DNA of 25,563 nt, from the IMG/VR virus record IMGVR_UViG_3300047403_000115, positions 1-25,563 of that record; one strand, 5' to 3'. Shown here piece by piece: positions 1-25,563 of this stretch. The notes beneath the pieces were generated by a model. The model saw nothing but the letters and a program-made list of their open reading frames with translations, did no database searches and was not told the origin of the DNA. A program made the translations under genes and the position numbers. The DNA is from a virus (Duplodnaviria; Caudoviricetes). How positions within the stretch are numbered: position 1 is the first letter of the stretch; every line of letters begins with the position of its first letter.

Positions 1-409
1 CCTGCGCCATAGCGGACGCCGTGGCCCCTTGGTGCAGGGTGCCGCCGTACTGATTGCCGAACTGTGCGCTCAGGCGGGGCTGGATTTGGTTCCAGATCGA
101 ATCCGACATCTGTTGGAAGTAGGGATTGTCCGCCCCGAGATACTTCCCCTGAATGGTGTCAAGAAGCGTCCCCGAGGCCGCCTGATTGAGGGGCGAGCCC
201 TCCGTGGCCCTCTGCGCCTGAAACTGAAGGGCCTGCATCTGCTCGGGGTTGAGGCCGGCAACAGTTGACCCCGGATAGTAGGGCGGCATACCCTGATTGT
301 AAACATCCTGAGCGCCGGACCAGCCCGTCTTGAGATAGGGTATCTGGGCTTCCGCCATCGGGTTTGAGTTGGTGACGGTCGAAGAACCGCTCGAAGGTGA
401 TCCGCTCAT
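1..409 (-). CDS. Internal virion / DNA ejection protein, partial (runs off the window edge; not in ORF track)
   Basis: Open frame from ATG at 409: MSGSPSSGSSTVTNSNPMAEAQIPYLKTGWSGAQDVYNQGMPPYYPGSTVAGLNPEQMQALQ... with no stop to position 1. The Ser/Thr-rich N-terminus, the PYL and YPGSTVA segments, and the position after the nozzle and GNAT-like genes fit podovirus ejection proteins. Confidence 0.65.
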   Translation of the reverse strand, partial: MSGSPSSGSSTVTNSNPMAEAQIPYLKTGWSGAQDVYNQGMPPYYPGSTVAGLNPEQMQALQFQAQRATEGSPLNQAASGTLLDTIQGKYLGADNPYFQQMSDSIWNQIQPRLSAQFGNQYGGTLHQGATASAMAQ

Positions 410-410
410 G

Positions 411-812
411 TCATACGTTCCAAGTCAAAGAAGTGTGCGCGATGTCCGGCTTGGGAAACAGTTTCTTAAATCCCTCCCGGCACTCCATCCGAATGAAGGA
501 ACAGCCCATCTGCTTGGCGTGTTCCTTTAGCGTCTGGGGAACCAGTTTGACCCATTCCTTCCGGTAGCCGTCCTCCGCCGAACCTAAAAGCACGAACAGA
601 AACTTCAGCCTCGGGGTCTGCTGGATGCAAGTAACCCCCGCCCCCGCTATGTCGTTCCCCATCAGAAGCCATAGGGTAAAGGTGCCGTCAGAGATTCCCC
701 TTATGACATCCGTAACCGTAAAGCCGCCGTCTCCCTCTTTCAAAGCCCGCTTGATGTGATAGAGCGCCCCGAAGGGCAGAAAATCCTTTGGATTATGTTT
801 GACCAGTTTCAC
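411..812 (-). CDS. GNAT-like tail-region protein (acetyltransferase-like fold)
   Basis: ORF 411..914; the likely start is GTG at 812, overlapping the upstream stop (GTGA). Motifs IKRAL..G...DV...I..G...LW and LKEHAKQMGCSFIRMECREGF resemble GNAT-like proteins encoded before podovirus ejection genes. Confidence 0.55.
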   Translation of the reverse strand: MKLVKHNPKDFLPFGALYHIKRALKEGDGGFTVTDVIRGISDGTFTLWLLMGNDIAGAGVTCIQQTPRLKFLFVLLGSAEDGYRKEWVKLVPQTLKEHAKQMGCSFIRMECREGFKKLFPKPDIAHTSLTWNV

Positions 813-1231
813 CGCTGATACCCATTCAAGATCCCCGGCGTCGGGAGATAGGCCGGCTTGGGCATACCGAAGGACGCCTGGTTCAATATCCCCTGTGGCC
901 TGTGGGCCGCCCACATAGCAGCAGCCGTATCATTCCCCACCCCCGGCAGGGAAGCCCCGAGGCCCGGCGTAGGGGCGAAAGAGGCCGGCTGGATGCCGCC
1001 GTAAACAGGGGCCGGCGTCGGGGCGGGAGGGGCCGCAGGAGCAGCCGCCTGATTTTTTTGCAGGTTCCTTAAAATCTGTTGCTGTATGCCCGTCACCGTC
1101 GGGGTGGAACCATAATCATGGAGGTATTTTTGCATCCCATAGCCACCGCCATAGGCGGGGTTAAGTAGCCCAAGCCACGAAGCTAGTTCTTGGTATTGCC
1201 TTAAATAGCCGCCTGCGTCGGGAGCGCCCAT
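809..1231 (-). CDS. Hypothetical Gln/Pro/Gly-rich protein, possibly virion-associated
   Basis: 140-aa ORF packed tightly between its neighbours (1 nt after the upstream stop, 4-nt overlap downstream); low complexity. Confidence 0.55.
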   Translation of the reverse strand: MGAPDAGGYLRQYQELASWLGLLNPAYGGGYGMQKYLHDYGSTPTVTGIQQQILRNLQKNQAAAPAAPPAPTPAPVYGGIQPASFAPTPGLGASLPGVGNDTAAAMWAAHRPQGILNQASFGMPKPAYLPTPGILNGYQR

Positions 1232-1232
1232 G

Positions 1233-1589
1233 TTAACCTACCATTAAGACATTGAAAGTCCGGTCTGTTTGGGCGTTATTGGCATGGGTTATGACAAACG
1301 CGCCGTTATTCCGATTCGCTGAAGTAACGTACATTGTAGCACCGTATAATTCGGCTGCCGCATTGGCCGTTACTGGATCGAATACTATAGCAGTATTAAC
1401 AGTTAACCGTGCATCCGTCAAGGTCGTGGAGGCCGCATTGGCGGTCAAGGTAAGGGTCGTCACCGCGTTGAAGTGGCCCTGAAGGGCGCTATTGACGATC
1501 CGCGCCATTTTTCGGTAGCCCTGCCGGAAGGCATCGGGGGTTTCCCCGTCAATATCGTTGGGGGCAGAGGGATAGCCATGACTAGACAT
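1233..1589 (-). CDS. Small tail/virion structural protein
   Basis: 118 aa, Thr/Ala-rich beta-type sequence (TLTLTANAASTTLTDARL...FVITHANNAQTDRTF), overlapping the end of the nozzle gene. Confidence 0.65.
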   Translation of the reverse strand: MSSHGYPSAPNDIDGETPDAFRQGYRKMARIVNSALQGHFNAVTTLTLTANAASTTLTDARLTVNTAIVFDPVTANAAAELYGATMYVTSANRNNGAFVITHANNAQTDRTFNVLMVG

Positions 1590-3129
1590 TGGCGGTCGTC
1601 TCCCGCTCGCCCTCGATCTTCAAGAGGGGCTCTACCCCTTGGGCGTGGGTCCATGAAGAAGCCGAGGGGATAGTCACTTGTGCCCGGACGAACCTCCCGC
1701 TCAATCTTTGGGGAACAACCCACCTTTTGTCTATCGGGCTTCCCGTTGAGGGGTATTGAATGGTTCCGCCGGGGGTTTCCCTTATCCCCGTCTTGCCTGT
1801 CACGGTTCCCGACGAAACATCGGAAATCACACGGAAACCCCGTACAAAAGCCCGCCTGCCTTCCGTGTTGAAGTCCCCCGTCTCAATGACAGCCTCCATG
1901 TTGGAGCCCGAAAAGGCATAAGTCTTATGATCAGAGCAGAACAGCCCGAGGGAAATAGCCCCACCGGCATAGGCGGGATGATCAAGGGATAGAGGAATGG
2001 TTTCTATATCCGAGGAGATCGAATCCATCTGTTCCAGCGTGTACCCCTGTCCATAGGCCCGGTAGATGTATTCAAGAGTCGTAATGGACCCGGAGAAGTC
2101 CGACGATGACCCTCCTGCCTGCGACCATTTTTGGAGATTGTAGTTGTAGATCAATATCCTATTAGGAGCGCCGGAACTTGAGGCGTTAGTCGGGTAAATC
2201 CACATAACCAGTGCGTTAATTGGGTCTTGCGCCCCGACGATACGGGAACGATAGGACTTCTGAACTTCCCCGCCGAATGTCTGGTCAACCTTCTGATACC
2301 CAATAGGGGTGGAAAATGACCCATTGTGCATATAGAAGCCGTCGTCCGATAGGTAAAGGACTTGGCTGCCTATGTGAACCACACTTTTAGGAGAGGGTGT
2401 GCCACGATCCTTCTCTATCTCGATGAAATCGAACACCTGAGGCGGGCCGACATACTGGACGCGGTAGATGGCCTTCTCCATAAAGACAAGGCCGGTGGCG
2501 CTACCGACGGCCCCCACGATGGCTTGAACTGAACCCCCTGTAGGGATGTCGTAAAATCCCGACTGTGCCGCCGCAGCAGCGGCGGTAGCAGGCGTGGGCC
2601 ACGACGTAGGATCGCCCACTCCGGACCACCAGATGCGGGACGATTGCGCTCCGTAGGTGCCGTCCGAGGTGTTCCCCAACACAGTAAACCCAGGGGCCCA
2701 AACCGCGATGTGTTTCGCCTTCGGGGCCGCCGCCGCGAGATCCGCGAAAGCGGATGACGTGCCCATGACAAACGATTGAACGGGATCGACGATGTTGGTC
2801 GCCATCACCCTGTCTTTATATTGGGCGAACGACCACATCTCCTCGGATGTCACCCCGTAAGTAGCGCCCGAAATGTCGGTCCACGTCGTTGTCTGAAGGT
2901 CGTAGAGCTTCGTAGCATCCCCGGCGAAGTTAAAGACAACCCCGGTCCCGCTCCGGCCGCTGTAAGCACCTTGGCAGCGGGCCGTTAGGGCCGTGGTGTA
3001 GGACGCTGGAGCCATGATTGGGCCATAGGAACTCCCCGTCTTTGGCACGACGTTACGCGCCACCGTTGCCGCCGATGAATTAAAGGCGGGTTGGTCCGGT
3101 AGATATTCCCCGAATGGGACGATGGGCAT
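1582..3129 (-). CDS. Tail nozzle / DNA stabilisation protein (P22 gp10-like or tail tubular B-like)
   Basis: 515 aa, propeller-like; FGEYLPDQP N-terminus, RIWWSGVGDPTSW, YLSDDGFY, PIGYQKVD, LIYNYNLQKWS; directly after the adaptor gene. Confidence 0.75.
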   Translation of the reverse strand: MPIVPFGEYLPDQPAFNSSAATVARNVVPKTGSSYGPIMAPASYTTALTARCQGAYSGRSGTGVVFNFAGDATKLYDLQTTTWTDISGATYGVTSEEMWSFAQYKDRVMATNIVDPVQSFVMGTSSAFADLAAAAPKAKHIAVWAPGFTVLGNTSDGTYGAQSSRIWWSGVGDPTSWPTPATAAAAAAQSGFYDIPTGGSVQAIVGAVGSATGLVFMEKAIYRVQYVGPPQVFDFIEIEKDRGTPSPKSVVHIGSQVLYLSDDGFYMHNGSFSTPIGYQKVDQTFGGEVQKSYRSRIVGAQDPINALVMWIYPTNASSSGAPNRILIYNYNLQKWSQAGGSSSDFSGSITTLEYIYRAYGQGYTLEQMDSISSDIETIPLSLDHPAYAGGAISLGLFCSDHKTYAFSGSNMEAVIETGDFNTEGRRAFVRGFRVISDVSSGTVTGKTGIRETPGGTIQYPSTGSPIDKRWVVPQRLSGRFVRAQVTIPSASSWTHAQGVEPLLKIEGERETTANV

Positions 3130-3756
3130 CTAGAACTGTGTCGGGCGCAACCGGCCCGAGGAAATCTGCATGGTCGTGGCGCTACGGAGACGATTCGCCA
3201 TTTCCATTTCTGTTTGTCTATGGATAGCGGCCGTTTCCGGGTCATGGTCGAGATTGAGGCAAATGTCCCACTTCGCCCTAGCCCGAATCAGCTGCTCCCC
3301 GTCCGTCATCCATGCGTTTGTGTCACTGTCAGACGATAGCGCTGCAAGGCGCTTGACGTAGGCAACGGTGACCGTTCTTACCGCCTGGGGAATAGGGTAG
3401 AACCTAAGCTGTTGTTTGTAATAGCAATAATCAGTCGGATCGCCTTGCAGGGCGGTGCTGGTGTTAACCGACTCAATGTAATTGAAGCTCCTGCGGCGGA
3501 TCTCATGTATGCTTCCGCTTATGGTCAGATTAACGTTGTCAATCAAGATCATATTGGGGATGTCCGCGTAATCGGACGATGAATAATACTCCTGCCCGAC
3601 TACGGTGCTGAAAGTCCCCGTGGTTTCGTTGAAGTAGAACCGCTCATGCTCGTAAAATTTGATGGCGGATTGAATCGCGGCGGTGATTTGTGTCGTCAAA
3701 TCAGCCCTTTGGCCGAGTTCGTCCGCTATGCGGCTTTTCATCGTTCCGAGAGTCAT
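3130..3756 (-). CDS. Head-tail adaptor (tail tubular A-like)
   Basis: 208 aa; MTLGTMKSRIADEL, AIKFYEHERFYFNE, LRFYPIP, DSDTNAWMTD are typical podovirus adaptor motifs; precedes the nozzle gene. Confidence 0.8.
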   Translation of the reverse strand: MTLGTMKSRIADELGQRADLTTQITAAIQSAIKFYEHERFYFNETTGTFSTVVGQEYYSSSDYADIPNMILIDNVNLTISGSIHEIRRRSFNYIESVNTSTALQGDPTDYCYYKQQLRFYPIPQAVRTVTVAYVKRLAALSSDSDTNAWMTDGEQLIRARAKWDICLNLDHDPETAAIHRQTEMEMANRLRSATTMQISSGRLRPTQF

Positions 3757-4266
3757 TCATGCCTCCAAGATCAAGCCGCAACGTAAATCTTCATTCGCGT
3801 CCACGTTGTTATCGGCCGTTATGTTGTAAATTGACAATGATTGCACGGCGCCGAACGCAACACCCGTGCCCGGATCGGTCACGGTGGACAGGAGATAACT
3901 GGCGGAAGCCCCCGATACTACAAACTCCAATACAAGATCGGCCGACGCCGCAATCGTTACGGGCGTTGTAAACCGGAAATCTATCAGGCCCGTTGTGCTG
4001 ACACTGAGAGCGGACGACGTTGCGATGGCGGAGCTGTCGTTGAAATTATAGAGCTTGGCAGTAATTGATCCCGCCGTCGTTACCGTATCAATGTCCAGTC
4101 TCGCGCCGTAGGCAATCCCCGCCTGCGCGGCCGTGAAGCGAATGCCGCCGAAGGGCCGCGTCGATTGGGTGAGGCCGGTTGAATTACTTCCGACCTTGGC
4201 ATCCTGCATCGAGGCCGTGAAAAGCAGGATGCCTCCCGACATGGCAAGGGCGTTAACCGTCAACAT
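3757..4266 (-). CDS. Hypothetical virion protein (fibre-associated)
   Basis: 169-aa beta-rich ORF translationally coupled to the fibre gene (TGATG) and abutting the adaptor. Confidence 0.6.
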   Translation of the reverse strand: MLTVNALAMSGGILLFTASMQDAKVGSNSTGLTQSTRPFGGIRFTAAQAGIAYGARLDIDTVTTAGSITAKLYNFNDSSAIATSSALSVSTTGLIDFRFTTPVTIAASADLVLEFVVSGASASYLLSTVTDPGTGVAFGAVQSLSIYNITADNNVDANEDLRCGLILEA

Positions 4267-5348
4267 CAGGTATCGGTATTCGCGTTGAGGGTGATCAAAA
4301 TCTGGACGCCGAGCAACAGTGCGTCAGCCGCCAGGGTATCGCCGCCCGCAGCCGCGTCGCGGTAGAGCTGAAGCACGATAGCATCGCTTTGGGCCGGGGT
4401 ATTACCGATGGTGATGGCCGATGTCGCGGACGAAATGTGCATATCGTTGGTCGAGAGAAGGGTATCCGTGACCGTCTGCGCGGTTCCGAAGGCCGTGTCC
4501 ATCGCGTCGTCATCCGAAAGTGCGAGGCCCTGAGCGCCCCAAATGACATTCCCCGACGATGAAGTGGCGGTCCAGTAGAACTTGACCGTAATCGTGGAAT
4601 TGTTCCATGACTTCGGCATACCGACAGTCACTTGGCCATATTCCGCCGTTGAGGCGTCGAAATCCAGGGTCTTTCGCATGACCTTGTTGGTCGTCGTTTC
4701 CGTCAGGCCCGCCGCTGCACCGTTGGTTGTCCTCGGGGTGATACCGCCCGCAGGAACCCAGATCGTATGAAGCCCCTGCGACAAAACGCCAACCGCATTT
4801 TGGGTGCCGAACTTGGTGTCGGTACCGTCGTAATAGACCAGATCGCCCGAGGCAGATGGCGCGAAGCGTTCAATGGTCGAAGCGCCCCTTCGGATCAGAT
4901 CCGCCCGCGTGGTTGTAGGGTCAGAAGCGAACTTCGAGATAGCCCCCAGAACGACGAAATCAGTCCCGTCATACATGATCATCAGGGGTTGGGACGTTTG
5001 AATGTCGGTCGAGGCAATCGCGACCTTGCCCGTCGAGTCGTATCGCTTGAGGTTCTTCGCCCCCAAAGACGACACATTGATGGTCGGGGAAGCCCCGCAG
5101 GCGGTATGGAACTTGACGTTCAACACAAGGCCGTCATAATAGGCCGAGATAGTCCGATTGGGGGTCAGGGTATAGGCCGTCGAAGTGCCTGCCGTGGTGA
5201 TCTCCCCGTCCACCGTATCCTTCAACCCACGGGCCAGCATCCCCTCGAGGGCGCGGGCACCATCGTTAAGGGTAGATGCAGCCTGATTCTCGGGGAAGCG
5301 GGCCGTATTGGAGGCGTCCGTTACGGACAGGTCTTTGATTTCGGCCAT
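4266..5348 (-). CDS. Fibre-like virion protein with C-terminal beta-sandwich-like domain
   Basis: 360 aa, Thr/Ala/Ser-rich. The N-terminal FPENQAASTLNDGARALEG, the central YYDGL..VKFH...GASPTINVSSLGAK segment and the C-terminal LDFDASTAEYGQVTVGMPKSWN pattern resemble podovirus fibre proteins. Confidence 0.65.
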   Translation of the reverse strand: MAEIKDLSVTDASNTARFPENQAASTLNDGARALEGMLARGLKDTVDGEITTAGTSTAYTLTPNRTISAYYDGLVLNVKFHTACGASPTINVSSLGAKNLKRYDSTGKVAIASTDIQTSQPLMIMYDGTDFVVLGAISKFASDPTTTRADLIRRGASTIERFAPSASGDLVYYDGTDTKFGTQNAVGVLSQGLHTIWVPAGGITPRTTNGAAAGLTETTTNKVMRKTLDFDASTAEYGQVTVGMPKSWNNSTITVKFYWTATSSSGNVIWGAQGLALSDDDAMDTAFGTAQTVTDTLLSTNDMHISSATSAITIGNTPAQSDAIVLQLYRDAAAGGDTLAADALLLGVQILITLNANTDT

Positions 5349-5486
5349 CTACTTCTTCCCAATGTCACATTTAAGGGCATGGAGGCCGACACCCCGGCCG
5401 ATGTAATTCCCGCACTTGGGGCATGTCCCCTTGGGGACTTCCGCCTTAACTTTCGGCTTTTCCATAACAATCTGCCGCCTACGCAT
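5349..5486 (-). CDS. 45-aa basic C2HC zinc-finger microprotein (not in ORF track)
   Basis: MRRRQIVMEKPKVKAEVPKGTCPKCGNYIGRGVGLHALKCDIGKK*. AAGGAG RBS upstream; fills the gap exactly, and its TAG abuts the fibre ATG. Confidence 0.7.
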   Translation of the reverse strand: MRRRQIVMEKPKVKAEVPKGTCPKCGNYIGRGVGLHALKCDIGKK

Positions 5487-6192
5487 CGCCTATCTCCTTG
5501 GCTGCCTTGCACCACTCGTCGGAATATGGGCTATTCTCGTATCCCGCCATTTCGGGTATTCCCAAGGTGAAGTGGACGGCCTTTGGAATAATAGCCGAAT
5601 CGTTTATTTTGGCAAGCCAGTTCCACTCAAGAGGAAGTTCCCCGATTTCTTCGTCCTTCAGCCAGGAAAAGGCGTGTAACCACCGCCCAGTCTGCGTGTT
5701 TACTACATGGGGCGTAAGCTCTTTATTTGCCGGATGGGCGCAATTCCACAGGATGAACGAGGACCAGTTTTTCCGGGGGTACGGGGCCTGATTTTGGCCA
5801 TCCATCTTTTCCGTCTCTTTTGGGACGTGATTGTGATGAACGACATAAACGGCCTTGTCGGTTTCGGTGTACGGTAGAAGCTCCGAAATGTCCGCCCTGA
5901 ATAGGAAGTCACAGTCGCAAAATAGCGCCCACCCGGAGTATTTCCGCAAATGCGGGACCAGGAAGCGGGTGAATGTGAACTCGGTCGAAAAGGGCCGGCC
6001 ATCAACGGAGTCGATCTTGACCCCGCCATCAAGCCAGAACTGCCGCCTGTAAATCCCCTTGGCGCGCAATTCGGCTTGGACCAGGGGGAATATACTGATC
6101 GGGATAGTACAGGTTCTGGCCAAGCTGTACTTGCAGACGTCGTAGGCGATCTTTTCTCTATCGTCATAACCAATGTAAACGGGGAGCGTCAT
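5479..6192 (-). CDS. GT-A fold glycosyltransferase (GT8-like / CDI-like)
   Basis: Start re-placed at ATG 6192 (ATGA overlap with the methyltransferase stop). Motifs VYIGYDDRE, STEFTFTRFLVP, DCD (DxD), YPRKNWSS, LPLEWNWL, VHFTLG. Confidence 0.85.
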   Translation of the reverse strand: MTLPVYIGYDDREKIAYDVCKYSLARTCTIPISIFPLVQAELRAKGIYRRQFWLDGGVKIDSVDGRPFSTEFTFTRFLVPHLRKYSGWALFCDCDFLFRADISELLPYTETDKAVYVVHHNHVPKETEKMDGQNQAPYPRKNWSSFILWNCAHPANKELTPHVVNTQTGRWLHAFSWLKDEEIGELPLEWNWLAKINDSAIIPKAVHFTLGIPEMAGYENSPYSDEWCKAAKEIGDA

Positions 6193-6704
6193 TTCGGTAC
6201 ACCAATGAAAATGAAGTTGCCTCGGCGGATTTTGGCGGCGTGGCAGTCCCACCTTTTGAGCAAGTGATTCAGCCACCAATTCGAGTTTTCGACGATCAGG
6301 TGGGCGTTTCTGCCGTCAGGAAGGGTTTTCCCGGCCGCTTTTAGGGATATGACCAGGAACACGGCCTTCTTGGCGAGGGACTGAATGTGATTAAGAACGT
6401 CCTCAAGGCAGTCCGGCTCGATGTGCTCCAGAACGTCCGTGCAAATGACCATATCGGCCGGCTCGGGGAGTTTGTCTTTCCCCGGAATAGCGGGGTCATA
6501 CTCCGCCACTTCCGCACCGATGGCGTTCCACATGATTGTCGCGAGGGAGCCCTTTCCGCAGCCGTAGTCGAGATAGGATTCGGGCTTGTAGGTTGACTGG
6601 ATCGTAAAGAGCGACGTGATCCATTTCGCTCCATTGGCCCCGTAATCTTCCCGCATTTCATGGAACTGCTTGTTCAGACGCCTGTATTCATCGGTAATCA
6701 GCAA
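6189..6704 (-). CDS. Class I SAM-dependent methyltransferase
   Basis: Motif I YLDYGCGKG, then YDPA, ADMVICTDVLEHIEP and NAHL. Confidence 0.9.
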   Translation of the reverse strand: MLITDEYRRLNKQFHEMREDYGANGAKWITSLFTIQSTYKPESYLDYGCGKGSLATIMWNAIGAEVAEYDPAIPGKDKLPEPADMVICTDVLEHIEPDCLEDVLNHIQSLAKKAVFLVISLKAAGKTLPDGRNAHLIVENSNWWLNHLLKRWDCHAAKIRRGNFIFIGVPK

Positions 6705-8046
6705 GATCGTTCCCCACTTGGTTCAGGAGGCTGGTCCAGCCCTCGGTTTGACGATAGAACTTGGCCGTTTGGCGGTACCAAGCCTCGTTCGGTTTGGTGT
6801 AGCGCCATGCCATCTGCCGGGGAGTGAGCACCCAGACAGGCTTTCCGAGTGCGCCCGCGAGATGGTAAACAGACGTACAGACGGTAATGACCAGATCGAG
6901 ACCGGATACGAACTGGGCCGTCCGATCGTAGTCGTCGCATTGAACCCATTTCGGCCAATGCTTGACCACAACGCCCGTTTCCTGTTCTAGCTCGCAGACT
7001 TCCCTGGGGGCGTCCGCCGTGTACTGAAGCGAGTAGAAGTCACAGTCGTTCTGAAGGATCGGCATCCACTCGATTAGGGGGATGGACCGAAAGTCGTAAT
7101 TGGTTTTCTTCGTTCCGCCGCGCCATGAAATGCCGACCTTCAGCCTCTTATTGTCGGGGAAGCAATCCGCAGGAGGAGCCTTCAGGAAAGGCGTTCCTGG
7201 GAAGTCCCGCGCGAAATTACGGTAGTATTTCCCCAATTGCGACAATGAGATAGCCCCATCGGCGTAAACATTGTCCATCCATTCGATGTTGTTCTGCTGC
7301 TTCCGCGTGCCGTAGATTTCCACTTCGGGGAAGGACCGCTTCATCAGATTCACGAGGCGGGGGTGGCAGTCGTAAACAACGTGTTTACAGTCTCTGATTA
7401 GATCGGGGAGCATGGAGGCAAAGAGGATTTCGTCGCCTACCCCCTGTTCGCCCCAGGCAATGACGGTCTTTCCCTTAGACCCATCCCATTCGGGGGTTTC
7501 GAAGTAGGTTCTCCGTTTCCTGTCCCCCGCCTTGAAGCCGGCCTCATAATCAAGCCACCCCTGTTTCCAATTCCCCAATTCCAGATTGGCGAAGGACCGA
7601 TTGAATTGTGCCGTAACCAAATCTGGACGGATTTTGATCGCTTCGTCGTAGGCTTTCAGGGCCTCGGCGGCGGAATCGTTATTGATGTGGCAGCCGCCAA
7701 TGTTGGATAAGATCTTGGCCCTCTCAACGGGATCGGTTGTCATATCCAGGGCGATGCGCCATATCTCCTCGGCCGCCTCCATCTTGTTTTCGGCCTTGAA
7801 GCAGGCCGCGAGATTCTGTACCGCGTCGGGGAAACTTTGCCCCCGCGCCTTTCGGATTTCGATTGCTTGTCTTAGAAGGGACGCCGCGACGCCGTTCTTG
7901 CCTCGGGAGAGGTAGCAGCTTCCTAGGAGGAATATCGCTTCGTCGTCGTGGAAGTCGTCATTCAGGTGGTCTGCCAGACAATTGACCGCCTCGGTGATTT
8001 CGCCACGGTCAATATGGACTTTCGCGCGCTCCAAGAGCGTAGGCAT
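6688..8046 (-). CDS. TPR-repeat protein with C-terminal GT9-like (GT-B) glycosyltransferase domain
   Basis: N-terminal TPR-like helices, then WDG, EQGVGDEILFAS, VGISWRG, RSIPL, FYSLQY, LDLVITVCTSVYHLAGALGKPVWVL and WRY. Confidence 0.9.
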   Translation of the reverse strand: MPTLLERAKVHIDRGEITEAVNCLADHLNDDFHDDEAIFLLGSCYLSRGKNGVAASLLRQAIEIRKARGQSFPDAVQNLAACFKAENKMEAAEEIWRIALDMTTDPVERAKILSNIGGCHINNDSAAEALKAYDEAIKIRPDLVTAQFNRSFANLELGNWKQGWLDYEAGFKAGDRKRRTYFETPEWDGSKGKTVIAWGEQGVGDEILFASMLPDLIRDCKHVVYDCHPRLVNLMKRSFPEVEIYGTRKQQNNIEWMDNVYADGAISLSQLGKYYRNFARDFPGTPFLKAPPADCFPDNKRLKVGISWRGGTKKTNYDFRSIPLIEWMPILQNDCDFYSLQYTADAPREVCELEQETGVVVKHWPKWVQCDDYDRTAQFVSGLDLVITVCTSVYHLAGALGKPVWVLTPRQMAWRYTKPNEAWYRQTAKFYRQTEGWTSLLNQVGNDLADYR

Positions 8047-8055
8047 GGGAACTCC

Positions 8056-8085
8056 AAAAGAGGGGGGAGGGGTTTCCCCCTCCCC
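8056..8085 (-). terminator. Intrinsic terminator after the capsid/cement genes
   Basis: Minus strand: GGGGAGGGG-GAAA-CCCCTCCCC (9-bp stem, GNRA loop) followed by CCTCTTTT. Confidence 0.75.
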
Positions 8086-8091
8086 TTGAGA

Positions 8092-8547
8092 CTAACCGGC
8101 GTTGCGGTCGTACCGGTAAAGGACGGTCCAGTTGATCGTCACGGACGCGGTGAGCGAACCCGATTCGATCTTGGCCGACAGGACGCCATAGCGGCTCGGA
8201 TCGTTGTCCGACACGGAGACGGTGACGCCGCCGCCAGTGTTGACCACATTCCGGCGATTGAACGTCGCCTTCGCGCCCGAGGAAATAAGGGCCGAAAGCG
8301 TCGCCTGCCCACTCGGGCCGCCAGTGGCAAGACCGAAGGAAATGCCGATGGTGTCCGCGCAGGTGTGATCTTCCATGAAATCGACGATGACGGCCCCGTG
8401 CGGAATCTTGCACAGGAACGCCACGTCGCCAGCGGAAGGAGCCGTGCCCGTGGCGGGGACGACAACCTGACCAGACTTGGACATGGTTCCTACATGGAGA
8501 CCGCCCGGCTGGTAGTTGGCGAAGGTAGTTGAGGTGATGGTTGCCAT
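8092..8547 (-). CDS. Capsid cement / minor capsid protein
   Basis: 151-aa beta-rich protein (AGDVAFLCKIPHGAVIVD) immediately after the major capsid gene, with its own RBS. Confidence 0.7.
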   Translation of the reverse strand: MATITSTTFANYQPGGLHVGTMSKSGQVVVPATGTAPSAGDVAFLCKIPHGAVIVDFMEDHTCADTIGISFGLATGGPSGQATLSALISSGAKATFNRRNVVNTGGGVTVSVSDNDPSRYGVLSAKIESGSLTASVTINWTVLYRYDRNAG

Positions 8548-8559
8548 GATGATTACTCC

Positions 8560-9663
8560 TTAAACCGCCGGAGCATAGCCAGACATGACAATGGTTGAGA
8601 AGTCGGCGCTGTTGAACACCATCTTCTTGATGCCAAAGATCATGCCGGCCGAGACGCCGAGCTGGTTTTCGTAGTCGAACAATTCCTCAACCCACTTGAC
8701 CGACGAATCGCCATTATCTTGTCCGAACGCGACAGCCGCCGCCTGTGCGCCGCAGAAGATCGCGCGGCGGTAGGACGTGGACGACGTGACGGACGAAGCA
8801 ACGCACGGGACACGGGAATCCTCAACCAACAGAGTGTTGTTGTAGGTTCCCAGAAGGCCGGTGATGATCGGGTTGTCGCCAATCTTCCCGCCCGTCAGGA
8901 TCGACTTCTGAATGTCCTGCCACTGACCAGTCGAGGTGTTCGCCCGAAGCTGGTAGGTCTGGTAGGGGTGGATGAAGCAGACATACATCTTCTGCCCGTC
9001 CACATTCAGGGGCCGGATCGCCGGCGAGAGGGTCTTGGCCTTCGCCACCGCGCGGTCAATGTCCGCCAACTTCAGCGAGAAGGTGGTGGTGGCCGACAGG
9101 GAGGCTTCGGTCGTGTCCAGAGCCGCCGAACAAATCATGATATGATTCGCATCGGGAGCCGTGGCCGCCTGATTGCCCGAATAGGCGTTGTCGATTGACG
9201 TGGACTGCGCGGCGTTGCCCTGGGTCTGCTGCGTGGTCGCACCGGCAAGCTGGTTGAAAAGGCTGGTATCGAGGCGATCCGCCCACCAGTCTTTCAAGCC
9301 GGCCATCGCTTCCTCGCGGACCGAGAACGGAACGCGCTGCTCGGACATCTTGCCGCCCGACCGCACCGCATGGCGCAGCTGGTCGATGAAGATGTTGTCC
9401 GAATAGGTCGTGAGGGCTTCTTCCGAACCTTCCAGAGTGCCGTCGCCAGTGATGCCGCGACCCGTGAGCTGCATACGCAGGCCAACAGTTACGCGGTCAC
9501 CGGGGGCCTTCTGGGTTTCGTTGCGAAGCGAGATGAGGCTGTCTGAATCCGTGGTGCCCTTGAACTGCTCGTAGCGCGTCTGCTTCAGCGCTTCCGAGAA
9601 CAGCCGGCGAGCCCACAGTTTGACAGCGAGGGCGTGATTGACCCCATAATCGGTCGTTGCCAT
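8560..9663 (-). CDS. Major capsid protein, N4-gp56 / DUF4043 family
   Basis: AVKLWARRLF, GDRVTVGLRMQLTG.G..GD..LEG.EEAL, IDQLRHAV, MSEQR, W.EE.FDYENQLGV...IFGIKK; GGAG RBS 7 nt upstream. Confidence 0.92.
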   Translation of the reverse strand: MATTDYGVNHALAVKLWARRLFSEALKQTRYEQFKGTTDSDSLISLRNETQKAPGDRVTVGLRMQLTGRGITGDGTLEGSEEALTTYSDNIFIDQLRHAVRSGGKMSEQRVPFSVREEAMAGLKDWWADRLDTSLFNQLAGATTQQTQGNAAQSTSIDNAYSGNQAATAPDANHIMICSAALDTTEASLSATTTFSLKLADIDRAVAKAKTLSPAIRPLNVDGQKMYVCFIHPYQTYQLRANTSTGQWQDIQKSILTGGKIGDNPIITGLLGTYNNTLLVEDSRVPCVASSVTSSTSYRRAIFCGAQAAAVAFGQDNGDSSVKWVEELFDYENQLGVSAGMIFGIKKMVFNSADFSTIVMSGYAPAV

Positions 9664-9677
9664 TGCTGTACTCCATG

Positions 9678-9780
9678 GTGAATAGAAACGGTTTCACGCT
9701 ACCTAACGCCAGTAGCAGCGATTCCGCTCTAAAACCGCTAGAGCGCAGCGAAATGGCCTTTTAACGACCGACCGGGTCGA
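9678..9780 (-). promoter_or_regulatory. Structured leader of the major capsid gene: three tandem stem-loop/pseudoknot units plus an RBS-proximal hairpin
   Basis: Units at 9755-9780, 9725-9751 and 9698-9721, each TCG(N)-stem-loop(xCG-TT)-stem. Hairpin GTGAA...TTCAC at 9678-9697 just before the RBS. Confidence 0.6.
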
Positions 9781-9791
9781 GAGAACGGTTG

Positions 9792-10604
9792 TCAGCCGCC
9801 CATTAGCTTCCGCCAGTCATTACCCGACAGGGTTGTTGACAGGCGGTGAAACTCATCCTCACTCATATCAGCCAAAACCTTTGCTGTCAAGCGGTTGGGA
9901 GACGTTCCAGCCGTCTGCCCAAGCGACTTGGCCGCCTTTTGGCCTTCGATGATGATTTCATTGTCTGGTTTTTCGGCCTTCGCCTTCCACCCGCGCCTTT
10001 GGGCGAGCTTTTGAATCTTCTCGGCGGGGTTATCCCCGTTCTGCATGGCCCGAGACGCGATTTCATGCTCCAATTGGATCATTCTCTGTTGCGCCGTGGC
10101 CGGATCGTAGCCCGCTTCCATCAATTCCTGGTGGGTTTCCCGCGCCCAATGGGCATAAGCGCCCGATTCGCCAAGGAAATCCGGGTTTGTCTGGGCGTAG
10201 AACTGCACCTGGGCCTGGTATTTGCCCACGAAGTCCTGCCATTCGGCCTGGCGGCGGGCAATTTCGCCCTGTTGGGCCTTTTCTTTCTCCAGCCCCTCGA
10301 GTTTTTCATTGATGTAGCGGAGATTCCCGACAGCATCCTCGTCCACCGTGGGCGGTCTCGGCTTGGTTTTCTCCTCCAAACCCTGAAGGATCTGGTTCGC
10401 GCGGTCCTCGACGACCTTTGTGCGCTGTTCCATCTCCGCGAGACGCCGCTGCATCTCCTTCCGGCGCTCTCTTTCTTCATGGAGGGCTGCAAGCGGGACA
10501 ACCTTCTGGGGATGATCCTGCGTTTCCTTCGGTGTTTCCGTGGAAGGCGTTGATTCGGACGCATTTTCCGTCGGTCCGGCGACGATCTCGTTTTCTTCCA
10601 TCAT
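9792..10604 (-). CDS. Capsid scaffolding protein
   Basis: Acidic N-terminus, VPLAALHEERERRK coiled coil, C-terminal LADMSEDEF; directly upstream of the major capsid gene. Confidence 0.85.
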   Translation of the reverse strand: MMEENEIVAGPTENASESTPSTETPKETQDHPQKVVPLAALHEERERRKEMQRRLAEMEQRTKVVEDRANQILQGLEEKTKPRPPTVDEDAVGNLRYINEKLEGLEKEKAQQGEIARRQAEWQDFVGKYQAQVQFYAQTNPDFLGESGAYAHWARETHQELMEAGYDPATAQQRMIQLEHEIASRAMQNGDNPAEKIQKLAQRRGWKAKAEKPDNEIIIEGQKAAKSLGQTAGTSPNRLTAKVLADMSEDEFHRLSTTLSGNDWRKLMGG

Positions 10605-12148
10605 GACAGTAACAATATGGTTATGTCCTCGTCATCTTGTTGAAGGGAAAGAATAGTCTCAAGCCGGGTAATCTCGGTCAATAATACACCAAGACGTTCC
10701 AGATTACCCGCTTGCCTTGCAATATTGGCCTCGGCCTGTAACAATTCTACCTTTTGTCCAATATTTTCTTCTACGACTAGCGGCTCCGGCTTTTCTTCTA
10801 TGTACCGGACGCGCTTAGTCTTTCTCCGCCTGCCTACGGGCGTGACGGCCGTTGGCGGGAGAAGATCGGGATAAACCTCCGCAATGTAGGGGCCTACATT
10901 TGGCACCTTGCGAAGCATCGGCTCGCTGGCAGCGGCATACCACTTGTCGGGAGTAATCGTTTCCGGGGCCGCAGCAGGAGTAAAGAGGAACAAACTCCCC
11001 GCGTCATTGACCGCTATGATCCGTTTCGGTGGAATGGCCTGATTGCCAAGCCATTTCTCTACTGCCGTGACTTCTGGTGTCGTCAGAATGGACGGGTCAA
11101 CAACCGGATATATCGTGGGCTGCGTTTTCCTGTATCCGGGCCTTGACGCCTCCGCGAACCACTTGTCAATTGTTACCGTCTCGCCCGCAGCAACGACGGC
11201 GACAAAAGATTGCGGAGAATCCTTGGGCATCTTCCGTTGCGGGGTTTGCGGCCCGTAGAACCATTTATCCGGGCTAACCGCTTCGGGAGTAGTCAGAAGG
11301 CTGCTGTCGATTGAAAGATGGGGATTATCTGTCGCCCGAAGTCCGCGCCTATAAGTCGGCTGTGACGGCGGTTGGCCCCATTTGTCAATGCTGACGCCCT
11401 CTGCCAGAGTGATGGCTTTGGTGTCGATGGTAAAGAACTGATGCGCCTGCGCCGGTAATCCTTTGCGGTAAGTAGGTCTGGATGCCTCCGCGAACCATTT
11501 GTCTAGGGACGTTACTTCCGGCTGTGTTTGGCCGTAACTGTCCGTCGTGAACGGCTGATGGAGGGCCGATTTAAGTTCCTTCCGTAACGTTGGGCGGGAC
11601 GCTTCCGCAAACCACTTGTCCGGTGTAATGGTTTCGGTCGTAACCACAACGGAAACGAACGTCTGCGGGGCATCTCGGTAGTATTTCGTTCTGACGGGGA
11701 TCTGCGGCTGGTAGAACCACTTGTCAGCCGAGACAGATTCCGCTTGCGTCAGCGCATACGGCGAAATCGAGAAAACCGTCTGCTGCGATGCGGGCAGCAT
11801 CTTCCGGTACGTCGGCTGCGACGGCGGGGCAAACCACTTGTTGACCTTTATATCCTCTTTCTGCGTCAGGATATACGGGTCAACGACAGTCGATGGATAG
11901 GCGTTCCTCTGATCCGTTCTTCTGGTAGGAAGCATGGGAAGATAGGCCCATGTGCCTATTGAAATCGGGGGCTGTACCGTCAGGGCATAGGGATCGACCG
12001 TATAGAACGTCGTCGAATAGCTCGGATGGAGGGCGCGCTTGTAGGTCGGTTGAGATGTGGGGGCATACCACTTCTCAAGGCCGATAGTCTCACCAGCGGT
12101 CGATATGACATCGACCTTCTGCTTATATTGTACTGACCTATCGTACAT
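10601..12148 (-). CDS. Tandem-repeat protein (11 x ~34-40 aa ExxxxDKW..S.P..RK repeats) with an acidic-hydrophobic C-terminus
   Basis: Repeats such as ETITPDKWFAEASRPTLRK, EVTSLDKWFAEASRPTYRK and ETVTIDKWFAEASRPGYRK. Ends RRRKTKR...DDEDITILLLS; ATGA-coupled to the scaffold gene. Confidence 0.8.
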   Translation of the reverse strand: MYDRSVQYKQKVDVISTAGETIGLEKWYAPTSQPTYKRALHPSYSTTFYTVDPYALTVQPPISIGTWAYLPMLPTRRTDQRNAYPSTVVDPYILTQKEDIKVNKWFAPPSQPTYRKMLPASQQTVFSISPYALTQAESVSADKWFYQPQIPVRTKYYRDAPQTFVSVVVTTETITPDKWFAEASRPTLRKELKSALHQPFTTDSYGQTQPEVTSLDKWFAEASRPTYRKGLPAQAHQFFTIDTKAITLAEGVSIDKWGQPPSQPTYRRGLRATDNPHLSIDSSLLTTPEAVSPDKWFYGPQTPQRKMPKDSPQSFVAVVAAGETVTIDKWFAEASRPGYRKTQPTIYPVVDPSILTTPEVTAVEKWLGNQAIPPKRIIAVNDAGSLFLFTPAAAPETITPDKWYAAASEPMLRKVPNVGPYIAEVYPDLLPPTAVTPVGRRRKTKRVRYIEEKPEPLVVEENIGQKVELLQAEANIARQAGNLERLGVLLTEITRLETILSLQQDDEDITILLLS

Positions 12149-12408
12149 CAGAACCCGTCAAGCGTTCGTCTCAATCGGTAGCTTTCTTCCCAAGCGTCAA
12201 CCTTGCGCTCGAACTCGTGGCATCCTTTCCCCGAACATTGCGGGCAGATCAGTTTCCCGCACCCACGGCAGAACCCGCCCAAATCAGCCGGATCGCATTT
12301 CGGTTTGACGTGGACGATCCTCTGGCAATGAGAACAGGTGAAGGTGTCGCACTCCACCTTTCTTCCGTCGTCGTAGGACGCTACGGCGTATCCCTGTGGC
12401 TTCCTCAT
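12148..12408 (-). CDS. Cys-rich zinc-finger protein
   Basis: CSHC, CRGC, CPQC and further Cys in 86 aa; overlaps both neighbours by 1-4 nt. Confidence 0.75.
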   Translation of the reverse strand: MRKPQGYAVASYDDGRKVECDTFTCSHCQRIVHVKPKCDPADLGGFCRGCGKLICPQCSGKGCHEFERKVDAWEESYRLRRTLDGF

Positions 12409-12818
12409 AGTGCGCCCGTCACCGTACTTTCCGACTTTGGGAGCGTATCGAAGTCAAATCCCTGCCTTTCGACCACCGCGCGAGTCAGCGGGATATTGTT
12501 TGCCGAGGAATAGTCCTGAATGAACTTCCGCACGATCTCGTATTCGGGATTCCCCCCGGAGGCGTTGTTCATCATATCGGACAGGAGTTTCGATGCGTCC
12601 CGGTCCCTCTGTGCCTTCTGCCAGTTCCCGTAAGCCCAGGCCAACTCCTTCATTGCAGAACGGACGAACGGTGCCGCCTCGTTCCCCTTCGATTCAAGAT
12701 AGACCGTGTAATCCCCGCCGTAGAGCGAGGCGCAATCCTGCATCTGCTCCAACGCGGCATCTTTGACATCTATCTCTGCGTAGGCAACCCGCCATTTGCG
12801 AATCTGATCGGGATTCAT
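12405..12818 (-). CDS. Hypothetical protein
   Basis: 137-aa helical ORF with a GAGG RBS and 4-nt overlaps on both sides. Confidence 0.7.
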   Translation of the reverse strand: MNPDQIRKWRVAYAEIDVKDAALEQMQDCASLYGGDYTVYLESKGNEAAPFVRSAMKELAWAYGNWQKAQRDRDASKLLSDMMNNASGGNPEYEIVRKFIQDYSSANNIPLTRAVVERQGFDFDTLPKSESTVTGAL

Positions 12819-13270
12819 TTCCTCACCACGTCAAACATGAAGTGTATCCTTGGGGTCTTGCCCCTGTTAATGATGGCGTGCGGCTTCGTCGTATCGACCT
12901 TGTAAACCGATCCAACCATCATGTGACATTCTACACCGTCCGACACGAAAACCGCGTCGTCGTTCGTCACCAGTGGAAGATGCAGTCTCGTAACCCACTC
13001 CACGGGCTGTAAATCGACATGACTCTCAATTTCATGGCCCTGCATGACGACAGACAGCATCCGCTGGCGATCTCGGCAGCCGGGGAAGAACGGAAGGAGT
13101 TTCGAGACAACTCCCTCCGTCACTTCGCCCATGCCGTACCACCCAGGGTCGCTTACCATCGCCGGACGGACCAACCCATCCGCCAAGCGGGCCTGCTGCG
13201 GCCAATTCACAAACGGGATTGACGAAACCCAATGGATAATCGGAGATACGTCAACCCGCGTGAGAGGCAT
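12815..13270 (-). CDS. Aspartyl/asparaginyl beta-hydroxylase-family (Fe(II)/2OG, cupin fold) protein
   Basis: HxD motif (IESHVD), RLHLPLVTN, distal His (DTTKPHAIINRG) and PRIH. Confidence 0.85.
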   Translation of the reverse strand: MPLTRVDVSPIIHWVSSIPFVNWPQQARLADGLVRPAMVSDPGWYGMGEVTEGVVSKLLPFFPGCRDRQRMLSVVMQGHEIESHVDLQPVEWVTRLHLPLVTNDDAVFVSDGVECHMMVGSVYKVDTTKPHAIINRGKTPRIHFMFDVVRK

Positions 13271-13273
13271 TGG

Positions 13274-13744
13274 CTACTCGATGAAGTTGCAGGTCGCGAC
13301 AACCGTGCCGGTGTAAGCGGTAGATTTCGCCCGCGCGCCCAAGCCCGCTACGTTCGTGGCCGGGACCACCAACTGACCGTCGGGGGCCGCGATCCAGCGA
13401 TAGGTGGCCCGCATGTTCACCGCCACCTCGAGAAGCTGCGTCGCAGCCGTAACCGTGGGTTCGATGGTGTGGTTGGCGGTCCCCGTCAGAAGGGCGGCCG
13501 CGTCGCCAACGTCCAGCGGAGCCGGGGTGGCCGACGTGCCGGTGCCGACCGTCGTCTGGCGGTCGATCTTGTACGTCATGTTGTTGTCAGCCGGCGTACC
13601 ATCCGTGCCGAACGAAATGTCGTACAGAAAGCCGCGCCGAAGGGTGGTAGCACCCGTCGCCGCCGTGATCGAGAACAAAGTCTTGTAAGACGTGGTCATG
13701 GCTTGTTGGGTGCCAGCCGTACCCGTACCGAGTGCGTAACGCAT
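13274..13744 (-). CDS. Putative virion structural protein (Thr/Ala-rich beta-sandwich)
   Basis: 156 aa, very Thr/Ala/Gly-rich; AAGGA RBS; lies in the head gene region. Confidence 0.6.
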   Translation of the reverse strand: MRYALGTGTAGTQQAMTTSYKTLFSITAATGATTLRRGFLYDISFGTDGTPADNNMTYKIDRQTTVGTGTSATPAPLDVGDAAALLTGTANHTIEPTVTAATQLLEVAVNMRATYRWIAAPDGQLVVPATNVAGLGARAKSTAYTGTVVATCNFIE

Positions 13745-13763
13745 TGTCTAGTTTCCTTCTGGG

Positions 13764-15059
13764 TTAGTAGGCAGAGACATTCCAGACCGGCTGTCTCACC
13801 GCGCCGGGGTTGAACCATTTATCCATTGTAATCGTTTCTGGAGGAGTTAGTCGTCCACTGACATTGTTCGTGCCAATGCCGCCTGGATTAAGAGCGATAT
13901 AAGCTGTGGTAAGGCTCGTCTTTAACGTCGCGCTGAATTGGCCGGATTGCAGGTAGAGTTTGTCGTCGGTTGTTCCACTCCAGGGCGTATTGGTGCCGTC
14001 CCACGAAATGCCAGCTGGAGTAGCATCTACAGTCGTAACGGATACGCTCGTCTTTAATGTGGCACTAAAATGGCCGGATTGCAGGTAGAGTTTGTCGTCG
14101 GTTGCTCCAATCCACGGCGTATTGGTGCCGTCCCACGAAACATCTGTTGGGGATGCATCAACACCGGAGACGCTAAGGCTCGTTTTTACTGTCGCGCTGA
14201 ATTGGCCGGATTGCAGGATTAGCTTTTGTGTTGAGGAATTGGCCCAAGGAGAGTTGGCCCCATCCCATGAAATGCCCTGCGGGCTGTTTGCTACGGCTCT
14301 ACTCGTCTTTAACGTCGCGCTGAATTGGCCGGATTGCAGGTAGAGTTTTGCGGTGCCATTAGCGGACCAAGGCGTATTGGTGCCGTCCCACTCTATTCCA
14401 GTCGCGCTTTGAACAGATGCCAGACTTGTCTTGAGCGTTGAGCTAAATTGTCCAGATTGCAAAAATAACTTAGAACTAGAACCCGCCCACGGCGTTGCAT
14501 TGGTAAATACTGGTTTATTGACAGTAATCGTCGGCGTGACCGCGTTGGTCATGCCGGGCGAGCCACCGTTCAACGTCACCCGAAATGTAATCGTGTCGCC
14601 GTCGGCCAGATCAGCGGCAATCAGCTTCACCGCCCAGACTATCTCGGTGAAATTAGACGCGGTTAGCTGGAAGTTCGTTACCTGCGCATCGGTTTCGCAT
14701 TGTTCGGAGGCGACAAATGAGCCTGAGCCCGGATCCGTAATGCCGTTCGTTGCCCGATTAGTCGTCGCAGCCGCGTCCGTGAGACTAGATGCTGTATCGC
14801 ATTGAACATTCGAGCTAGAAGTCGTTATCGCTGCAAAAGCACCCCCGTTTTTCGCGTACTGCAAATCATAATCGTCCGTAGATGCGCCAGACTTACCGCC
14901 CGTCTCATCGACCCGGATGCGAACATGGACTTGGGCGTTGGAATTGACGGTAACGGGTATTGCCGTGTTTTCGGCGGCCCTCGGCGTAGAGCCGCTTTCC
15001 GTACCGTCGAAATAAAGACGGTAGGCGTTGACTACGGGGGTAAAACTGGAAGCGCCCAT
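13764..15059 (-). CDS. Putative virion surface protein: N-terminal beta domain, five ~40-44 aa propeller-type repeats and a C-terminal DKW motif
   Basis: Five copies of TN(T/S)PW.....KL(Y/F/I)LQSG(Q/H)FS(A/S)T(L/V)KTS, four followed by (I/V)xWDG; ends ETITMDKWFNPGAVRQPVWNVSAY. Confidence 0.75.
   Translation of the reverse strand: MGASSFTPVVNAYRLYFDGTESGSTPRAAENTAIPVTVNSNAQVHVRIRVDETGGKSGASTDDYDLQYAKNGGAFAAITTSSSNVQCDTASSLTDAAATTNRATNGITDPGSGSFVASEQCETDAQVTNFQLTASNFTEIVWAVKLIAADLADGDTITFRVTLNGGSPGMTNAVTPTITVNKPVFTNATPWAGSSSKLFLQSGQFSSTLKTSLASVQSATGIEWDGTNTPWSANGTAKLYLQSGQFSATLKTSRAVANSPQGISWDGANSPWANSSTQKLILQSGQFSATVKTSLSVSGVDASPTDVSWDGTNTPWIGATDDKLYLQSGHFSATLKTSVSVTTVDATPAGISWDGTNTPWSGTTDDKLYLQSGQFSATLKTSLTTAYIALNPGGIGTNNVSGRLTPPETITMDKWFNPGAVRQPVWNVSAY
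13860..14505. repeat. Intragenic tandem repeats (5 units of ~120-132 bp)
   Basis: For example, ctcgtctttaacgtcgcgctgaattggccggattgcaggtagagttt is identical at 13915-13961 and 14302-14348; ggcgtattggtgccgtccca recurs three times. Confidence 0.9.
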
Positions 15060-15373
15060 TAGCCCAGACCTTCCTTCGTGGCCCTGTCAACGCAGGCCCA
15101 GAAATCTTTGTCCCGTATAGTTCTTCCAAACAACACCGCTTTTGGTCCCTTGTAGAACATTAGATAATCATAGAGCCCCATCATATCGCAGGGCATCCAT
15201 AAGTTATCGCGGTGCCAGTAATAAGCGTCTTTGCCTTGCCCTATGACGAAGCCGCTTGCGTTATCGGCCCGTTTGACTATGGCTTGGACATTAGTAGCGG
15301 GCGCGTCAAAGGGCGAGCCGTCTCTATCCGAGAAAGCGGAATCATCTCCGTAGTAAATACGCCAGAGCATCAC
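15059..15373 (-). CDS. Hypothetical phage protein
   Basis: 104 aa (WRIYYGDDSAFS...PFDAP), coupled to both neighbours (ATGA and TAATG overlaps). Confidence 0.7.
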   Translation of the reverse strand: MMLWRIYYGDDSAFSDRDGSPFDAPATNVQAIVKRADNASGFVIGQGKDAYYWHRDNLWMPCDMMGLYDYLMFYKGPKAVLFGRTIRDKDFWACVDRATKEGLG

Positions 15374-15999
15374 AGATCTTTCATCGCGCGAGCAACATCA
15401 TTGAGATTGATCTCGTTATGATGGTCGCAGGGGTAATCGAAGTGCGCGTAGATCTCGAACCCTGCCTTCGTGGCCCTACGGCAAAACGCAAGGTCATTTC
15501 CCATATCGACCGTACCATCGTCCTTCCATGTACGAAGGAAGGGGCCCTTCATGCCAGGATGCTCAAACACGCGCCTTGTGGCTATGAAGCAGCCAGTACC
15601 AACGGCGTCCACCCGCTGTAGCCCATCCCGCCGCGTATATTCGCGAAACGCCTGCGCGGATTCGTCCCATTTGTAGGCGTTCCAATAGACGGGACGCTCG
15701 TTGGGTTTTCCGAGGTAATGCCAGACCGGGGTAGGCAGGCCGATTACGTCCTTGTTCAAAATCACAAGGTCTAGTGGATTCTGGCACGGCGGGTTATCGG
15801 CATCAATAGAAAGCCAATGCGTCCAATCCCCCGCCAGAAAATCCAACACGATCTGGTTGAGATTGTTTTCAAACGGAACCGCGCTCGGGAACTTGAACGT
15901 GAGCGGATACCTCGTGTCCTGAATAAGCCGGAGAAGCCGCGACACGACCTCCGTGTGTATCCAGTGCATGTTGGGCACGGTGACAAGGACTTTGTACAT
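15370..15999 (-). CDS. GT-A fold glycosyltransferase (GT2-like)
   Basis: KVLVTVP start, THWLSIDAD (DxD), VDAVGTGCFIATRRVFE, GNDLAFCRRA...GFEIY. Confidence 0.8.
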   Translation of the reverse strand: MYKVLVTVPNMHWIHTEVVSRLLRLIQDTRYPLTFKFPSAVPFENNLNQIVLDFLAGDWTHWLSIDADNPPCQNPLDLVILNKDVIGLPTPVWHYLGKPNERPVYWNAYKWDESAQAFREYTRRDGLQRVDAVGTGCFIATRRVFEHPGMKGPFLRTWKDDGTVDMGNDLAFCRRATKAGFEIYAHFDYPCDHHNEINLNDVARAMKDL

Positions 16000-16541
16000 T
16001 AGGAGACAATTGACAACTTCAGGTCCGCCTTGATATTGGCGAACTTGACTTCGCGGTTTTCCCGCACGCCCATTGCCGGGTTTGACGGGTCAAGTGCTTT
16101 GTCTATGCGGGAATCAATTTCCGTCAGATCGAGATTCCGCGCTTGCCGGAGCTGCCTCTCCAATGCAAGACCATTGAGAACATCCGTGTCGTATTTCACG
16201 GGCGGCGTTCTTGCGTAAACGCGGTTGTCCCAGAAATCTTGGGCCTGGGCATCCGTCATAACCGTTACTAGTGACGGAAACTTCGCCACAGCCTCCAAGG
16301 CGAACTGTTGGGACACGACCATCATCCCCCATTGCATCCCGCGAGGACTGTCGGCGGTGTCGTCCTGATGACCGGACGTATTGTCATAGCGCCATTTGAT
16401 GATTTGGTGAGCGGACACGGCTTGTTCTTTTTCTTCCCGCGAGCCATTCCCGGCAAGCGGAAGCGTCGTCCAGTCAGGATGATCCGCATGTCCATTCGGG
16501 CGAAGGCCGATTTTTACTCGGATGGGGACGCCATTCGGCAT
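15999..16541 (-). CDS. Hypothetical protein
   Basis: 180-aa ORF coupled to the portal stop (TAATG) and to the next gene; AGGAG RBS. Confidence 0.7.
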   Translation of the reverse strand: MPNGVPIRVKIGLRPNGHADHPDWTTLPLAGNGSREEKEQAVSAHQIIKWRYDNTSGHQDDTADSPRGMQWGMMVVSQQFALEAVAKFPSLVTVMTDAQAQDFWDNRVYARTPPVKYDTDVLNGLALERQLRQARNLDLTEIDSRIDKALDPSNPAMGVRENREVKFANIKADLKLSIVS

Positions 16542-18721
16542 TAGTGGACTCCTACGGCGCGGCCAGACGAATCTCGGATGACCTTCTTGGGCCGGCGCAT
16601 TTCACTGGTCAGTGTGTGGATCGCTTCCCTGCTGTTCGCGGACGCCTCCGACATTGCTTCTGCCACTTGCGCCATCGTTTTGATCAAAGGCTCGAGCGCT
16701 TTCCCGAGGGATTCGTTCTGCTTCATCTGACGTTCGGCATGGTTGTGTTCTTGTTCCGCCTTGTTCTGCTCAATCGCCGCGTTATGGGACGCCTCGATGT
16801 CTTTGATGGCGAGTTCCGCCAGCATCTTCTGGCGATCCATCTCGATCTGCGCTTTCATCTGCATATCGGCCAACGCCATGTCGTGCATGGACTTCTGCTG
16901 ATCCATCTTCATCTGCATGGCGTGTTCCTGAAGCCGCATCTGCTGGTTGGCCTCATTCTCCTGCTGCTTGATCATGGCCTGTTGCTTCAGGAGTTCGATC
17001 TTCGGGTCAGGGGGCGGCGGTTGATTTGCGGCCGCCATCAGTTTTTCCCCGATCTTCGCGGACACCGCCTGCGGGAGCGGAGAATATTTGAGAATATCCG
17101 CCCAGATGTCCACGGGGACGGGCTGACGGGAGAGGAACGGCATCATCTGGTTAACAGTGGCCCAGACAATCTCCTTCTGGTTCGGGGACGTGGGGGCATC
17201 GTCAACCACAACGTCATACTTCAACGCGGAGCGGTCTTTGACCAGAGGGGCGTATTGCGGCCCGTTGTCGGAGTCAATCCGCACAAGTCGCCCCTCGGGG
17301 ATATACTTGTAGATCATCTCCATGGTGATCCGGCCGGAAATCTTGCGGTATCTCCGTAGGGCATCGAAAATGGGGGCGAGAATCGTAATGCCGGCTTGTT
17401 TGCGCTGGTATTCAAGAACGCCCGCCTGTTGTCTGTCCGCAAGGCCAAGCATCTCGACATTGACGCCCGTACCATCCCTGATAGACGTGATCGCAAACTG
17501 AAGTAGGTTGTCCATGCCTTGAGGGTACACGACGGCGGGCTTGTCCTTGATCTGCCCTCTAGCAATGGCCCCATCCTCGACGTAAGTCACACCAGACGGG
17601 TCGGACCAGGTGTCCTCGAAGTCCCTCATGTTGGCGACCGCCGTCTTTTCGACGACCACGCCGCCCTTGGCGTTGGAATTGATGATATGAAGAATCTGGG
17701 AGAATAGTTTGTTCGCCCACGATTGCGGGTCTTTCATCCCCCTTACGAGGCCGTACCATGAATTATTATTCCGATCCCGCTTCCCCGTGATGCAGTTGAG
17801 GGAGAACTCACTGTCAGACCGACCCTGAGAATATTCCAGCACTTTGTTTCCCAAAAACGCTCTTTTGTAGATTTTTTTGGTGTTAGTGACCGATGTAAAG
17901 GGAATATTCAGGGAATATAGGCGTTCAGAAAGGACTTGGAACTTTTCCTCCGATACCTCCGTCGTCTGCTCCCCGATAGTGACGGTGACAACCCTTTCGC
18001 GGTCCCACCATTCGATATAGGCCAAAGTAACCCGATCCCTAGTGTAGTCGGGGGATTTGCCTTCCTGATATGCTTTAGGCCCTACCTTCTGTTGGACTGT
18101 GGCGGGCATGTTGTATTCCGCCCAGCCAGCATGGAGATCCCCGGGGTCCGCGTCTGGGAACAGAGCTTGCGCGTCCTCGATGTCCATTTCTCTGGTGTAA
18201 CCGCAGTAACGGCGGTCCACGAGGTTCTTCTTCTTGGCCGCCGTGTCCCAGAAGCAGGAGAGGGGGTCCAATCTTTCGACCGCGATGCACCCTTCAGGGT
18301 CATATTCGTACTCGGGGCGAGTCTCAACCCACCCCATGCCGCAGATGACGGTATCCAGAAAGGCGTCTGATTCCTCGTCCTCCGCGTCGGCCTCCTGGCG
18401 GAAGAACTTGGCGGCGGAATTGAGAAGTTCCGACAGACCCGAATCCTCCACCCCACGGGGGTAGTAGTGGATGTCTTGTCTGTTTCCTACCTCCATGCCC
18501 GCGACGGAATCAATGATGGGGCCAATTCTATTGAAAGTGATAACGGGGCGAAGTTGCTCTTTCAAAGACCGAACATCATCCTCCGACCACTGATCGCCGG
18601 AGACGAAGGCGTAATCTTCCTCCGCTTCGGTGCGCCAATCGGAAAGCTTTTGATTCGATTGGACGATCCAATCCTTGAGCTTGTAAAACAGCCCATCGTC
18701 CTCGGTCAGTGAATCGCTCAT
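16541..18721 (-). CDS. Portal protein, P22-like
   Basis: WR.EA.EDY.F..GDQW, RP.ITFNRI, YGLVR.MKDPQ...NK, and a long Gln/Met-rich C-terminal coiled coil (barrel); follows terL. Confidence 0.92.
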   Translation of the reverse strand: MSDSLTEDDGLFYKLKDWIVQSNQKLSDWRTEAEEDYAFVSGDQWSEDDVRSLKEQLRPVITFNRIGPIIDSVAGMEVGNRQDIHYYPRGVEDSGLSELLNSAAKFFRQEADAEDEESDAFLDTVICGMGWVETRPEYEYDPEGCIAVERLDPLSCFWDTAAKKKNLVDRRYCGYTREMDIEDAQALFPDADPGDLHAGWAEYNMPATVQQKVGPKAYQEGKSPDYTRDRVTLAYIEWWDRERVVTVTIGEQTTEVSEEKFQVLSERLYSLNIPFTSVTNTKKIYKRAFLGNKVLEYSQGRSDSEFSLNCITGKRDRNNNSWYGLVRGMKDPQSWANKLFSQILHIINSNAKGGVVVEKTAVANMRDFEDTWSDPSGVTYVEDGAIARGQIKDKPAVVYPQGMDNLLQFAITSIRDGTGVNVEMLGLADRQQAGVLEYQRKQAGITILAPIFDALRRYRKISGRITMEMIYKYIPEGRLVRIDSDNGPQYAPLVKDRSALKYDVVVDDAPTSPNQKEIVWATVNQMMPFLSRQPVPVDIWADILKYSPLPQAVSAKIGEKLMAAANQPPPPDPKIELLKQQAMIKQQENEANQQMRLQEHAMQMKMDQQKSMHDMALADMQMKAQIEMDRQKMLAELAIKDIEASHNAAIEQNKAEQEHNHAERQMKQNESLGKALEPLIKTMAQVAEAMSEASANSREAIHTLTSEMRRPKKVIRDSSGRAVGVH

Positions 18722-18972
18722 GCGTCTAGTCCGAATCTGCGGATCTCAAGGATCGTGTTTCTGTCCGCTTTAATGGCGATACCCTTGAGACGGGCCGGAA
18801 AATCCAGTACGAGGATTTCATCTTCCATCATAGCCACTTTGGTTGTTCGCTCGTCGAACACCGTATCGTCGATGGAATCCAGAAAGACCCTCAAGACGCC
18901 ATCCACGTCAGAAGCCTGTTCTTCGGCCGCAGCCTCTGCCTGTAGCGATCCATCTTCCGGTTTTCTATCCAT
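18718..18972 (-). CDS. Small hypothetical protein between terL and portal (true start probably near 18894-18909)
   Basis: ORF fills the terL-portal gap and overlaps the portal start (ATGA). The upstream portion overlapping terL is probably not translated. Confidence 0.55.
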   Translation of the reverse strand: MDRKPEDGSLQAEAAAEEQASDVDGVLRVFLDSIDDTVFDERTTKVAMMEDEILVLDFPARLKGIAIKADRNTILEIRRFGLDA

Positions 18973-20291
18973 TTATCCCGTCCGTTGGCAAAGGTAAGAC
19001 AAAAGGCATCAGCTAGATCGGGGCTTTGAAGTCCTCGTGCCTTGAGATCATCCTTTGATTCTACCTTTATTTTCCCGCTTGACAATACCTCATAGTGAAC
19101 GCTTGTCAATTCCGCGATCAACTTGCGGTCGTCTGGGATATTACAATCCAATGCTTCCAGCCAGCTGCGCGCCTTCCACCAGAGTTCGTCCCTTAATCTC
19201 ATGTATTGTTCGTCGTTCGCGGCGGATTCGGCCACGTTTATCCCTCTGACGGGGAGTTCAAGCTCCCTCAACCGGTCAACCACGCCGGCCCCAATGCCGA
19301 TAACATCCACGAGGATGTCCGATGGTTTGTCATGATCGGCCTCGTATTCCCTGACGATCAGCCCGACGGTCTGCATGAGGGATTTCGCCCGCCAGAACTT
19401 GACGGGCTCGAGAAGGATGTTGCCTTTCCGCTTCGCGAGAGCTGTCGCGTCGGAGCCGTATCTCGCCACGTCGATACCCCAAACGGGCCTTACAGAGCGG
19501 ATTTCGACTTTCCGGCCCATGGCTTTTTCGAGGAGATCCAAGGAGATGACCGAATCATCGTCCACTTTGGGAAACTCTCCCAGGACGCGGACGCGGTAGG
19601 CGTTCGAGTCCCGGCCATATTGGGAGATGATGTCCTCGATATGCCCTCTCGCCTGGGGGACTTCCTCCGAGGAAATGGTCATGGTGAACCATCTATCCCT
19701 TTGAGACGTAAAGGCTCGGAAGAAGAAACCATTGGGCCTGGTAGGATTCCCCACCATCACAATCTTGGCACCGGGGGTACTCAGGGCACCCTGGGCCACT
19801 TCAAATACGATGTCGTCGATACCGGAGGCTTCCTCGACGATGAAGAGAAGATGGGGGCTATGAAACCCCTGCATGGCCTCAGGACGCTCTTTCGATGCCG
19901 TTCTCGCCGCACAGAAAGAACCCCCAGGATCGCTTTTGAGGGCGATTCGTTCCGTCGTCAGGTCAATTTCGTTGCGGATGAATTCAGGTAAGCGTTTGAT
20001 CCAGACCGATAATTCCGCCCAATTGACGTCCCGAAGCTGATCCTGGGAGTTGGCCGTGAAGGGGATTTTACAGGGATAATGTGTGGTGAGGTACCATAGT
20101 ACCACCCAGGAGAGGAAGGCGGTTTTGCCGATGCCGTGGCCGGATTTAATGGCAACACGGTCATGTTTTCCGACGGCTTCTAGGGCCGCTTTTTGCCAGG
20201 GGAACGGTTCGACTTTGAGAATCCGCTCCACAAACATGAGGGGGGATTCTCGGACATCGGCCCAGATTTTAGCGAAGCGGGGGTCGATCAC
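18891..20291 (-). CDS. terL: Terminase large subunit
   Basis: Q motif (PFPWQ), Walker A SGHGIGKT, Walker B FIVEEASG, GNP motif, nuclease motifs GIDVARYGSD and SPDLADA. Confidence 0.95.
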   Translation of the reverse strand: MIDPRFAKIWADVRESPLMFVERILKVEPFPWQKAALEAVGKHDRVAIKSGHGIGKTAFLSWVVLWYLTTHYPCKIPFTANSQDQLRDVNWAELSVWIKRLPEFIRNEIDLTTERIALKSDPGGSFCAARTASKERPEAMQGFHSPHLLFIVEEASGIDDIVFEVAQGALSTPGAKIVMVGNPTRPNGFFFRAFTSQRDRWFTMTISSEEVPQARGHIEDIISQYGRDSNAYRVRVLGEFPKVDDDSVISLDLLEKAMGRKVEIRSVRPVWGIDVARYGSDATALAKRKGNILLEPVKFWRAKSLMQTVGLIVREYEADHDKPSDILVDVIGIGAGVVDRLRELELPVRGINVAESAANDEQYMRLRDELWWKARSWLEALDCNIPDDRKLIAELTSVHYEVLSSGKIKVESKDDLKARGLQSPDLADAFCLTFANGRDKWIENRKMDRYRQRLRPKNRLLTWMAS

Positions 20292-20455
20292 TTTTTGCCG
20301 TGGTAGTTCTTCTGGCCGGGGGCCGCGTGGGCTTTTCTGGCTAGATTCCCGATAACCCCGCCAGGGACACCGGCCGCCTTCAACTGGGCGGCCCGACCGC
20401 CGTAACCTAGTTTGTTGGATTTGCCTTTATACGAACCCGTTTTCTTAACCTTCAT
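20288..20455 (-). CDS. Small Lys/Gly-rich basic protein (55 aa)
   Basis: MKVKKTGSYKGKSNKLGYGGRAAQLKAAGVPGGVIGNLARKAHAAPGQKNYHGKK; starts 2 nt after the upstream stop and overlaps the terL start (GTGA). Confidence 0.7.
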   Translation of the reverse strand: MKVKKTGSYKGKSNKLGYGGRAAQLKAAGVPGGVIGNLARKAHAAPGQKNYHGKK

Positions 20456-20457
20456 GT

Positions 20458-20943
20458 TTACACCGAGAGGTAAATCGTTAACCCGAGTAACGCACCGAAG
20501 ATGGCCTCCCCTACTTCCGGCCCCCGTTTGAGGAACCGTATATCCGAAGGAGTCCGCCATCCCACTTCGTAACACACAGGGGCTAGTGTGGAAAGTAGGA
20601 GCGGCCACCAAGAGCCGAAGAAATATGCAATTGGGAATACGAGGGCGACAAATACAAAGCCACGAACGGCCATCCTCGCGAAATCAGTCCAGTAAGGGGC
20701 TATGCCCCAGACGCGAAGCGTCTCATTCCTTCCTAGATCGATGGACCCCCACCAGGCGGGAATAGAGCCCAGCCAGAGCGCGGGGAACAAAAGGGGCATA
20801 AACCATGCGGGATGGGCGATAAACGCACCAGCGGTCAGCAGAGCGGCATAGACGACACGGGCTATCTGGGTACCACCTAGAGGGATCGCTCCGCCCCTTA
20901 GCCTGAAAGACACCGCCCCCAGGAAGATCAGCAAGAATACCAT
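20458..20943 (-). CDS. Multi-pass membrane protein
   Basis: 161 aa with several hydrophobic segments; FRLRGG near the N-terminus and GEAIFG near the C-terminus. Confidence 0.75.
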   Translation of the reverse strand: MVFLLIFLGAVSFRLRGGAIPLGGTQIARVVYAALLTAGAFIAHPAWFMPLLFPALWLGSIPAWWGSIDLGRNETLRVWGIAPYWTDFARMAVRGFVFVALVFPIAYFFGSWWPLLLSTLAPVCYEVGWRTPSDIRFLKRGPEVGEAIFGALLGLTIYLSV

Positions 20944-21133
20944 AATACCGCAATTCCCTTTTTCAGAATTATAATTTTTTTCAGCACGTTAGACTGGTTC
21001 GCCCCCATTACGGACTGGTTCGCGGTGGGAACGGACCAGTCACTAAAGTCATAGGTCGCCCCATCTTGGATAAGCGGGAGGGGACTCCTAATACCGACCC
21101 CCACCCCCCCTCAATGGGAAGGGGTCGCCCTTT

Positions 21134-21180
21134 GTTCTCGATTCGTTCCGCCCTGTTCTTGGTTTGTTCCCTATTCGTTC
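21134..21180. promoter_or_regulatory. Cluster of GTTC-N7-GTTC direct repeats matching the alphaproteobacterial LexA box
   Basis: GTTC at 21134, 21145, 21155, 21166 and 21177. Pairs 21134/21145, 21155/21166 and 21166/21177 have exact N7 spacing. Confidence 0.6.
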
Positions 21181-21743
21181 TCTGGCTCCAGGTCTATGGT
21201 CTGGGCGCGGGCCTGGAGCTTGGCGGCTTCGGTCAGGAGCTCGTAAAACTGGCTTACTCCCTCGAGCTTAACCCGCGCATCCAGCCGCTCACCATACCTA
21301 CCGGGCCTGAGCTTGGATGCTGTCCACCTATAGGCGTCGATCACCACCCGCCCGGCGTCAGCCGGCACGTCCCCGGCCAGGACACGCTCAGCTACCTCTA
21401 GTATCCTGTCAGCGTGGGCGTCAGCCTGTTCCACCCGAGCACGATCATAGGCCTCACTGACTGGAGACCGAGTACCGTCCGCTGCGGCTATCTCAACGCC
21501 TAAGTCCTTTGCTTTGAACCATAGGGGCATTGATAGACCGGCTTCCTGCAGGGCTTGGGGTAGCGTATATCCTAGCCTAGTGAGTTCTACTATCCGCGCC
21601 AGTCGTTCCGGTGTGATTTTACCGCCGCGCGACCCTACTCCGGTAGGGACGGCCCATCTACCTAGATTGCCTCCAGCCGGCCTGGCGACGCGTTTACCCG
21701 CCACCGGCCCCGCTTTTTCTTCCGCGTTTTCAATCCGTTCCAT
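21171..21743 (-). CDS. terS: Terminase small subunit (Sf6-like)
   Basis: N-terminal HTH-like region, YDRARVEQADAHADRILEVAE, IDAYRWTASKLRPGRYGERLD; upstream of terL. Start ATG at 21743 or 21749. Confidence 0.85.
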   Translation of the reverse strand: MERIENAEEKAGPVAGKRVARPAGGNLGRWAVPTGVGSRGGKITPERLARIVELTRLGYTLPQALQEAGLSMPLWFKAKDLGVEIAAADGTRSPVSEAYDRARVEQADAHADRILEVAERVLAGDVPADAGRVVIDAYRWTASKLRPGRYGERLDARVKLEGVSQFYELLTEAAKLQARAQTIDLEPENE

Positions 21744-21749
21744 GCCCAT

Positions 21750-21778
21750 AGTATAGCACGCGCGCGCGAATAACACAA
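21750..21778 (-). promoter_or_regulatory. Sigma70-type promoter for terS (extended -10)
   Basis: Minus strand TTGTGT-N17-TATACT with TG-N directly before the -10 hexamer. Confidence 0.6.
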
Positions 21779-21887
21779 TACGATCGGGCGGTCAAATACC
21801 GTTTTTGCATACCTCCCATGCTGATTTGGGTGTTGAGTTTTCCCCGTATCGTTGGAAAGTGGTTCCGCGACAACAGGAGGAATGAAC

Positions 21888-22559
21888 GTGACAATATCGC
21901 CCCAAACCATCATGCCCGCCGCCGACTATGCGTATCTTGCACAATTTACCAGCGATGATCCAACGCGCGTCAATTTGCATTGCATCCATGTCCGTCGCCT
22001 TGACAGCGGAGAAATTCTCGCCGTCGCCAGCGATGGGGTCGTCCTGGGTTCTCTCGCATACTCGGCCGGCGATCCCGACATTCAATTATCCGTCCCTGCG
22101 GCATATCTAGGGGTAACTGGCGTGCAGCGCCAGCTAATGCAGGCCGCGATCAAGGCCGCGCGCAAAGACGATTCATCCATGTTTGTGGCGCAATACCAAG
22201 ATCGTCTGGCAGTCGGGCGCGCGGAACGCGACGACGACGGCAAACTCATCGGCGTTAAAGTCGAATCCGTGGATCCGAATGCAGCCGCGCCAGATTTGGA
22301 GGCGCCGCTAGATGTTCGCCCTCTTTTCAGGTGGGCAGCTAACGCGCGCCCCGCCGATGTGTGCTCTTACAACGCCGCCATACTGGCGCGCTTTTCGCGC
22401 CCCAAAGACAAAAATGGGACTTTTATTACCTTTGCGCCGAGCGCTGAAGCGGCAGCCATCGTGCGCACACCGGACCCGCGCTTTGTCGGCCTGATTATGC
22501 CGGTTCGCGCCTCAATTACGTACGAGGAATTGATGGCGAGCGGCGAGCAGCTAGCCTAG
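21888..22559 (+). CDS. Truncated DNA polymerase III beta-clamp-like protein
   Basis: FTSDDPTRVNLHCIHV...LAVASDG resembles the clamp domain II pattern (S.DETR..L.G....VATDG); the C-terminal FVGLIMPVR resembles the clamp C-terminus. GTG start 7 nt after AGGAGG. Confidence 0.6.
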   Translation: MTISPQTIMPAADYAYLAQFTSDDPTRVNLHCIHVRRLDSGEILAVASDGVVLGSLAYSAGDPDIQLSVPAAYLGVTGVQRQLMQAAIKAARKDDSSMFVAQYQDRLAVGRAERDDDGKLIGVKVESVDPNAAAPDLEAPLDVRPLFRWAANARPADVCSYNAAILARFSRPKDKNGTFITFAPSAEAAAIVRTPDPRFVGLIMPVRASITYEELMASGEQLA

Positions 22560-22620
22560 AGCGGAGCGGGCGCAGATAGCGCCCGTTCTGCCCTGCGCTA
22601 GGCAGGAAAACAGGAGGAAT
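22551..22620 (+). repeat. 70-bp intergenic hairpin repeat, copy 1
   Basis: 68/70 identical to 22877-22946; contains a stop codon, a long stem-loop and an AGGAGG RBS. Confidence 0.95.
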
Positions 22621-22625
22621 TGATC

Positions 22626-22880
22626 ATGACAGAGGATAATACCATTAGAGCGCCGGCGATCTGGGCCAGCTACATCATCAACGGCGACGCCAGCGGCATG
22701 AATGATGTCGAGATTGCCGCTTGTGCCGCCTACCTGGGCCGCGCGCTCCCCGAAGGGGCCGCGATTGTTTCCTGCGCCGATAATAGCCATTTTTCTTGGA
22801 ACTACGATTTGTACGGCGGAACCGCGCAGGGCGGCGATTTGCTCGAATATTTTTACATTGTTCGCCCGCGCAGGGCCTAG
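22626..22880 (+). CDS. Small phage protein with a WASYIINGDASG motif
   Basis: 84 aa, strong RBS, bounded by the two 70-bp repeats. Confidence 0.8.
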   Translation: MTEDNTIRAPAIWASYIINGDASGMNDVEIAACAAYLGRALPEGAAIVSCADNSHFSWNYDLYGGTAQGGDLLEYFYIVRPRRA

Positions 22881-22946
22881 CCTAGAGCGGAGCGGGCGCA
22901 GGTAGCGCCCGTTCTGCCCTGCGCTAGGCAGGACAACAGGAGGAAT
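22877..22946 (+). repeat. 70-bp intergenic hairpin repeat, copy 2
   Basis: Differs from copy 1 only at one hairpin-loop base and one base before the RBS. Confidence 0.95.
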
Positions 22947-22950
22947 GAAC

Positions 22951-23361
22951 ATGAAGTACGATTGCAGGCTTTCGCTCGCTCGGGCCGGATTCTCGGACCG
23001 CGACGCCAATTCCTTGCGGCGCATCGCCATGACGCTACACCGATGGTTTGAGCTGGAGTGCGGCGACAGCAACAGCTATGGGTCATGGGCGATTGTGCGG
23101 CGCGAGGATGATAGGCCCTTCATCGAGCGCCATATCTGGGCGCGCGGGGCGGGAAAAGACGAGGTAACCTATACTCGCATTCCCGACCGAGAGGCGGGCG
23201 CGAGGCGCAGACTTGCCGATATTATGGCCAAATACCCGGCTTTCGAAGCGTACATCCAGACCGACCCGCGCGGCGCGTCGCTCTACATCGTCCCCAAAAC
23301 GACAATAGGCGACGGTGACATAGCGCAGATTTACCCGCGCGGCATTGCTGTTTGCGAATGA
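22951..23361 (+). CDS. Hypothetical phage protein (LHRW.ELECG / [12 protein letters not shown] motifs)
   Basis: 136 aa; AGGAGG RBS 7 nt upstream of ATG 22951. Confidence 0.8.
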
Positions 23362-23389
23362 GGCTACCCCAAACCCAGGAGGAATGACC

Positions 23390-23884
23390 ATGCATCCCGA
23401 TCAGCTAGACGAGATACTGCGCCTTCATTCTCTGTGGATGCGCGATGAGACTGGCGGACAACGCGCAGATCTGAGCGACGCGATCCTTAACGGCGCTAAC
23501 CTGAGCGACGCGAGCCTGAGCGGCGCGGACCTGCGCCGCGCGAACCTGAGCCACGCGGACCTGTACGGCGCGGACCTGAGCCACGCTTACCTTACCGGAG
23601 CGGACCTGTACGACGCGGACCTACGTCGCGCGAACCTGAGCGGCGTACGCCTTTCCGGCGCGAACCTGCACGGCGTAAAGGGCCTAATTTCTGGCGGCAC
23701 GCCGGACGGATGGACGGCGTTCGGTTGGCTGCGCGATGAGGTCTTGTCCATTCGTGTAGGCTGTCGGGAAAAGCGGCTGGCCGAAGCGCTGGAATATTGG
23801 TCGGGCAAAGAGGATCGGCGGGAAGTTTTGGCAGCCGTTCGCTACATCGCCGAGATTGCCGCAATTCGCGGCTGGCCGGCATGA
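23390..23884 (+). CDS. Pentapeptide repeat protein
   Basis: Tandem A(D/N)Lxx repeats after ILRLHSLW...RADL; C-terminal SIRVGC domain; AGGAGG RBS. Confidence 0.9.
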
Positions 23885-23911
23885 TTAACATCAAAACATA
23901 GGAGAATTGAT

Positions 23912-24037
23912 ATGTTTCGCCTTGAAATGGCTGTTATTTTGGCGAGTACGCTCGCCCTCGTTGCGTTTTCCGCCGTCGTTCTCTTTTGGCCGGAATGGTC
24001 CCGCGATCTGATTAATTATTTCGGGACGACCCCGTGA
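23912..24037 (+). CDS. 41-aa single-pass membrane microprotein (not in ORF track)
   Basis: AGGAG RBS, then MFRLEMAVILASTLALVAFSAVVLFWPEWSRDLINYFGTTP*. Confidence 0.65.
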   Translation: MFRLEMAVILASTLALVAFSAVVLFWPEWSRDLINYFGTTP

Positions 24038-24120
24038 AACGAAGCGCGGGCCGGCAAAAAGGTTGCCGTAATGACATTGATCGACCGCGATGGGGCCTGG
24101 TATCCGGTAAAACAGAGTTT

Positions 24121-24158
24121 CTAAAGAAGTCGGCCAGCCTTGGGGGGGCCGGCCGACT
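24121..24158 (-). terminator. Intrinsic terminator on the minus strand
   Basis: AGTCGGCCGGCC-CCCCCAA-GGCTGGCCGACT (12 bp with one G-U on the minus strand, which is an A-C mismatch on plus) followed by TCTTT. Confidence 0.7.
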
Positions 24159-24224
24159 AATGGATGCGTTGCAGAGCGGTCTATTGCAGCGGTCTCAAAA
24201 ACCGCCAAACCTGTGACAGGGTTT
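24122..24224 (-). ncRNA. Predicted ~100-nt small RNA antisense to a tRNA-Ser-like sequence
   Basis: Bounded by the promoter at 24230-24258 and the terminator at 24121-24158; the 5' ~60 nt are the reverse complement of the tRNA-like body. Confidence 0.5.
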
Positions 24225-24242
24225 CGTGGATTCTAATCCCAT
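24162..24242 (+). pseudogene. Degenerate tRNA-Ser-like sequence (class II body, loop reads CAA, no 3' acceptor strand)
   Basis: GGATGCG, D arm GCAGAGCGGTCTATTGC, anticodon arm GCGGT-CTCAAAA-ACCGC, long variable arm, T arm GTGGA-TTCTAAT-CCCAT. The following AGTGCTT cannot pair with GGATGCG. Confidence 0.75.
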
Positions 24243-24258
24243 AGTGCTTAGCAGTCAA
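24230..24258 (-). promoter_or_regulatory. Near-consensus sigma70 promoter firing leftward through the tRNA-like sequence
   Basis: Minus strand TTGACT (24258-24253) - N17 - TAGAAT (24235-24230); 5/6 match to consensus in each hexamer. Confidence 0.7.
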
Positions 24259-24501
24259 GCACAAAAGTCAATCCCATGTCACCGTGTCTTTGATTTGGGT
24301 GGGCGCGCAAACCGCTTCGGGCGCGCTTGGATTCGTATTTCCGGCATATCCTGCAATACTCCGACCAATTCCACGGGCGATAGCGGCTTGCGGATCTGCT
24401 GGGCTTCCGCTGATAGCGGCGTGAGGCGCGGCGGGGTTAAGACCCTAACGGTAGAATCCCCGTTCAATGCGCTAACCTCCCCATCATGCCTAATCGGTAA
24501 A

Positions 24502-24608
24502 CTATCCACAGACTTATCCACGGGGCTATGCCCCGAGCGCGAAGCGCGGGGATAAGTAAAGACTAAGTCAAGGCCTAGAATAAGAATTAATATTATTAAT
24601 CTTTACTG
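24502..24608. other. Origin-like segment: two DnaA-box-like 9-mers, a GAA mini-hairpin and an AT-rich palindrome
   Basis: CTATCCACA 24502-24510 and TTATCCACG 24514-24522 (one mismatch each to TTATCCACA); GCGC-GAA-GCGC 24537-24547; ATTAATA-T-TATTAAT 24586-24600. Confidence 0.35.
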
Positions 24609-24977
24609 GGTCTTGTCTAGATGCTGGATGGTGAAGGCTGGAGCTTGGGCATAACGCTACTATCCCGATGGTATCGGGGTAGCGTCTGCCCGGGATATGC
24701 TGGACGGAGCCAGGCCATCGCATGGGGCGCGGGCCTGGGGATATTCCCGGCTCGCTCGCGGATTGCTTAACGAGGAATGTCCCCCGCCTTGCTCGGCCCT
24801 TCCGCTTTCACGCTGGCCTGCCGATTTGCAAGATCCCCCAGTATCGGCTTTACTTCCCCCGCCGCTGGTGCCAAAATAGCGCGTCCGACGGGATAACAGA
24901 TTACTAGCACAGAATGGGAGTAAATCAAGTGGACCATAACAAAGGGTGCGACAATTTGACGCAGGGCGGGGAGAATA

Positions 24978-25163
24978 ATGGTTCGTAAGCCGGAGTTCTA
25001 CCCTGAAAATCCTAAGATATGGTCGGAAAAGTCCCTTCACACTATGCGGGAAATGCGGCGCGTACTGGCCGACATGAGGCCCAAGATCGTCGCCATGATG
25101 CGGCAGCGGGGCTTTACGGACAGTGACATTTATTGGCTGCTGGACGAGGTGTGGAAACTGTGA
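24978..25163 (+). CDS. Small hypothetical protein
   Basis: 61-aa ORF with a GGGGAG RBS. Confidence 0.6.
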   Translation: MVRKPEFYPENPKIWSEKSLHTMREMRRVLADMRPKIVAMMRQRGFTDSDIYWLLDEVWKL

Positions 25164-25209
25164 GATCGGTTAAATCGGCGGTCTGGTACTGGGTCCGGGG
25201 AGTAAGCAC

Positions 25210-25371
25210 ATGAATCTCGATGAATTCGCGAGGGGCCATAACGCCTATTGGGATAGAAACCGAAAAGGCCCGGGGTTCGCTGATCCCGCTATCGAATCGG
25301 CCGATTTCATGGTAGGATGGAATACTGCTAAAAACAACGACCAACTCAACGAGGCGTTAAATGAAGATTAA
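25210..25371 (+). CDS. 53-aa hypothetical protein (not in ORF track)
   Basis: GGGGAG RBS, then MNLDEFARGHNAYWDRNRKGPGFADPAIESADFMVGWNTAKNNDQLNEALNED*; overlaps the start of the next ORF. Confidence 0.6.
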   Translation: MNLDEFARGHNAYWDRNRKGPGFADPAIESADFMVGWNTAKNNDQLNEALNED

Positions 25372-25543
25372 CCAACACTATATCGCGTCGTTATGTGCCG
25401 ACATCGGCCACCTCCGGAACTGGATTAGCGATTCCCCCGTTCGCCAGGATGGGGAATGTCGGCAATGGCTGGTCGAAGCCGCGGACGACCTGAAGCGGAT
25501 TATTCAGGTTATGCCTGTTGACAAGGCGGAAAAAGAAGAATAG
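25361..25543 (+). CDS. Small hypothetical protein
   Basis: 60-aa ORF with a GAGG RBS, continuing the run of small plus-strand genes. Confidence 0.6.
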   Translation: MKINQHYIASLCADIGHLRNWISDSPVRQDGECRQWLVEAADDLKRIIQVMPVDKAEKEE

Positions 25544-25546
25544 TAT
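25518..25546 (+). promoter_or_regulatory. Sigma70 promoter for a transcript beyond the window
   Basis: TTGACA-N17-TAGTAT (a TATAAT also overlaps at 25544-25549). Confidence 0.65.
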
Positions 25547-25563
25547 AATAGCACGGGCCGCCC

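Follow-up and report, generated by a model that had tools for sequence, protein, structure and literature searches.

ColE1 RNA I is about 100 nt long, and the C4 antisense RNA of P1 and P7 and the CI RNA of P4 are tRNA-shaped sense RNAs that act on phage mRNAs. In the accessible portion of an account of the ColE1 RNA I/RNA II pair, uncharged tRNA can pair with the regulatory RNAs (PMC4555960). RNAs antisense to tRNA genes, including tRNA-Ser, occur in archaea, with reports on S. solfataricus and T. kodakarensis cited in the available part of a further source (PMC6523106). Intact sense tRNAs encoded by phages replace host tRNAs cleaved by defenses, as far as the available text of two reports goes (PMC11555353, PMC12445682), and tRNA att sites are treated in the accessible parts of 10.64898/2026.04.20.719267 and PMC12429752. 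A search of open-access text turned up no antisense RNA from a phage that targets a host tRNA; examples could exist in supplementary small-RNA tables.

The window considered here, that is, the whole stretch of DNA analyzed, is an entire virus record of 25,563 bp that is 59% complete (41% of the genome is missing). An earlier note had described in it a tRNA-Ser gene turned into an antisense small-RNA unit. The observation itself was confirmed, with small corrections, and the interpretation was partly supported. By the tests applied, the element is not a functional tRNA, a C4-type RNA, or an RNA I, and it is not a convincing att site. The best explanation, with a probability of roughly 0.38, is that an RNA of about 100 nt from the minus strand would pair with host tRNA-Ser(UGA/CGA) and remove this tRNA from decoding.

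The phage and the surroundings of the element

The small terminase gene lies near 21749 and leads into the head and tail genes on the minus strand, and small plus-strand genes with a strong leader in common extend from 21882 onward. This leader, of the AGGAGGAAT type, occurs at 21869, 22604, 22932, 23371, and 23897, and in the gap at 24040-24977 the only complementary stretch found is an 8-mer at 24779 (minus strand). The nearest terminase proteins anywhere show identities of 61 to 63%, and the Sinorhizobium phage phiM5, whose record notes LUZ24-like genes, is among the best named terminase matches (45%); from these matches the phage is taken to be a podovirus-like singleton. A cluster look-up named no host, and a host within the Alphaproteobacteria is plausible by inference.

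The element sits in a 940-bp gap (24038-24977) of the plus-strand early region. About 250 bp to its right is an origin-like segment (24502-24620) with two DnaA-box-like 9-mers at 24502 and 24514 and an AT-rich tract, which also contains a hairpin with a GCGAAGC loop (near 24532-24551) and a minus-strand promoter-like site (24619). A Logan contig of run X1 covers the element stretch with 0 differences, an agreement that is not independent because run X1 may be the origin of the record's DNA. The same run holds contigs of related phage strains over 20286-21105, one of them about 88% identical, and none covers the element. Run X2, which leaves the element uncovered, contributes a single tRNA-like contig (24171-24205) and, close by, two identical pieces of 151 nt. 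Among the runs listed for the stretch, none is an RNA run.

Several other features were recorded around the element. Two 70-nt repeats (22551-22620 and 22877-22946) are 97% identical, each being a strong hairpin followed by the early-gene leader, and the 84-amino-acid gene between them has a weak match to DUF6926; the repeat pair looks like a processing or recombination module. The 138-amino-acid early protein encoded at 22945-23361 has 1235 homologs and invariant ECG and QxDPRG motifs, with no Pfam or PHROG match. The direct repeat TGATTTGGGT(G) occurs at 21822, upstream of the first early gene, and at 24291, just right of the tRNA-like body. The motif TGCTA-N1-4-ACTAT is found three times on the minus strand, at 21758 (terS start), 24253 (promoter spacer), and 25553 (contig end), all promoter-like places, and it may, judged post hoc, be a regulator site. 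On the minus strand at 24796-24895, a weak Rfam match to Betaproteobacteria-1 RNA (27 bits against a gathering value of 49, with an E value of 0.16) is probably due to chance, despite two hairpins there.

The damaged tRNA-Ser body and its opposite strand

The plus strand at 24162..24253 holds a damaged tRNA body of the Ser(UGA/CGA) type, as indicated by blastn, profile, and arm comparisons. The 5' acceptor strand (24162-24168) is followed by the D arm (24171-24187), the anticodon arm (24189-24205), and the variable arm (24207-24224), which are intact and have fully paired stems (4/4, 5/5, and 6/6 pairs, respectively); the T arm (24226-24242) is damaged, with 4/5 stem pairs. The 3' acceptor strand, described earlier as missing, has its place filled by 11 nt (24243..24253) that are of normal length, end in GCA, and are nonfunctional. 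Eight of these 11 bases differ from those that the 5' strand requires, canonical acceptor pairing yields 1 Watson-Crick pair, 4 G-U pairs, and 2 mismatches, and the region constitutes most of the promoter spacer on the opposite strand. The 3' features of a functional tRNA-Ser are absent (no 7-bp acceptor stem, G discriminator, or CCA; the end is AGCA), as is a serine anticodon, with CAA at 24196-24198 instead.

A blastn search with the tRNA body found matches in 14 phage records, and in 13 of these the match falls on an annotated tRNA-Ser. A profile of 83 long-arm tRNAs, with the window left out, detected the body with an E value of 1.3e-9 (an E value of 1.8e-18 from a profile that included the window is circular and was set aside), Rfam gave no tRNA match at an E value of ≤1, and ARAGORN called a tRNA-Leu(CAA) at 24164-24250 with a shifted acceptor register. 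A functional tRNA-Ser was rejected: its D arm, its anticodon stem, and its long variable arm are all of the Ser type, and the acceptor, anticodon, and T-arm invariants fail. A functional tRNA-Leu(CAA) was rejected as well, having a Ser-type D arm and acceptor pairs only in the shifted register; by eye, this D arm was seen in none of the 54 listed matches with a CAA anticodon arm.

The body was compared with 45 intact Ser(UGA/CGA) tRNAs, out of 47 distinct ones, 2 of which were dropped for their different register. Of the first 46 positions, three carry a base with a frequency of <5% in the 45 intact genes (C6, T9, and the central base of the anticodon), against 9/29 from 24225 on. This contrast between the inside and the outside of the predicted transcript (Fisher P = 0.008) disappears if the acceptor loss is taken as a single event (T arm alone, 3/18; P = 0.34). 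The change at position 9 is a G-to-T change at 24170. Six of the 8 acceptor differences are transitions (P = 0.02), a hint of decay, and a sharp boundary, with 24235-24241 fitting the consensus and most later bases departing from it, fits replacement.

On the minus strand, a promoter-like site of the sigma-70 kind, TTGACT-N17-TAGAAT, overlaps the tRNA body just as the earlier note placed it. The predicted -35 hexamer (24258-24253; 5/6) lies 17 nt from the predicted -10 hexamer (24235-24230; 5/6), which consists of the T loop with two changes at invariant tRNA positions. The attribution of the -10 hexamer to these two departures stands, and A24230 and T24234 are each found in 0/45 intact Ser(UGA/CGA) tRNAs; the T arm carries a third change, T24242. 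A perfect 6-bp inverted repeat, GTGCTT-N7-AAGCAC (24244..24262), lies over the -35 hexamer, is present in a single copy in the contig, and is a possible operator. With a start placed 6 to 7 nt past the -10 hexamer, the predicted antisense RNA would run from 24224 to about 24122 (about 103 nt), and no credible ORF lies between the promoter and the terminator-like hairpin.

This hairpin (24158-24128, minus strand) starts 3 nt beyond the tRNA 5' end and has 12 bp including one G-U pair, a 7-nt loop, and a free energy of -24.3 kcal/mol; its fold has a z-score of -5.4 on the minus strand versus -2.4 for a plus-strand stretch. The hairpin and its minus-strand G-U pair agree with the original description, and the reported U-tract is in fact a weak U-tail (24127-24120, TCTTTAGA), present on the minus side only. 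A terminator scan of the contig did not list this hairpin. Of the 8 strong hairpins in the contig, it is the one with the U-richest tail; the tail of the terminator after the capsid region is similarly weak. Inside the predicted RNA, a weak internal hairpin with a U5 run (24219-24192, minus strand) was flagged as terminator-like. This U run is longer as a result of the anticodon change, and a shorter product could be made.

The interval 22000-25563 shows no excess of promoter-like sites (4 seen, 2.2 ± 1.5 expected). Five sites on both strands of the contig have both hexamers at 5/6 or better, this one alone with a 17-nt spacer, and the promoter signal is the quality and position of this single site, not the abundance of its class. 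The chance of a -35 hexamer of at least 5/6 is 0.3% at 17 nt and 0.9% at 16 to 18 nt, three random T-arm changes yield such a -10 hexamer in 0.6 to 1.1% of cases, and among 180 intact tRNA loci an antisense promoter of at least 10/12 occurs in 1, an adjacent hairpin of -15 kcal/mol or lower in 1, and both in 0. All these figures are post hoc, and a set of intact genes is a flawed null where pseudogenes are concerned. The promoter and terminator-like motifs appear to exceed chance, with a weak U-tail. A minus-strand unit is credible, because the arrangement exceeds the chance controls and binding to Ser(UGA/CGA) tRNAs is predicted; the odds of a real transcription unit are judged slightly better than even.

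A comparison with candidate host tRNAs, which the earlier note had proposed, gave no exact match; the best host tRNA differs at 5 of its first 45 nt, and 3 of these differences would be true mismatches for the antisense RNA. The D and anticodon arms matched 19 genome loci, all Ser(UGA), of which 11 are titled Alphaproteobacteria or members of that class, and the variable arm has counterparts in Ser(UGA) and Ser(CGA) genes. Within one class, 14 of 401 genomes matched, one of them through a Ser(CGA) gene with a similar variable arm, and the variable-arm pattern was found in 1 of 401; the 5' end pattern was found in none of the genomes searched. In viral contigs, the exact D-plus-anticodon pattern gave no match, and a relaxed version gave 9 loci, of which one is a 5' half and the other 8 are intact Ser tRNAs. 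A further pattern scan of viral contigs gave 1 match among those listed, judged to be due to chance, and plasmids and phage records yielded tRNA-arm matches only.

No second copy of the element was found in 92 terminase-related loci (12 plus 80, part of this search covering 4/64 parts of the collection) or in 80 of 192 early-gene-related loci, and an ARAGORN pseudogene hit in the locus L030 was rejected as low-complexity coding DNA. Serine arms with the changed T loop were absent among the metagenome matches listed, the changed T loop was seen in 0/26 variable-arm matches listed, and a generic T-loop-to-promoter scan showed no sense-strand tRNA body in 118 of about 140 stretches. Because the collections hold no close relative and the scans were limited in scope, the absence of a second copy neither shows selection nor refutes it.

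Competing explanations

A recently killed phage tRNA-Ser gene, whose 3' end was replaced, which acquired about five point changes, and whose promoter match is incidental, is nearly as probable as the favored explanation. The hairpin would then be an ordinary terminator that shields the early genes from leftward transcription out of the origin-like region, and it could serve the minus-strand promoter-like site at 24619 instead of the one in the T loop. The element is a singleton among the matches of all scans, the body points the same way as the early genes, as a normal phage tRNA would, the consensus ends sharply after 24241, and some coincidences are expected from scanning some 250,000 windows. 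However, this explanation needs the -10 hexamer (about 1%), the spaced -35 hexamer (about 1%), and the abutting hairpin of minus polarity (1/180) jointly, and the D, anticodon, and variable stems of the supposedly dead gene are fully paired. A cis-acting transcript, for which the tRNA sequence was mere raw material, is unlikely. It would collide or pair with an early read-through transcript of the plus strand and so tune the genes from 24978 on, or help to fire the origin-like segment 250 bp behind the unit. The same promoter and hairpin evidence, the location inside the plus-strand early region, the nearby DnaA-box-like 9-mers, and the operator-like palindrome would all suit a cis role, which nevertheless leaves unexplained why the D and anticodon arms are within 5 changes of a host-type tRNA-Ser. 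Moreover, no separate stretch of at least 11 nt complementary to the predicted RNA exists elsewhere in the contig (59% complete), and pairing with the early-gene leaders is not in excess (P = 0.965). The lack of such a partner also speaks against the ColE1 RNA I-like control that had been suggested, and the unit points away from the origin-like segment. A C4-like anti-leader role was rejected because none of four candidate RNAs showed excess pairing (P = 0.21 to 0.97), and the 8-nt matches at the starts of terS and 12408 are no better than expected by chance.

A functional plus-strand RNA, in the form of an uncharged tRNA-like decoy, a processing signal, or a Ser body remolded to Leu, is very unlikely. 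All G-U pairs of the tRNA arms form on the plus strand only, so nothing suggests that the structure has adapted to the minus strand; a shifted acceptor register pairs 6/7, ARAGORN calls Leu(CAA), and the CAA anticodon with A at the discriminator position stands in an anticodon arm that also occurs in intact phage tRNA-Leu(CAA); the excess of transitions in the acceptor would fit as well. Against this reading, CCA is missing and two invariant T-arm bases are lost, the plus strand folds no better than its shuffles (z-score of 0.13) and not as a cloverleaf, and the canonical acceptor pairs, if added, weaken the fold from -14.7 to -12.3. No plus-strand promoter-like site was found near the body, and in a search for a displaced acceptor strand, the 7-mer had 3 matches beyond the element, in each case with no CCA end after it. 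Least probable is the remnant of an att site used for integration at a host tRNA-Ser gene. The usual att crossover cores in tRNA genes are the anticodon loop and the T loop, which are precisely the parts that changed here; in addition, no integrase-like ORF adjoins the element and no exact host match was found, in a contig that is 59% complete. In favor of such a remnant, an integrase is annotated in the related phage phiM5, 41% of the present genome is missing, several metagenome matches are 3' att-like Ser tRNA fragments, and the locus L019 has the 5' half of the same tRNA-Ser type directly after an integrase-like C terminus. In L019 (1492-1630, minus strand), this C terminus is followed by a promoter region and the 5' half only of a tRNA-Ser(UGA), making it an att site with the 5' tRNA part rather than the usual 3' part.

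Predicted pairing with host tRNA-Ser and comparison with known systems

The predicted RNA mirrors the tRNA body over 63 nt (24224 to 24162), and the claimed complementarity to tRNA-Ser was borne out in silico, with about 45 nt predicted to pair with Ser(UGA/CGA) tRNAs. Net binding, calculated without tertiary structure and modifications, averages -38.4 kcal/mol for Ser(UGA) (n = 42), with -29.9 for Ser(CGA) (n = 5), -14.8 for Leu(CAA) (n = 45), and -2.3 ± 1.9 for the shuffled control; these energies follow from homology and are not independent evidence. The anti-anticodon loop UUUUGAG is unpaired only in part (0.3 to 0.6) and could form 5 Watson-Crick and 2 G-U pairs with the Ser UGA loop, 6 and 1 with Ser CGA, 7 and 0 with Leu CAA, and 6 and 1 with Leu UAA. 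The idea that CAA was designed for wobble pairing is weak: CAA is one transition from CGA, and the change turns a Watson-Crick pair with Ser into a G-U pair and does not improve the pairing. The CAA anticodon arm is also common in intact phage tRNA-Leu(CAA) genes (45 distinct; the scan took in 120 of about 270 stretches) and therefore says little for design.

Under the favored explanation of an RNA that acts on host tRNA-Ser, a phage tRNA-Ser gene has lost its acceptor pairing, with two T-loop changes supplying the -10 hexamer, a -35 hexamer 17 nt away, and a hairpin past the tRNA 5' end. Early in infection, host RNA polymerase would start at 24224 and stop near 24122, perhaps controlled by an operator at the -35 hexamer. 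The anti-anticodon loop is predicted to contact the Ser anticodon loop, and the duplex to spread over about 45 nt through the D and anticodon arms and the 5' acceptor strand, unfolding the tRNA. The duplex might be sequestered or degraded, which would reduce the decoding of TCA and TCG and throttle host translation. As the plus-strand gene is dead, there would be no phage tRNA for the RNA to silence. The suggestion that the RNA shields tRNA from anticodon nucleases is unlikely, since a duplexed tRNA cannot decode. In 30 ORFs of the phage there are 52 TCA and 134 TCG codons (186/488, 38% of serines), and the RNA would therefore harm the phage itself. This speaks for an effect that is timed or partial rather than a blanket shut-off, and the timing could come from the palindrome at the -35 hexamer. 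A broader version is put forward tentatively, in which a captured tRNA gene became an anti-tRNA through a T-loop antisense promoter, the acceptor was discarded, and the RNA binds host tRNA-Ser, its 5'-UUG-3' loop fitting all four YRA anticodons (Ser UGA and CGA, Leu UAA and CAA); the locus would then be a snapshot of the origin of an anti-tRNA RNA.

Known phage moves over tRNA are the supply of sense tRNAs or cutting and repair. If the favored explanation is true, a host tRNA would be taken out of use by base pairing, which would be another way, with no protein involved, to control translation codon by codon; the locus would then record how a few mutations turn a tRNA gene into the source of an anti-tRNA RNA. 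The cassette spans about 140 bp and suggests that phage "pseudo-tRNAs" be reread on the opposite strand. If the locus is instead a pseudogene, it is ordinary.

Like the predicted RNA, the archaeal antisense RNAs are complementary to tRNA; as described in the available part of the source, they are cis-antisense to intact cellular genes (PMC6523106), whereas here the unit is phage borne, its sense gene is dead, and it would act in trans on a tRNA of the host. The defense-countering phage tRNAs share with this locus a phage tRNA-derived gene in a conflict over host tRNA, but those covered in the accessible text (PMC11555353, PMC12445682) are sense and intact, while the present element cannot be charged and would be read on the other strand. 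ColE1 RNA I is likewise an antisense RNA of about 100 nt near an origin. In the portion of the ColE1 account available, RNA I has a primer RNA as its partner in cis, of which no equivalent was seen in the contig, and the ColE1 RNAs resemble tRNA in loops, whereas the predicted RNA is tRNA derived over 63 nt. The C4 and CI RNAs are also small phage RNAs with a tRNA connection, from which the predicted RNA differs in having no Rfam C4 match and no excess pairing with phage leaders. In its mode of action, the unit would resemble a trans-acting phage antisense RNA with a tRNA as its target.
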